64,000 bases of DNA from a bacterium. GTDB lineage: Bacteria > Zixibacteria > MSB-5A5 > GN15 > FEB-12. The position numbers and the translations under genes were made by a program. Shown piece by piece: positions 1-64,000 of this stretch. Each line of letters begins with the position of its first letter. Within the stretch, counting starts at the first letter, position 1. Under the pieces are notes generated by a model that searched no databases, was not told the DNA's origin, and was given only the letters and a program-made list of their open reading frames with translations. The stretch is taken from the NCBI GenBank assembly GCA_043811375.1, contig JBDRNJ010000006.1, positions 1 through 64,000 on the forward strand, given 5' to 3'.

Positions 1-139
1 GATGGTGATGCCCGGTGACAATGTAGCGTTGACGATAGAATTGATCACGCCGATCGCGATGGAGAAGGAGTTGCGTTTTGCCATTCGCGAGGGTGGCCGC
101 ACCGTCGGCGCCGGCGTTATTGCTGAAATATTCGAGTAG
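1..139 (+). CDS. tuf: Elongation factor Tu, 3' end of first copy (truncated by window start)
   Basis: Translates [45 protein letters not shown]; identical to 18590-18728. Confidence 0.97.
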
Positions 140-172
140 AACCCAAAACTGTAGATACTGACGGGTTAGAAG

Positions 173-325
173 ATGCCACGAGATAGGATAGTACTGGCCT
201 GCGGCGAATGTAAACGGCGCAACTACGACACCAGTAAGAACAAACGAGAGCACCCGGAGCGGGTCGAGTACCGCAAGTACTGCCGCTTCTGCAATAAGCA
301 TACTCTGCACAAGGAAACCAGATAA
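173..325 (+). CDS. rpmG: 50S ribosomal protein L33 (Zn-ribbon C+ type), not in ORF track
   Basis: Hand translation [50 protein letters not shown]; canonical position. Confidence 0.96.
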
Positions 326-341
326 GGGGTGTCAGCAGGAC

Positions 342-418
342 AGGCCAGTAGCTCCAATCGGTAGAGCGCCGGTCTCCAAAACCGGATGCTGGGGGTTCGA
401 ATCCCTCCTGGCCTGCCA
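342..418 (+). tRNA. tRNA-Trp(CCA)
   Basis: Cloverleaf; anticodon arm CCGGT-CT-CCA-AA-ACCGG; GTTCGAATC T-loop; encoded 3' CCA. Confidence 0.97.
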
Positions 419-439
419 GATACACCGGAAAGTACGGTT

Positions 440-628
440 GTGGAGAAGATTAAGAAATTTCTCAAGGAAGTGAACGCTGAACTGAGGAAGGTGACCTGGC
501 CGACCAAGGACGAATTAGTCGGTTCTACCATTGTTACGGTCGTGGTGTCATTGGTGGTGGCCATCTTTATCGGCATTGTCGATCGCATTCTCACGGCGGT
601 GGTACGAGTGATATTCGGTGGAGGTTGA
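440..628 (+). CDS. secE: Preprotein translocase subunit SecE
   Basis: FLKEVNAELRKVTWPT motif plus one TM helix; GTG start inferred because the longer ORF overlaps the tRNA. Confidence 0.93.
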   Translation: MEKIKKFLKEVNAELRKVTWPTKDELVGSTIVTVVVSLVVAIFIGIVDRILTAVVRVIFGGG

Positions 629-635
629 TCAGCAA

Positions 636-1172
636 ATGGCTTTTAGCTGGTATGTAGTACACACTTATTCCGGTCATGAGCAAAAGGCGCGACGCTACCT
701 GGAGTCGGCCATTGACAATGCCGGGATGGAGGAGAAGTTCGGTGACATCCTGGTACCCACCGAGGAAGTCACTGAGATGAAACAGGGTCGGCGATCAACC
801 AGCACCAAGAAGTTCCTGCCCAGCTATATCCTGGTGCAAATGGATTTGACCAAGGAGACCCAGGAGCTGGTTGTCTCCACTCCCGGCATCACCAATTTCG
901 TGGGTGTCGGTGGCAAGCCCAAGGCACTCAAGGAAGCGGAAGTGGAGCGTATCGTGGGCCAGATTAACCGCAGCCGCACCGAAGAACCAACCGACTTTCC
1001 TTTTCAGGCCGGTGATGCCATTAAGGTCAACGATGGTCCTTTCGCCGATTTTTCGGGCACTGTCAGTGAAGTCAATATTGAGCGGCGGCGGGTTAAGGTG
1101 ATGGTGTCCATTTTTGGTCGCCCCACGCCGGTCCAACTCGATTTTCTTCAGGTTGAACTATTGAAAAAGTAG
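636..1172 (+). CDS. nusG: Transcription termination/antitermination factor NusG
   Basis: WYVVHTYSGHE N-terminus; KOW GPFADFSGTV; SIFGRPTPV. Confidence 0.97.
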   Translation: MAFSWYVVHTYSGHEQKARRYLESAIDNAGMEEKFGDILVPTEEVTEMKQGRRSTSTKKFLPSYILVQMDLTKETQELVVSTPGITNFVGVGGKPKALKEAEVERIVGQINRSRTEEPTDFPFQAGDAIKVNDGPFADFSGTVSEVNIERRRVKVMVSIFGRPTPVQLDFLQVELLKK

Positions 1173-1206
1173 CGCGAGCCGCTGCTGGATTGGAGTATAG
1201 CAAGAC

Positions 1207-1629
1207 GTGGCCAAGAAAGTTGTTGCTGAGATCAAATTGCAGATACCTGCCGGAAAGGCCAATCCGGCTCCCCCGGTGGGGCCGGCCTTGGGACAGCGCG
1301 GTGTCAATATAATGGAGTTCTGTAAGGCTTTTAATGCCCGGACTCAGGACGGCAAAGGTATTCTGACTCCGGTTATTATTACTGTCTTTGCCGACAAGTC
1401 GTTCAGTTTTATTACCAAGACACCACCGGCGTCAACGTTACTTAAGTTGGCGGCCAAGATCAACAAAGGGTCGGGTGTTCCCAACAAGGATAAGGTGGGG
1501 GTAGTTTCCAAACGACAGGTTGAGGAAATTGCCCAATCCAAAATGAAGGATCTCAACGCCGCCTCCGTGGAAGCGGCCATGAAAATAATCGAGGGCACTG
1601 CCCGTTCGATGGGAATAGAAGTACAATAG
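1207..1629 (+). CDS. rplK: 50S ribosomal protein L11
   Basis: [27 protein letters not shown]. Confidence 0.98.
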
Positions 1630-1690
1630 ACACCAGGTAATTCGCTGGCACCTGAAGCAGTATGCTGGCTTTCAGGGAGAATGAGGATTT

Positions 1691-2395
1691 ATGAAGCATT
1701 CCAAAAAACACAAAGAGTACCGTGAGGGTATCGATCGGCAGAAGAGGTATCTGCTGCCTGATGCTATCGAAGTGCTCAAGAACAAGCACTATGTCAAGTT
1801 TGACGAATCGGTGGAAGTTGCCATCCGGCTGGGAGTAAATCCCAAGCACGCCGACCAGATGGTTCGCGGCACGGTGTCATTGCCTAACGGAACCGGTAAG
1901 ACGGTTCGAGTGCTGGCCTTCGTCCAGGGCGACAAGGTCGCGGTGGCCGAAGAGGCCGGCGCGGACTATGTCGGCGCCGAGGAACTGGCTGAGAAAATCC
2001 AGGCCGGGTGGACCGATTTCGATGTGGCCGTGGCCACGCCGGATATGATGCGGGTAGTCGGCAAGTTAGGTAAGATACTGGGTCCCCGTGGTCTGATGCC
2101 CAACCCCAAAACCGGTACGGTCACTCCCGACATAGATCGCGCGATCAAAGAGCTTAAGGGCGGGCGTATTGAGTTTCGGATCGACAAGCAGGCCAATATC
2201 GCCGGTGCGGTTGGGAAGCTCTCATTTGAAGTACAGCAGATTGAGGAAAACGTGATGACTTTCGTTAACGCCATTGTGAAGGCTAAGCCGGCTGCCGCCA
2301 AGGGCGCCTATGTGTTGGGTGTTTCGATCTGTTCCTCAATGAGCCCCGGTATGAAGCTGGACCATCAGGAACTGCTGGCCGCGCTCAAGAAATAG
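1691..2395 (+). CDS. rplA: 50S ribosomal protein L1
   Basis: [23 protein letters not shown]. Confidence 0.98.
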
Positions 2396-2417
2396 TAATT
2401 TAAGGAGTTCATAAATA

Positions 2418-2945
2418 ATGCCGAACCCACAGAAATTCGATACCGTTGCCGAACTCAAGGGTCTGTTTGACGACTCGGACTCCATTTTTATTACCGATTA
2501 CCAGGGTCTTGATGTTACCCATATGACTGTTCTGCGCAAGAACCTGCGTGAGAGTGAGGTAACATTCCGTGTGGCCAAGAATACGCTGCTGAAACTTGCC
2601 GCCCGTCAAGCCGGCGTGCCGGATGCAGTCGATGAGCACTTCAATGGCCCCACGGCGGTGGCTTTTACCAGCGGCGATGCCTCGGTGGCGGCCAGGATTC
2701 TGCATGATTCCTTCAAGGATCAACAGCTACCTCGAACCAAGATGTTTATGGTCGAGGGCAAGGTTTTTGGCGGCGAGGATATCAAGCGTTTGGCTGAGCT
2801 GCCGTCACGGGACATACTGCTGTCGCATTTGGTTGCTACGGTGGAAGCACCCCTGAGTCACCTGGTAGCAACTTTGGAAGGATTCTATCGGAAGTTGGTT
2901 GGTTCGATAGATGCCCTGGCGGAAAAAAGAAAAAGCGAAGGATAG
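2418..2945 (+). CDS. rplJ: 50S ribosomal protein L10
   Basis: DYQGL, VAKNTL, GPTAVAF motifs; synteny. Confidence 0.96.
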   Translation: MPNPQKFDTVAELKGLFDDSDSIFITDYQGLDVTHMTVLRKNLRESEVTFRVAKNTLLKLAARQAGVPDAVDEHFNGPTAVAFTSGDASVAARILHDSFKDQQLPRTKMFMVEGKVFGGEDIKRLAELPSRDILLSHLVATVEAPLSHLVATLEGFYRKLVGSIDALAEKRKSEG

Positions 2946-3065
2946 TGTTACTACGCCCCAAGGCTGTCCGGCCGATCACCGTTGCACAACGTCAACGGTA
3001 CAGCGATGACGGCTTGGTGTTGATTGTGAAAAAAAACAAAACAATAAATGAGTGAGGAACCCAAA

Positions 3066-3452
3066 GTGGCTAACCCTGCTATTGACGAAATTGTTGACAA
3101 AATATCCGAACTGACAGCGATGGATCTGGCTGATCTTTCCCAGGCCATCCAGGACAAGTTCGGCGTAACCGCTGCGGCACCAATGGCGGCCATGCCCGGC
3201 ATGATGCCCGGAGCTGCCCCGGCGGCCGAGGTCGAGGAACAGACCGAGTTTGACGTCGTTCTGACGGCCATTGGAGATAAGAAAATCCAGGTGATTAAGG
3301 CTGTGCGCGAGTTGACATCTTTGGGCCTCAAGGAAGCCAAGGACCTGGTCGAAAGTGCGCCGGCCAAGGTTAACGAGGGCGTTTCCAAAGAGGATGCCGA
3401 GAAAGCCAAGGCCAAACTCGAAGAATCCGGAGCCCAGGTCGATATCAAGTAG
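3066..3452 (+). CDS. rplL: 50S ribosomal protein L7/L12
   Basis: [38 protein letters not shown] start after GAGGA (ATG at 3048 is an alternative). Confidence 0.97.
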
Positions 3453-3644
3453 GCGGTGGCACTACATCTTTGCCGCCGTCTGTCGAGTAAATCCAACCGG
3501 AACCGGGACACCTTCCAGTCCGGATGATACGACGCCTGCAAACTGGTGTTTGGTATCAGACGTGACGGAAAGGTGATCTCGTTGTTGAAAGTGACTGTGA
3601 ATTTGAATCGTCAGGCGAGTAAAAGTGAGCACAGGTATCTGAAG

Positions 3645-4490
3645 ATGGACCAGGCAACCTTGATGGAAAAGACGATCACGAACCATCTGGTTGAGATGAA
3701 GCTGTACGAGCTTTTTAGCAGCAGTCGCATCAAAGGTACTATTCACCTGTCGCTGGGGCAGGAGGCTCTCGACGTGGGGGTTATCTCGGCCTGCGGCGAT
3801 CGAGTGGTATACGGCAATCACCGCAGTCATGGGCAGTACCTGGCCGCTACGGGTGACGTCAGCGGTTTATTTCGCGAAATCATTCGCGGAATCGGCGGCA
3901 GTCAGCACCTGTACTATCCCGGGAAGTTTATGAGCAACGGGGTGTTGGGCAACATCGTCCCGTTGTCGGTGGGCCACGCTATGGCACTCAAGAAGAAAAA
4001 CATCAAGCGCCGCGTGATCTGTTTTATCGGCGACGGTGCCTTTGGCGAGGGTGTCATCTACGAATCTATGCAACAGGCAGCCTGGTTTACCCTCCCCATC
4101 ACGTTTGTGATTGTAGATAATCGTTTCGGGATGTCGGCAACACAGGGTTTCTCCAACGCCCCCAGAGATGTCGCCGCACTGTTTCGTTTGCCCCGGCTGG
4201 GCGTTACTTCGACCGAGTCAATCGACGTGTTCCAAGTCTATGAGAAGGCGTCCGCCCACTTTGATCAGATCGGGGATGAACCGAGCATGATACACGCCGA
4301 TGTCAAACGCTTATGTGGTCACAGCGCCAACGACACTCAGATGTATCGTCCCCGGGAAGAAAAAAATCAGGAGTACCGGGACGCTTATTGCCCGGTCAAG
4401 TATCTGGAAAAATCAGCACTGCCGGGCTTTTCCGAGGTGTACCGAAAAGTGGAACAAGAAATCGAGAAAGCGGCCAATGAGTACCTTTAG
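3645..4490 (+). CDS. TPP-dependent 2-oxoacid dehydrogenase E1 alpha-like subunit
   Basis: GTIHLSLGQEA, NHRSHG, TPP motif GDGAFGEG...VIVDN, RLCGHS. Confidence 0.9.
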   Translation: MDQATLMEKTITNHLVEMKLYELFSSSRIKGTIHLSLGQEALDVGVISACGDRVVYGNHRSHGQYLAATGDVSGLFREIIRGIGGSQHLYYPGKFMSNGVLGNIVPLSVGHAMALKKKNIKRRVICFIGDGAFGEGVIYESMQQAAWFTLPITFVIVDNRFGMSATQGFSNAPRDVAALFRLPRLGVTSTESIDVFQVYEKASAHFDQIGDEPSMIHADVKRLCGHSANDTQMYRPREEKNQEYRDAYCPVKYLEKSALPGFSEVYRKVEQEIEKAANEYL

Positions 4491-5376
4491 ATCAGAGATC
4501 AATCGGGTACTTAAGGACCGGATGAACGCCGACCCGGAGGTGGTGGTACTCGGGCAGAGCGTTCGTGATCCGTATGGAGGGGCTTTCAAAGTCACTCGCG
4601 GACTGACCCGGTACTTCGACGACCGGATCATCGATTTGCCGATATCGGAAGCGTCCTCTATCGGTCTGGCCGTGGGTATGTCGCTGGAGGGTTACCTGCC
4701 GATTGTGGAAATAATGTTTTCGGATTTCCTGACGCTCTGCGTTGATCAGGTCTATAACGGTATCGTCAAGTTCAACGACATGTATGACCTGAAAGCTAAA
4801 GTCATAATCCGGGCCGCCACCGGCGCCGGCCGAGCCTACGGTTCTACCCACTCACAGAACCTGGAAACCCTCTTTTTAGCTATTCCCCAGGTCGCCGTTT
4901 TTACTCCCGGACTTCATTCGTCGTTCGACCAGATGTATACCGAGGCTTTTGAGCACGTCGGTGCCTCCCTGATTGTGGAGGAAAAGCTGCTTTATGACCA
5001 GGAGATGCGTACCGCCGAGAAAAACGACTTTACCGACAGCGTGCTGGATGTCGCAACTTATGGCTGCTTTGCACATATCGTCCGTGACCTGGCCGACAAG
5101 TACCCTATCAACCCGGTGCTGTTCGATCGCATCAAGCCGCTGCCGGACTTTCACGCCGGCAACCGGACCTGCCTGGTCGTGGAACCGTCGTACTGCGATC
5201 AGACCTTTGCTTCCTGGTTCGCCTGGAAAGCCGGTCGCAAGTATGAACAACTGCATTTTCTGGGTGCCGTACAGCCGACCTTACCGTGCAACCCGGATGA
5301 CGAACAACGGTGTATTGTAACTGCCGAGCGTATTGAGCAGGAAATCAAACGAGTACTGAAGGCCCGGCATGTTTGA
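4477..5376 (+). CDS. TPP-dependent E1 beta / transketolase C-terminal-like subunit
   Basis: YGGAFKVTRGL, DLPISE, PIVEIMFSDF, YGSTHSQ; start MSTF overlaps the alpha stop. Confidence 0.88.
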   Translation: MSTFRSEINRVLKDRMNADPEVVVLGQSVRDPYGGAFKVTRGLTRYFDDRIIDLPISEASSIGLAVGMSLEGYLPIVEIMFSDFLTLCVDQVYNGIVKFNDMYDLKAKVIIRAATGAGRAYGSTHSQNLETLFLAIPQVAVFTPGLHSSFDQMYTEAFEHVGASLIVEEKLLYDQEMRTAEKNDFTDSVLDVATYGCFAHIVRDLADKYPINPVLFDRIKPLPDFHAGNRTCLVVEPSYCDQTFASWFAWKAGRKYEQLHFLGAVQPTLPCNPDDEQRCIVTAERIEQEIKRVLKARHV

Positions 5377-6079
5377 GAAACTGGTTATAATTGGTGCCGG
5401 CCGCGGGGCCGACCTGGTGGTCAGGTATTTCCGGGACGGTGCCGACCGTCAGCCGAGTGAAGGCGACCAGGCTTATGACATCAAAGAGATTGTCGCCATT
5501 CTCGATGACAATCCGAAATGCCAGGGTCGTATGGGTATCCCTTACGGTGGAACGGTTGAGACTCTGGTCACTGATTATGACAACCGGGAGTTCGCCGTTT
5601 GTATTTCAATTTCCACCTATATGGATGCCAGGCGCAGAATCTACGAATGGTGTCGGGAGAAGGGATACACGGTGGTCAATGTGCTGAGATCCAATGTCAG
5701 CCGATGTCAGTCGGTCGGCGACAGCAACCTGATTTTTCCCGATGTACACTTCGGCTTGTATTCGGAAATCGGTAGTAACAATATCATCTCGGCCGGCAGT
5801 ATCGTTACCCACCATAACCGGATCGGTTCCCACAACCTGCTGGGACCGGGCTGTATGCTTTCCGGGTCGGTGACTATCGGTGATGACTGTATTGTCGGTT
5901 CGGGAGTAGTCATAGAAAGAAGAGTGGTGATTGGCTCCAACGTTAAAATAGCCTCAGGCAGCATTATTACCGGTGATATCCCGAACAACTCATTTGTTCG
6001 GGCCGTCGTCAGGCCGAACTGTCTGCAGGTGCACCAGGGAGACCGGCGGGTGTCGCCGGCTCGAACGAAACAAACATAG
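5369..6079 (+). CDS. Hexapeptide-repeat sugar O/N-acyltransferase (NeuD/PglD-like)
   Basis: N-terminal IIGAG..ILDDN Rossmann-like domain then LbH repeats (IGSNNIISAG, IGSHNLLGPG, IGDDCIVGSG). Confidence 0.85.
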   Translation: MFEKLVIIGAGRGADLVVRYFRDGADRQPSEGDQAYDIKEIVAILDDNPKCQGRMGIPYGGTVETLVTDYDNREFAVCISISTYMDARRRIYEWCREKGYTVVNVLRSNVSRCQSVGDSNLIFPDVHFGLYSEIGSNNIISAGSIVTHHNRIGSHNLLGPGCMLSGSVTIGDDCIVGSGVVIERRVVIGSNVKIASGSIITGDIPNNSFVRAVVRPNCLQVHQGDRRVSPARTKQT

Positions 6080-6290
6080 ATAGGTACGGTGCCGCCATCA
6101 TGAAGAGAAGCTCGGCACTTTTGAGTGCTAATAGTCAGCAATTATGCAGCCGGAATCCGGCCGAACGACAGGAGAGACAAGTGTCCCCGATTCCAGGCAG
6201 TGAAAACAGTAAGCGCTGGTGTAACTTCCGCGAGAGTTTTGCTCGACACGGAAGCCACCGCAGTCATCCGTTTTGCAGGAGGGTTCTATC

Positions 6291-9200
6291 TTGACCCGAG
6301 TAGAAATGGTTGAGCGACTGAACTACGGAAAGCTATCCGATGCCATGCAGATGCCTAACTTGCTGGATGTACAACTGGAGTCGTACTACAACTTCCTCCA
6401 GCCCCACATCCAGCCACTAAAGCGTGAATGCAAAGGATTGCATCGGATTTTTCAGGATATCTTTCCGGTATCCGACATCCATCAGAATTACTCCCTGGAG
6501 TATGTGAGTTATCACCTTGGCCCCGCCCGGTATACCATTGACGAGTGCCGCGCCCGCAACATGTCTCACGCGGCTCCTCTGCGGGTAACTATGCGCTTGA
6601 TCAAGCGCCAGGGCGAGGATGACAAGAAGGATGGCAAGAAGGATAACAAAAAGGAAATCAAGAAGGAAATCAAAGACATCATCGAGCAGGATGTCTACAT
6701 GGGCGAATTGCCCATCGTCACTGAGTGGGGTACCTTCATTATCAACGGAGCGGAGCGTGTGATTGTCAGCCAGTTGCATCGCAGCCCCGGAGTTTTCTTT
6801 AATGAAAGCATGCATCCTAACGGCAAGAGACTTTTCTCGGCACGCATTATTCCCTACCGTGGGAGCTGGGTCGAGTTCGGTATGGACATTAATGATATCA
6901 TGTATGTCTACATCGATTCCCGCCGCAAAATGCCGGTGACTATGCTGATTCGGGCGCTGGGATATTCCTCGGATGAAGATATCATCGATTTGTTCTATTC
7001 GGTATCCAAGCTGAATCTGAAGGGTAAGGCGGCTCGTCCGGAGGAGGCTTATCTGGCCCAGACGATTGTTGACCCTGAAACCGGCGAAGTTGTTTATGCC
7101 GTGGGTGAACTGATAACTGATACGGTTGCCGACAAACTGTTGGAACTGGGACACAAGTCAATCAGAATAGTCGAGAAAGGAGCCAATGAGCGCGAAGTCT
7201 GGGTTATCCTGAATACTTTCAAAAAGGATACCACCAAGTCACGCGAGGAGGCACTGGTAAAGATATACTCGTTGGTGCGTCCGGGCGAACCGCCCACGAT
7301 TGAGATGGCGGAAGCTCTGCTGCAGAAGTTCTTCTTCGACAGCAAGCGTTATGATCTGGGCGAAGTGGGACGGTACATGATAAACGAGCGCATGCGTTTG
7401 GATATCCCACTGGACAAGACTACTCTGGATACCAAAGACTTTATCTCCATCATCGGCTACCTGATCGGGCTGTGCAACGACAAGGGATTTACCGACGATA
7501 TCGACCACCTGGGCAATCGTCGCGCTCGCACCGTGGGTGAACTATTGTCCAACCTCTTTTCGGTGGGGCTCTCACGCGTGGCACGCACGATTCGCGAAAG
7601 ACTGTCACTGAAAGACCAGCAGAATGTGACTCCACAGCTTCTGGTTAACGCCCGCACGGTGTCGACCGTGGTGGAGACTTTTTTCGGTTCATCGCAGCTC
7701 TCTCAGTTCATGGATCAAACCAACCCGCTCTCGGAACTGACTCACAAGCGCCGGCTGTCGGCGCTGGGACCGGGTGGATTGACTCGGGAAAGGGCCGGTT
7801 TCGAGGTGCGCGACGTGCATCATACCCATTACGGTCGGATGTGCCCCATCGAAACGCCGGAGGGCCCCAATATCGGCCTGATTACATCTCTGGCTACATT
7901 TGCGCGTATCAACAAGTACGGTTTTTTGGAAACACCTTACCGTAAAGTGAACAAGGGAAAAGTTACCGACGAGATCGTCTACCTTTCGGCCGATCAGGAA
8001 GACAGGCACTTCGTGGCTCAGAGTAATGAACCGATTGATAAAAACAGCAAATTCGTCAACGAATTCATAGTGGCCCGTCGGCGTTCGGAATACCCCCTGA
8101 TCAAGGTTACCGAAGTGGAATACATGGATGTGTCACCGCGCCAGATCGTCTCCGTGGCGGCGTCTCTTATCCCGTTTCTGGAGCATGATGACGCCAACCG
8201 CGCTCTGATGGGGTCGAATATGCAGCGCCAGGCAGTGCCGTTGCTGAGAACACAGGCGCCGCTGGTCGGTACCGGCATGGAGTTTAAGGTAGCTCGTGAC
8301 GCCGGGGCCGTTATCTGTGCCGACACCTCCGGTCGGGTCACCTATGTTGACAGCAACCGGGTAGTCATCAAGCCCAACATCAAAACGCCCCCGGGAAAGC
8401 TCAACTATATCGAAGACGACGAGTACCAGCTTCCCAAACACCGCCGATCCAACCAGGACACCTGCATCAGTTTCAAACCGGTGGTTTCGATTGGGGACCA
8501 GGTCAGTCAGGGCGAAATCATAGCCGATGGCCCCTCGGTCGACCGGGGTGAATTATCACTGGGCTATAACGTTTTGGTGGCTTTTATGCCCTGGCGGGGA
8601 TACAACTTTGAGGACGCCATTATTCTCTCGGAGCGCCTGATACAGAGAGACATTTTTACCTCCATTCATATCGAGGAATTTGAGTTGCAGGTGCGCGACA
8701 CCAAGAGAGGCGCCGAGGAAATCACCCGTGAGATTCCCAACGTCTCCGAGGAAGCCCTGCTGAATCTCGATGAAAACGGCATCGTCCGTGCTGGAGCCGA
8801 TATTGAAGCCGGCGATATACTGGTCGGGAAGATCACTCCCAAGGGCGAAACTGAGTTGTCGCCGGAAGAACGACTGCTGCGTGCCATTTTCGGTGAAAAG
8901 GCTGGCGATGTGCGCGATGCCAGCCTGAAAGCTCCCCCCGGAATGAAGGGTGTGGTGATTAAAACTCAGGTATTTTCCCGCAAGGAGCGCACCGAGGAAG
9001 GCAAGAAACAAGAAAAAACACAGATTGCTGAAACCAAGAGAACCCATCAGGCCATAATCAACACCATCGTAACCCAGCGCAACCAACAACTGGGTGAACT
9101 GCTGGACGGCAAGTCCTCTCAGACGATCCGGTCGGTGATCGACAACTCGGTCGTTATCAGGGCCGGCCACAAGTTCATGAAGGGGTTCTTTGATGATTTC

Positions 9201-10097
9201 GACGTTGACGGCGTGGTGGCGCCCGACGGGTTCTGTACTGACGCCGATACCAGCAAGCATGTCAGTAGTGTTATTGACCAGGCGACGACTTTGATCGATC
9301 ACAAGAAGCAGCAACAAGAAATCGAAATCGACAAGATTGTGCGCGGCGCCGAGTTGTCGCCCGGTGTCAAGCAATTGGTCAAGGTGACCGTAGCCATTCG
9401 CCGCAAAGTTTCCGTTGGTGACAAAATGGCCGGACGACACGGCAACAAAGGCGTGGTCTCCCGGATAGTGCCGGTGGAGGACATGCCCCATCTGGCCGAC
9501 GGTACGCCGGTTGACATCATTCTTAATCCGCTGGGCGTGCCCTCTCGAATGAACGTCGGTCAGATACTGGAAACTCACCTGGGCTGGGCAGCCCATGAAC
9601 TGGGTCTGCGCATAGCCACACCGGTGTTCGAGGGAGCCACGATGGAAGATATCAGGGGTAAGCTTAAAGAAGCCGGTTTGCCCGAAGGCGGCAAAATCAC
9701 GCTCTACGACGGGCTTGCCGGAATGCCTTTTGACAACCCGGTGACAGTCGGTTACATTTACATGCTGAAGCTGTCACACCTGGTCGATGATAAGATCCAT
9801 GCCCGGTCGATTGGTCCCTATTCACTGGTAACTCAGCAGCCATTGGGCGGAAAAGCTCAATTTGGCGGACAGCGATTCGGGGAGATGGAGGTTTGGGCAC
9901 TGGAGGCCTACGGAGCTGCATACACCTTGCAGGAGATGCTGACCGTCAAATCCGATGACGTGACCGGCCGCAGCAAAGTGTACGAAGCAATCGTTAAGGG
10001 TGAGAACCCACCCGAACCGGGTTATCCGGAAGCTTTCAACGTCCTGATAAAGGAGTTGCAGGCGCTTTGTTTGGATATCAAGCTGCTGGAGAAGTAG
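6291..10097 (+). CDS. rpoB: RNA polymerase beta subunit
   Basis: [39 protein letters not shown] start after AGGAGG (ATG at 6306 is an alternative). Confidence 0.99.
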
Positions 10098-10164
10098 TCG
10101 TGAGGCAGGAGAACACAATGCTGTTGGCTCAGAGCCACAGAGGTTGGAGATAAAGGAGCAGACT

Positions 10165-13100
10165 ATGATCGGTGCCACGGGTCAGAGCACTTCACGTCAG
10201 AGGAATATCCCGGAGTTTACGGCGATACAGGTTCAGATCGCTTCACCCGATGAGATTTTATCGTGGTCCTACGGTGAAGTGACCAAACCGGAGACGATCA
10301 ATTACCGATCTTTCAAGCCGGAACGGGATGGCCTGTTTTGCGAGAGGATATTCGGTCCCGTCAAGGACTGGGAGTGTAATTGCGGCAAATATAAACGCAT
10401 TCGCTTTCGGGGGATCGTCTGTGACCGCTGCGGTGTGGAGGTTACCCAATCCAAGGTCCGTCGCGAACGCATGGGACACATTGAACTGGCGGTGCCGGTG
10501 TCACATATCTGGTATTTCAAATCGCTGCCGTCACGCATCGGGCACATGCTGGATCTGACCATCCGGGGACTGGAGAAGATCCTCTATTACGAAACCTATT
10601 TAATGATTGAGCCCGGCAACTCCTCCTATCAGGCAGGTGACGTTCTTACGGAAGAAGAGTACGTGGAACTGGAAGAGGCCGGCAAAACTTTCGACGCCCG
10701 CATGGGAGCAGAAGCCGTCAGGGAATTACTGCGACAAATCGATATCGACGAAACAGCGGTCACACTGCGGGCTCAGGCCAAGGTGGAAACATCAGTTCAG
10801 CGCAAGAAAGATGTTCTCAAGCGGTTGCGCATAATCGAGTCGTTCCGCCAGTCCCAGAACCGCCCGGAGTGGATGGTTCTGAGCATGCTCCCGGTTATTC
10901 CCCCCGACCTGCGCCCGCTGGTGCCTCTCGAGGGCGGTCGCTTTGCCACCTCCGATCTCAACGATCTCTACCGCCGGGTAATCAATCGCAATAATCGACT
11001 GAAGAAGCTGATCAATATTCAGGCACCGGAGGTCATCCTGCGCAACGAGAAACGGATGTTGCAGGAAGCTGTGGATGCCCTGCTGGACAATGGTCGCCGG
11101 ACCCACTCCGTGCGCGGCGATTCCAGACGCCCCCTGAAATCACTGTCTGATCTTCTCAAGGGGAAACAGGGTCGTTTCCGCCAGAATCTGCTGGGCAAGC
11201 GCGTTGACTACTCGGGTCGTTCAGTGATTGTTGTCGGACCTGAACTGAAACTCCACCAGTGCGGCCTTCCCAAGAATATGGCCATGGAGTTGTTCAAGCC
11301 CTTCATTATTATGAAGCTTGAAGAAAAAGGATATGTGCAGACGGTCAAATCGGCCAAGAAACTGGTCGAAAAGGAGCGACCCGAAGTCTGGGATATTCTT
11401 GAAGAAATCATACAGGATCACCCGGTATTGCTCAATCGGGCACCGACTCTGCACCGTCTGGGCATTCAGGCTTTCTATCCGGTACTGGTGGAAGGCAAGG
11501 CCATCAAACTGCATCCGCTGGCCTGTGCCGCATTTAACGCCGACTTCGACGGTGACCAGATGGCGGTACATGTGCCGCTGTCTTTCGAAGCCCAGCTTGA
11601 GGCCAAGGTACTGATGCTGTCCACCAACAACATCCTGCTGCCGTCCTCCGGGCGACCGGTAGCGGTACCATCGCAGGATATCGTTCTGGGTTGCTATTAT
11701 CTGACCAAGACTCGTGACGGAGTCAAGGGCGCCGGCATGAAATTCTGCTCGACTGAGGAAGCCCTGTTCGCCCACGACGCCGGGTACGTCGCTCTTCACG
11801 CCCCCATAACCGTCAGGATTGACGATCAACACGTGTCAACCACTGTCGGCCGGGTGATATTCAACAACATTTTGCCCGCCGGCCTCGGTTTTTTCAACGA
11901 CATCGCCACTCGGGCCAAGCTGGAAGAACTGGTCGCACTCACCTTCTTGCGGTTGGGCCAGAACGAAACCGTCGAGCTTGTCGACCGCCTCAAGTATTTC
12001 GGTTTTGAGTACGCCACTATCGCCGGTATCACGGTATCGATCGATGATCTGGTAGTACCTCGTGAGAAGGACAAGTTGATCAACAAAGCAATCACGGAAG
12101 TAAACAAGATCCAGAAACGATATGAGCGCGGCGTTATTACCAACGGTGAACGTTACAATCAGGTTATTGATACGTGGACTCGCACCACCAATGAGATATC
12201 CTCCGTTATGTTTGACAATCTGGCTGCTCAAGACCAGGGCTTTAACCCGGTATACATGATGGCCAGCTCCGGGGCTCGTGGTTCCAAGGAACAGATCCGT
12301 CAGTTGGCCGGGATGCGTGGGCTGATGGCCAAACCCCAGAAAAAGATTACCGGCGGTGTGGGTGAAATCATTGAAAACCCCATCACGGCCAACTTCCGTG
12401 AAGGATTATCGGTACAGGAGTACTTCATCTCCACTCACGGCGCACGTAAAGGGTTAGCGGATACGGCGTTAAAGACAACCGACGCCGGCTATCTGACTCG
12501 TCGACTGGTTGACGTAGCCCAGGATGTCATTATTCGAGAGATGGACTGCGGGACTATCATGGGTTTGGAAGTAGCGGCTATTAAGGAAGGTGAAGAGGTT
12601 ATTGAGTCTCTGCACGATCGTATTCTTGGTCGGGTGGTAGTCGACGACGTTTATGATCCTCTGACGGATGAGGTCATCGTTAAAAGCGGCCAGGAAATCC
12701 GCGAGGAAGAAGCCAATCGTATTGAGGAGTCCGGCATTGATATGGTGCGGATTCGCTCAGTGCTGACATGTGAATCCAAGTACGGCGTATGTAACAACTG
12801 TTACGGTCGAAATCTGGCCACTATGAAAATGGTCGATATCGGCGAAGCCGTAGGAGTTATTGCGGCTGAGTCGATCGGTGAACCCGGTACTCAGCTCACA
12901 CTGCGGACTTTCCATATCGGCGGCACCGCGGCCCGTATCGCTGAACAATCCCAGGTGGAGGCCAAGTACAACGGTAAAATCCATTTGCTCGAGATCAATT
13001 CGATAGAACGCGAGGACGGCACCAATATCGTCATCAGTCGGGAGGGTATCGGTGAAGCCCATATTGCTGATGACAAAGGACGCGTTCGGGCACGACTGAA

Positions 13101-14295
13101 AGTTCCCTATGGCGCCCACTTGATGGTCACAGATGGCCAGAAAGTAAGTCGCGGTGATGTCATCTTCGAATGGGATCCCTATACCGGAACGATTTTGAGC
13201 GAAAAGGATGGGAAAGCAATCTACCGGGATATCATCAAGGATGTGTCCGTCCGGGAGGCTCACGACGAGCAGACCGGTCTGATCCATTCGATTATCATTG
13301 ATACCAAGGATAAGAGCCTTTTCCCGACCGTCCTTATTAAGGATCGTCGGGACAAGATCGTGGCCAGCTACCGTATCCCCACTGATGCTCAGCTTCAGGT
13401 GACCGAAGGTCAGGCAGTAGAGGCCGGCGATGTTCTGGTGAAAATGCCTCGTGTTATCGCCAAATCTCGTGACATCACCGGTGGTTTGCCCAGAGTAGCC
13501 GAACTCTTCGAAGCCCGCCGGCCCCGTGACCCGGCCGTCGTTTCTGAGATTGACGGTACCATCGAATTCGGTAAGATTGTCCGTGGCCAGCAACAGGTTC
13601 TGGTTCTCGGTGAGCACGAAGAAAGCAGGGATTACCTGGTCCCTCACGGCAAACACATGATGGTCCATGCCGGTGATCGGGTTCGGGCCGGTGATCGGTT
13701 GTGCGAGGGCGCCAAGGATCCTCATGACATTCTTGACATCCTGGGCGTGTATGAGGTTCAAGCCTACCTGGTCAATGAAATCCAGGAGGTCTACCGCCTG
13801 CAGGGAGTCAAGATCAACGATAAGCATATTGAGGTAATCGTCCGACAAATGCTGCAGAAGGTACAGATTGAGCATGTCGGCGACACCAACTTCCTCGAGG
13901 GTGAAAAGGTTGACAAAATCAAGTTCGCCGATGAAAACTCCCGAGTGGTTGCGGAAGGCGGCGAAGCGGCAACATCCCGCCCATTGCTGCTGGGCATTAC
14001 TCGTGCCTCGCTTTCCACCGATAGTTTCATTTCGGCGGCCTCGTTTCAGGAAACCACCAAAGTGCTTACCGAGGCTGCTGTTTCCGGCAAGATTGACTAC
14101 CTTCTGGGACTGAAAGAGAACGTTATTATTGGCCATCTGATTCCGGCCGGTACCGGCATAGATCGCTACAAGGATCTGCAGGTCGAACGGGAAGAATCGG
14201 ACGGAGAGCTCTCCGAAGAATCGGCCCCAACGGCGGTGACGGTTGCCGCGCCGAAACCGATCAATATTGCGGATATTTTTGATGAAAATGCTTGA
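10165..14295 (+). CDS. rpoC: RNA polymerase beta' subunit
   Basis: Catalytic NADFDGD; N-terminal Zn-finger Cys; AAGGAG RBS. Confidence 0.99.
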
Positions 14296-14319
14296 CTATC
14301 ACGAAGTTTGTTATAAACT
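14292..14319 (+). promoter_or_regulatory. Putative sigma70 promoter for the str operon
   Basis: TTGACT-N16-TAAACT upstream of rpsL. Confidence 0.5.
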
Positions 14320-14364
14320 TGAGATTCTGTGCAAAAATGTTAAGGATGGAATACAGGAGAGATT

Positions 14365-14736
14365 TTGCCGACTATTAACCAGTTGATTCGCAAGGGAAGA
14401 AAGCGGATCATTGAAAAAAGCAATACCCCGGCCTTGAACTCGTGCCCGCAGAAGCGGGGTGTCTGTACCCGGGTCTATACATCGACTCCCAAGAAGCCCA
14501 ATTCCGCTCTGCGGAAGGTGGCCCGGGTGAGGTTGACCAACAAGATCGAGGTCACAGCCTATATTCCGGGAGAAGGACACAATTTGCAGGAGCACTCGAT
14601 TGTTCTCATCCGAGGCGGACGAGTCAAGGATCTGCCCGGTGTTCGCTACCACATTATTCGTGGGACTATGGACACTTCGGGAGTTGGCGACCGGAAACAG
14701 AGTCGGTCAAAATATGGGACCAAAAGGCCCAAATAA
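14365..14736 (+). CDS. rpsL: 30S ribosomal protein S12
   Basis: [27 protein letters not shown]. Confidence 0.99.
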
Positions 14737-14755
14737 TAAGTGAGATTTCGAACTT

Positions 14756-15226
14756 ATGCCCAGACGAATAAAAACTGCTAAACGACCGGTAAAGCCGGAT
14801 TTTAAATATGGTGACAAACTGGTGTCCCAGTTCGTTTCCTATACCATGAAAAACGGCAAACGCTCCACTGCCGAGCGCTGTTTGTATGACGCCCTTGAAC
14901 TTCTTGAGAAGAAAACCGGCCAGGACGGGCTGGAGATGTTTCGCAAGGCGATCAATAACGTTAAACCGGTGTTGGAAGTCCGCTCACGTCGTGTCGGCGG
15001 CGCCACCTATCAGGTGCCCGTTGAAGTTCGCCCGGACCGGCGCACGGCACTGGCATTCAGGTGGATCAGGAATTATGCCAAATCTCGCAGCGGCAAAACT
15101 ATGGCTGAGAAGCTGTCGGCGGAATTGCAGGCAGCTGCAAATAACGATGGTGCGTCGATAAAAAAGAAGGAGGATACACACAAGATGGCGGAAGCCAACA
15201 AGGCTTTCGCGCACTTCAAGTGGTAG
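14756..15226 (+). CDS. rpsG: 30S ribosomal protein S7
   Basis: [25 protein letters not shown]. Confidence 0.99.
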
Positions 15227-15420
15227 CCGCTATCCATTGAGAAAGCTGCCATAACGGCGTCAGTAGCCATTTTTCAGGAAGGCTTGCCAGGAGAGGTTGG
15301 CAGGCGTAAAACCGGCAACGGTGACTGACCTGCCCACCACTGATGGAGGTAGATGGGTGAATGTGCACCCGGTGACGTTTAGAGTCAACAGACTTGTGTG
15401 GATTATCCAGGTATGGGATT

Positions 15421-17502
15421 ATGTCTCGAAAATTGGAGTTACAGAAAGTGCGCAATATTGGTATAATGGCGCACATCGATGCCGGGAAAACGACCACCAC
15501 CGAGCGAATGCTCTTCTACACGGGCAAAACTCACCGTATCGGGGAGGTCGACGATGGTGCCGCGACCATGGACTGGATGGAACTGGAGAAAGAGCGCGGT
15601 ATCACCATCACCTCAGCCGCCACTACCTGCTACTGGCGTGACCATACCATCAATATTTTAGATACCCCCGGGCATGTCGATTTTACCGTCGAAGTGGAGC
15701 GGTCACTCCGCGTCCTCGACGGTGCCATTGCCCTCTTCTGTGCCGTTGGCGGTGTGGAGCCGCAATCGGAAACGGTCTGGCGTCAGGCTGATAAATACGG
15801 AGTACCGCGGGTAGCCTACATCAACAAGATGGACCGCACCGGAGCCGATTTCGCTCAGACGCTCAAGACCATGAATGACCGCTTTGCCAGCCGCTGCGTG
15901 GCCATTACCATACCCGCCGGAGAGGGAGAACTGTTCAGCGGTATTATCGATCTGCTGACGATGAAGTTCCGTGTCTTTAATGAGGATTCTCAGGGAACCA
16001 CCTACGACGATCTGGATGTGCCCCAGGATATGCTGGGTACGGCCAACGAATACCGGGAACAATTGCTGGAAGCGGTAGCCGAATACGATGATCACCTGCT
16101 GGAGGAATTTCTTCATGACCAGCCTCTGGACCCGAAGGAGGTCTTCCAGGCGGTGCGCAAGGCCACCGTCGATTCAAGCCTGGTGCCGGTGCTTTGCGGT
16201 TCTTCCTACAAGAACAAGGGCGTCCAGAAGCTGCTGGATACCGTGGTCGACTTCCTGCCTTCGCCTCTGGACAAACCTGCGGTAAGAGGTCGTGCCGTCG
16301 GGAAATCGGACAAGATCATATTGCGTAACCCGGATGATACGGAACCGTCGTCAGCTTTGGCATTTAAGATTATGACCGATCCTTATGTGGGTCGACTTAC
16401 CTATATCCGAGTTTATTCCGGTATTATCAGGGCCGGTTCCTATCTGCTCAATACCGCCAACGGGAAAAAGGAACGCATCGCTCGTTTGTTGCGGATGCAC
16501 TCTAATAAACGCACTGATATTAAGGAAGCCTATACCGGTGATATCGTGGCCGTCATCGGTCTGCGAGCCACAACTACTGGTGATACGCTGTGCGACCCCA
16601 AACACCCGATCATCCTGGAACGCATGTCTTTTCCGGAACCGGTAGTGGCTGTGGCAATCGAGCCCAAGACACAGGCTGATCAGGAGAAGCTGAGCGATGC
16701 CCTGACCAAGCTCTCCGAAGAGGATCCTACTTTCCAGGTCAAATACGACGCCGAGACCGCCCAAACCCTTATTCACGGTATGGGTGAACTGCACCTTGAG
16801 ATCCTCATAGATCGCCTGTTGCGAGAATTCGGTGTTGGCGCTTCTGTCGGCCAACCGATGGTGGCTTATAAGGAAGCTATCACTACTGCCGTCGAGTGCG
16901 AGGGCCGGTTTATCCGCCAGACCGGTGGTAGAGGCCAATACGGGTTTGTCAAGTTACGCCTGCGGCCAACCGAAAACGGCGTTATTTTCCGCTTTGAAAA
17001 TCGATTAACGGGGAATAATATTCCTCGTGAATTTGTGCCCGCTATCGAACGAGGTGTCAGGGAAGCTATGGACAACGGCGTACTGGCCGGTTATCCCATG
17101 ATCGGGATACATTGCGAACTCTTTGACGGTAGTTACCACGAGGTTGACTCCAGTGACATGTCTTTCCGCGTGGCTGGCTCAATGGCGCTGCGGAACGGCG
17201 CCAAAAAGGCCGCACCTGTCCTGCTGGAACCCATCATGGATGTCGAAGTGGTAGTGCCGGAAACATACATGGGCGCCGTCGTCGGTGATCTGAATTCCCG
17301 CCGAGGCAAGATTAACGGAATGGTACCGCGTGATCACGTCACGGTGGTGGCCGTCACTATCCCCCTGTCGGAGATGTTTGGTTATGTCAACACGTTACGC
17401 AACATCTCCCAGGGACGGGCCGTTTTCACTATGCAGTTCGCTCGTTACCAGCCGGTGCCGAGCGAAGTCTCTAAGAAAATGTTGGATAATGTAAGGATAT
17501 AG
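15421..17502 (+). CDS. fusA: Elongation factor G
   Basis: [27 protein letters not shown]. Confidence 0.99.
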
Positions 17503-17519
17503 GTAGGGAGTTCTTCGTT

Positions 17520-18728
17520 ATGGCGAAGGAGAAGTTTGAACGCACGAAGCCGCATGTGAATGTGGGCACGATCGGTCACGTTGATCATGGTAAGACGACG
17601 TTGACGGCGGCGATGACGATGGTACTTTCCCGCAAGACGGGCACGGCGATACGTGATTTTGATTCGATTGACAATGCCCCCGAGGAGCGTGAGCGGGGGA
17701 TCACGATAGCGACGGCCCACGTGGAGTATGAGTCGGAGAAGCGTCACTATGCCCATGTGGATTGTCCCGGTCATGCTGATTATGTCAAGAACATGATCAC
17801 GGGAGCGGCTCAGATGGATGGAGCGATTTTGGTGGTATCGGCGGCTGACGGCCCGATGCCTCAGACGCGCGAGCACATATTGCTGGCCCGCCAGGTGGGA
17901 GTGCCGTACATCTTGGTGTATTTGAACAAGGTGGACCAGGTTGATGATCCGGAGTTATTGGATTTGGTGGAGTTGGAGGTTCGAGATCTTTTGAATCAGT
18001 ATCAATTTCCGGGTGATGATGTGCCGGTGATTCGTGGTTCGGCGTTGGAGGCGATGACGGCCGGTGCTGATGAGTCGAGGGTATTGGATGATGAGGCGTT
18101 CAAGTCGATCCACGAGTTGATGGATGCTTTGGACACGTACATACCGGAGCCGAAGCGAGAGACGGACAAGCCGTTTTTAATGCCGGTGGAGGATGTTTTC
18201 AGTATAACCGGTCGCGGCACGGTGGGGACGGGTCGTGTTGAGCGTGGCGTTATCAAGCGGGGAGATGAGGTTGAGATCGTAGGTTTTGGAGAGACGCGCA
18301 AGACGGTGGTGACGGGTGTGGAGATGTTCCGCAAGTTGCTGGATGACGCCCAGGCGGGCGACAACGTGGGTTTGTTGCTGCGCGGCGTGGAGAAGGATGA
18401 GTTGGAGCGTGGCATGGTGGTATCCGCGCCCGGTTCGGTTCAGCCGCACACGAAGTTCAAGGCCGAGGTATATATATTGACGAAGGAAGAGGGCGGTCGT
18501 CACACGCCGTTTTTTGCCGGATATCGTCCGCAGTTTTATTTTCGGACGACGGATGTGACGGGTATAGCCCAGTTGCCGGAGGGAGTGGAGATGGTGATGC
18601 CCGGTGACAATGTAGCGTTGACGATAGAATTGATCACGCCGATCGCGATGGAGAAGGAGTTGCGTTTTGCCATTCGCGAGGGTGGCCGCACCGTCGGCGC
18701 CGGCGTTATTGCTGAAATATTCGAGTAG
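17520..18728 (+). CDS. tuf: Elongation factor Tu (second copy)
   Basis: [21 protein letters not shown]. Confidence 0.99.
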
Positions 18729-18737
18729 GAAAGGTTA

Positions 18738-19055
18738 TTGGCTGCTATGAATGTGCAGAAAATCCGGATTCGGCTCAAAGCTTACGACCACTTTGCGCTT
18801 GATCGATCTACCAAGGAGATTGCCCGCACGGTGATCCGAACTGGGGCGCGTATTGTCGGTCCGGTGCCGCTGCCCACCAAACGCACGGTCTATACCGTTT
18901 TGCGATCACCCCACGTTGACAAGAAGTCGCGGGAGCAGTTCGAGACCAGAATCCATAAACGTTTGATTGACATCTACGATTCCACCCCGCAGACTGTCGA
19001 CGCACTGATGAAGCTGGATCTGCCGGCCGGAGTCGACGTGGAAATCAAGACCTGA
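18738..19055 (+). CDS. rpsJ: 30S ribosomal protein S10
   Basis: [25 protein letters not shown]. Confidence 0.98.
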
Positions 19056-19069
19056 CAGGACGACTGGTA

Positions 19070-19696
19070 ATGAAGGAAATACTAGGCAAGAAACTTGGAA
19101 TGACCCGCATTTTCAGGGAGACCGGTGATGCCGTGCCGGTGACGGTGATTGAGGCCGGGCCCTGTCCGGTAGTGGCCAGGAAGACGGTTGACAAGCATGG
19201 CTATAATGCTTACCAGGTCGGTTTCGGCGAACGTCATAAAAATCGTGTCACCAAACCATTGGCCGGACAATTCACGGCTGGCGGGATCGAACCTACTCGG
19301 TACCTGAGGGAAGTCAGGTTTGACGGAGTTGAGTTGGAGGTGGGTGCTGTGGTTTCGGTTGATGTCTTCAAAGTAGGTGAGAAGGTCGATGTGACGGGTA
19401 TTTCCCGAGGTCTGGGTTTCGCCGGTACCATGAAACGACATCATTTCTCCGGAGCCAACAAAACTCATGGCCAGTCCGACCGCTCGCGGGCACCGGGATC
19501 TATCGGGCAGTCGTCTTACCCCTCCCGGGTGTTCAAGGGGATGCGCATGTCGGGTCGGATGGGTAAAGATAAGGTAACAGTGGTGAATCTGGAGATTGTT
19601 CAGATTATTGAAAAGGAAAACTTGATGTTGGTCAGGGGAGCAATCCCCGGTCATAAAGGCTCACTCGTAAAAGTGCGCACGACGAATCGCGGCTAA
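19070..19696 (+). CDS. rplC: 50S ribosomal protein L3
   Basis: LGKKLGMT; RAPGSIG. Confidence 0.98.
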   Translation: MKEILGKKLGMTRIFRETGDAVPVTVIEAGPCPVVARKTVDKHGYNAYQVGFGERHKNRVTKPLAGQFTAGGIEPTRYLREVRFDGVELEVGAVVSVDVFKVGEKVDVTGISRGLGFAGTMKRHHFSGANKTHGQSDRSRAPGSIGQSSYPSRVFKGMRMSGRMGKDKVTVVNLEIVQIIEKENLMLVRGAIPGHKGSLVKVRTTNRG

Positions 19697-19708
19697 CAGG
19701 TGTTGGTT

Positions 19709-20332
19709 ATGAAAATATCAGTATTCGATCAGGAAGGTCAGGAAGTAGACACGGTTGACCTGAAACCCGAAGTGTTCGCAGTGGAACCCAACGAAGCCGT
19801 GGTGCACCAGTATGTGGTAAACTATCTGGCCCGTCAGCGGCAGGGAAACGCCGACACCAAAACACGCCGTGAGAAGCGTGGCGGTGGTCGTAAACCATGG
19901 CGTCAGAAGGGAACCGGGCGGGCCCGGGCCGGTACTACCCGGTCTCCGCTGTGGCGCGGCGGCGGTGTCGTCTTCGGTCCCCACCCCAGAAAATATGGTT
20001 CACCTATGCCCCGGCGGATGAAGCGATTGGCTTTGCTGTCTATCCTTTCCGACAAGGCCCGTCGCGAGCGTATCAAGGTTCTTGACCGTATCGAGATGAA
20101 CGAGTTTAAAACGCGACGGGTAGCTGAACTCTTGTCGCGATTGGATTTGACCGGCCGGAAGTGCATTTTCCTTGACGAAGGTCGCAATGATCACCTGGTT
20201 CTGTCGTGCCGCAATCTGCCGAAAGTGGAGTATTCTCGCGCGATCCTGGCCAACGGCTACGACCTTATCAACGCTGACTGGCTGGTGTTTACCAAAGCCG
20301 GTCTGGACAAGGTGCAGGAGGTGTTCGGATGA
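19709..20332 (+). CDS. rplD: 50S ribosomal protein L4
   Basis: GGGRKPWRQKGTGRARAG. Confidence 0.98.
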   Translation: MKISVFDQEGQEVDTVDLKPEVFAVEPNEAVVHQYVVNYLARQRQGNADTKTRREKRGGGRKPWRQKGTGRARAGTTRSPLWRGGGVVFGPHPRKYGSPMPRRMKRLALLSILSDKARRERIKVLDRIEMNEFKTRRVAELLSRLDLTGRKCIFLDEGRNDHLVLSCRNLPKVEYSRAILANGYDLINADWLVFTKAGLDKVQEVFG

Positions 20333-20622
20333 AAACTGATTCGCATAAAATCATCTGGTCCCATATTTCCACCGAACGATCCACCAGACTGCGGGAAACC
20401 AACAACGAATACGTTTTCGAGGTTGATCCTAACGCCAACAAGTACGTTATCAAGGAAGCTATTGAAGACGCTTTCAAGGTGAAGGTCGATTCGGTGCGGA
20501 CAATGATTGCTCCCGGCAAAGTACGCCGCATGGGACGCAACGAAGGAAAAACGGCTACCAGGAAGAAGGCCGTGGTGAAATTGAAGAAAGGTGAGAGCAT
20601 TACCGTTTTTGAAAACGTCTAA
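20329..20622 (+). CDS. rplW: 50S ribosomal protein L23
   Basis: YVFEV..ANK..IKEAIE..FKVKV; KKAVVKL. Confidence 0.96.
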   Translation: MKTDSHKIIWSHISTERSTRLRETNNEYVFEVDPNANKYVIKEAIEDAFKVKVDSVRTMIAPGKVRRMGRNEGKTATRKKAVVKLKKGESITVFENV

Positions 20623-20644
20623 ACGCTCGTGCGGGTGATTAACT

Positions 20645-21475
20645 ATGGCTGTTAAGAAATTTCGTCCGGTAACACCATCACTGAGATTCAGGAAGGTGCC
20701 GACCTTTGAGGAGATTACCTCGACCGTGCCGGAAAAATCTTTGCTGGAACCGATTTCCAAAAGCGGTGGGCGTAACAACAAGGGCCGCATCACTGCTTAT
20801 TGTCGCGGCGGCGGTCATAAGCGCCACTACAGGAGAGTTGATTTCAAGCGCAACAAACGCGATATCCCGGCCCGGGTAGCGTCGATTGAGTATGATCCCA
20901 ATCGCTCGGCCCGCATCGCTTTGCTGCATTATGTGGATGGAGAGAAACGATACATTCTGGCCCCGGCAAATCTGAAAGTGAACGATCTGGTCGAGGCCGG
21001 TGAGAACGTCGACAACCGTATCGGCAACGCCATGCCGCTGGAAAAGATGCTGTTGGGTACTATCTGCCACAATATCGAGTTGCGCCCCGGGCGCGGCGGT
21101 CAGATGGCTCGGTCGGCCGGGTCTTTTGTACAGTTAATGGCCAAGGAAGGCGGCAAGGCCAACCTTAAATTACCGTCCGGTGAAGTCAGGAAAGTGCCGC
21201 TGCAGTGCTACGCTACTTTTGGCCAGGTGTCAAACATTGATCACAAGAACGTGATATGGGGCAAAGCCGGAGCCTCGCGGTGGCGGGGACGGCGACCGTC
21301 CGTACGTGGTGTTGTCATGAACCCCGTCGACCACCCCATGGGTGGTGGTGAAGGTCGCAGTTCCGGTGGTCGACACCCTTGCACGCCCTGGGGAAAACCG
21401 ACCAAGGGTTTCAAGACTCGGCGCAAACGTAAATCAACCGATCATCTGGTACAGGATCGGAGAACCAAGATCTAA
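20645..21475 (+). CDS. rplB: 50S ribosomal protein L2
   Basis: [25 protein letters not shown]. Confidence 0.99.
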
Positions 21476-21491
21476 TGATGGAGCGAATGAG

Positions 21492-21782
21492 ATGCCTCGT
21501 TCAGTGAAAAAAGGCCCCTACGTGGAAGCCAAATTGCAGAAGAAGATCGATGCCCTCAACGATTCCGGCGAGAGAAAGGTCATCAAGACCTGGTCCCGGC
21601 GGTCGATGATAATACCGGAATTTGTCGGTCATACGATGGCGGTCCACAATGGCAACAAGTTCATTCCCATCTATATTACGGAGAATATGGTCGGCCACAA
21701 ATTGGGCGAATTCGCCCCCACCCGTACTTTCCGGGGCCACAGCGGGAGACTGGCCGAACGGGCTTCGGCGGTGAAAGGCTAA
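21492..21782 (+). CDS. rpsS: 30S ribosomal protein S19
   Basis: [23 protein letters not shown]. Confidence 0.98.
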
Positions 21783-21791
21783 GGTGACGGT

Positions 21792-22355
21792 ATGCTGGTG
21801 AAAGCAACCGCAAGACTCAGGTATGTCAGTATTCCACCGCGCAAGATGCGGCTGGTGGCCGGTATGGTGAAGGATCTGCCGGTGGAGAAAGCACTCAGCA
21901 TCCTGAACTTCACACCCCGGCTGGCTGCTTTGCATATTGCCAAGACGGTCAAGTCGGCTGCGGCCAATGCCCTGTCGCTTGAGGGTACCGATCGTTTGAA
22001 ACCGGAGAGTCTGCAGATCAGGAAGATTACGGTAGATGCTGCTCCCACTGCCAAGCGAATCCGTTTTCAGTCAATGGGGCGGGCTTTCCGTTACCGCAAA
22101 CGTTTCTGTCACCTGACGGTTGAAGTAGCCGGAGAAACGGAAGACACTAAAGCCGAACGAACGGCTGCACAAAAAGACCGGGAGAAACAAGAGACATCAA
22201 GCGGGAAAACCGGTAAGACCAGGTCCAGGAGCAAAACGAAGACCAGTACCCGGTCAAAAATTACGCCCCCGTCAAAAGCCGGGGCGGCTACGAAGAAAAC
22301 AACTGCCTCTCGTAAGACTACCACAAAACGTACCCAGAAAGCCGGGGACAGGTAG
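21792..22355 (+). CDS. rplV: 50S ribosomal protein L22 with long basic C-terminal extension
   Basis: PRKMRLVA..SAAANA..HLTVEV core followed by about 70 K/T/S-rich residues. Confidence 0.96.
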   Translation: MLVKATARLRYVSIPPRKMRLVAGMVKDLPVEKALSILNFTPRLAALHIAKTVKSAAANALSLEGTDRLKPESLQIRKITVDAAPTAKRIRFQSMGRAFRYRKRFCHLTVEVAGETEDTKAERTAAQKDREKQETSSGKTGKTRSRSKTKTSTRSKITPPSKAGAATKKTTASRKTTTKRTQKAGDR

Positions 22356-22398
22356 AGTGAGCTGGGAATTCTGGTACTGTTGAAATAAGGAGATAAGT

Positions 22399-23307
22399 TT
22401 GGGACAGAAGACAAATCCGATAGGGTTGCGCCTGGGAGTGAACAAAACCTGGAGTAGCAGGTGGTACGCTTCCGGTCGGCGTTTCTCTAAGCTTCTGTAT
22501 GAGGACCTGATGATCAAACGCTATATCGGCCATCGTCTCGATAACGCCGGAGTAGCTTCAATCATCATATCGCGTGATGCCAAAAAGGTGACAATAGACA
22601 TCAACACCTCGCGTCCCGGTATCGTTATCGGTCGCAAGGGTGCTGAGGTCGATCGGTTACGCGGGGAATTGCAGATGCTGACCAACAAGGATATTATGCT
22701 TAATATCGTCGAGGTCAGAAAACCGGAATTGTCTGCCAAGCTCGTTGCTGATTCGATAGCACGCCAGCTCGAGGGTCGAGTGGCATTCCGACGGGCCATG
22801 AAGAAATCACTGGCGGCCACCATGAGAATGGGTGCCGTAGGTATCAAGATACAGTGCGGCGGCAGGCTGGGTGGCGCCGAAATCGCCCGCTCGGAGAAAT
22901 ACCGTGATGGACGGGTACCGCTGCATACCCTTAGGGCAAATATCGATTACGCCACCTCCACGGCACACACCACCCACGGGACTATCGGTGTTAAGGTGTG
23001 GATATGCCGCGGAGAGATTCTCGAGGCTGGTCGCTATGACACCGACGATGTCGAGAGACGCCCGGAAAAAGCTGATGTTCCTGAGATTGGCGGACGCCGC
23101 CGACCCAAGGACGGTGACGACCGACCACGCCGCCGACCTCGGGGTCGTATCCGTCGTGGTGGTCGTCACAGTGGACCGCCGCCCAAAGGCCGTCGCCCGG
23201 AGGCGTCATTGCCGTCTAAGGAAGCCGACCCGTCGACCGCAGGCGGTGCTGCCGAACAAACGAAACCCAATCCGCCCAAAACGCCGGATTCAACGGAGAA
23301 GTCCTGA
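22399..23307 (+). CDS. rpsC: 30S ribosomal protein S3 with C-terminal extension
   Basis: [25 protein letters not shown]-rich tail. Confidence 0.98.
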
Positions 23308-23331
23308 GCCGGACGGATGGAGAGATAGACC

Positions 23332-23754
23332 ATGTTGATGCCCAAGAAAACGAAGTTTCGCAAAGCCCAGCGGGGACGTATGAGAGGCAAGGCCAAGGGT
23401 GGGTCGGCAGTTAATTTTGGTGAGTTCGGTCTGAAGGCGATGGAGCCTTGCTGGCTGACCAACCGGCAGATTGAGGCCGCTCGTATTGCCATGACCAGGT
23501 ACATCAAGCGTGGCGGCAAAATCTGGATCCGGATTTTCCCGGACAAGCCGGTCACCAAGAAACCCGCCGAGACACGCATGGGTAAGGGCAAAGGCGCTCC
23601 CGAATACTGGGTGGCCGTGGTCAAACCGGGTCGCATCTTGTTTGAAATCGAAGGCGTCTCGATAACACTGGCCCGCGAAGCGTTGCGACTGGCCGCCAAC
23701 AAGCTGCCGGTAAAAGCCAGGTTCGTGACACGTTCAGAGACGGAAGGAGTTTAA
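23332..23754 (+). CDS. rplP: 50S ribosomal protein L16
   Basis: [15 protein letters not shown]. Confidence 0.98.
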
Positions 23755-23756
23755 GG

Positions 23757-24035
23757 GTGCTGAAGGTTCAGGCGTTACGGGAAATGACGCGCGGGGAACT
23801 GGTGCAAAAACGCACGGAACTGTTTGAAGAGCAGTTCAACCTGCGTATGCGCAGGTCCCTTAAGTCGCTGGATAACCCTCTCCGGTTGCGACAGATACGC
23901 CGTGAAATCGCCAAAATTAAAACAATACTGAGGGAAGACGAAATCGGATTCCGCAAGCTCGCTGACACTTCGATTTCCATCCTGCCCCAGGCTGAAAAGA
24001 AACTGCCGGACATGTCCGAGCAGGAGAATGACTGA
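23757..24035 (+). CDS. rpmC: 50S ribosomal protein L29 (C-terminally extended)
   Basis: [22 protein letters not shown]. Confidence 0.94.
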
Positions 24036-24304
24036 TGACTGAAGAAACCACTAAGCGAAATCGACGAAAGGTGCGTCTTGGCACTGTGGTGTCGGCGAAG
24101 ATGGACAAGAGTATTGTGGTGCGGATTGATCGCACTATGCGACACCCCCTGTACTTGAAAACTTTCCGCACCTTCTCGAAGTTATATGCCCATGATGAGA
24201 ATAATGATGCCAACCGGGGTGACGTGGTGCGGGTAATGGAGACGCGACCCCTGTCGGTAAAGAAACGCTGGCGGCTACTGGAGATAGTGGAGAAGGCCAG
24301 ATAA
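24035..24304 (+). CDS. rpsQ: 30S ribosomal protein S17
   Basis: [20 protein letters not shown]. Confidence 0.97.
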
Positions 24305-24347
24305 TTGCCGTAGCAGCGGTCTCGAACTGTGTAAGGGTGATGAGCAA

Positions 24348-24713
24348 ATGATTCAGGAATATACGGTTCTATCGGTTGCCGACAACTCCGGAGCCAAGAA
24401 AGCGATGTGCTTCCGAATTCTGGGCGGCCGCAAAAAATACGCCTCAATCGGTGACATTATTGTTGTCACCGTGAAGGAAGCCATACCTGGCGGCGCCGTT
24501 AAGAAATCCGAGGTTTGTAAGGCGGTCGTTGTCCGGACGGCGTCGCAGATACGTCGGCGTGACGGATCCTGCATCCGCTTTTCCGATAATGCCGCTGTCA
24601 TTATCAATGACCAGCGGGAACCGCGAGGAACCCGTATTTTCGGTCCCGTAGCGCGTGAGTTGCGTGAAAAACAGTTTATGAAAATTATTTCCCTGGCCCC
24701 TGAGGTTTTGTGA
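24348..24713 (+). CDS. rplN: 50S ribosomal protein L14
   Basis: [20 protein letters not shown]. Confidence 0.98.
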
Positions 24714-24729
24714 AAGTGAGTTGCCCGAT

Positions 24730-25050
24730 ATGCAAATAAAAAAAGGTGATACCGTCTATATTCGCGCCGGTTCGTACCGTGGGAAAACCGGCCGGGTGCT
24801 GCACGCCAATCCCAGCAAGGAAAGGGTTGTGGTGGAGGGCATCAATATGAAAAAGCGTCACCAGCGACCGACCCAGAAGAACCCTAAAGGCGGCATTCTG
24901 ACTATCGAGTCCTCCGTGCATATCAGCAATGTCGCTCTCTACTCGTCAACACTGGGAGGTCCGACCCGCGTGACCATGCGCGGCATTGACGAAGGTGATG
25001 GTCGAATCAGAAAGGTTCGAATCTGCCGCAAGACCGGTGAACAGATATAG
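24730..25050 (+). CDS. rplX: 50S ribosomal protein L24
   Basis: IKKGDTV KOW motif; VHISNV. Confidence 0.96.
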
Positions 25051-25061
25051 GACAGACTATA

Positions 25062-25601
25062 ATGGCAAGGCTGAAAGATAAATACCAAAACGAGATAGTA
25101 CCCAGATTGATGAAGGACGGCAGCTACTCATCGGTTATGCAGGTACCCCGGTTGCGCAAGATCACGGTCAATATCGGCGTCGGTGAGGCGGTGCAAAATG
25201 CCAAGGCACTGGAAGCGGCGGTGGCTGACCTGACCTCTATCACCGGACGCAAACCGATCGTAACCCGGGCCAAAAAGAGTATCTCCAATTTCAAGTTGCG
25301 CCAGGGAGTCTCCATCGGATGTGCCGTTACCCTGCGCAAGGATGTTATGTACGAGTTCATCGATCGGCTCATCAACGTTGCCATCCCCCGCATCCGTGAT
25401 TTCCGGGGGATTAATCCCAAATCGTTTGACGGCCATGGCAATTTTAATCTCGGTTTGCGGGAGCAACTGATCTTCCCGGAAATAGACTATGACAAGATTG
25501 ACAAAATACGCGGGATGAACATCTCCATCACAACTACCGCCAACACCGATGAAGAAGCGCATCGTCTGCTGACGGAAATGGGGATGCCTTTTAGGAAATA
25601 G
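25062..25601 (+). CDS. rplE: 50S ribosomal protein L5
   Basis: [18 protein letters not shown]. Confidence 0.98.
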
Positions 25602-25608
25602 GAAACTG

Positions 25609-25794
25609 ATGGCAAAAAAATGTCTTATAGTGAAGCAGGCGCGCAAGCCGAAGTTCAAGGTGCGGTCATACAGCCGTTGTCCACGGTGCGGCCGCCCGCG
25701 ATCGTATATTCGTCGTTTCGGATTGTGCCGTATATGCTTCAGGCAACTGGCACTGGCCGGCGAGATTCCCGGCGTGGTGAAAGCAAGCTGGTAA
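25609..25794 (+). CDS. rpsZ: 30S ribosomal protein S14, Zn-binding type
   Basis: 61 aa; RCPRCGR..GLCRIC. Confidence 0.96.
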
Positions 25795-25831
25795 AACAGC
25801 ACACAGAACAGGAGAGTTGGAGCCTTAGCTT

Positions 25832-26233
25832 ATGAGTATGACCGACCCGGTGGCTGATTTGCTGACGAGGATTCGTAACGCAGCCAAAGCCAGAAAGAAT
25901 GCGGTTGACATTCCCGCCTCCAATCTGAAGCGAGAGATTGTACGTATTCTGATGGAGCAGAAATTTCTTAAAGACGTGGTGGAACTTCCCGACCGGAAAC
26001 AGGGTATTCTGCGCGTGTACATCAATTACAACCGCGAGGATAATCCAATCTTAAACGGGATAAACCGAATATCACGCCCCGGTCTGCGCCGCTATGCCGA
26101 TGCCGACCAGGTACGCCGGTCAACATTTAATAACCTCGGCCTGACTGTGATTTCCACCTCCGCCGGTGTGATGACAAATTTTGACGCCGCCAAAAAAGGC
26201 GTTGGTGGCGAGATTCTCCTGAAGTGTTGGTAA
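25832..26233 (+). CDS. rpsH: 30S ribosomal protein S8
   Basis: TDPVADLLTRIRNA; SRPGLR. Confidence 0.98.
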   Translation: MSMTDPVADLLTRIRNAAKARKNAVDIPASNLKREIVRILMEQKFLKDVVELPDRKQGILRVYINYNREDNPILNGINRISRPGLRRYADADQVRRSTFNNLGLTVISTSAGVMTNFDAAKKGVGGEILLKCW

Positions 26234-26248
26234 GGAAAGGACCCGAGC

Positions 26249-26791
26249 ATGTCCCGAGTGGGAAAGAAACCGATACCGATTCCTGATAAAATCAAGGTTG
26301 ACCTTGACGATCGCCGGGTGACGGTGACCGGGCCCAAAGGCTCGCTGACCAGACCGATTCCACCCGATATGAAGGTGGCAATCGAAGACAACACCGTGAT
26401 CGTAACGCGGCCGTCCGAAATGAAGAGGCATCGCGCTCTGCACGGGCTGACTCGGGCGCTCATCAACAACATGGTGGTGGGCGTTACCGATGGTTTCACC
26501 CGAGAACTGAAGATAATTGGTGTTGGTTATCGGGCTGAGATGAAGGCTAAAAACCTCGAGTTGCATCTGGGCTATTCGCATCCGATTGTCCTGTCGCCGC
26601 CGGATGAGATTACCCTGAATGTAGTTCCCAAGGAAAACAAAATAGAAGTATCGGGAATAGACAAGGAACTGGTTGGTCTGGTGGCCGCCAAGATACGTTC
26701 TTTCCGCAAACCGGAGCCATACAAAGGCAAAGGCATCCGATATACCGATGAACACGTGCGCCAGAAGGCCGGCAAGACGGCTAGTGCCTAA
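26249..26791 (+). CDS. rplF: 50S ribosomal protein L6
   Basis: [20 protein letters not shown]. Confidence 0.98.
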
Positions 26792-26807
26792 TATGGTGGT
26801 ATGACAA

Positions 26808-27182
26808 ATGTCTAATAGAAACATAGAAAAAAACAAACGAGCCCTCCGTCGCCGCCGCCGTGTTCGCGGGACAATCAGTGGATCACAGGAACGCCCCCGG
26901 ATGACGGTAGCCAAGTCGCTCAAAAACATCTTCGTGCAGGTCATCGATGACGAAAAGAAGGTTACTCTGGCCGCGGCTGCCTCCAACTCCGGGAACGTAA
27001 AATCGGAATTGAAAGAGGGTATGACCAAGACGGAGATCGCTTTCAAAGTAGGTGAGATTGCCGCTCAGCAGGCCAAAGAGCAAGGCATCGAAACGATCGT
27101 TTTCGACCGCAACCGGTTTCGCTATCATGGACGAATCAAGGCCGTTGCCGAAGGCGCTCGAAAGAGCGGTTTGAAGTTCTGA
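26808..27182 (+). CDS. rplR: 50S ribosomal protein L18
   Basis: RPRMTV; VFDR..YHGRIKAVA. Confidence 0.97.
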   Translation: MSNRNIEKNKRALRRRRRVRGTISGSQERPRMTVAKSLKNIFVQVIDDEKKVTLAAAASNSGNVKSELKEGMTKTEIAFKVGEIAAQQAKEQGIETIVFDRNRFRYHGRIKAVAEGARKSGLKF

Positions 27183-27217
27183 GGATATATCAGCGTTTGA
27201 GATAGATGAGGTAAAAT

Positions 27218-27703
27218 TTGGCAAGATTCGAAATGAACAGCCTCGAGTTTGAGGAGAAGGTAATTAACGTCAACCGTGTGGCCAAAGTGGTCAAGGGCGG
27301 ACGTCGTTTCAGCTTCACTGCACTGGTTACCGTAGGCGACAAGAAGGGCCGGGTCGGTATCGGCCACGGTAAGGCATCAGAGGTCGCCGACGCCATCCGC
27401 AAGGGTACCGAAGCGGCCCGGCGCTCGATGACCAACGTCAGTCTGATCAAGGGTACTATCCCGCATCGCATTGACGGTCGGTTCATGGCTACCACGGTGG
27501 TGATGCGTCCGGCCTCGCCGGGTACCGGAGTAATTGCCGGTGGCGCGGTACGGTCGATTCTGGAATCGGCCGGTGTCCAGGATATCCTGGCCAAAGTCCT
27601 GGGCAGTCGCAATCCCGCTAATGTGGTCAACGCGACCATGGACGGGCTTAAACGACTGCGCACTCGCCAGCAAGAGTTACAGGCTCGAGACGAGGGGCAG
27701 TAG
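27218..27703 (+). CDS. rpsE: 30S ribosomal protein S5
   Basis: [23 protein letters not shown]. Confidence 0.98.
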
Positions 27704-27724
27704 TACCTGCAAGGAGATGGTGAC

Positions 27725-27907
27725 ATGGCCCGCATAAAAGTGACGCAAATTCGCAGCACTATAGACAGAAAAGAACCGCAGAAACGGACCATCCGGGCAC
27801 TGGGGCTGGGTAAGCTGCACCGGACTGTCGTTCACAACGACACGCCCCAGATTCGCGGTATGATTCGTGCGGTCACCCATTTGATTAAAGTGGAAGAAAT
27901 CGAGTAA
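27725..27907 (+). CDS. rpmD: 50S ribosomal protein L30
   Basis: [22 protein letters not shown]. Confidence 0.97.
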
Positions 27908-27911
27908 AAAA

Positions 27912-28370
27912 ATGTCAGAGAAAGCACTCCAACTGCATACGCTGCGCCCGGCTGAAGGATCGCGACGCGAACGCCGGCGCGTGGGTCGCGGAACGGGCAG
28001 CGGACTAGGCAAAACTTCCGGGCGCGGCCACAAAGGTGCCGGCCAGCGCAGCGGACACCGTCGAGATCCGGGCCGTGAGGGCGGTCAGATGCCATTGCAT
28101 CGGCGTTTGCCGAAACACGGTTTTACCAATATCTTCAAGAAGCAGTGGCAGATCGTCAATGTTGGTGATCTTGGTCGGTGTCAGCCCGGTGATGTGACCG
28201 GCGAAACGCTTCGGGCGGCCGGCCTAGTTAAGAAACCTGACGTACCGATAAAGATCCTGGGCAACGGGGATCTGAAACAGGCCTACACCGTTAAGGTTGC
28301 TGCCTTTTCCAAAGCCGCTCAGGAGAAGATAGAAGCGGCCGGAGGAAAAGCTGAGGTGGTTCATTGTTAG
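27912..28370 (+). CDS. rplO: 50S ribosomal protein L15
   Basis: RVGRGTGSGLGKTSGRGHKG; EGGQMPL. Confidence 0.98.
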   Translation: MSEKALQLHTLRPAEGSRRERRRVGRGTGSGLGKTSGRGHKGAGQRSGHRRDPGREGGQMPLHRRLPKHGFTNIFKKQWQIVNVGDLGRCQPGDVTGETLRAAGLVKKPDVPIKILGNGDLKQAYTVKVAAFSKAAQEKIEAAGGKAEVVHC

Positions 28371-29674
28371 AAACATTTCGTTCCATCTTAAGAGTTGAAG
28401 AACTGCGAAGACGGATTCTCTTTACGCTGGCACTGTTGATTGTATACCGGATTGGCGGCCATATCCCCACCCCCGGTGTCGATGGATCGATTCTGGCTTC
28501 GGCGCTGGGGGCGAACACGCTTTTTGGAATGTTTGACCTCTTCGTCGGGGGAGCTTTCGCCAAAGCCGCCATCTTTGCGCTCGGCATCATGCCATACATT
28601 TCCGCCTCGATCATGTTTCAGCTCCTGGGAGCGGTGATACCGTACCTGCAGCGGTTACAGCGTGAGGGAGAAGAAGGCCGGCGCAAGATCACTCAGTATA
28701 CACGCTACCTGACAGTACTGATCGCTGCTCTGCAGGCCTGGGGCACGGCCGGTTATCTTACCACGGTTAAGAGTTCGGCCGGTCTGTCGGCAGTTCACAT
28801 GGATACCGCCGGGTTTATCCCGCTGACCATCCTCACGTTCACCTGCGGCACGATCTTTATCATGTGGCTGGGTGAGCAGATCACGGAGCGTGGTATCGGT
28901 AACGGTATATCTTTGATCATCTTTATTGGTATCATCGCCCGCTTCCCCGAGGGTGTTGTTCAGGAGGTGCTGCTGGTCTGGCACGGCAGCCGTGGCCTGG
29001 TGGTGGAGGTGGTCATAGTGGCCATGATGCTTCTCGTCATTGCCGCCGTTATCCTTGTTACACGTGCCCAGCGACGGATTCCGGTTCAATACCCGCGCAA
29101 GGTTATCGGTCGCCGGGTGTTCGGTGGCGCCACTACTCACCTGCCGCTGTCGGTCAATTCCGCCGGCGTCATTCCGATTATCTTCGCGCAGTCGATCATG
29201 TTTCTGCCTTCCACGGCCGCCCAGTTATTTCCCACTACGGACTGGGTCCAGAATCTGGTGGCCGTCTGGCTGGCTCCGGGAGGACTCTGGTACTCAATCA
29301 TCTACGGACTTATAATTGTGTTCTTCGCCTACTTCTATACGGCTATTGTTTTTAATCCCATGGAAATTGCCAATAATATGCGTAAGAACGGCGGCTATAT
29401 ACCAGGTATTCGACCAGGTAAAAATACATCGCAGTACATTGAGAGGATTCTCACTCGCATCACGTTGCCGGGAGCGATCTTCTTCGCCTGCATCGCCATC
29501 CTCCCCTGGGTGCTGATAGGACAGTTTAATGTCGGATTTTTCTTTGGCGGTACCGGCCTGTTGATCGTGGTGGGTGTGGCTTTGGATACGTTGCAACAGA
29601 TTGAATCACACCTGCTGATGCGGCACTACGACGGTTTTATGAAGAAAGGCAAGATTCGAGGGAGATCGATGTGA
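28364..29674 (+). CDS. secY: Preprotein translocase subunit SecY
   Basis: ALGIMPYISASI; GIGNGIS; PGIRPG; multi-TM. Confidence 0.98.
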   Translation: MLETFRSILRVEELRRRILFTLALLIVYRIGGHIPTPGVDGSILASALGANTLFGMFDLFVGGAFAKAAIFALGIMPYISASIMFQLLGAVIPYLQRLQREGEEGRRKITQYTRYLTVLIAALQAWGTAGYLTTVKSSAGLSAVHMDTAGFIPLTILTFTCGTIFIMWLGEQITERGIGNGISLIIFIGIIARFPEGVVQEVLLVWHGSRGLVVEVVIVAMMLLVIAAVILVTRAQRRIPVQYPRKVIGRRVFGGATTHLPLSVNSAGVIPIIFAQSIMFLPSTAAQLFPTTDWVQNLVAVWLAPGGLWYSIIYGLIIVFFAYFYTAIVFNPMEIANNMRKNGGYIPGIRPGKNTSQYIERILTRITLPGAIFFACIAILPWVLIGQFNVGFFFGGTGLLIVVGVALDTLQQIESHLLMRHYDGFMKKGKIRGRSM

Positions 29675-30318
29675 AGAATAACCTGGTTTTCCTGGGCCCT
29701 CCCGGTTCCGGCAAAGGCACTCAAGCCGTAAAACTGGCTGAAAAACTCACCGTTGCTCACGTATCTACCGGTGATGTTCTCCGTAACGCTGTTAAGGAAG
29801 GCACGCCGCTGGGCAAGGAAGCCGAGACCTATATGAAAAAGGGTGAGTTGGTGCCGGACCATCTGCTGGTAGGACTTATTGAGACCATGATAACCGACGG
29901 CAAGCTCAAGGACGGATTCATACTCGACGGATTTCCACGAACCGTCCCGCAGGCGGAAAGCCTTAAAGAAATGTTTGGCCGCAACCAGGTACCGTTGCAG
30001 GCTGCTGTTCTGTTTCAGGTTTCCGACTCTGAAGTGATCCGGCGATTGTCGGGTCGCTGGTTCTGTCCCCAGTGCCAGGCGACCTACAATTATCCGGCCC
30101 GGGTGCCTGAAAAAGAAGGCGTATGCGATCAGGACGGAGCGGCTCTGCAGCGTCGTCCGGACGATGAGGAAGCGGTGGTGCGCAATCGACTGGAAGTTTA
30201 CAGGAAACAGACCCGTCCGATAGAGGACTTCTATCGGCGGGAATCGGTGCTTGCTGAGATTAAAGCCGAAGGATCACCGGACGAGGTGTTTGAGGCTTTG
30301 GTCCGGGAAGTCGGGTGA
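29671..30318 (+). CDS. adk: Adenylate kinase (Zn-lid type)
   Basis: GPPGSGKGTQ; LDGFPRT; CPQC..CDQD lid. Confidence 0.98.
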   Translation: MKNNLVFLGPPGSGKGTQAVKLAEKLTVAHVSTGDVLRNAVKEGTPLGKEAETYMKKGELVPDHLLVGLIETMITDGKLKDGFILDGFPRTVPQAESLKEMFGRNQVPLQAAVLFQVSDSEVIRRLSGRWFCPQCQATYNYPARVPEKEGVCDQDGAALQRRPDDEEAVVRNRLEVYRKQTRPIEDFYRRESVLAEIKAEGSPDEVFEALVREVG

Positions 30319-30329
30319 GGTACGAGAGA

Positions 30330-31079
30330 TTGGCGATACCGCTTAAAACAAAGGAAGAAATCGAGATTATGCGTCGTGCCGGCAGGATTGTGGCCCGAAC
30401 TCTCCAGATGGTGGGCGAAAATATCCGACCCGGTATGACAACCGGTGAACTCGACCGGCTGATTGAGGATTTCATTCGCTCTCAGGGTGCCCAACCGGCT
30501 TTCAAAGGTTACCGAGGGTTTCCGGCTGCAGCCTGTATCTCAGTTGACTCCGAGGTGGTGCACGGCATACCCGGTGATCGGGCGATTATGGAAGGTGATA
30601 TCGTCTCGGTCGATACCGGTTCCCTTCTCGACGGTTTCTACGGGGATTCGGCTCGAACTTATGCCATTGGTGAGGTGTCACCGGATAAAGCCCGCCTGAT
30701 GGAAGTGACCATGAATTCATTAATGGCGGGTATTGACAATGCCCGAAAAGGCTGTAAATTGGGCGGCGTATCTGCGGCCGTGCAGAAAACGGCAGAGGCC
30801 GAAGGCTATGGAGTCGTTCGTGAACTTGTCGGCCATGGTATCGGCCGCAACATGCATGAAGAACCGCAGGTGCCCAATTTCGGACCTGAGGATGCCGGAC
30901 CGGTTCTAAAGACAGGTATGGTGCTGGCGATTGAACCGATGATCAATATGGGCACTTACCGGGTAAAAACGCTCTCCGACGGCTGGACGGTAGTAACCGC
31001 AGATGGTCAACCGTCAGCCCATTTTGAACACACCGTGGCTGTTGGTGAAAACGGCACGGAGATTCTGACGGTAGTATAG
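30330..31079 (+). CDS. map: Methionine aminopeptidase type I
   Basis: VVHGIP; GHGIG..HEEP; AIEPM; SAHFEHT; start uncertain (30315 or 30330). Confidence 0.96.
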
Positions 31080-31087
31080 AAAGCATT

Positions 31088-31309
31088 ATGACCAAAGAAG
31101 AGACAGTCCAGGTCGAAGGTAAAGTTATCGAGACGTTGCCCAATGCCATGTTTAGGGTGGAGTTGGACAATGGACATGTAGTGCTGGCCCACATCTCCGG
31201 GAAGATGAGGATGCACTTTATCAAGATCCTTCCCGGTGACCGGGTGACTATGGAACTGTCACCTTACGATTTGACCCGCGGACGTATAACTTATCGCTAT
31301 AAGGGATGA
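31088..31309 (+). CDS. infA: Translation initiation factor IF-1
   Basis: [20 protein letters not shown]. Confidence 0.98.
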
Positions 31310-31336
31310 ACATCTTGATCGGGAGCCTGGGTTGCC

Positions 31337-31453
31337 ATGAAAGTGAAATCTGCTATAAAAAAGCGCTGTGAGTATTGCAAAATTGTCAAGCGCCGGGGTG
31401 TTTTGAGAGTAATCTGTTCCCGCAGCCCCAGCCACAAGCAGCGTCAAGGGTAG
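31337..31453 (+). CDS. rpmJ: 50S ribosomal protein L36, not in ORF track
   Basis: Hand translation [38 protein letters not shown]. Confidence 0.96.
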
Positions 31454-31492
31454 TACGACAATTATTGATGACCAGTTGTTGAGGAGATAGAA

Positions 31493-31879
31493 TTGGCACG
31501 AATATCTGGAGTTGACCTGCCCAAGGAGAAAAGGATCGAAATTGGCCTTAGATATATCTTTGGCATCGGACCTACGGTGGCAGCGGAAATACTCAAGAAG
31601 ACCGGTATTAATCCGGATACCCGGGTACGCACCCTCTCTGACGAGGATGTAACCAAGCTGAGGCATGTGATCGAAAACGACTACAATGTCGAAGGTGGCC
31701 TGCGCGGAGAGATCTCTATGAATATCAAGCGACTGGTCGACATCGGCTGTTACCGTGGCCTTCGCCACCGTCGCGGCCTGCCGGTACACGGTCAGCGTAC
31801 GAAAACCAATGCTCGTACCCGCAAAGGTCCGCGACGCGCTATCGGTGGCTTGAAACGCAAACCGTTGGCGAAAAAGTAG
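31493..31879 (+). CDS. rpsM: 30S ribosomal protein S13
   Basis: [22 protein letters not shown]. Confidence 0.98.
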
Positions 31880-31909
31880 CTAACTATCTGTTCATTATGA
31901 GGAGTGAAA

Positions 31910-32305
31910 GTGGCAGATCCTAAGAAAAAAGGACGCACCAAAAGAAAAACCGGTCGGGTAGAGGCCAGTGGTATCGTCCACGTTAAGGCGACTTTCAACA
32001 ACACCATTGTGACTATAACCGACGCGGCCGGGAAAACGATATCCTGGGGTTCCGCCGGCAAGGTGGGATTCAAAGGCTCAAAAAAGTCAACGCCCTTTGC
32101 AGCCCAGTTGGCCGCCTCCGAGGCTGCCAAGGAGGCTATGGGCCTGGGTCTGCGAAAGGTAGAAGTCTGGGTTAGAGGTCCCGGCTCCGGGCGGGAAGCG
32201 GCTATCCGATCGCTGTCGGCAGCCGGCCTGGAAATCGCCATCATCAAAGATGTCACCCCGATCCCACATAATGGTTGTCGGCCGCCCAAGCGACGGCGGG
32301 TGTGA
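31910..32305 (+). CDS. rpsK: 30S ribosomal protein S11
   Basis: [26 protein letters not shown]. Confidence 0.98.
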
Positions 32306-32354
32306 TGGATTATGGGAATCAGGTGGTGTCAACGTTCGACAATGAGGAGTATTG

Positions 32355-32984
32355 ATGGCTCGCTATCGTGACTCTAATTGCAAATTATGCCGTCGGGAAG
32401 GTGAAAAGCTGTTTCTGAAAGGCACCCGCTGTATGAGTGACAAATGTGCGGTGGAAAGACGGCAGTATGCTCCCGGACAGCACGGACAGCGTATGCGCCG
32501 CAAGATATCGCCCTACGGTATTCAGTTGAGGGAAAAGCAGAAAGTGAAACGTGCCTACGGACTATTGGAGAGGCAGTTCCGCAACTATTTCAGGAAGGCT
32601 GATCGCGGGAGCGGTGTGACCGGAGAGATCCTGCTGCAGCTTTTGGAGACGCGGCTGGATAACATGGTTTACCGCCTGGGTTTTGCGTCATCACGCAAGG
32701 CTGCCCGACAACTGGTCCGTCATCGACATATAACCGTCAACGAGCATATAGTGAATATTCCCTCGTTTCAGGTTAAACCAAATCAGGTTATCCGGGTCAA
32801 GGAGAAATCCAAGAACCTGGAAATGATACATGCTGCTCTCAAGGAGGTCGGACGCGGCGATGAATATCCGTGGATACGATTGAACAAGGCCGCACTGGAA
32901 GGCGAACTGCTGGAAATTCCCAAGCGGATCGATATTCCATTACCGGCCAACGAGCAGTTAATAGTGGAGCTGTATTCCAAGTAA
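32355..32984 (+). CDS. rpsD: 30S ribosomal protein S4
   Basis: [23 protein letters not shown]. Confidence 0.98.
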
Positions 32985-33015
32985 GCAATTGACCTACTGG
33001 GAGGTTTTGCATCAG

Positions 33016-33999
33016 ATGAAGTGGAAACCACTCACCATGCCCAAGGAGGTCGTTAACGACCTGTCCTCGGCCACTGAGAATTACTCGCGTTTTACCATTG
33101 AACCGCTGGAACGCGGCTACGGCACGACTCTCGGCAACTGCCTGCGACGGGTTCTGCTTTCGTCGATTCAGGGGGGCGCGATTGTATCAATGCGCATCAC
33201 CGGTTGCCTGCACGAATTTTCCACCATCAAGGGTGTCTACGAAGATGTTACTGACCTGGTTTTGAATGTCAAAGGCATTCGTGTCAGGATGCATGCCGAC
33301 GACATGCGTACCATCACCTTGAAGGCGTCCGGAAAAGGCAAACTGACGGCCGGTATGCTGCAGGGAGACACGGAAGTAGAAATACTCAACCCTGATCATC
33401 ACATCTGCGAATTGACCGATGATATCGACTTTGAAATGGAACTCGACGTTGATTCGGGCCGCGGCTATAACGTTGCCGAGGGCAACAAGCGGCCCGATAC
33501 ACCGGCCGGGACGATTTTCATCGACTCCCTTTTCTCACCGGTTACCCGGGTATCTTATCATGTCGAAAATACCCGCGTGGGACAAAGAACCGACTATGAC
33601 CGGCTCATTACTGAGATCACTACCGACGGCTCCATTACACCCGAAGATGCCCTCAGCTATGCCGCCAAGCTGGTCAAAGATCACCTGCAGTTGTTCATTC
33701 ATATGGATGAGGAAGTCCTGATCAAGGAAGAGCCCGAAGAGGACGAAGAGACGGTCCGCGTTCGTAATCTTCTGAGAACCCGCGTCGACGAATTGGAGCT
33801 GTCCGTGCGTTCATCGAACTGCCTGCGGGCCGCCAATATCCAGACGCTGCAGGACCTCGTCACCAAGACGGAAGCGGAAATGCTCAAATACCGCAATTTC
33901 GGACGCAAGTCACTCAACGAAATCAGCTCCATCCTGGAAGAGTTGAATCTTTCACTGGGAATGGAGATATCCAAGTTCACGGAACCGCAATCAAGTTAG
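33016..33999 (+). CDS. rpoA: RNA polymerase alpha subunit
   Basis: EPLERGYGTTLGN; LSVRSSNCL; NFGRKSL. Confidence 0.98.
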   Translation: MKWKPLTMPKEVVNDLSSATENYSRFTIEPLERGYGTTLGNCLRRVLLSSIQGGAIVSMRITGCLHEFSTIKGVYEDVTDLVLNVKGIRVRMHADDMRTITLKASGKGKLTAGMLQGDTEVEILNPDHHICELTDDIDFEMELDVDSGRGYNVAEGNKRPDTPAGTIFIDSLFSPVTRVSYHVENTRVGQRTDYDRLITEITTDGSITPEDALSYAAKLVKDHLQLFIHMDEEVLIKEEPEEDEETVRVRNLLRTRVDELELSVRSSNCLRAANIQTLQDLVTKTEAEMLKYRNFGRKSLNEISSILEELNLSLGMEISKFTEPQSS

Positions 34000-34016
34000 G
34001 CCGCCGCGAGTAACAC

Positions 34017-34442
34017 ATGGGACATCGGGACAAAGTCAACAAACTGGGACGTACCAAGTCACACCGGGAAGCAATGCTGGCCAATATGGCTATGTCGCTG
34101 TTTAGCCACCGAGTGATCAAGACTACCGACGCCAAAGCCAAGGCGCTTAAACCACTGGTGGATCGCATTATCTCTACTGCCAAAAAGGACACTCTGGCAG
34201 CTAAACGGCAGGTGGCGCGCACAATTCACCAGAAATCGGTTTTCAAGAAGCTCTTTGGCGAAATAGTGCCGCACTTTACCGACCGGGAGTCAGGCTTCAC
34301 ACGTATTGTCAAGCTGGGTGTTCGCCGTGGCGATGGCGCCCCCATTTCGGTGGTGGAGTTGCTTACTCCCAAACCGGAAGCTGACAAGGACAAAAAGGGT
34401 AAAAAAGGCAAAAAGGACAAGAAGGCCGCTGCCGCAAAGTAA
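34017..34442 (+). CDS. rplQ: 50S ribosomal protein L17
   Basis: KLGRTKSHR; RRGDGA; K-rich tail. Confidence 0.97.
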   Translation: MGHRDKVNKLGRTKSHREAMLANMAMSLFSHRVIKTTDAKAKALKPLVDRIISTAKKDTLAAKRQVARTIHQKSVFKKLFGEIVPHFTDRESGFTRIVKLGVRRGDGAPISVVELLTPKPEADKDKKGKKGKKDKKAAAAK

Positions 34443-34681
34443 GACGCCCTGTCTCTTCACGCGGAACTTTTGATCGGTTTTCTTGTGGCACCGGATCGGG
34501 GGCTTGTGCTCACCGGACATCCTTAAGCTTTTTTCGGGAAGTAGTTGTCGGAAGGATACGTTCGACTCTACCCGGGATAACGGGGAAAGCTCCTCTTATT
34601 TAACAGTCAACTTCCGGGACAACTTTTGTACACCACTCATCGTGTGGTTTTTCTTTGCTCGGAAGACTTCAAAACAGCAGA

Positions 34682-34926
34682 GGTTTTGACCTGCAACTCC
34701 GCGTAGCGGGTGCCGAGGGCACATTTATTGCATCCGCCGGTGGCATCGCCACTTTTATTGGCATCACCAGTGACAAGTCAGTGGCAAGCCACCTTTTACG
34801 CGCGGTCAGGAATCCTTTCCTGACCGCACCAAATGTAACCGTCACGAAAGGATTCGTGACGGCGCAAGAAAAACGGGGTGATTGTCCTGCTGCTACAGGG
34901 TTTTGACCTGCAAGACCTGGCAGGTC
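34682..34926. repeat. REP-like palindrome cluster (inverted doublet inside a 15-nt direct repeat)
   Basis: GCGGTCAGG-AATCCTTT-CCTGACCGC (34802-34827) and CCGTCACG-AAAGGATT-CGTGACGG (34839-34862); GGTTTTGACCTGCAA at 34682 and 34899; homologous to 62886-62978 on the opposite strand. Confidence 0.75.
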
Positions 34927-35102
34927 TGTTTAAGACCCCCCCCGCGATGCCGACTGCAGAAGTCAACATGACCTGAGCTGCCGTTGCCTGAAGGGCTTTA
35001 TTTACTACTTGCCAATGTTCGCGGCGCCAACTACTATATAACAACCTGAATGAACCTGAATGAACTTTGAAAAAAACCAACTTATCAAGAGAGTGATATG
35101 AA

Positions 35103-35552
35103 ATGACTGAAGGAACAGCGAAGAAAGGGATGTCCAAAGGCTGCCTGGTTGCCCTGATTGTGGTGGCCGCAGTGCTGCTGGTGGTGATAATCGGGGGTGT
35201 AGTCATCTACCTGGAGAAGGACTCGTTGACCCGCCAGGGCGCTTCCACTCTGGTTACGGATATCAAGGACAAGGTTAATCAGAATCCGGCACCCGGTGTC
35301 GACACAGTTCGGTTCAATGCAGTGGCCGACGGTTTTGTTGCCAAACTTGATGAATCGGAAATCAAAGTCGAGGAGATTCTTCCCTTCTTGCAGTCAACGC
35401 AGGCGATGGCGGCTGACAGAACGCTGGATTCGCTGGAGTCGGAGCAGTTGTTACAGTCGATGATTGATTTCTTCCCGGAACTCGAGCAGTTGCTACCGCC
35501 ACCCGTGATCGAGGATACCACTTTGACCGAGGATTCACTGGTTACTGAATAG
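35103..35552 (+). CDS. Hypothetical membrane-anchored protein
   Basis: KKGMSKGC then one TM helix and an acidic C-terminal domain. Confidence 0.75.
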   Translation: MTEGTAKKGMSKGCLVALIVVAAVLLVVIIGGVVIYLEKDSLTRQGASTLVTDIKDKVNQNPAPGVDTVRFNAVADGFVAKLDESEIKVEEILPFLQSTQAMAADRTLDSLESEQLLQSMIDFFPELEQLLPPPVIEDTTLTEDSLVTE

Positions 35553-35609
35553 ACGCCGTCGGCTCCCGGTCTTTATGGCCAACTGACAGGGCCAAAAACG
35601 AAGGAAAAC

Positions 35610-36269
35610 ATGGTAATCGCGGCGCCGATCATCATGGCCTATCTGTTGGGGAGTATTCCCTTCGGTTTTCTCGTGAGTCGTGCGTTCGGTGTCGGAGACA
35701 TCCGGCAGCACGGCTCCGGAAATATTGGTGCTACCAACGTCTGGCGTGTGATTGGTCCCCGGGCGGCCGCGTGGACCTACGTCGGCGACATCGGCAAGGG
35801 CGCGGCGGCGGTGCTGCTGGCACGATACTGGTTAGGCGCGTTTGATGTGACGCCTGGTATTGTCGATCCGCTGCTGGTGGCAACGGCCCTGGCGGCCGTG
35901 ACAGGACACATGTTTCCGGTTTACCTCCGTTTCCGGGGAGGCAAAGGAGTCAGCACCGCTCTGGGGGGGGTGATGGTGTTGCTGCCTTTGGAATCTCTGG
36001 CAGGGTTACTTGTGTTTGTTCTGGTGGTAGCGTTCAGTCGGTACATATCGCTGGGTTCGATGGCCGGTGCGGTCAGTCTGGGAGTGGTCGTAGTCACCGA
36101 AAAGTACCTGCTGCAGCGTGATATTGCGGTGATTTATGTCGGTCTGGCTGCGGTTCTGGCGGTGTTGATAGTGCTGACTCATCGCCACAACATCGGCCGT
36201 CTTCTGTCGGGCACGGAAAACAAGTTCTCGCTGTCGTCCGGATCGGGTAAGGATCAGTCTGATGTCTGA
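35610..36269 (+). CDS. plsY: Acyl-phosphate:glycerol-3-phosphate acyltransferase
   Basis: YLLGSIP; GSGNIGATN; GHMFP..FRGGKGV; HRHNI. Confidence 0.96.
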   Translation: MVIAAPIIMAYLLGSIPFGFLVSRAFGVGDIRQHGSGNIGATNVWRVIGPRAAAWTYVGDIGKGAAAVLLARYWLGAFDVTPGIVDPLLVATALAAVTGHMFPVYLRFRGGKGVSTALGGVMVLLPLESLAGLLVFVLVVAFSRYISLGSMAGAVSLGVVVVTEKYLLQRDIAVIYVGLAAVLAVLIVLTHRHNIGRLLSGTENKFSLSSGSGKDQSDV

Positions 36270-37266
36270 AAAGATAGCTATACTCGGCGCCGGTTCATGG
36301 GGCATGGCGATAGCGCGCCTATTGGCCGGCAATGGCCTGGCTGCCACCTTGTGGGAATTTGATCCGCAGGATTTTGAGATACTGTGCTCCCGTCGCGGCC
36401 ATCCGGACAAGCTGCCTGGTATCATCTTGCCGGAGTCGGTAAGCATAACCAACGATCCTGATGATGCCGTCAGTGACAGCAGCCTGATAGTGCTGGCGAT
36501 TCCTTCCCAGGCATTGCGCTCAGCACTGGTGCGGCTGCGCGGCCGACTCGATCATACCGCAGGTCTGGTCAACCTGGCCAAGGGAATCGAAACCACCACG
36601 CTGAGTCGTATGTCGGAAGTAATTACCGAAGAACTGGGCCTGTCGATAGAGAACATAGTCACGCTGTCGGGTCCGTCGCACGCCGAGGAGGTTGCGAAGG
36701 ATATGCCCACCGCTGTGGTGGCGGCCGGTGGCGGGCAGCTTGTCGCCCGGGTTCAGGAATTGTTCAGCAATCGCTTCTTCCGGGTGTACCAGAGCGACGA
36801 TCTGATCGGTGTTGAGTTGGGCGGTTCACTGAAGAACATAATCGCAATTGCAGCCGGGATTGCCGATGGGCTCGGTTTGGGAGACAACACCCGGGGCGCT
36901 ATTATCACGCGGGGCCTGGCTGAGATCACCCGGCTGGGGGTGGCGCTGGGTGCACGCGCCGAGACTTTTGCCGGTTTGTCGGGTATTGGCGATCTGGTAA
37001 CTACCTGTACCTCGCGGCACAGTCGCAACCGCTTTGTCGGGGATAAAATCGGCCAGGGGCAGAAACTGAGCGAAATCCTGGCCGCTATGCACATGGTGGC
37101 CGAAGGAGTGGAAACAACCCGGTCCGGGTATGAGTTGGCGACGGCTTACAGCGTTGAGATGCCGATTACGCGGGAGGTATACGCGGTACTGTTTGAGGAG
37201 AAATCTCCCCGGACGGCGGTGGACGACCTTATGGGTCGGGAATTGAAGGCAGAAATATGGCGGTGA
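36262..37266 (+). CDS. gpsA: NAD(P)H-dependent glycerol-3-phosphate dehydrogenase
   Basis: GAGSWG; SGPSHAEEV; GDLVTTC..SRN. Confidence 0.97.
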   Translation: MSEKIAILGAGSWGMAIARLLAGNGLAATLWEFDPQDFEILCSRRGHPDKLPGIILPESVSITNDPDDAVSDSSLIVLAIPSQALRSALVRLRGRLDHTAGLVNLAKGIETTTLSRMSEVITEELGLSIENIVTLSGPSHAEEVAKDMPTAVVAAGGGQLVARVQELFSNRFFRVYQSDDLIGVELGGSLKNIIAIAAGIADGLGLGDNTRGAIITRGLAEITRLGVALGARAETFAGLSGIGDLVTTCTSRHSRNRFVGDKIGQGQKLSEILAAMHMVAEGVETTRSGYELATAYSVEMPITREVYAVLFEEKSPRTAVDDLMGRELKAEIWR

Positions 37267-37289
37267 ACATAGATGGGAGAAACAACAAA

Positions 37290-37640
37290 ATGAAGAAAGC
37301 CGGTGTTGCAACCAGGCGGTACTATTCTATCAGCGAGGTGTCACGTATGACCGGCCTTCAGGCATACGTACTGCGATACTGGGAGAAGGAATTTCCTCTC
37401 CTGAAACCGCGCAAAAACCGGGGTGGGAATCGCGCTTATACCGACAAGGACATCGAACTGATTAACCGCATCAAGCACCTGCGCACCAAAGAGAAATTGA
37501 CGATTGCCGGAGCGCGAACCAAATTGATGATGAAACGCGGCAGTGAGCAGAAGACCGCTCTGCGAACCTCGGCACGTGCCGAAACTCTCATCGGCCAGAT
37601 CAGAAAAGAGGTACAGGATCTGCTCGGCTTTTTCTCTTGA
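37290..37640 (+). CDS. MerR-family HTH regulator
   Basis: YYSISEVS..VLRYWEKEF..GNRAY; followed by tRNA-Pro(GGG), a common arrangement. Confidence 0.9.
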   Translation: MKKAGVATRRYYSISEVSRMTGLQAYVLRYWEKEFPLLKPRKNRGGNRAYTDKDIELINRIKHLRTKEKLTIAGARTKLMMKRGSEQKTALRTSARAETLIGQIRKEVQDLLGFFS

Positions 37641-37700
37641 GTTATGGCGTTTCTTTGGTAAATTGAGGGTGACACCGCCTTCAACAAGGTGTTTTCGAGT

Positions 37701-37778
37701 CGGAGCGTGGCGCAGTATGGTTAGCGCACTCGCTTGGGGTGCGAGAGGTCGGCCGTTCAAATCGGCTCGCTCCGACCA
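37701..37778 (+). tRNA. tRNA-Pro(GGG)
   Basis: CTCGC-TT-GGG-GT-GCGAG anticodon arm; GTTCAAATC; encoded CCA. Confidence 0.96.
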
Positions 37779-37847
37779 TTTTCCGAATCCCGGTGCAGTT
37801 CCATCCATCGCTGCGTTACCCGGTAACTTTTTCGACCGCCGAACGGT

Positions 37848-38528
37848 ATGGGCAATCTGAATCGACTCTCCTGCTTAGTGCTGGTGCCGGCATACAATGC
37901 CGCAGACCATTTGCCGGAACTGATCGCCCGGATCAGGAAGTATGTGTGTGACGACAACCTGCTGGTTATAGATGACGGCAGCACCGATGACACCGTGACG
38001 GTTCTTAAAACCCAGGGCGTCAATTACATCTCTTATCCTCAGAATCGTGGCAAGGGGAGCGCCCTTATGACCGGTTTTCGTTATGCTGTCGACGGCGGCT
38101 TCCGTTCGGTTCTCACCCTGGATGCCGATCTGCAACATCTACCGGAGGAAATCCCCCGCTTCTATGCTTTAGACAACGGTCATCGGCTGCTGCTGGGTGT
38201 TCGCCGTATCTCATTGGATGATATGCCGTTAGGTCGATGGTTGTCCAACAGTATGACATCTCTTATCGTCTCGGTGTTTTCCAATCAACCCATCCGCGAC
38301 AGCCAATCTGGTTTCCGTTTGATTCCCATCGACATGTTGAGGTTGTTGAAACTTAAGACTCATCGGTACGATTTCGAATCGGAAATGTTGTTAAAGGCGG
38401 CGTCTCTGGGGTTTACTGTCGTGCCGGTGCCGATCTCTACCGTGTACGCCGGTTCTCGTTCTTATATAAATCCGCCGGCGGATACGGTGCGTTTCGTGCG
38501 ACAGGTGCTGAGAAGTCTCTGGTACTGA
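37848..38528 (+). CDS. GT2 glycosyltransferase (DPM1-like)
   Basis: VPAYN; IDDGSTD; NRGKG; DADLQH; DSQSGFR. Confidence 0.93.
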   Translation: MGNLNRLSCLVLVPAYNAADHLPELIARIRKYVCDDNLLVIDDGSTDDTVTVLKTQGVNYISYPQNRGKGSALMTGFRYAVDGGFRSVLTLDADLQHLPEEIPRFYALDNGHRLLLGVRRISLDDMPLGRWLSNSMTSLIVSVFSNQPIRDSQSGFRLIPIDMLRLLKLKTHRYDFESEMLLKAASLGFTVVPVPISTVYAGSRSYINPPADTVRFVRQVLRSLWY

Positions 38529-38608
38529 CGTGAAGACTTGCCTTCCGTCTCCATGTATGTTAGACTGTCAGCCATGAAGCTGGAGTATACAAGGGATTAA
38601 ATTGCATT

Positions 38609-39376
38609 ATGTCTAAGAAGATGCGGATACTACTGACCAACGATGACGGCTATTTCTCAGACGGTATCAAAGTGCTGTTTCGGGAACTGAGCAAATCCGC
38701 GAATGTGTACATGGTGGCACCGGACAGGGAACAATCCGCGTCGTCTCATTCGCTCACTCTGGAACGACCGCTGCGGGTGCAGAAACTGGGTGAACGGTGC
38801 TACACAATCGATGGCACACCTACTGACTGTGTTATGCTGGGCGTCCATATGGTGCTTAAACGGCGCCCTCCACATATGATAATTTCGGGTATCAACCATG
38901 GCGCCAACATGGGCGAGGATGTGACCTATTCGGGAACTGTCGCCGCCGCCATCGAAGGGTCAATCCTGGGTATCCCCTCGCTGGCTGTTTCTATGGTTGA
39001 CTGGGCGCTGGGTACCCCGATGACGCGAGCCGCCCGGTTTGTCTGTCGGATGGTATCGCGGTACCGGCAACTCGGACTCGATCCGGCAACTTTTCTCAAT
39101 ATCAATCTTCCGCCCGATTCCGGCCGACCGTATCGGCGTTTCCGTTTCACCAGTCTGGGTGTACGTCAGTACCGGGATTACGTGATACACAAGACCGATC
39201 CCAGGGGCAAAGCCTACTACTGGATAGGTGGTTACCCAACCTGGAAAGCCACCCCGGGGTCTGATTTTGAAGCTGTCGACAGTGGTTCCGTATCGATCAC
39301 CCCACTGAAGCTGGATTTTACCGACAGTGGCTCCCTCAAGCGACTGCAGCATCTTGACCTGAAGGTGCTTTCCTGA
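38609..39376 (+). CDS. surE: 5'/3'-nucleotidase SurE
   Basis: ILLTNDDG; GTPTDCV; SGINHGANMG..YSGTV. Confidence 0.97.
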   Translation: MSKKMRILLTNDDGYFSDGIKVLFRELSKSANVYMVAPDREQSASSHSLTLERPLRVQKLGERCYTIDGTPTDCVMLGVHMVLKRRPPHMIISGINHGANMGEDVTYSGTVAAAIEGSILGIPSLAVSMVDWALGTPMTRAARFVCRMVSRYRQLGLDPATFLNINLPPDSGRPYRRFRFTSLGVRQYRDYVIHKTDPRGKAYYWIGGYPTWKATPGSDFEAVDSGSVSITPLKLDFTDSGSLKRLQHLDLKVLS

Positions 39377-39438
39377 GGAGTTTCCATATAGACAGGGATG
39401 GCAGTCTGGCAGCGACCGGATTCGAGTTACGAAAATCG

Positions 39439-39466
39439 TTGACAATCGATATCTGGAACGTATAAT
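39439..39466 (+). promoter_or_regulatory. Consensus sigma70 promoter for tRNA-Pro(CGG)
   Basis: TTGACA-N16-TATAAT. Confidence 0.8.
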
Positions 39467-39490
39467 AAAGCTTCGTTAGGACAGAAGTTT

Positions 39491-39564
39491 CGGGGCGTAG
39501 CGCAGTTTGGTAGCGCACTTGGTTCGGGACTAAGGAGTCGCTGGTTCAAATCCAGTCGCCCCGA
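39491..39564 (+). tRNA. tRNA-Pro(CGG)
   Basis: CTTGG-TT-CGG-GA-CTAAG anticodon arm; GTTCAAATC; CCA not encoded. Confidence 0.95.
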
Positions 39565-39667
39565 TTTTCTTCCTGGTGTTAGTGGCTGCAAGATGCCAGA
39601 ACACGGGGCTGAGGTGAGGCAGAGCATCACGTGAAGCCCCCATCTCTCAGAGCGAGGATATTACATC

Positions 39668-40141
39668 ATGTCAGGCAACCGAAAACTTATGATCGCCGTG
39701 GTAGGAGCGGGCAAGTGCTCCAAGAAACTGCGGGATACGGCCGCCGTGGTCGGCAAGTACGTAGCCGAACAGGGCGGAATCGTGGTCTGTGGGGGCATGG
39801 GGGGCATCATGGAGGGGGCAGCCAGGGGAGCTAAAGAAGCCGGCGGTATCACTATCGGCATCCTGCCCACGGGTGATAAGGCTGACGCCAACGAGTACAT
39901 CGACTATGCCATTCCGACCGGTTTTGGTGAAGCTCGTAATATTATAGTAGTCAGAACCGCGGACGCGGTTGTCGCTTTTCCGGGCAAATACGGCACTTTG
40001 TCCGAAATGGCCTTCGCGCTGCACGCCGGGAAACCCGTGATCGCCATCAATGCCTGGCGGCTGGGTGATGAAATCGTACAAGTCGATGACCCGTTAGAGG
40101 CCGCCAAACTGGCGATGGAACTGGCTGCAAAGGGAAAGTGA
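39668..40141 (+). CDS. LOG-superfamily (TIGR00725-like) nucleotide-binding protein
   Basis: VCGGMGGIMEG; GILP; GEARN; GKYGTLSE. Confidence 0.88.
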   Translation: MSGNRKLMIAVVGAGKCSKKLRDTAAVVGKYVAEQGGIVVCGGMGGIMEGAARGAKEAGGITIGILPTGDKADANEYIDYAIPTGFGEARNIIVVRTADAVVAFPGKYGTLSEMAFALHAGKPVIAINAWRLGDEIVQVDDPLEAAKLAMELAAKGK

Positions 40142-40416
40142 ATTCAGTCGGAGTCCGGTTGACCATTCGGGGGAATGTGCAGGGAGTGGGTTACCGTTAT
40201 TACTGCTACCGCCGAGCGGCCGGTCTCGGTGTCGGAGGCTGGGTTAAAAACAACCCCGATGGTTCGGTTTCGGTTGCCGCCGAGGGAGAGCGGAGTCTGC
40301 TGGAGGAACTGATAAAAGACCTCAAGGTCGGTCCGCCCGGTGCGGTGGTGACGGATATCGATGTGACATGGGAAAAATTATCGGGAAGCTATCAAGGTTT
40401 TAATATTACCCACTGA
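40138..40416 (+). CDS. acyP: Acylphosphatase
   Basis: GNVQGVGYR; GWVKN..DGSV. Confidence 0.94.
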   Translation: MNSVGVRLTIRGNVQGVGYRYYCYRRAAGLGVGGWVKNNPDGSVSVAAEGERSLLEELIKDLKVGPPGAVVTDIDVTWEKLSGSYQGFNITH

Positions 40417-40434
40417 ATATCAAAGGCTGCAATC

Positions 40435-40959
40435 ATGCAGGAATTGAAAAAGTACGTCCGTATGGTTCCTGATTTCCCTCGCCCGGGAATCAGTTTCTAT
40501 GACATAACCACTCTCCTGGCCGACCCGGCCGGGTTCAAACTGGCCCTGGGACAAATGGAAAAGTACGTCCAGACACGTCGGGCGCAGCGGTTGGTCGGTA
40601 TTGAGTCGCGCGGATTTCTTTTTGCGGCCGCCCTGGCGGACAGGTTGAACATTGGTCTGGCGGTGGCACGCAAACCCGGTAAACTGCCCTACCGAACCGT
40701 TTCACGTCAGTATGATCTCGAGTACGGCACCGACAGCGTCGAACTGCACCAGGACGCTGTGGCGCCGGGGGAACGAGTGGTAGTGGTGGATGATCTTATC
40801 GCCACCGGCGGGACGCTGCAGGCGGTGTGTCAGTTGGTCCAGCAGTTGGGAGCCGAAGTGGTCGGTGTCTCCGCCGTCATTGACCTGTCGTTTCTGCCGT
40901 GGCGGGAGAAGCTGGCCGGGCATGACGTGAACTGCCTGGTTTCTTTCGATTCGGAGTGA
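40435..40959 (+). CDS. apt: Adenine phosphoribosyltransferase
   Basis: PDFPRPGI; ESRGF; RKPGKLP; VVDDLIATGGT. Confidence 0.97.
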   Translation: MQELKKYVRMVPDFPRPGISFYDITTLLADPAGFKLALGQMEKYVQTRRAQRLVGIESRGFLFAAALADRLNIGLAVARKPGKLPYRTVSRQYDLEYGTDSVELHQDAVAPGERVVVVDDLIATGGTLQAVCQLVQQLGAEVVGVSAVIDLSFLPWREKLAGHDVNCLVSFDSE

Positions 40960-41046
40960 AGCCCACTTGTGTCATGACGGCTTTGACTTAACCGTTGACT
41001 CACCTGCCGGCGTCTGTTTTCTTGTTTAGGGACTGGTTTTTTCGAT

Positions 41047-41120
41047 GCCCCCGTAGCTCAGTCGGATAGAGCAGCGGTTTCCTAAACCGCGGGCCGCAGG
41101 TTCGATTCCTGCCGGGGGTA
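41047..41120 (+). tRNA. tRNA-Arg(CCT)
   Basis: GCGGT-TT-CCT-AA-ACCGC anticodon arm; GTTCGATTC; CCA not encoded. Confidence 0.96.
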
Positions 41121-41241
41121 TTTGAATGACGGAGATTATTTCTGGTAAGCAGGGTTGGTATAATCACACCCAAAAAAGGTTTGAGGGTACCACCCCGTCG
41201 CCTGTCAGCTACAAAGACATTTGAGTTATGAGGAGAGAGGC

Positions 41242-42042
41242 ATGGCAAAGTGGTCAAAAGAAGAAGCGTTGCGGGAGCTTCATCGGTTGCGAGTCGCGAC
41301 AGAAGAATTGAAATCCCAGCGAAGATATTCTGCAGATCACACGCGGTGGCTGGTCAACTGTCTTGAGCTTCTAGAGGATGTTTTTGGGCATGATTCGCGG
41401 TACTACATGACCTTTGCCAAGCTAGAGTGGCAGCGTACTGGTACCGTTCTTGTAGGCGGCCCTGGTGATCCTTGGGGCAGCCGTAATCCCGCAGCAGCAC
41501 TGGAACGTGAACATCAGGAAGCCTACGTGGCGACTCTGGACAGCGCGTCAGGACTTCTGCAAGCGGCATCCGACTTGTTAGAACAATCCGAATTGGCAGA
41601 GGTATACCAAGGCAAGGATACTCCACCCGAATCAAGCGCAATAGTAAGAATCATTAACCTGTGTGACAGGCAATTACGAAAGGTAATTAGGGACAAACCA
41701 CGGAAAGAAAAAGAGGTTCAAGATGGCTTGGAGAATCTACTAATAGGAGCTACCGTTGAATATGCGCGGGAATCAGATCACATTGAGTTTTCTTCGAAGA
41801 CATATGTTCCTGATTTCACATTCTCGAAAATCGATTTAGCACTGGAAGTAAAACTTTGCGGCAGTAATGAACGAGAAAAAGCAATGATAGGCGAAATAAG
41901 TGATGATATCCTCGCCTACCAGACGAAATATGGAAACTTGCTGTTTGTCATTTATGACAATGGTTTCATAAGGGATACCGACAGATTCAAGCGGGATTTC
42001 GAGAGATCCGAGAACGTCATCATTGTGGTCGTGAAGCATTAG
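41242..42042 (+). CDS. PD-(D/E)XK nuclease-fold protein (DpnII/MboI-like REase C-terminal domain)
   Basis: EKEVQD..VPDF..LALEVK..DILAY..FVIYD; strong GAGGAG RBS. Confidence 0.75.
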   Translation: MAKWSKEEALRELHRLRVATEELKSQRRYSADHTRWLVNCLELLEDVFGHDSRYYMTFAKLEWQRTGTVLVGGPGDPWGSRNPAAALEREHQEAYVATLDSASGLLQAASDLLEQSELAEVYQGKDTPPESSAIVRIINLCDRQLRKVIRDKPRKEKEVQDGLENLLIGATVEYARESDHIEFSSKTYVPDFTFSKIDLALEVKLCGSNEREKAMIGEISDDILAYQTKYGNLLFVIYDNGFIRDTDRFKRDFERSENVIIVVVKH

Positions 42043-42320
42043 GAATTGCGTTGTATGGATTCTGGTTGGGCGCTCGCCGAATTGTCATTGGGAAGATGCA
42101 CTTCTTGGAATTCGAAACTACAGCCGTTTGGACGCAACCGTATCTACACGGAGAATACCGAGAGCTGCAGGGCTTTAGCCCATTGGAGACCGGGGGAATT
42201 CAAAGCCGATGGTTCGCGAATCGTTCAACTCGAAGTATAGAGATGGTGAGTGAATCTGTAGTTACCGCAGACTTTTCGTCTCACCGGACTGGGTAATCAA
42301 GAAAGGAAAGAAAGATAAAT

Positions 42321-42527
42321 ATGTCAGACGTAAAATACTGGTTTGGATTCAGACAGACGTCACCAAAACCACCTGGTCAAGCTATAGCCTGCGGTCCCTA
42401 TTCAACGCAAGAAGAAGCCCGGATCGAGAGGGAAAAAGCCAAAGCATGGGACTGTGAGGTTTCCATTCCATATATGGCATCAACTCAAAAAGAAGCAAAA
42501 GAAAAGGCAAAAGAGTTTATGTCATGA
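42321..42527 (+). CDS. Small hypothetical protein (68 aa)
   Basis: ATG after a purine-rich leader; GPYSTQEEA / ASTQKEA internal repeat. Confidence 0.6.
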   Translation: MSDVKYWFGFRQTSPKPPGQAIACGPYSTQEEARIEREKAKAWDCEVSIPYMASTQKEAKEKAKEFMS

Positions 42528-42864
42528 CGTTCATAATCACAATCAGCCAGGTTGCACACCATTTCATGGGGGGATTCACTGAACGCTGGTGGCAATCCAC
42601 CTCCCGTCCACCCGGTAGCCCACATAACAGATCGGTTCTTTCAGCTCACTAGCGCAAGAACTCAATCCTAACGGTTCGTAAATCATTCAGTTCGGGGGTA
42701 TTTTGAATCAGGAAATAGTATCTGGGAAACAGGGTCAGTGTAATCGCACCCAAACAAGTTTGAGGGTGCCACCCGTCGGTCGCTCCCCGGGTCAAACGCC
42801 CGGTAGTCGGCTCAACTCGTTTTCGGCTAACGCAATAGCTTCGCCAATAATTTTCAAAAACGGT

Positions 42865-42893
42865 TTGACACGGGCGTCGAACAGGCATATATT
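42865..42893 (+). promoter_or_regulatory. Putative sigma70 promoter
   Basis: TTGACA-N17-TATATT upstream of the outer-membrane protein gene. Confidence 0.6.
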
Positions 42894-42971
42894 CGTTAGT
42901 CGATTTCAGCCCTCTGTGCGTCTGTAAGAGAGTTGGAAAAACAGGTGTTTATGAATAAAGGAGTTGAGAGT

Positions 42972-44504
42972 ATGAAGTCCTGCCTGATAAGCTGTGCTGT
43001 GTTGATAGTAATACTGGCCGGTACCGGTGCGGCACAAACCTCGCAAGATTATGAGTACATTAATTATATCATGGAGAGACCTTTCGTCGAAGGCTACCAC
43101 TTCGATTTCACCGGTGGTGGTGCTCGCGCCGAGGGCATGGGTAAGGCTTTCATCGCTGTTTCTGACGACATAACTGCCGGTAGCTGGAACCCGGCTGGTC
43201 TGTATGTCCAGGAGAAACCGATCATCTCGCTCAGTTGGGCATCTTTGGATCCGCGGGGTTCGACCAATTCGAACGTATTCGAAGGCAGTGCGATATTCGA
43301 TCACAGCGGTCGCTTCAGCGGGATTTCAGCCTTCAGCTTCATAGCACCCCTGAGAATCAAGGGGCACCATTTTGTCGGCTCATTCAGTCTAACGCGCAAT
43401 TTCGATGAGTTTCAGGGTGACGGCTTTGTCGGGCACGGTGACAGCATCAGTAATATCGCCGGGCAGGATATGTTCAATGTCTCTTCGGACTTCCACTATG
43501 TCTCAGAATTGCAGGGCGGGCTCAATTCTGTCAATATCGGTTTCGGTACTCGAGTTTATCGCAATCTCTCGTTTGGCGCCAGCATGAACGTCTATACCGG
43601 GAAAATGGTGCGTGACCAGTATTTTGATGCTTTTGAGAGGTGGGTGTCTTTGAAACCGGATGTGGTCGATAGTAGACGGATTACCGGTCACGCCACTATC
43701 CTTGATACCAGCAGCTTTTCAGGATACAACGTTAATATCGGTTTCAAGTTGAAGGGGGAGGCTCTGGATGTTGGTCTGGTGGTGCGGACACCATTCTCTC
43801 TGAACATCAATACAGGCCGGTCAATCTACACTATTAACCGACGAGCCGCTCTGGATCAAGGTCAACTGGTCACGGTTGGTTCTGATACTGTATATTTTGA
43901 TGATCTACTGACTAAATACAGTATGCCTCTGATGATCGGCGCCGGGGTTGTCTGGCGAGCTTCTGAGAAGTGGCTGCTGGCGACCGATATCGAGTATCGC
44001 GGTTTCAGCAGCGGTCAAGTCGAACGGCGAGACTCTTTGCGCATTGACCCGGGCGGAAGCAACGAAGAGTACTATACTAAAATTGACCCGCGGTGGAATG
44101 ACGTGTTCACAGTCCGTTTGGGAACCGAGTACTTGCATCAGACCGGTATCGGCCTGATTCCGCTACGGGCCGGTTTTGGTTATCTGCCCACTCCGGCACC
44201 CAGTATCGACGTTGACGGACGAACCTCGTCAGCGGTCAACTACAACCTGTCGCTGGGATTTGGTATTCACTGGAATCAGATCCATCTAGACTGGGGCTAC
44301 ACGTATTCGATAATTGATTGGGAAATGTCTGACCAATATGAACCTGTCAACGACCCTGATCAACCCCGCATCGTCCGCAATCGCCACAACGATTGGGCCT
44401 ATACACTCACCAAGGAAACCTGGGAAGACACCGATCCGAGCGTTATTATGGAACAGAAAAACCGCAACCATCACCTGAGTTTCACGTTCACCGGGTATTT
44501 CTAA
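42972..44504 (+). CDS. Outer-membrane beta-barrel (FadL/OmpP1/PorV-like)
   Basis: Signal peptide; GARAEGMGKAF..WNPAGL hatch motif; C-terminal F (TFTGYF). Confidence 0.8.
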   Translation: MKSCLISCAVLIVILAGTGAAQTSQDYEYINYIMERPFVEGYHFDFTGGGARAEGMGKAFIAVSDDITAGSWNPAGLYVQEKPIISLSWASLDPRGSTNSNVFEGSAIFDHSGRFSGISAFSFIAPLRIKGHHFVGSFSLTRNFDEFQGDGFVGHGDSISNIAGQDMFNVSSDFHYVSELQGGLNSVNIGFGTRVYRNLSFGASMNVYTGKMVRDQYFDAFERWVSLKPDVVDSRRITGHATILDTSSFSGYNVNIGFKLKGEALDVGLVVRTPFSLNINTGRSIYTINRRAALDQGQLVTVGSDTVYFDDLLTKYSMPLMIGAGVVWRASEKWLLATDIEYRGFSSGQVERRDSLRIDPGGSNEEYYTKIDPRWNDVFTVRLGTEYLHQTGIGLIPLRAGFGYLPTPAPSIDVDGRTSSAVNYNLSLGFGIHWNQIHLDWGYTYSIIDWEMSDQYEPVNDPDQPRIVRNRHNDWAYTLTKETWEDTDPSVIMEQKNRNHHLSFTFTGYF

Positions 44505-44629
44505 ACAGATCGCTTCAGGCAGGACAGGTCCACAAGAGGTTGCAGGAAAGGATCAAGTGCCGATCTAATATGATGATGATCGGTTGCCGATAATGGCCAC
44601 AGAGCCATGTTCACTAATGGGAGTTCCCA

Positions 44630-45304
44630 ATGTACGGTAAGACCAAGCTGAGTAAAAGACAGATCAAGGAAGATAAATTCACGGTTTTCATGCTGACCGC
44701 CAGGAACCAGGTGCTTGACAACTGGCAGTACCTGGCCCTTGGTTTGATAGTGGTGGTGCTGGCTATTGCCGGTATCGTTTACTACTTCAACTCTCAGCAG
44801 ACACAACGAGAAGAGGCAGCGACACAACTGGCACGAGCCATGCTGGACTACCGGGCCGGAAACAATCAGGTGGCAGTTATGGGTTTGAACCAGGTGGTCC
44901 AGGAATTCGGCGGTGATCAGGTTGCCGAGCAGGCCACATTTATGCTGGGTAGTATCAACTACGAGATCCGCAATTATCCGGAAGCGATCAGTCATTTTGA
45001 GGCTTACCTGTCACACTATCCCGACAATCGTTTCTACCGAGCGGCCTCTCAAGCCGGTATAGCTTCCTGCCTGGAGACTCAGGGCCAGAATCGCCAGGCG
45101 GCCGAAAAGTTTGCTGCCGCCTGCGCAGAATACCTCGATGGGCCGCTGGCCGCCGAGTATAATATGTCGGCGATGCGCAATTATCTTGATGCCGGAGAGA
45201 TAGATCAGGCCAGAACTCATCTGCAGACGCTGCAGGATGATTTTGCCGGTTCGGACCTGGTTAATTGGGCTATTCGCGTATTCCACGAAAAGAGTCCGGG
45301 ATAA
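44630..45304 (+). CDS. Membrane-anchored TPR protein (YfgM-like)
   Basis: LSKRQIKEDKF, one TM, helical repeats. Confidence 0.75.
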   Translation: MYGKTKLSKRQIKEDKFTVFMLTARNQVLDNWQYLALGLIVVVLAIAGIVYYFNSQQTQREEAATQLARAMLDYRAGNNQVAVMGLNQVVQEFGGDQVAEQATFMLGSINYEIRNYPEAISHFEAYLSHYPDNRFYRAASQAGIASCLETQGQNRQAAEKFAAACAEYLDGPLAAEYNMSAMRNYLDAGEIDQARTHLQTLQDDFAGSDLVNWAIRVFHEKSPG

Positions 45305-45331
45305 GCAGTTCCGTCTGCAGGTAGGTGCCCC

Positions 45332-47461
45332 TTGTCCAATCAGCCTGCTTTGAAGGTCGCCATCCTCTGGCACATGCACCAGCCCGACTATCAACAACCC
45401 GATTCCAAGAGTATGGTTCTGCCGTGGGTGCGTCTCCATGCCACCAAGGACTATCTCGATATGCCGTTGCTGGCCTCCGAATTCGAGAGAGTCCGCCTCA
45501 CTTTCAATCTGGTGCCTTCGCTCATAGAGCAACTCCAACTTTACCTGGATGGCGGCAGCGATCGTCATCTGCAACTGTCTCGCCGGGAAGCTCACAATCT
45601 GTCGGAACCGGACCGGCGTGAGATTCTCGACACTTTTTTCGCCTCTCATCCGCCACGCATGATCGAACCTTACCCACGTTATCATGAACTCTACGCCAAA
45701 ATCAGAAAGAACCTGGGGGATCCGATTCTGCCGGCTCTTTTCTCGTCGGAGGAAATCCGTGACCTGCAGGTGTGGTCCAACCTGGTCTGGGTCGATCCGA
45801 TGTTCCGCGGTGAGGAGCCGATCCGTTCACTTCTTGATAAAGGAAAACATTTCACGGAAGTCGAAAAGCAGGCCCTTCTGGACTGGCAACTACAACTGAT
45901 TGCCCGGATTATTCCAACTTACCGGACTCTTCTCGAAGAAGGTCGTATAGATATTTCTTTTACACCCTATTACCACCCGATTTTGCCGTTACTGTGCGAC
46001 ACCAACAGCGCTCTGGAGGCGGTTCCCGGAATGACACTGCCGCGTCATCGGTTTCAGCACCCGGAGGATGCTCAGTGGCACGTGGCTAGGTCGCAGGAGT
46101 TGTATACTTCTCTGTTTGGTCGCCCAATGAACGGTATGTGGCCCTCTGAGGGCTCCGTATCCGAAGAAGTGGCAGCTTTGCTGATCAAGCAGGGTATCCG
46201 CTGGGCGGCCACTGATGAGGAGATACTGAAGCACTCATTGAACAAAGCAGGCCTGGACCCGGCCGAGAACCCGCAACACAGTGTCTATGAATACGGGCCC
46301 GGTCTGAAACTTTTCTTCCGCGACCACGCCCTGTCAGATCGGATCGGGTTTGTCTACTCGGACTGGGATGCCGACAAAGCAGCAGCGGATTTCATTCATC
46401 ACCTGAAGAACTTGCGGTCGTTGCTGTTGAATCAAATCGACTCGGCCGTAGTGCCGATCATTCTTGACGGAGAGAATTGCTGGGAGTATTTCGCCAACGA
46501 CGGACAGGATTTTCTCCGGCAGACGTACCGGTTGCTCAATGAGGACCCGGAGATTGAAGCCGTCACTATGACCGAGGCAGCCGAGACTATCCCGGCGCGC
46601 CGGCTTCCCCGGTTGTTCGCCGGCTCATGGATTAACCACAGTTTTCGTATCTGGATCGGACATCCGGAAGACAATGCCGCCTGGGAACTGTTGCACCAGG
46701 CCAGAGAGACTCTGGTTCGGTTCGAACAAGACAACCCCGGCTTTGGTGAGCGGAAACTGGCGCTCGCCTGGAAACAGATCTACATCGCCGAGGGCTCTGA
46801 CTGGTGCTGGTGGTATGGCGATGAGCACCGGGGTCAGGGTAATGAGGAGTTCGACCGGATATTCCGACAACATCTCGCGGCAGTATACGACTGTATCGGC
46901 AGGGAAGTTCCTCTGGAGTTTCTCAATCCTATCTACCGGGAAACGGCCATGTCCAGGGCAACACTGCCGGACCAGTTACTCACGCCGGTTATTGACGGAT
47001 GCCGGACGCACTTTTATGAGTGGGCTGGAGCGGGTATCTTTGACTGTCAGGAGGCCGGGGGAGCCATGCATCGGGTCGACCGCTATATCTCAAGAATCTC
47101 CTTTGCCTACGATCAGGAGCAAGTGTATATTTGTCTGGATTTTATGGATCGACGAGCGCTGGATTCTCTGGATCGTCCGGGTTTTCAGTTGACCTTCTTC
47201 ACTCCCGAGGTGAAGCGGGTAAGCTTTGCCGTAACCGCCGATCAGCCCGATGGTGGCCAGACGGGGAAGTTCCGGTATTGCCTGGGAGAGATTCTGGAAG
47301 CAGCAGTGGCGCGATCCTTTCTGTGGCAGCCCGGTTTCGGCACACTCGGCCTGACGGTGACATTACTTGATGGAGATGTGAGTTTGGAGACTCAACCCGA
47401 AGGCGAACCCGTTATGTTGGACGTATATGAACGTAATATGGAGTTGTTCTGGCCTTCATGA
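45332..47461 (+). CDS. Glycoside hydrolase family 57 (amylopullulanase-like)
   Basis: WHMHQP; HPILPL; WPSE; ILDGEN; AEGSDWCWW. Confidence 0.93.
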   Translation: MSNQPALKVAILWHMHQPDYQQPDSKSMVLPWVRLHATKDYLDMPLLASEFERVRLTFNLVPSLIEQLQLYLDGGSDRHLQLSRREAHNLSEPDRREILDTFFASHPPRMIEPYPRYHELYAKIRKNLGDPILPALFSSEEIRDLQVWSNLVWVDPMFRGEEPIRSLLDKGKHFTEVEKQALLDWQLQLIARIIPTYRTLLEEGRIDISFTPYYHPILPLLCDTNSALEAVPGMTLPRHRFQHPEDAQWHVARSQELYTSLFGRPMNGMWPSEGSVSEEVAALLIKQGIRWAATDEEILKHSLNKAGLDPAENPQHSVYEYGPGLKLFFRDHALSDRIGFVYSDWDADKAAADFIHHLKNLRSLLLNQIDSAVVPIILDGENCWEYFANDGQDFLRQTYRLLNEDPEIEAVTMTEAAETIPARRLPRLFAGSWINHSFRIWIGHPEDNAAWELLHQARETLVRFEQDNPGFGERKLALAWKQIYIAEGSDWCWWYGDEHRGQGNEEFDRIFRQHLAAVYDCIGREVPLEFLNPIYRETAMSRATLPDQLLTPVIDGCRTHFYEWAGAGIFDCQEAGGAMHRVDRYISRISFAYDQEQVYICLDFMDRRALDSLDRPGFQLTFFTPEVKRVSFAVTADQPDGGQTGKFRYCLGEILEAAVARSFLWQPGFGTLGLTVTLLDGDVSLETQPEGEPVMLDVYERNMELFWPS

Positions 47462-47488
47462 TAAGGGCACCGCTGTTGCCCGGGAGGA

Positions 47489-47908
47489 ATGATGACCGAA
47501 TCGTTTTTCAAAAACGAACCTGACCAACAATCATCGGAAAGCATCCCCGATCTTGAAGATGACGCGACCCAGGCGGCCGATGATACGACGGGTGCTGAGG
47601 AGAGCTTCAGGACGGAAGAGGGTCGAATGGCAGCTATTTTGTCGTACATCCCGTTGATTTGCTTCATACCGTTACTGAACATGAAAGACAATCGGGAAGC
47701 ACGTTTCCATGCCCGTCAGGGTGTCATCCTGTTTCTGATCGAACTGGTAGCGATTCTGTTTCTGGTTGACGGTATCTCTGATTTTATCTTCAAAGGTATC
47801 CTGATTCTGGCTGTTGCCCTGTCTGTGGCCGGTATCTATTTTGCGTTGCAGGGCAAGAGTTACCGACTGCCGGTTATCGGCGATCTGGCCGACCGAACCA
47901 AACTCTGA
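47489..47908 (+). CDS. DUF4870-like membrane protein
   Basis: AILSY..RFHARQG..YRLPVIG. Confidence 0.75.
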   Translation: MMTESFFKNEPDQQSSESIPDLEDDATQAADDTTGAEESFRTEEGRMAAILSYIPLICFIPLLNMKDNREARFHARQGVILFLIELVAILFLVDGISDFIFKGILILAVALSVAGIYFALQGKSYRLPVIGDLADRTKL

Positions 47909-48064
47909 AGGGCTCGCTGTTGGCGTTATCAGGCGTAACGACCGGTTTTCCGGCTGCATAAGCGCTTTGTAGGCGGACGCCGGCGGCGTGAAAATCGCTT
48001 TCAGAATAAGGGTGCATGTATTATCTTAAAGTACAACGAACAAACGTAAATCGGGAGAAAAAAT

Positions 48065-49057
48065 ATGAAAAGGCTTCTGAGCATCCTGCTGATATTGCCG
48101 CTGGTACTCTGGACCGGCTGCGGTGATGATAACGGCACCAACGGTGATGATGATGATAAAATTATCAGGTTGGTGGCCAATACGTCCGTCGGGTCACCAG
48201 ATATCACGATCGTCGACGATCCCGTCTGGGACAGTGTGGCGACCACGACCATTGCGGTCAGTACTACCGTGGCCCCCAAAGTGCGACCGCCGCTGGCCCT
48301 GGGGGTGGCCAATTCGATCAGCCTGAAAGCGATCAAGAAAAACGACAGCCTGTTTATCCAAGCCGTCTGGAGCGATGACAGCCTGCATCTGGTCAAGGAT
48401 GCTTTCGCGGTCTTCTTTGATGAAGGAGGAGGGCTTCAGTTTACCCATCAAAAGGACGCTTACTTCGAAGATCAGTTAATGCTGATGTTTACTCTGCCCG
48501 GCAGTACTTGGTATGATGTCTGGAACTGGCGATCGTTGCAGACGGCCCAGGGTTTCCTGGCCGAGGGCGCCAATTACTATCCTGCTGAAATTGATGATTC
48601 TCTTTATTGGGTTATTGACGATGGTAACAGCAAAGTTTACTGGGTGAATCAACCGATTGGAGAATCTACAACACCGACGTACCTGCACAAGGACGGGTCT
48701 GGTTTCCACGGCCAGGTGATGAATAACCTGGACAGGATGACTTATAGATACTTAAGCGGATGGGAAGATGGTCAGATAATTCCCGGCTGGTCCATCGATA
48801 CCAGTGTTGCCGGTATCGTTGCTACAGCTCCGGAAAGTCGCTGGGATGTGACGTCGGCCTATGCCTACGATTCTGATGTGGACCAGTTTACGGTTGTTCT
48901 GACCCGCAAGCTGAACACCGGCTCGAACGATGACCTGGATCTTTCGACAGTCGGCTCGGTTTCTATGAAGGTTGGGGTGTTCAACAATCAATCGGCATTA
49001 TTGCTGGGTGGTTCGCAGAGAGGTTTTACAAAAGAGTTCTTATTGGTCCTGCCGTAA
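48065..49057 (+). CDS. Lipoprotein with EbdC/DOMON(CBM9)-like domain
   Basis: Lipobox WTG-C; LKAI..LFIQAVWSD; EDQLMLMF; DVWNWR; VVLTRKLNT. Confidence 0.65.
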   Translation: MKRLLSILLILPLVLWTGCGDDNGTNGDDDDKIIRLVANTSVGSPDITIVDDPVWDSVATTTIAVSTTVAPKVRPPLALGVANSISLKAIKKNDSLFIQAVWSDDSLHLVKDAFAVFFDEGGGLQFTHQKDAYFEDQLMLMFTLPGSTWYDVWNWRSLQTAQGFLAEGANYYPAEIDDSLYWVIDDGNSKVYWVNQPIGESTTPTYLHKDGSGFHGQVMNNLDRMTYRYLSGWEDGQIIPGWSIDTSVAGIVATAPESRWDVTSAYAYDSDVDQFTVVLTRKLNTGSNDDLDLSTVGSVSMKVGVFNNQSALLLGGSQRGFTKEFLLVLP

Positions 49058-49209
49058 GCGGGCCGGGTCGCCGACTGAAGCATTTTACTTGTTTTCCAAC
49101 GGGGACTGAGTTGTTCCCTTTATCTACAGGTCTGTCCGCCGGTTGAACAAACTGCCCGGTGTCGGGTATTTATCTACAGATCAGCTAAAACGCATCCGAT
49201 ACATGCACC

Positions 49210-50052
49210 ATGAGGCTGCTCTGCTTAGTGCCGACAACTGCCGTCATGGTGCTGCTTTCGACCGTTTGCCTGTTTGGCCAGGAAGTGCTGCATCCGGCCG
49301 GTTATTCGATCGTAATCCGTTACGACGTAAGCGCTGATACCGTCACTCTCGGTGATACCCTGACTGTCAGCCGGGTGATCCTCAACCAGGAAGCCTTTGA
49401 TCTGACCGGGCTCTATTTTGGTGACAATCTCCCTTCCGAATTCCAGGTGACGGGGTTTTCTGTCTCAATCAACGATACTCAGGTTGATGCCATAACCAGC
49501 GGTCCTTTCCGTGACTCGATCCTGTCCGGGTACGATACCTATTATTGGGTGGTCGATTCTCCTGACACCGCTGAGCATCTCCAGAACCCGCTGGGACCCG
49601 CCGACAGTGCAGTTCTGCAGCTCAGGATTGTAGCCGGTGATCTTGGCGATTATACCCTGCCGTATCATGCAACCGTATTCTATGGAGCGGCGTCCGGTTT
49701 TTTTGTCACCGGCGACTCCGCAGTTGTTACCGTCACTATGGCTTCAGGTGTCGGTGACGATAACCGGCCGGAAGGTTTGCCGGAGGATTTCCTGATTTCA
49801 ACCGCCTATCCCAATCCGTTCAATTCCGAGGCGGTTATTACATACCAAGGAAATTCGGTCAGAGGTCACCGATTGCTGCTTGAAGTTTTTAACGTGTTGG
49901 GTCAGACAGTTACCCGCCGGGAGTTCGACGGTGTGACCGATCAGGGCGAAATCTGCTGGTCGCCGCCATCAAACCTCGGTACGGGCGCTTATTATTACCG
50001 CGTCAGTGCCGGCTCCGCCAGTGCCGAAGGAAAGCTGATGCTGTTGAAATAA
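49210..50052 (+). CDS. Secreted protein with T9SS/FlgD-like C-terminal domain
   Basis: Signal peptide; AYPNPFN..FNVLGQ..GAYYYR..KLMLLK. Confidence 0.8.
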   Translation: MRLLCLVPTTAVMVLLSTVCLFGQEVLHPAGYSIVIRYDVSADTVTLGDTLTVSRVILNQEAFDLTGLYFGDNLPSEFQVTGFSVSINDTQVDAITSGPFRDSILSGYDTYYWVVDSPDTAEHLQNPLGPADSAVLQLRIVAGDLGDYTLPYHATVFYGAASGFFVTGDSAVVTVTMASGVGDDNRPEGLPEDFLISTAYPNPFNSEAVITYQGNSVRGHRLLLEVFNVLGQTVTRREFDGVTDQGEICWSPPSNLGTGAYYYRVSAGSASAEGKLMLLK

Positions 50053-50087
50053 GCGATCTGCCCCGTCATTAAATAGGGCTATTTGTC

Positions 50088-51200
50088 ATGAGAAGACTAC
50101 TAACCGTCATGTTGTTGACCGGGTTGATATCCGGTGCCGTACAGGCTGCCCAACAACGAGTCTCGATCCTGTTTGTACATTACTCGGTCGGGACCCAGAT
50201 AACGCAGGGATACTGCTGGGATCCCCAGTATCGTCGGAATATCATCGAGACACTGGACACGATGACAATTGTTGCTTCCTCGGACACGGCTGACATTGTT
50301 TTTCGCAGTTACCGTATGAACAACGAAGGAGCCGGCAACCCGCTCAGCGATACACTGCCGGGTCCCAGTGAAAACTGGTGTGGCTTTGACCGGTTCAGCG
50401 GTTTTGAGTACGACTTCTATGGCGCCGACTACAACCGGATGCGTATCTGGAACAACGACGACGGTTTCTCCGGTGACGCCTTTGCCGGATTGATCGACCA
50501 GTTCTTTAATATTCCGGGCAAAGAAAGCATGTTGTTCTGGAAGATGTTCACGACTCACAATGTGCCCTCAGGATTCCCCGATTCCGTGACAGAAACAGAT
50601 GGCTATGATCTGGTTATAATCAAGAATCCCTTTGCCTGCTGGGCACAGATGACAACGGCGCAATCGGATTCCATCAAGATTCTGTATCAGGCGGTACGGG
50701 ATTCGATCATCAACCATCCCGAAATCAATGTGGCGCTCGCTTTCGGTACCCCCCTGGTGGTCGGTCCGGAACAGGCCGACTCCAGCATGGGCAAGATCAC
50801 CTACCGGTTGGCTACCTGGTTCGCCAGTGACAGTTTTTTCATGCATGACAATACCGGCACCTATCGCAACATCTGGAAATGGGATTCCTATCGAGGTATG
50901 TGTGAGATGAGTCCGGACAGCTCCAACCGTTACTGTCTGAAAAGGCAGTACAGCGTCAGTCCCGGGGGTGGCGATTCGCACCTCAGTCACGCCGGTTCCA
51001 CCGCCGCTCAGGAGAGCATGGTCGGTTTCATTCGGTTGGCAGTGACCGATCTGCTTATTCAGCGGGGTGCTGAACCGGATTTGCCGTCACCTCAACAACG
51101 CCTGGAAATTGACCGCAAGATCAACGACTTCCGGATTGGCGCCGCCACCGAGCAGGAAGTTCTGGGGTTGATCGCCGGCTACAATACCGGCAGCCAATAG
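50088..51200 (+). CDS. Secreted hypothetical protein, possible SGNH-like fold
   Basis: Signal peptide AQA; ILFVHYSVG near N-terminus and DSH near C-terminus. Confidence 0.65.
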   Translation: MRRLLTVMLLTGLISGAVQAAQQRVSILFVHYSVGTQITQGYCWDPQYRRNIIETLDTMTIVASSDTADIVFRSYRMNNEGAGNPLSDTLPGPSENWCGFDRFSGFEYDFYGADYNRMRIWNNDDGFSGDAFAGLIDQFFNIPGKESMLFWKMFTTHNVPSGFPDSVTETDGYDLVIIKNPFACWAQMTTAQSDSIKILYQAVRDSIINHPEINVALAFGTPLVVGPEQADSSMGKITYRLATWFASDSFFMHDNTGTYRNIWKWDSYRGMCEMSPDSSNRYCLKRQYSVSPGGGDSHLSHAGSTAAQESMVGFIRLAVTDLLIQRGAEPDLPSPQQRLEIDRKINDFRIGAATEQEVLGLIAGYNTGSQ

Positions 51201-51374
51201 AGACAAACGGCTACACTATACATCCGGCCCTGTCGCTGGCCTGAAGACAAACCCGCCCATAAGCAGGCGGTGTCTATTTCTTTCGTCTATAGCGTTAAAA
51301 ATCTGCTTGCCAAACAGGTCGGGACAATATATATTGTTCTCAGTCATACGGATGTTCGCGCCACGGAGGATATC

Positions 51375-52907
51375 ATGTTTAACCGCCCGCTTGTTGCCAC
51401 GCTGATAATTTGCTTATTGACAGTATTTTGCTCGGTATCGATTGTGGCCGGTCCGGCGGTGCGCCTGTCGGTTAGCCACGCAGGATTGGTGGGCCAACCT
51501 GCCGGCCTGACGATTACGGCCGATAGCCTCGGCTTCGCCCCCGGCGGCTTTGACCTGCTGCTGGCCTATAACCAGACCGCGGCCGCATTGTACCAGGTGA
51601 TCCCCGGCCAGTTCATCAAGGACTGTCAGTGGGACTATTTCACTTATCGGATTATGACCGACACAGCCGGGGTGTACGACCTGGGCGATTTCACCCATCT
51701 ACTGAGTATATCAGCCAGAGCGGGAGACGCGCCGGTTTGCCCCCCGACTGATTCCGTCTGGGAACTGGCCAATTTGGATTTCATCGTCAGCATGCCTCAT
51801 CCCGGCAACAATATTGAATGCCAATGGCTGCCGATCCGTTTCTTCTGGCGCGACTGCGATGACAATGTGCTTTTTTCCACCGGCAACGATACTGTCTACA
51901 CTGGTGCCCACCTGTTTGAATACTATTATCCTGATCCGATAGAATTAACTCTTCCTTTTCCCGGTTTTGGGGTGCCTCAGCCACCCTGTCCCGACCCACC
52001 GGGACAGATCGCCCTCGATACCCTCAGCTTCTACAACGGGGGTATTGATGTCATGTGTCCGACGTCCCTACGGGGCGATGTCAACCTGAATGGTATCCAT
52101 TATGAGATGGCTGATGCCGTTCTCTTTATGAGCTACTTCATCTGGGGTATTCCGGTGTTCATTATTAACCCTGAGTGGCAGTTGGAGCAGTGTGACATTA
52201 ATTTCGACGGCATTGTCGGTGTCAATGACCTGGTATTGATGATTCGCATCATTAGCGGTCATATTCCTCCCATTCTGGGCAGCTATAAAGTGAGCCCGCC
52301 GGCGGCACATGGCGTGTCGAGCTTCGATGGTCGGACCTGGCAACTGGGTGATCTCGACCGAGAGGTTGCTGCCGTCTATTCTCGCTGGGTCGGCACCGGG
52401 GCGGAAGTGTTGATATCGTCTGACGTTTCATTTACGGGACCTGAGTTTGAAATGGGCCGAATCGGCGATACCACCACGATGCTGCTGCTCAACACCGATG
52501 GCTCACCAGTGTTGACGGCCGGATCGCACCAATTGATTCAATTCGATAGACCGGGTTTGACGCTTCAGGAGTTGCAGGTAGTCGATGTCTATGGGCGTTC
52601 GTTCCGAATCGTTCATACCGGTTCGGTATTACCGGATAATTTTGAACTGCACCAGAATTACCCCAACCCCTTCAACCCGTCGACCAACATAGCCTTCTAC
52701 CTGGCCGACCGTTCGGACTGGCAACTGTCGGTTTTTAACATCAGGGGTCAGATAGTCCGGCAGTTCAGCGGTCAGGATCAGGGCCAGGTAACGATTGAGT
52801 GGGATGGAACCGATGCTGCCGGGCACCAGGTTGCCTCCGGTGTATATTTCTACCGGCTCGATGGCGGTTATGGCTCGGCTGTCAGGAAAATGATCCTGTT
52901 GCGCTGA
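51375..52907 (+). CDS. Secreted cohesin-like + dockerin-like + T9SS/FlgD C-terminal domain protein
   Basis: GGFDLLLAY; GDVNLNG..AD / DINFDG..VND duplicated Ca-loop; QNYPNPFNPST..ASGVYFYRL. Confidence 0.8.
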   Translation: MFNRPLVATLIICLLTVFCSVSIVAGPAVRLSVSHAGLVGQPAGLTITADSLGFAPGGFDLLLAYNQTAAALYQVIPGQFIKDCQWDYFTYRIMTDTAGVYDLGDFTHLLSISARAGDAPVCPPTDSVWELANLDFIVSMPHPGNNIECQWLPIRFFWRDCDDNVLFSTGNDTVYTGAHLFEYYYPDPIELTLPFPGFGVPQPPCPDPPGQIALDTLSFYNGGIDVMCPTSLRGDVNLNGIHYEMADAVLFMSYFIWGIPVFIINPEWQLEQCDINFDGIVGVNDLVLMIRIISGHIPPILGSYKVSPPAAHGVSSFDGRTWQLGDLDREVAAVYSRWVGTGAEVLISSDVSFTGPEFEMGRIGDTTTMLLLNTDGSPVLTAGSHQLIQFDRPGLTLQELQVVDVYGRSFRIVHTGSVLPDNFELHQNYPNPFNPSTNIAFYLADRSDWQLSVFNIRGQIVRQFSGQDQGQVTIEWDGTDAAGHQVASGVYFYRLDGGYGSAVRKMILLR

Positions 52908-52930
52908 TCAGTGAGATTACATCGCATTTA

Positions 52931-53311
52931 TGCTTCGACTCCGCTCAGCATGACAGCCTTCGGCTGATTTATGGGTTCCCCGGTCCACCTCAGTCTCACA
53001 TTCATTGCTTAAAACTTATGTGGCGATGCCACTTACCCTTCGACTCCGCTCAGGGTGACGACATTCGCTGCCTTGTGAAACATTCTTTTGGGACAACCTC
53101 TGGACATCTGCCGGTCACAAGTGGTTTTATTCTTGTAGGGCAGGTCTCCTTGAAACCTGCCAAGAAGTCGGAACCACCCTTCGACAAGCTCAGGACAGGC
53201 AGGGGTTCCGACCCAGACTGGCAATGCCACCGGTCGGGTCACTCCTCGCCCGGAGGCGAGCCAAGACCCAACCGAACAAACGGATTGCGACACAGCCTGG
53301 GAGTCGAAGGG
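52931..53311. repeat. Mosaic of REP-like repeats between convergent genes
   Basis: CTTCGACTCCGCTCAG at 52933 and 53038, variant at 53179, inverted GAGTCGAAGG at 53301; GTAG-palindrome at 53135; 61-nt unit 53217-53277 repeated at 62967-63027. Confidence 0.75.
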
Positions 53312-53367
53312 CGGCTGTATCTCCGAGCACGTCTTCTATTGTCGCCGCGACACCATGAAATCAGGTA

Positions 53368-54561
53368 TTACTCCAGGGCTTCCCGCACTATTTGAGCATA
53401 TCGTGCCGCCGGCGGTCCGCTGGTGTAGGTTTCACGAGCATAGCGGCAACCGGCTTCAGCCAGTCGACGGCGCAGGCCGTCATCATCCAACAACCTCAGA
53501 ATAGCCCGGCTCAGACTGGTGCTGTCATCGACCGGAACCAGTAATCCCCGTTGCTCATTTGCTACAATGTCAGGTATCCCACCGGAATCAGTGCCGATAA
53601 CGGCAGCGCCGCACAACATGGCCTCTGAGAGTGCCAGGCCGAAACCTTCCTGGTACGAGTTGAGTACCACCACGGCAGCCCGGTTGTAGACGGTGCGTAG
53701 CTGCGGCTGTGTCACCGGGGGTGACAGCTTTACCCGCCCGGAGAGATTGAGCCGTTCTATCAACCTTTCGATTTCCGGTTGACGGGGGCCGGAGCCGTAT
53801 ATCTCCAGTTTTACTTCCGGTCTTTTTTTCGCTACTGCAGCCAGGGCTTTGATAAGGTATTCAACCCGTTTCTGACTCGTGAAGCGGGTGACGGAGACGA
53901 TCAGATCATGTTCTCGCGGGATATTTTCATCCCGGTAGAAAATGTCTTCATCATGAGGCAGAGGCAGGACTTCCACGGTTTCCTTAATGTGTTGGTCGAG
54001 CCGGACAATCTGTTTTTTAAGGAAGCTCGACACTACCGTCCATCTGTGTATCCGGCGGCAGAAACCTCTGAAGTATGGATAGACGGCCCAGCCGTATCGG
54101 TTCAGAAGTCGGATATCGGTGCCGTGCGAGGAGAGGATCATCGGTAGTTCCCTGGTGTGAGCCAGCCGCTTCATAACGATACCGGCCGGAATCAGCCAGT
54201 GACCGGCCACAACCTGCACTTTCTCACGGTCTATGATGTCGTGGGCGGCGGTGCTGAAATCATTCAGGAAGTGGCGAAATTTGAAAAGCCCGCCCGGAGA
54301 GCCGAACACCCGCTGCTGCATGTTGCCCCGGTAAGCCAGGTTTTCATCTTCCGCTTTTTCGGCGTAGCGAAAGCGGTAAATAGTGACACCATCGACCATC
54401 TCATATTCAATAGCGCCCCTGTCATGAGGCGCCAGGATAATCGGGTGCACACCCAGTTCCGTTAATCGCCGACTCAGCAATGAGATAAATACGCCCGCAT
54501 GATCGCCCTGGAAGCGCGGGTAGTTGTGAGTGAGGACCAGCAGCCGGATGCTTCCCTTCAT
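53368..54561 (-). CDS. GT4 (GT-B) glycosyltransferase
   Basis: HNYPR..AG; QKRVEYLI; EGFGLALSEAM; GGIPDIV. Confidence 0.92.
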   Translation of the reverse strand: MKGSIRLLVLTHNYPRFQGDHAGVFISLLSRRLTELGVHPIILAPHDRGAIEYEMVDGVTIYRFRYAEKAEDENLAYRGNMQQRVFGSPGGLFKFRHFLNDFSTAAHDIIDREKVQVVAGHWLIPAGIVMKRLAHTRELPMILSSHGTDIRLLNRYGWAVYPYFRGFCRRIHRWTVVSSFLKKQIVRLDQHIKETVEVLPLPHDEDIFYRDENIPREHDLIVSVTRFTSQKRVEYLIKALAAVAKKRPEVKLEIYGSGPRQPEIERLIERLNLSGRVKLSPPVTQPQLRTVYNRAAVVVLNSYQEGFGLALSEAMLCGAAVIGTDSGGIPDIVANEQRGLLVPVDDSTSLSRAILRLLDDDGLRRRLAEAGCRYARETYTSGPPAARYAQIVREALE

Positions 54562-54646
54562 GCTGTTTATAGTACACAAACGGCAACAGGGATAAAACAT
54601 AATTTTATTGCTACCCTGACCCCGATTAGTATTTTCAGATAAGACC

Positions 54647-55582
54647 ATGACAACAGACAATCACAGAGAACTGGATTTCATTACTGAGATTCCGTTTGAT
54701 GAAATCCTGACCAATCCGATTCTTGATATCGCTGCTCGCTTCTGGGATGAGGAGAGATACCGCGCTTTTCGTGTTTGTTACCGCTCCATGCGCATCATCG
54801 ATGACCTGATCGATGACCGCAGGACCGCCGGAGGGGTAATATCGGAACGGGAAAGACAGCATTACCGGCAGATGCTGAGTGATTTCATCGAAGCTGTTCG
54901 CGGTCAACGACCGGCCGATGCCTTCCAGCAGGAACTGGTCGCTGTTATGCGGAAGTTCGATATCCCTGTCTGGCCCTGGGAGCGGCTGGCCAGGGCTATG
55001 ATCTATGACCTCTCCCACTATGGATTCCCCACCTTTCGGCGTTTTTTGAAATACTGTGAAGGAGCCGCCGTTGCCCCGGCCTCGGTCTTTATGCATCTGT
55101 GCGGTGTTACCCACCGGGAGGGCCGGTACATACGGCCAACGTTCGATAGTCGCCGGGCCGCCCGACCGCTGGCTCTGTTCTCCTACCTGGTGCACATTAT
55201 CAGGGATTTTGAACCCGATCAGAAGGCCAGTCTGAACTACTTTGCCGATGATCTGTTGAGCAGCTTTGATTTGAAACCATCAGACCTTACTGAGATGGTT
55301 GAAACCGGACAGATTAAACCCGCATTGCGGGAATTGATCGGTCGCTATGGCCAATACGCCATATATTACAGAACCGAAGCGCGGTCAACTCTCGACCGCC
55401 TTAAGCAGCATCTTGAAAGCCGGTATCGTCTGAGCCTGGAGATAGTCTATGGTCTGTATCTGCAGATATTTGAACGCATTAATCCGGAGCGAGGCAGTTT
55501 TTCGGCATCGGATCTCAACCCCCGACCGGAAGAAATCCGGCAACGTATCGACACTATAACGACATCCTTTCAGCGAAATTGA
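54647..55582 (+). CDS. Squalene/phytoene synthase family protein
   Basis: Y..MRIIDDLIDD (DDxxD); YCEGAA; HIIRDFEPD second motif. Confidence 0.8.
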   Translation: MTTDNHRELDFITEIPFDEILTNPILDIAARFWDEERYRAFRVCYRSMRIIDDLIDDRRTAGGVISERERQHYRQMLSDFIEAVRGQRPADAFQQELVAVMRKFDIPVWPWERLARAMIYDLSHYGFPTFRRFLKYCEGAAVAPASVFMHLCGVTHREGRYIRPTFDSRRAARPLALFSYLVHIIRDFEPDQKASLNYFADDLLSSFDLKPSDLTEMVETGQIKPALRELIGRYGQYAIYYRTEARSTLDRLKQHLESRYRLSLEIVYGLYLQIFERINPERGSFSASDLNPRPEEIRQRIDTITTSFQRN

Positions 55583-55715
55583 GAGGATTTTTTGAGGAAG
55601 ATATGTTATTCATGTCGGTATTACTTCTGACAGAAGAGCTGGCCGCTGTTGCGGTACCCGGACTTGCCGGGAGCCGGATCGGGCCGGGTAATGTATAAGA
55701 GATGGAGGAAAAACT

Positions 55716-57065
55716 ATGAAAATGCTCACAATCACCGGTCTGTTGTTGGTGCTGGCCATGATGGTTCACGCCGATGAGGTTGCCGTCACGGTGTACAACA
55801 GCAACCTGGGAGTGATCAGCGAAACACGATCGCTGCCGTTCGAGAAGGGTGTCCATCGGTTGGCTTTTCGCGATGTTCCCTCCCGGATCGACGCCAGTTC
55901 CGTCAGGTTTGACATTACAGGCTCCGATCGCGGGGCGACGATTCTCGAGCAGAATTATGTTTATGATCTGGTCAGCCCGGAGCAGATGTATATCAAGTAT
56001 ATCGATCACGAGATTGAGCTGATCGACACTGATGGCAAGCTCTACTCCGGGACACTGCTGGCTTATGGCGGTGGCGCTGTGACCCTGAAGGAAGAATCCG
56101 GCCGGGTCAAGATTGTGAGGCTGGAACATGTCGCCGAAGTTAATTTCCCCAGTCTTCCGGAGGGGCTTGTTACCAGGCCGACACTATTCTGGCTGTACGC
56201 CTCCGATGTCAAGGGTCAGTTTGATTGTCGGGTCGGTTATCAGACTTCCGGGTTGATCTGGTCCGCCGAGTACGTCGGCGTGCTCAGTAGTGACGAGAAA
56301 CAGCTTGACCTGTCGGGCTGGTCATCGATCAACAACACTTCCGGCAAGACTTACACTGACGCTACGTTGAAGCTGGTAGCGGGAGATATCCATCGCGCCA
56401 AGGGGGAGTCGGAGCCCCGGATGATGAAAACACTGGCGATGGCCGACGTTGCCGGCGCACCCGGTTTCGAGGAAAAGGCTTTCTTTGAATACCACCTGTA
56501 CACCTTGCCGCGTCGGGCGACCCTGGCTGATCGGGAAATCAAACAAATTTCGCTGTTTGAGCCGGCCGGCACGACGGTGGAGAAGGTCTTTGTGTATCGA
56601 CCCGAACGCAATCCGAAAAACGTCGAAGTGGCCCTGAAGTTTCAAAACTCCGCCGAAGCCGGGCTGGGCCTGCCGTTGCCGGCCGGGAGGGTACGACTGT
56701 TTAAGGCTGATGACGACGGTTCTCTCATCCTGTTGGGTGAAGACCGGATCGACCATACGCCGCGGGATGAAGAGTTGAATCTGAAAGTAGGCTATGCCTT
56801 TGACATCGCCGCCGAAGAGAGGATGATGGATCAGAGTCGCATCTCCAAGCAGGTCGAGGAAAGGACTTATGAAATCGAACTGCGCAATCGGAAACAAGAG
56901 GACGTGACGATCAAGATCGAGAAGAAATTGTATGGAGATTGGGATGTGGTCGAAACCAACTTTGAATATACGAAGAAAGATGCCGGCACCCTGGTGTTTA
57001 ATATCCCGGTCGGAGCCGGGGAGACGGTCACGGTTCGCTTTCGGGCGCGCTTCAATCTGCAGTGA
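55716..57065 (+). CDS. DUF4139-domain secreted protein
   Basis: VTVYN; EQNYVYDL; WSAEY; YHLYTL; PLPAGRVR. Confidence 0.85.
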   Translation: MKMLTITGLLLVLAMMVHADEVAVTVYNSNLGVISETRSLPFEKGVHRLAFRDVPSRIDASSVRFDITGSDRGATILEQNYVYDLVSPEQMYIKYIDHEIELIDTDGKLYSGTLLAYGGGAVTLKEESGRVKIVRLEHVAEVNFPSLPEGLVTRPTLFWLYASDVKGQFDCRVGYQTSGLIWSAEYVGVLSSDEKQLDLSGWSSINNTSGKTYTDATLKLVAGDIHRAKGESEPRMMKTLAMADVAGAPGFEEKAFFEYHLYTLPRRATLADREIKQISLFEPAGTTVEKVFVYRPERNPKNVEVALKFQNSAEAGLGLPLPAGRVRLFKADDDGSLILLGEDRIDHTPRDEELNLKVGYAFDIAAEERMMDQSRISKQVEERTYEIELRNRKQEDVTIKIEKKLYGDWDVVETNFEYTKKDAGTLVFNIPVGAGETVTVRFRARFNLQ

Positions 57066-57076
57066 TTTCAATGCGG

Positions 57077-57105
57077 TTGACAAGCTTATTAACATCAGTT
57101 AGATT
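57077..57105 (+). promoter_or_regulatory. Putative sigma70 promoter
   Basis: TTGACA-N17-TAGATT. Confidence 0.55.
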
Positions 57106-57150
57106 CAGCCGTTTAATTGGAGATAATACCTGTTAGTCTGCGAGGAATCT

Positions 57151-58536
57151 ATGTTAAGAGCATTCACAAAAGCGCTGGTGATTGGTTTGGGATTGATGCT
57201 GGTCACAGGTGGAGTTGCGGCCCAGAAGAAGGGCAGGAAACTGAGCGTCGGTGCTTACCTGAAAACGGCCAAGATTGAGATTCTGTCGGGGGAACCCGAG
57301 CGATACGAGTACGCCGTGGCCATGCTCGATTCCCTGTTCATGCATTACGGTCCCCATGCTGAAGGCCTGTACCTTATGGGCCAGATCATGGTCGATGGGA
57401 TCGAGCAGTCGCAAAGCCTGGAGGACAAGGGCACGTACCTGGGTAGTATGGTGGCCTATTTTGATTCCCTGAGGATGTGTTGTGAGAATGAGGAAATCAA
57501 GAAGAGCCGGAAGAAGGGTTGCCAGGAATATGTAACGATATCCGATTCCCTTCAGGTCAAATACTGGCGTGAGTTCTTTAACTCCGGCCTAACCCAATTG
57601 AGTTTTGCCGAAGAACAGAATGCGGAACTTGAACTAACAACCGATTCATCCTCCCGGTCGTTTTTGAAGCAGGGTATCGAGGTCAACCTTGACTCCTGCA
57701 TTCAGAATATGAAGCTTTCAATCATATCAATCGCCGACAGCTCCCGGCCCTACCTCATCATTGACAAGGCCTATGGATTGAAGGGGGATTACCAGTCGGG
57801 TATAGAATGGCTCAGGAAAGGTTTTGACAAATCAAATGACCCCACCGGGGTGCGGCTGTCCATTGCGTATGACTACATCAAGATGAGTGACTGGGCAGGA
57901 GCCATCCCATATTACGAGGAACATATCAGGGAAAACCCGGATGACATGGGTACTCTTAAGAATCTGGGTATCTGTTACAATAATGCCGGTATGTATGATT
58001 CGGCAGCGATAATCAATCTCCGGGTCCTGGAGCTGGAGCCTGAAAATGCTGCCATAGCGGTGACTATCGGCCGGTACTTCAATTCCAAAGCCAGCGCTGC
58101 ATCTGATTCCATGGCGATGTATCAGCAGGAGAACAACAGTGAAATGGCCAACGCCTGGTCGGAGAAAAAGAAGCAGGCATTTGACTCCTCGCGCGTCTTT
58201 TTCCGGCGAGCTTATGAAATCGACCCGGAGAATGTCTCGACTGCCGAGCAGTACGGGCTGGTCTGTGCCCTTCTGGGTGACTACGAGGAAGCAATCATCG
58301 GTTTTGCCAAAGCGGCTGAACTGGAACCTGAGCGGGTCGGTACCTGGACGTCACTGGGCGATTGTCACCTGTCGCTGAAGCAGTTTGATGAAGCTCTGGT
58401 CGCTTATCAGAAAGTTGTGGCACTGGAACCTGACAACCGTAGTGTGTGGGAGCACCTGAGAGACCTTTACATCGAATCCGGCCAGAAGGCCAAGAGAGCC
58501 GAAGCGGAAAAGAAACTTCAGGAACTCGACAGATAA
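57151..58536 (+). CDS. Secreted TPR protein
   Basis: Signal peptide; repeated LG..Y...A..Y..A.EL.P motifs. Confidence 0.85.
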   Translation: MLRAFTKALVIGLGLMLVTGGVAAQKKGRKLSVGAYLKTAKIEILSGEPERYEYAVAMLDSLFMHYGPHAEGLYLMGQIMVDGIEQSQSLEDKGTYLGSMVAYFDSLRMCCENEEIKKSRKKGCQEYVTISDSLQVKYWREFFNSGLTQLSFAEEQNAELELTTDSSSRSFLKQGIEVNLDSCIQNMKLSIISIADSSRPYLIIDKAYGLKGDYQSGIEWLRKGFDKSNDPTGVRLSIAYDYIKMSDWAGAIPYYEEHIRENPDDMGTLKNLGICYNNAGMYDSAAIINLRVLELEPENAAIAVTIGRYFNSKASAASDSMAMYQQENNSEMANAWSEKKKQAFDSSRVFFRRAYEIDPENVSTAEQYGLVCALLGDYEEAIIGFAKAAELEPERVGTWTSLGDCHLSLKQFDEALVAYQKVVALEPDNRSVWEHLRDLYIESGQKAKRAEAEKKLQELDR

Positions 58537-58639
58537 ATCTATTTGGACTGTCCGCCAGTCGCTGGTCGGACATATAGACAGCAAACATTGACGGCAGGCA
58601 CGAGGCCTGCCGTTTTTGATCGGCGAGGATGTCCCGGTA

Positions 58640-61039
58640 ATGGCTCGCACCAGCGAATACGTCACGGTGGCCGTATCCGGCCCCCTGCGCAGAACTTTCA
58701 CCTATCGCCTGCCGTCGATATCGACTACTCTACAGCCGGGACAAAGGGTTCTGGTGCCTTTTGGTTCGGCCAGGAAAGTTGGTTTCTACCTCGGCCCGGG
58801 TGAACCGATCGGGTCTCTGAAGATCAAGGAGATCATCAGATTTATCGATGAGTACTCACTGTTTCCCAAAGAACTGTTTCGCCTGTGCTGCTGGATGGCT
58901 GACTACTATTTCGCCAATCCGGCCGACTGCCTTCAGACAGTATTGCCGCCGGGTATGAAGTCCGGCCACCAGGCAGTCTACTATTACAGCGAGACGGCCG
59001 ACCGAAGTGTTTCATTACCCGCCTGGCTGGAACCGTTAGTGAAGCCGGGACGACCGGTGGCGATATCAACGTTGCGCAGGATAAAATCCCAGGGTGGTCG
59101 TCTGCTGACACGATTACGACAGCAGGAAGTTATTACCGAAGTCTGGCCGGAAGTGAGTTCCCGGTCCCAAAGGAAGGCCGCCGGCTACCGGGTCGCGGCG
59201 GTCGAGAAATGGCATCTGTATTTTCAGAAGAAGGGCTTCACCCCGGAGCCATTTGATGGCACCAGGACCCGAAAAGAATTAACAGCCACCGGTTTCAGCG
59301 ATTACCGCATCCGCCAATCGGTGGCGGATGGTCTCCTGCAACCGGTTTACCATGATGATCTCAAAACAATACTGAGTTTTATCGAACCAAGGCAGGATGT
59401 CGCTTCTCTCGTACTTAATGATGAACAACAGTCTGTGCTGGATACTCTCAAGGCCGATCTCAATAGTGGTTTCACTACCGGTCTGCTTCACGGAATCACC
59501 GGTTCCGGCAAGACCCTGGTCTACTGCCACCTGGCCAGGGAAGTGCTGCGGCAGTCGAAGACCGTTTTGGTTCTTACACCGGAGATTGCCCTGGCCGGGA
59601 CCACTTTGGCATATTTCAGGGGTTTCTTTGGCGGGCAGGTGACAGTAGTGCATTCGGCGATGACCCCGCGAGAGAGGATGGCCGGATGGCGGGGTGTCAG
59701 GGAAGGGAAATTCCGTGTTGTGGTGGGTCCGCGCTCGGCTTTATTGACGCCGTTGCCGGACCTGGGATTGATTGTGGTCGACGAAGAACATGACAGCTCC
59801 TACAAACAGAATGATCCGGCACCGCGCTTCCATGGCCGCGACACAGCCATCATGCGGGCCAGATTTAACGACATCCCTGTTTTGCTGGGTTCGGCCTCAC
59901 CGTCTCTCGAATCATACTATAACACCCGCACCGGTCGGTATCGTCTGCTGCGTCTCACCAGGCGTCCCGGCACTACCAGCCTGCCGACCGTAAAAGTAGT
60001 AGACATGCGCAAAGAGCGAATCAGGGGTGACCTGCCGTTTCTGTCTTACCCGCTTAAAAAAGCAGTCGAAAGACGGCTGCAAAACGATGAGCAGGTTATT
60101 CTTTATCTCAACCGGCGCGGCCACTCCCCACAACTCAAGTGTGCATCATGCGGCCATGTACCCCAGTGTCCTCAGTGCCGGGTGAACCTGACCTGGCACA
60201 AAGCCGGTGGTAAGCTCTCGTGTCACTACTGTGGCCACCTGGCGGCCGGATTCAGCAGTTGTCCCCGGTGTGGGGGCGGCGATATTCTCTATCTTGGAGC
60301 CGGGACCCAGAAGGTGGAAGAGGCCGTTGGCCGCCTGTTTACCGATGCTCGAGCGGTCCGGTTCGATTCTGATTCTGTAGCTGGAAGGACCAAAGCCCAC
60401 CAGGTCCTGACCCGGTTTGCCGCCGGAGAGCACAATCTGTTGCTGGGGACACAGATGGTTACCAAAGGGCTGGACCTGCCGGGAGTAACTCTGGTGGGCG
60501 TACTGGCGGCTGATCTCAGCCTGGACCTGCCTGATTTCCGTGCTTCCGAGCGAACCTTTATGCAACTTCTCCAGGTAGCCGGTCGTTGTGGCCGCGCCGA
60601 CAAACCGGGTGAAGTGTTAATCCAGACTTTCTATCCTGACAGCCCGGTTATAAACGAAGCTGCCGCTCAGGACTATCAGACATTCTTCGACCGGGAGATA
60701 AAATCCCGCCGGGAACTTCACTATCCGCCGACAGCACGCCTGGTTAATTTTGTCCTTTCCTCGACGAACGAAAAGCAACTGGAGTCCGCAATCACCTCTT
60801 TTCGTGACCGGCTTAACCGGACGGTCGACGAGTCCGGCGTCAAGGTCACCATACTGGGTCCGGCGCCCTGCCCCATGTATTTTCTACGCGGCCGCTACCG
60901 CCGGCAACTGATTGTCAAGACCCGACAGGTAATAAAACTCCTGAAAACCCTGACCGACTGGGAGAACCGCCGGCCACGATTCAAACTGCCCTCCTCGGTG
61001 CGTATCGCCGTCGACGTAGATGCTCAGGATATGATGTAG
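58640..61039 (+). CDS. priA: Primosomal protein N'
   Basis: GITGSGKT; DEEH; GSASPS; four CxxC; GTQMVTKGLD; QVAGRCGR. Confidence 0.97.
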   Translation: MARTSEYVTVAVSGPLRRTFTYRLPSISTTLQPGQRVLVPFGSARKVGFYLGPGEPIGSLKIKEIIRFIDEYSLFPKELFRLCCWMADYYFANPADCLQTVLPPGMKSGHQAVYYYSETADRSVSLPAWLEPLVKPGRPVAISTLRRIKSQGGRLLTRLRQQEVITEVWPEVSSRSQRKAAGYRVAAVEKWHLYFQKKGFTPEPFDGTRTRKELTATGFSDYRIRQSVADGLLQPVYHDDLKTILSFIEPRQDVASLVLNDEQQSVLDTLKADLNSGFTTGLLHGITGSGKTLVYCHLAREVLRQSKTVLVLTPEIALAGTTLAYFRGFFGGQVTVVHSAMTPRERMAGWRGVREGKFRVVVGPRSALLTPLPDLGLIVVDEEHDSSYKQNDPAPRFHGRDTAIMRARFNDIPVLLGSASPSLESYYNTRTGRYRLLRLTRRPGTTSLPTVKVVDMRKERIRGDLPFLSYPLKKAVERRLQNDEQVILYLNRRGHSPQLKCASCGHVPQCPQCRVNLTWHKAGGKLSCHYCGHLAAGFSSCPRCGGGDILYLGAGTQKVEEAVGRLFTDARAVRFDSDSVAGRTKAHQVLTRFAAGEHNLLLGTQMVTKGLDLPGVTLVGVLAADLSLDLPDFRASERTFMQLLQVAGRCGRADKPGEVLIQTFYPDSPVINEAAAQDYQTFFDREIKSRRELHYPPTARLVNFVLSSTNEKQLESAITSFRDRLNRTVDESGVKVTILGPAPCPMYFLRGRYRRQLIVKTRQVIKLLKTLTDWENRRPRFKLPSSVRIAVDVDAQDMM

Positions 61040-61337
61040 GCAGCATCCGTATCAGCGCCAGTAAGTATCATCTACCGCCATTACCTGAAATTGATAAAAT
61101 CATCAGCCTGGTTCCGGCTGCAACCAAACCTGAACTTGATAATGTACTGGAAGGTGCTAAGTTCACTCAAGCCGTTTACGGCGGTTGGTTGAGGGTTATA
61201 TTATGCTGTCATAGAGAGAGTTACGTCAGGTCATTTTCAGGCAAGTCTATTATTAAGAGATGTGAAAAAAATACGAATTGTCTAAGATAAAAGTTGACAT
61301 AGGTTTTGTGGACATATTAAATACAATTTTCAAAGAC

Positions 61338-61424
61338 ATGTTAATCATAATTTTAGGCATAGTACTACTATTGCTTTCAGACGCCAAACTGCTGGCCATA
61401 GAGGGAGCGGCGGTTGTCGTCTAA
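61338..61424 (+). CDS. Putative leader peptide, Leu/Ile/Val-rich (28 aa), not in ORF track
   Basis: Hand translation MLIIILGIVLLLLSDAKLLAIEGAAVVV*; 11 of codons 2-13 are Leu/Ile/Val. Confidence 0.6.
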   Translation: MLIIILGIVLLLLSDAKLLAIEGAAVVV

Positions 61425-61470
61425 ATTCACGAGGACTGGGGATAAAACCCCGCACGGTTTTGGCATTTGT

Positions 61471-61504
61471 GGCCACCCGGTATTGATCGGGTGGCCTTTT
61501 TTTT
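61471..61504 (+). terminator. Intrinsic terminator in the 5' leader (attenuator)
   Basis: GGCCACCCGGT-ATTG-ATCGGGTGGCC followed by T8, 22 nt before the ATG. Confidence 0.85.
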
Positions 61505-61526
61505 ACCCCAACATGAGGAGAGCGAG

Positions 61527-62522
61527 ATGCGGCATTTAGCGGTTACCAATGGCGAGTTTGTCAGGACCAGTGTCCTGCGTTCGAGGTTACTCAAGTCTGC
61601 CCGCGATTGGTTTGATGAACATTCATTTGTCGAGATTCAGGTACCTCATATTACCGGAGCAACCGGTTCCTGCGAGTGGTTTCCCAACGCCATGCCGGTC
61701 ACGATGTTCGATCAGGATGGTGCCGAGACCACCATGTTCCTGCGGCAGACGGGGCAACTCTACCTGGAAGCCTTCACGGTCGCCCATAACCGTGTCTACA
61801 CCATTGGACCGTCGTTTCGTCAGGAACGCAAGGTAACCGACCGCCACCTGTGCGAATTCACGCTAATCGAGTTTGAGGCTCGGGACCTTGACCTGGACAG
61901 CCTGATGGATCACATTGAGTCGTTGATCAAAACAATGTTTACCGGTGCACAGGAATTGTATCCCAACGGTTTGCTGTCTAAGTACGCACACCTGCCGTTT
62001 AACCGGATATCGTACGCTGACGCAGTTGCTCTTCTGCAGACGAACGGCCACACGATTGAGCTAGGTGATGATTTCGGAAGTGGCGAAGAAGGAGCTCTGT
62101 GCCGGATGCTTCACGATCTGCCAACTTTTGTGACTCATTACCCCTCCAATCCCAGACCGAAAAAGGGCGGCGTGATAAAGTTCTTCTCCATGAAACGCGA
62201 TAACGGGACCACGCTTTGTTGCGACCTGCTGCTGCCGCACGCCGGGGAATCAGTCGGCGGAGCCGTGCGTGAGGGCTGCACCGGGACCTGCAAGAAACAG
62301 TTTGAGGAATCTTACATGTACGACCACCTGGTGGAACGTGGTGTCGATCCGGCCCAGTTTGAGTGGTATTTTGAGACGCTCCAGCAGGCGGATGGTCAGT
62401 CGACCGGATGTGGGATCGGCTTTGAGCGGGTGGTGCAGTCAATCATGGCGACTGAGCAAGGCCACATGAGTATCAAGACGGCTGTGGAGTTGCCGCGATC
62501 ACCGGAGTTCCTGACGCCTTAG
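61527..62522 (+). CDS. AsnRS/AspRS-like class II aaRS catalytic-domain-only paralog (331 aa)
   Basis: FVEIQVPHI (motif 1); FLRQTGQLYLEA; GPSFRQE..RHLCEF (motif 2); GCGIGFERVV (motif 3); no N-terminal OB domain; GAGGAG RBS. Confidence 0.85.
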   Translation: MRHLAVTNGEFVRTSVLRSRLLKSARDWFDEHSFVEIQVPHITGATGSCEWFPNAMPVTMFDQDGAETTMFLRQTGQLYLEAFTVAHNRVYTIGPSFRQERKVTDRHLCEFTLIEFEARDLDLDSLMDHIESLIKTMFTGAQELYPNGLLSKYAHLPFNRISYADAVALLQTNGHTIELGDDFGSGEEGALCRMLHDLPTFVTHYPSNPRPKKGGVIKFFSMKRDNGTTLCCDLLLPHAGESVGGAVREGCTGTCKKQFEESYMYDHLVERGVDPAQFEWYFETLQQADGQSTGCGIGFERVVQSIMATEQGHMSIKTAVELPRSPEFLTP

Positions 62523-62649
62523 AGACGGCAACGGATTCAACTCAGTGGCGGCGGCATGGAAGTATCCAGGGGCGGATTGCCGGGCTTCAGGTAGTCGGTG
62601 AACGATGGCCGGGTCACGGCAGGCGGTCGGGCTGAAGTCTGGTGAAACA

Positions 62650-62722
62650 TGACCCCAACGGGAGTCGAACCCGTGCTTCCGCCGTGAAAGGGCAGTGTCC
62701 TAGGCCACTAGACGATGGGGTC
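62650..62722 (-). tRNA. tRNA-Glu(TTC)
   Basis: Reverse complement GACCCCATCGTCTAG..CTGCC-CT-TTC-AC-GGCGG..GTTCGACTC..GGGGTCA. Confidence 0.95.
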
Positions 62723-62747
62723 ATATTCGTGACTCTGTCGAGCCTTC

Positions 62748-62775
62748 ATAATACACCTTAATTGCCGCCTGTCAA
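62748..62775 (-). promoter_or_regulatory. sigma70 promoter for tRNA-Glu
   Basis: TTGACA-N16-TATTAT on the minus strand. Confidence 0.7.
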
Positions 62776-62885
62776 GAAGATTACGGCTCTGAAGGCAGGG
62801 CCGATTCCGGAGTTATTTTCGACTGATCCTGCAACCGATAATATCGGGAGAAACCGACGAAGTCGGGAGTGTGACCAGACGAGCA

Positions 62886-63027
62886 TTTTTCTTGCGCCGT
62901 AAAGAATTCTTTTGAAGCGGTCAGGAAAGGATTCCTGACTGCGTGTAAAAATAGAGGTGACTTGTCACTGGCGATGCCGGCGGCCGGGTCACAACTCACC
63001 CGGAGGCGAGCCAAGACCTGACCGAAC
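62886..63027. repeat. Composite REP-like element
   Basis: 62886-62978 is the inverted homolog of 34760-34873; 62967-63027 matches 53217-53277. Confidence 0.75.
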
Positions 63028-63057
63028 GGTAGACATCCCCGGGGATGACCGGTGGGG

Positions 63058-64000
63058 TTATGGACCCTCTGTGACGATCACGGTATCAACCGCCGCAGCC
63101 GTGCCGCAGCCGTTACTGATGAGCAGGGTCACGGGGTAATGGCCGGTGTCGGCATACTTGTGTGTCGCTGTCGGGCCGGTGGCGGTGGAGTCATCGCCAA
63201 AATTCCAACTCCAGTTCAGAATGACGCCGGGCGAAGCATCATCAAAGGCGAACTCGGTCGTGGTGTCTCCGGTGGTGGGGCCAATGCCGAACGAAACAGT
63301 GTAGAGGGTGTCTGACAGTGTTACAAAACCGGCCTGAACCACTGTAGCCTCACCGCAAGCGCCCCAGACCTGCAGGGTGCAGTCGTATACACCCGGACTG
63401 GTGTAGGCGTGTACCGGATTGGAATCGTTGGCCAGACTGGTACCGTCGCCGAAAAACCAGAGCAGGCTGTCCAGGGCACCGGTTGATTCGCTTTTGAATT
63501 TAACCTGAAACTGTCGAGATGGCAGGTGGCAGCCCTCGGTCGGACTCTCGGCAATGAAATTGGCGTCGGTGGTAGCATAGGCTGTGATGGTGTCGACCGC
63601 TACGGCGGTGCCGCCGTCACTGGTGGCGGTCAGGCTGCAGATGTACACTCCCGCCACGGTGAACGTGATGGTGGTATCCTGGCTGTCGGACGTGGCAACA
63701 TCCCCGAGGGTCCAGTACCAACTCTGCATGGCGTGGTTGGGGCCGGCATCAGATGAATCGCGAAAAACAACTGTCAGAGGTACACATCCCTCGCGTGGAA
63801 TGGCGCTAAAAGCGACCTCCGGACATTCACCTATGTGTATCATGCTGTCGTTGGTAATCACTTTGGTGCCGCAATTGCCCCAGGCCGTCAGCGTTACATT
63901 GAAATACCCGGATGAGTCGTAAATGTGTGTGGGAGTGGTGTCTGTCGACCAGGCGGTCCCGTCACCGAAGTCCCACCGGAACGAATCCACAGCCCCATAT
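63058..64000 (-). CDS. PKD-repeat surface protein, C-terminal part (truncated by window end)
   Basis: Four WDFGDG-type repeats with HxY..G.Y.V.L. Confidence 0.9.
   Translation of the reverse strand, partial: YGAVDSFRWDFGDGTAWSTDTTPTHIYDSSGYFNVTLTAWGNCGTKVITNDSMIHIGECPEVAFSAIPREGCVPLTVVFRDSSDAGPNHAMQSWYWTLGDVATSDSQDTTITFTVAGVYICSLTATSDGGTAVAVDTITAYATTDANFIAESPTEGCHLPSRQFQVKFKSESTGALDSLLWFFGDGTSLANDSNPVHAYTSPGVYDCTLQVWGACGEATVVQAGFVTLSDTLYTVSFGIGPTTGDTTTEFAFDDASPGVILNWSWNFGDDSTATGPTATHKYADTGHYPVTLLISNGCGTAAAVDTVIVTEGP

Follow-up and report, generated by a model that had tools for sequence, protein, structure and literature searches.

A gene for a stand-alone catalytic core of asparaginyl-tRNA synthetase (AsnRS) was found in the window, the 64-kb stretch of Zixibacteria DNA analyzed here, behind a leader in which two short upstream ORFs overlap and the second crosses an intrinsic terminator. 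Leader and gene together are probably a two-uORF attenuator of the pyrBI/pyrE type, ON at low UTP, set before an AsnRS-derived stand-in for carbamoyl-phosphate synthetase (CarAB). The evidence comprises the anatomy of the leader and its conservation, the mutual exclusion of the gene with carB, its operon context, and gene fusions, from which we infer UTP as the signal and a chemistry for the enzyme.

The features of the leader and the gene are collected in Table 1. The TTGACA hexamer, the first short ORF (uORF1), a pause-type hairpin, and a strong terminator with eight Ts had been described in the original prediction, and each was located as placed there; uORF2 and the T-run of the predicted initiation window had been overlooked. 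The promoter was not listed by a consensus scanner. uORF1 translates as MLIIILGIVLLLLSDAKLLAIEGAAVVV. The TTG start of uORF2 is 8 nt upstream of the uORF1 stop, and its own stop codon (61537-61539) gives a 13-nt overlap with the start of the main gene. The small hairpin H2 showed three consensus pairs in a 12-sequence alignment. One RNA run yielded a single 150-nt piece, located inside the main gene, with the leader uncovered.

Table 1. Leader and gene features, in coordinates of the window
Feature	Position	Strand	Remarks
Predicted sigma-70-type promoter	61294..61322	+	TTGACA (61294-61299), 17 nt, TTAAAT; TTGAC likewise positioned in homologues
T-run	61327..61330	+	Predicted initiation window, positions 5-8 past the -10; candidate reiterative-transcription tract or UTP-sensitive start site
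uORF1, near-leaderless, 28 codons	61338..61424	+	Length conserved, sequence not
Hairpin over uORF2 start region (the earlier "pause" hairpin; H1 equivalent)	61379..61422	+	-18.1 kcal/mol
Earlier proposed long-range antiterminator arm	61393..61402	+	Pairs in window; unconserved
Shine-Dalgarno of uORF2 (SD2), GGGAG	61403..61407	+	
uORF2, TTG 61414, 41 codons, +1 frame	61414..61539	+	Crosses terminator
Small hairpin H2	61437..61452	+	-7.2 kcal/mol; candidate pause hairpin
T-runs (TTTT, TTT) just 5' of terminator	61458..61468	+	T-run enrichment in homologues; candidate UTP-sensitive pause
Mini-hairpin H3 over first bases of terminator 5' arm	61461..61475	+	-4.4 kcal/mol
Intrinsic terminator, 11-bp stem + T8	61471..61504	+	Stem 61471-61496, T8 61497-61504; -22.3 kcal/mol
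Shine-Dalgarno of main gene, GAGGAG	61515..61520	+	Sequence
331-aa stand-alone AsnRS catalytic core, TG[AS]CE family	61527..62522	+	Fold, motifs, distribution, fusions, operons

Homologous loci, assigned to Zixibacteria by their source labels, numbered 121, and the gene start was covered in 119; once 9 that were too short and the near-duplicates had been taken out, 71 were left. A terminator lies directly before the gene in 58 of these 71 non-redundant leaders, and its absence from the other 13 was counted against the pyrimidine-type model. The module of SD2, uORF2 start, and uORF1 stop, with uORF2 open to the terminator, was present in 40 of the 58, compared with 3.4 ± 1.8 (maximum 10) in 200 shuffles. 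For the other phase the corresponding counts were 21 and, in shuffles, 5.7, as expected if a Shine-Dalgarno sequence with an open start is the common part. An ORF of any kind led by a Shine-Dalgarno sequence ran through the terminator in 50 of 58 leaders (14.6 ± 3.2 in shuffles). Two loci earlier left out as too short also fit the two-uORF module. Of 20 terminator-preceded genes in this genome, only this one has the module; look-alike promoters and terminators were considered as members of a regulon, and these led elsewhere.

Finer tests were restricted to 50 leaders of at least 62% identity. By relaxed rules the module was present in 43 and absent in 7, and the distance from the uORF2 start to the uORF1 stop was 8 nt in 28 of the 43. 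Exclusion of L084 and L086 as repeat-disrupted reduced the set to 41 leaders; repeat or IS insertions were also seen in several of the 13 terminator-less leaders. A short-leader class of 15 rows became 14 when L013, which has a long leader and a second TTGAC, was set aside. In all 14, uORF1 has 27-29 codons, and the visible indels in the uORF1 alignment are steps of 3 nt. An NTG placed 8 or 11 nt ahead of the uORF1 stop with an open +1 frame occurs in 13 of the 14 (openness was not a selection rule); in the exception, L082, the ATG has moved to -4 and the +2 frame is open instead. When the first stop after the T-run was located, it fell at -7 to -2 of the gene start in the uORF2 frame of 13 of 41 leaders, and in the other two frames of 1 and 0. 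Enclosure of SD2 and the uORF2 start within a hairpin is likewise found in homologues (mean z -1.6; 26 of 41 below -1; -0.96 in this window), as is H3 (mean z -1.65; 20 of 41 below -1.5). In a distant clade of about 50% identity, two tandem terminators lie under one long uORF, and stop-start overlaps of the TAATG/ATGA type were seen at four loci.

Start sites were predicted from promoter positions, which could be assigned in 44 of the 50 leaders (six gave none). TTT occupies positions 6-8 after the -10 element in 35 of the 44, with two of the misses being wrongly picked promoters that were kept in the count, compared with 1 of 58 other promoter-like sites here. In the distant clade, (G/A)ATTT was found at positions 7-11 in 13 of 13 promoter rows, some of them near-duplicates, and in 0 of the 58. 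Such a start region resembles those of codBA and upp. Before the terminator, a run of at least three Ts occurs in 33 of 41 leaders, against 9 of 41 for a uORF1 segment of equal length; without the first 15 nt past the uORF1 stop the counts are 26 and 6. UTP-dependent stuttering at three or more Ts and start-site switching at pyrC have been described, and the (G/A)ATTT start of the distant clade matches the 5'-AATTTG of the pyrBI transcript (PMC6524683). UTP-sensitive pausing has been described as well (PMC7818426). Because the leader has a pyrBI/pyrE-like design, UTP control was predicted, and a pyrimidine role for the gene was in turn tested in genomes. The design is not common to carA: among 20 carA regions, one of which was on the wrong side, the TTT motif was found in 1 of the 19 remaining leaders and the attenuator in none. 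This absence was counted against the pyrimidine-type model.

It is unlikely that the leader is a general sensor of transcription-translation coupling or of translation stress, without nucleotide specificity. Such a sensor would fit the finding that no amino acid is conserved in either uORF while the length of uORF1 is, and a precedent is given by Bacillus subtilis bmrB, where a terminator in a translated leader responds to ribosome antibiotics (PMC4191407). However, it would not account for the conservation of T-runs in the start region and 5' of the terminator, nor for the exclusion with carB and the pyr context described below. Sensing of asparagine was also considered and rejected, as asparagine accounts for 2.7% of uORF1 codons and 3.4% of uORF2 codons and is not enriched relative to other frames.

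The original prediction had taken the leader for a leucine, isoleucine, and valine (LIV) sensor resembling the E. coli ilvGMEDA and leu attenuators, whose leader peptides are ilvL and leuL. With a ribosome stalled on LIV codons, 61393-61402 would become available for pairing to the terminator arm, and this response would be either the principal signal or one superimposed in this lineage. For this genome the observations behind the proposal were accurate. LIV codons number 11 among codons 2-13 of uORF1 and 17 overall; at least 11 in codons 2-13 was found in just 1 of the 17,506 ATG-started ORFs of 20-35 codons in the genome, so the run is beyond chance as sequence. A-ending LIV codons, said to be uncommon nearby, make up 8 of the 17 in uORF1 compared with 10-17% in three neighbouring genes (priA, 30/181; the AsnRS paralogue, 8/62; a TPR gene, 9/94). 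The proposed antiterminator (61393-61402/61466-61475) does pair here, at -13.4 kcal/mol, and with a ribosome at codon 13 and the transcript end at 61482 the long-range helix has a probability of 0.99. Further points in favour are that 13 of the 14 short-class leaders have Ile at codon 3, that uORF1 of the closest relatives begins MIIILL or MLILLL, that no ilvD was found in this genome, which is 95% complete, and that a Trp-rich leader before trpE makes classical attenuation plausible in this organism.

The homologues speak against it. The uORF1 peptides of 13 homologous leaders with the same layout are unrelated in sequence and have only 2-7 LIV in codons 2-13, so that no conserved LIV-rich uORF emerged, and within the family the 11 of 12 seen here stands apart (binomial p 2e-4). 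Nor is the antiterminator conserved: pairing between uORF1 and the terminator arm was about that of shuffled sequences (mean z -0.02; 3 of 41 below -1.5). When folds were compared with the ribosome masked at codon 13 or at the stop, sequestration of the terminator arm differed little in this window (-10.1 and -8.2 kcal/mol, respectively), and in simulated folding of 13 homologues the direction of this stall-versus-stop switch was inconsistent. The codon-3 ATC is also found at the same promoter distance in leaders without that ATG, and the gene has strong links to pyrimidines and none to branched-chain amino acids. Sensing of LIV by the leader is thus not supported, and we regard it as decidedly unlikely, in either form, as the explanation; a lineage-specific LIV layer may possibly have been added in this genome. 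Of the original proposal, the ribosome-coupled transcription attenuator stands, and its ilv/leu-type signal is not supported. Its suggestion that the pairing of attenuator and gene would hint at the function of the paralogue was right, with features and distribution pointing to pyrimidines. A striking control-codon run in a single genome can mislead.

Two further readings were weighed. PyrR, a T-box, or a riboswitch might act on the terminator through H3, with the uORFs secondary; the conserved H3 shares bases with the terminator arm, PyrR is encoded in the genome, and the start motif CTTTHAG resembles what we take to be the U-rich end of PyrR loops. An Rfam scan of the window and 12 homologous loci, however, returned no family near its gathering score, a negative that is weak for PyrR since the PyrR site before this genome's own pyrR (L130) was also missed. 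No leader sequence core is conserved among the homologues, and a T-box pairing through UGGC was rejected because UGGN is misplaced and not invariant. An RNA-binding regulator of this kind is very improbable. It is also extremely improbable that uORF1 is an independent gene for a hydrophobic peptide with a constitutive terminator, the enzyme being made by leak or from another promoter. The peptide has a hydrophobic N-terminus and a weak DUF5510 match below the cut-off (E 0.008), yet its homologues are in many cases basic and polar, just 22 nt separate the T-run from the gene start, and uORF2 would have no explanation.

The product of the gene had been described as an AsnRS-like catalytic paralogue, and an AsnRS core without the anticodon domain was indeed found. 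PF00152 is its only domain, its predicted structure (pLDDT 78.9) is best matched by AsnRS PDB 1x54 with a TM-score of 0.76, and it scores below all curated cut-offs. It was rejected as an asparagine-tRNA ligase, with no anticodon-binding OB domain and 176.8 bits against an equivalog cut-off of 414, and as an archaeal-type asparagine synthetase A (PRK06462), at 90.5 bits against 368. Across 70 paralogues the ATP-motif residues Arg98, Glu100, Arg106, His107, Asp233, and Glu241 are kept, with Arg301 kept in 69. The pocket positions aligned with AsnRS, Thr75, Gln77, Glu115, Glu117, and Arg248, which we take to be its asparagine-binding positions, are kept in all 70, and Cys49, Arg73, and Cys231 are new invariants. 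Cys49 is invariant within the TG[AS]CE motif; Arg73, Cys231, and Cys295 are further invariants in the Zixibacteria branch.

By the G47/C49 motif we define a TG[AS]CE family, which groups apart from canonical AsnRS. In a quick, unrooted tree the two were separated by a branch with a support of 98, and one motif-bearing row (P0232) fell on the canonical side. A G[AS]CE-type motif was present in 77 of the best 150 representatives, and named members include Aenigmarchaeota, Bathyarchaeota, and a Psychrobacillus. A search with NF005052 returned AsnRS genes alone, one for longer forms only an intein-bearing member, and one of viral contigs no member of the family; plasmid and phage records gave only matches of about 28-35% identity, asnS where named. 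Replacement of AsnRS was rejected as a role because each of 55 genomes examined also has a full AsnRS. A link to GatCAB was likewise rejected, gatB being unrelated to the gene (14 of 30 gene-bearing and 15 of 25 other genomes); gatB also served as the control for the comparison that follows, showing no exclusion.

Carbamoyl-phosphate synthetase is generally regarded as catalysing the opening reaction of pyrimidine synthesis. Among 201 Zixibacteria genomes, the gene family was found in 44 and carB in 57, with no co-occurrence where 12.5 were expected; carB is thus in 0 of 44 gene-bearing genomes and 57 of the 157 others. With a broader profile six more members were recovered, none in a genome with carB (0 of 50, expected 14.2). 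Relatives are not independent of one another, so p-values overstate significance. Five genera (g4, g13, g16, g40, and g62) contain both gene-bearing and carB types, never in one genome, and in g62 the two gene-bearing genomes both lack carAB at the syntenic position. Arginine was rejected as a confound: argG is present in just 3 of 201 genomes, so CarAB here serves pyrimidines. Counted against the model were the 94 of 201 genomes with neither gene nor carB, the latter being missing from 144 of 201. With these 94, and with carbamate kinase in 54 of 55 genomes tested, neither the gene nor CarAB is essential. No hidden paralogues of the gene were found in five double-negative genomes. pyrB was present in all 55 genomes tested, including the 30 gene-bearing ones.

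The genomic context also points to pyrimidines. Of the six added members, one lies in an operon pyrR-pyrB-pyrC-gene (G116), one 3' of pyrC (G134), and one 3' of pyrD in an assembly that is 5%-contaminated (G197), so that this last contig may be foreign; ORF listings of the other three showed no pyr neighbour. For the close family, no conserved neighbour was found among the 78 of 126 flanking ORFs that were scanned. Two fusions were found among 16 longer hits scanned: P0167 joins the core to an MGS domain, and P0200 joins it to MGS, dihydroorotate dehydrogenase (PyrD), and a weak PyrE match (E 6e-5). The fused MGS domain matches the C-terminus of CarB, where it is presumably the UMP-sensing domain. 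The operon members are outside the quick tree, and the fused members fall in other subclades of it than this gene, which was counted against the model, as was the pyr operon of this genome, which begins with pyrR, so that another mode of pyr control exists here. Taken as a whole, the gene is likely to be an unrecognised entry step of pyrimidine synthesis that replaces CarAB.

In the two-uORF, low-UTP attenuator that we favour, a ribosome would load on the near-leaderless uORF1, melt the hairpin over SD2 on reaching the uORF1 stop, and restart 8 nt upstream on uORF2. This restart would cost time, and with ample UTP RNA polymerase would complete the terminator first, leaving the gene OFF. At low UTP the polymerase would pause at the T-runs 5' of the terminator, allowing the uORF2 ribosome to catch up, cover the terminator 5' arm, read through, and arrive at the gene start, so that the gene would be ON. 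The start-site T-run would add UTP-dependent stuttering or start-site choice, and the sequences of the uORF peptides would be irrelevant to control. An antiterminator role for H3, with melting by a ribosome, is equally conceivable and would reverse the sign of control.

As to the enzyme, our leading guess is an ATP-dependent closure of asparagine and bicarbonate to dihydroorotate via a carbamoyl-adenylate. Closure of N-carboxy-asparagine through an adenylate, which we take to be analogous to TsaC, would give dihydroorotate and would agree with the fusion that leads directly to PyrD. The alternative is a supply of carbamoyl phosphate or carbamoyl-aspartate. Since pyrB is kept in 30 of 30 gene-bearing genomes, a full bypass to dihydroorotate is not favoured, and a role at the level of carbamoyl phosphate is mildly favoured. 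In its widest form, the proposal would make TG[AS]CE proteins single-chain dihydroorotate makers from asparagine, bicarbonate, and ATP that bypass CarAB, PyrB, and PyrC, with the two-uORF relay as UTP sensor, and would extend this second de novo pyrimidine entry over Zixibacteria, archaea, and other bacteria; as one joint claim, we hold this to be possible but rather doubtful.

The exclusion with carB across the phylum and the two-uORF relay appear to be new: the open-access literature, to which the search was confined, gave no description of such a leader or enzyme. In fold, the protein shares class IIb with the AsnRS core (1x54) and archaeal AS-AR (3p8t, PRK06462); it keeps motif-2, motif-3, and the aligned pocket residues of the former and, as in AS-AR, has no anticodon domain, yet it differs from both in scoring under all curated cut-offs and in its invariant Cys49. 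With CarAB it shares the same apparent slot, as judged by exclusive distribution, a place after pyrC, and MGS in fusions, whereas its catalytic fold is unrelated and formed by one 331-aa chain. If true, an AsnRS-derived stand-in for CarAB would be a new enzyme activity and a further instance in which nucleotide metabolism has co-opted the core of a tRNA synthetase, and many "asparaginyl-tRNA synthetase" mis-annotations would be corrected.

Among attenuators, ilvL and leuL have in common with this one genome a short LIV-rich uORF, alternative pairing, and a T-tailed terminator; they differ in that control codons and antiterminator are unconserved here and a second ORF crosses the terminator. 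A terminator within a translated leader ORF is shared by B. subtilis bmrB-bmrCD (PMC4191407), which differs in having one leader ORF, an antibiotic signal, and a transporter target, and is not known to have a start-site T-run. Closest are E. coli pyrBI (with pyrL and UTP-sensitive reiterative transcription) and rph-pyrE, in which a terminator lies in a translated leader ORF (PMC4824070), and which share T-rich pause candidates, a start T-run (PMC6524683 and PMC7818426), and, here by genomic association, a pyrimidine-linked gene. Compared with these, the terminator here is crossed by a second uORF, restarted from a near-leaderless uORF1 and ending at the gene start, and in a sister clade a single ORF spans two terminators; the controlled gene here is not among the known pyr genes. 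The leader would thus represent a new build of the UTP-type attenuator, in which the delay lies in termination and restart between two uORFs.

In the 201-genome Zixibacteria sample, carAB loci (L138-L157) were of at least two sequence types that lay at unrelated sites, which suggests repeated acquisition of these genes. Neither carB nor the TG[AS]CE family could be found in 94 genomes of the sample, and those among the 94 that were tested had kept both pyrB and a carbamate kinase. One carbamate kinase match, in genome G150, had a single TAG inside it.

Features near the AsnRS-like gene (61527-62522), upstream elements elsewhere in its genome (G000), and the carbamate kinase match (C, contig)
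Feature	Position	Strand	Context
priA	window 58640-61039		upstream of the gene
tRNA-Glu(TTC)	window 62649-62723	-	convergent with the 3' end of the gene
Trp-rich leader (MAVMTKKTGLSYYWPGVYWWWYYIT...) and terminator	G000:C25:3370-3560	+	5' of a trpE-like gene
Putative PyrR-binding loop	G000:C57:9823-9960	-	5' of pyrR-pyrB-pyrC
Carbamate kinase match	G150:C73:29961-30890		one internal TAG

At two homologous loci (L050 and L089), a divergent rtcB was located upstream of the gene. The gap from promoter to uORF1 was ~65 nt longer in L010, L011, L025, L089, and other long leaders. In the L022 and L024 leaders, a strong SD was followed by ACG/ATC, possibly a non-canonical start for uORF1. Repeats or an IS481-like element replaced or interrupted the leaders of L004, L035, L079, L080, L084, L086, and L087, with loss of the promoter or terminator.

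Among the more distant family members, L167 (genome G005) carried its own promoter and a uORF crossing a terminator, and its leader apparently follows the same logic as that of the gene in the window. The family protein P0274 carries an intein directly N-terminal to the invariant TGACE cysteine.

In the genome of the window, the segment before pyrR-pyrB-pyrC resembles a PyrR-binding loop, and is possibly one; the Rfam search did not report this candidate. The Trp-rich leader shows that a predicted attenuator of classical amino-acid design is present in this same genome.
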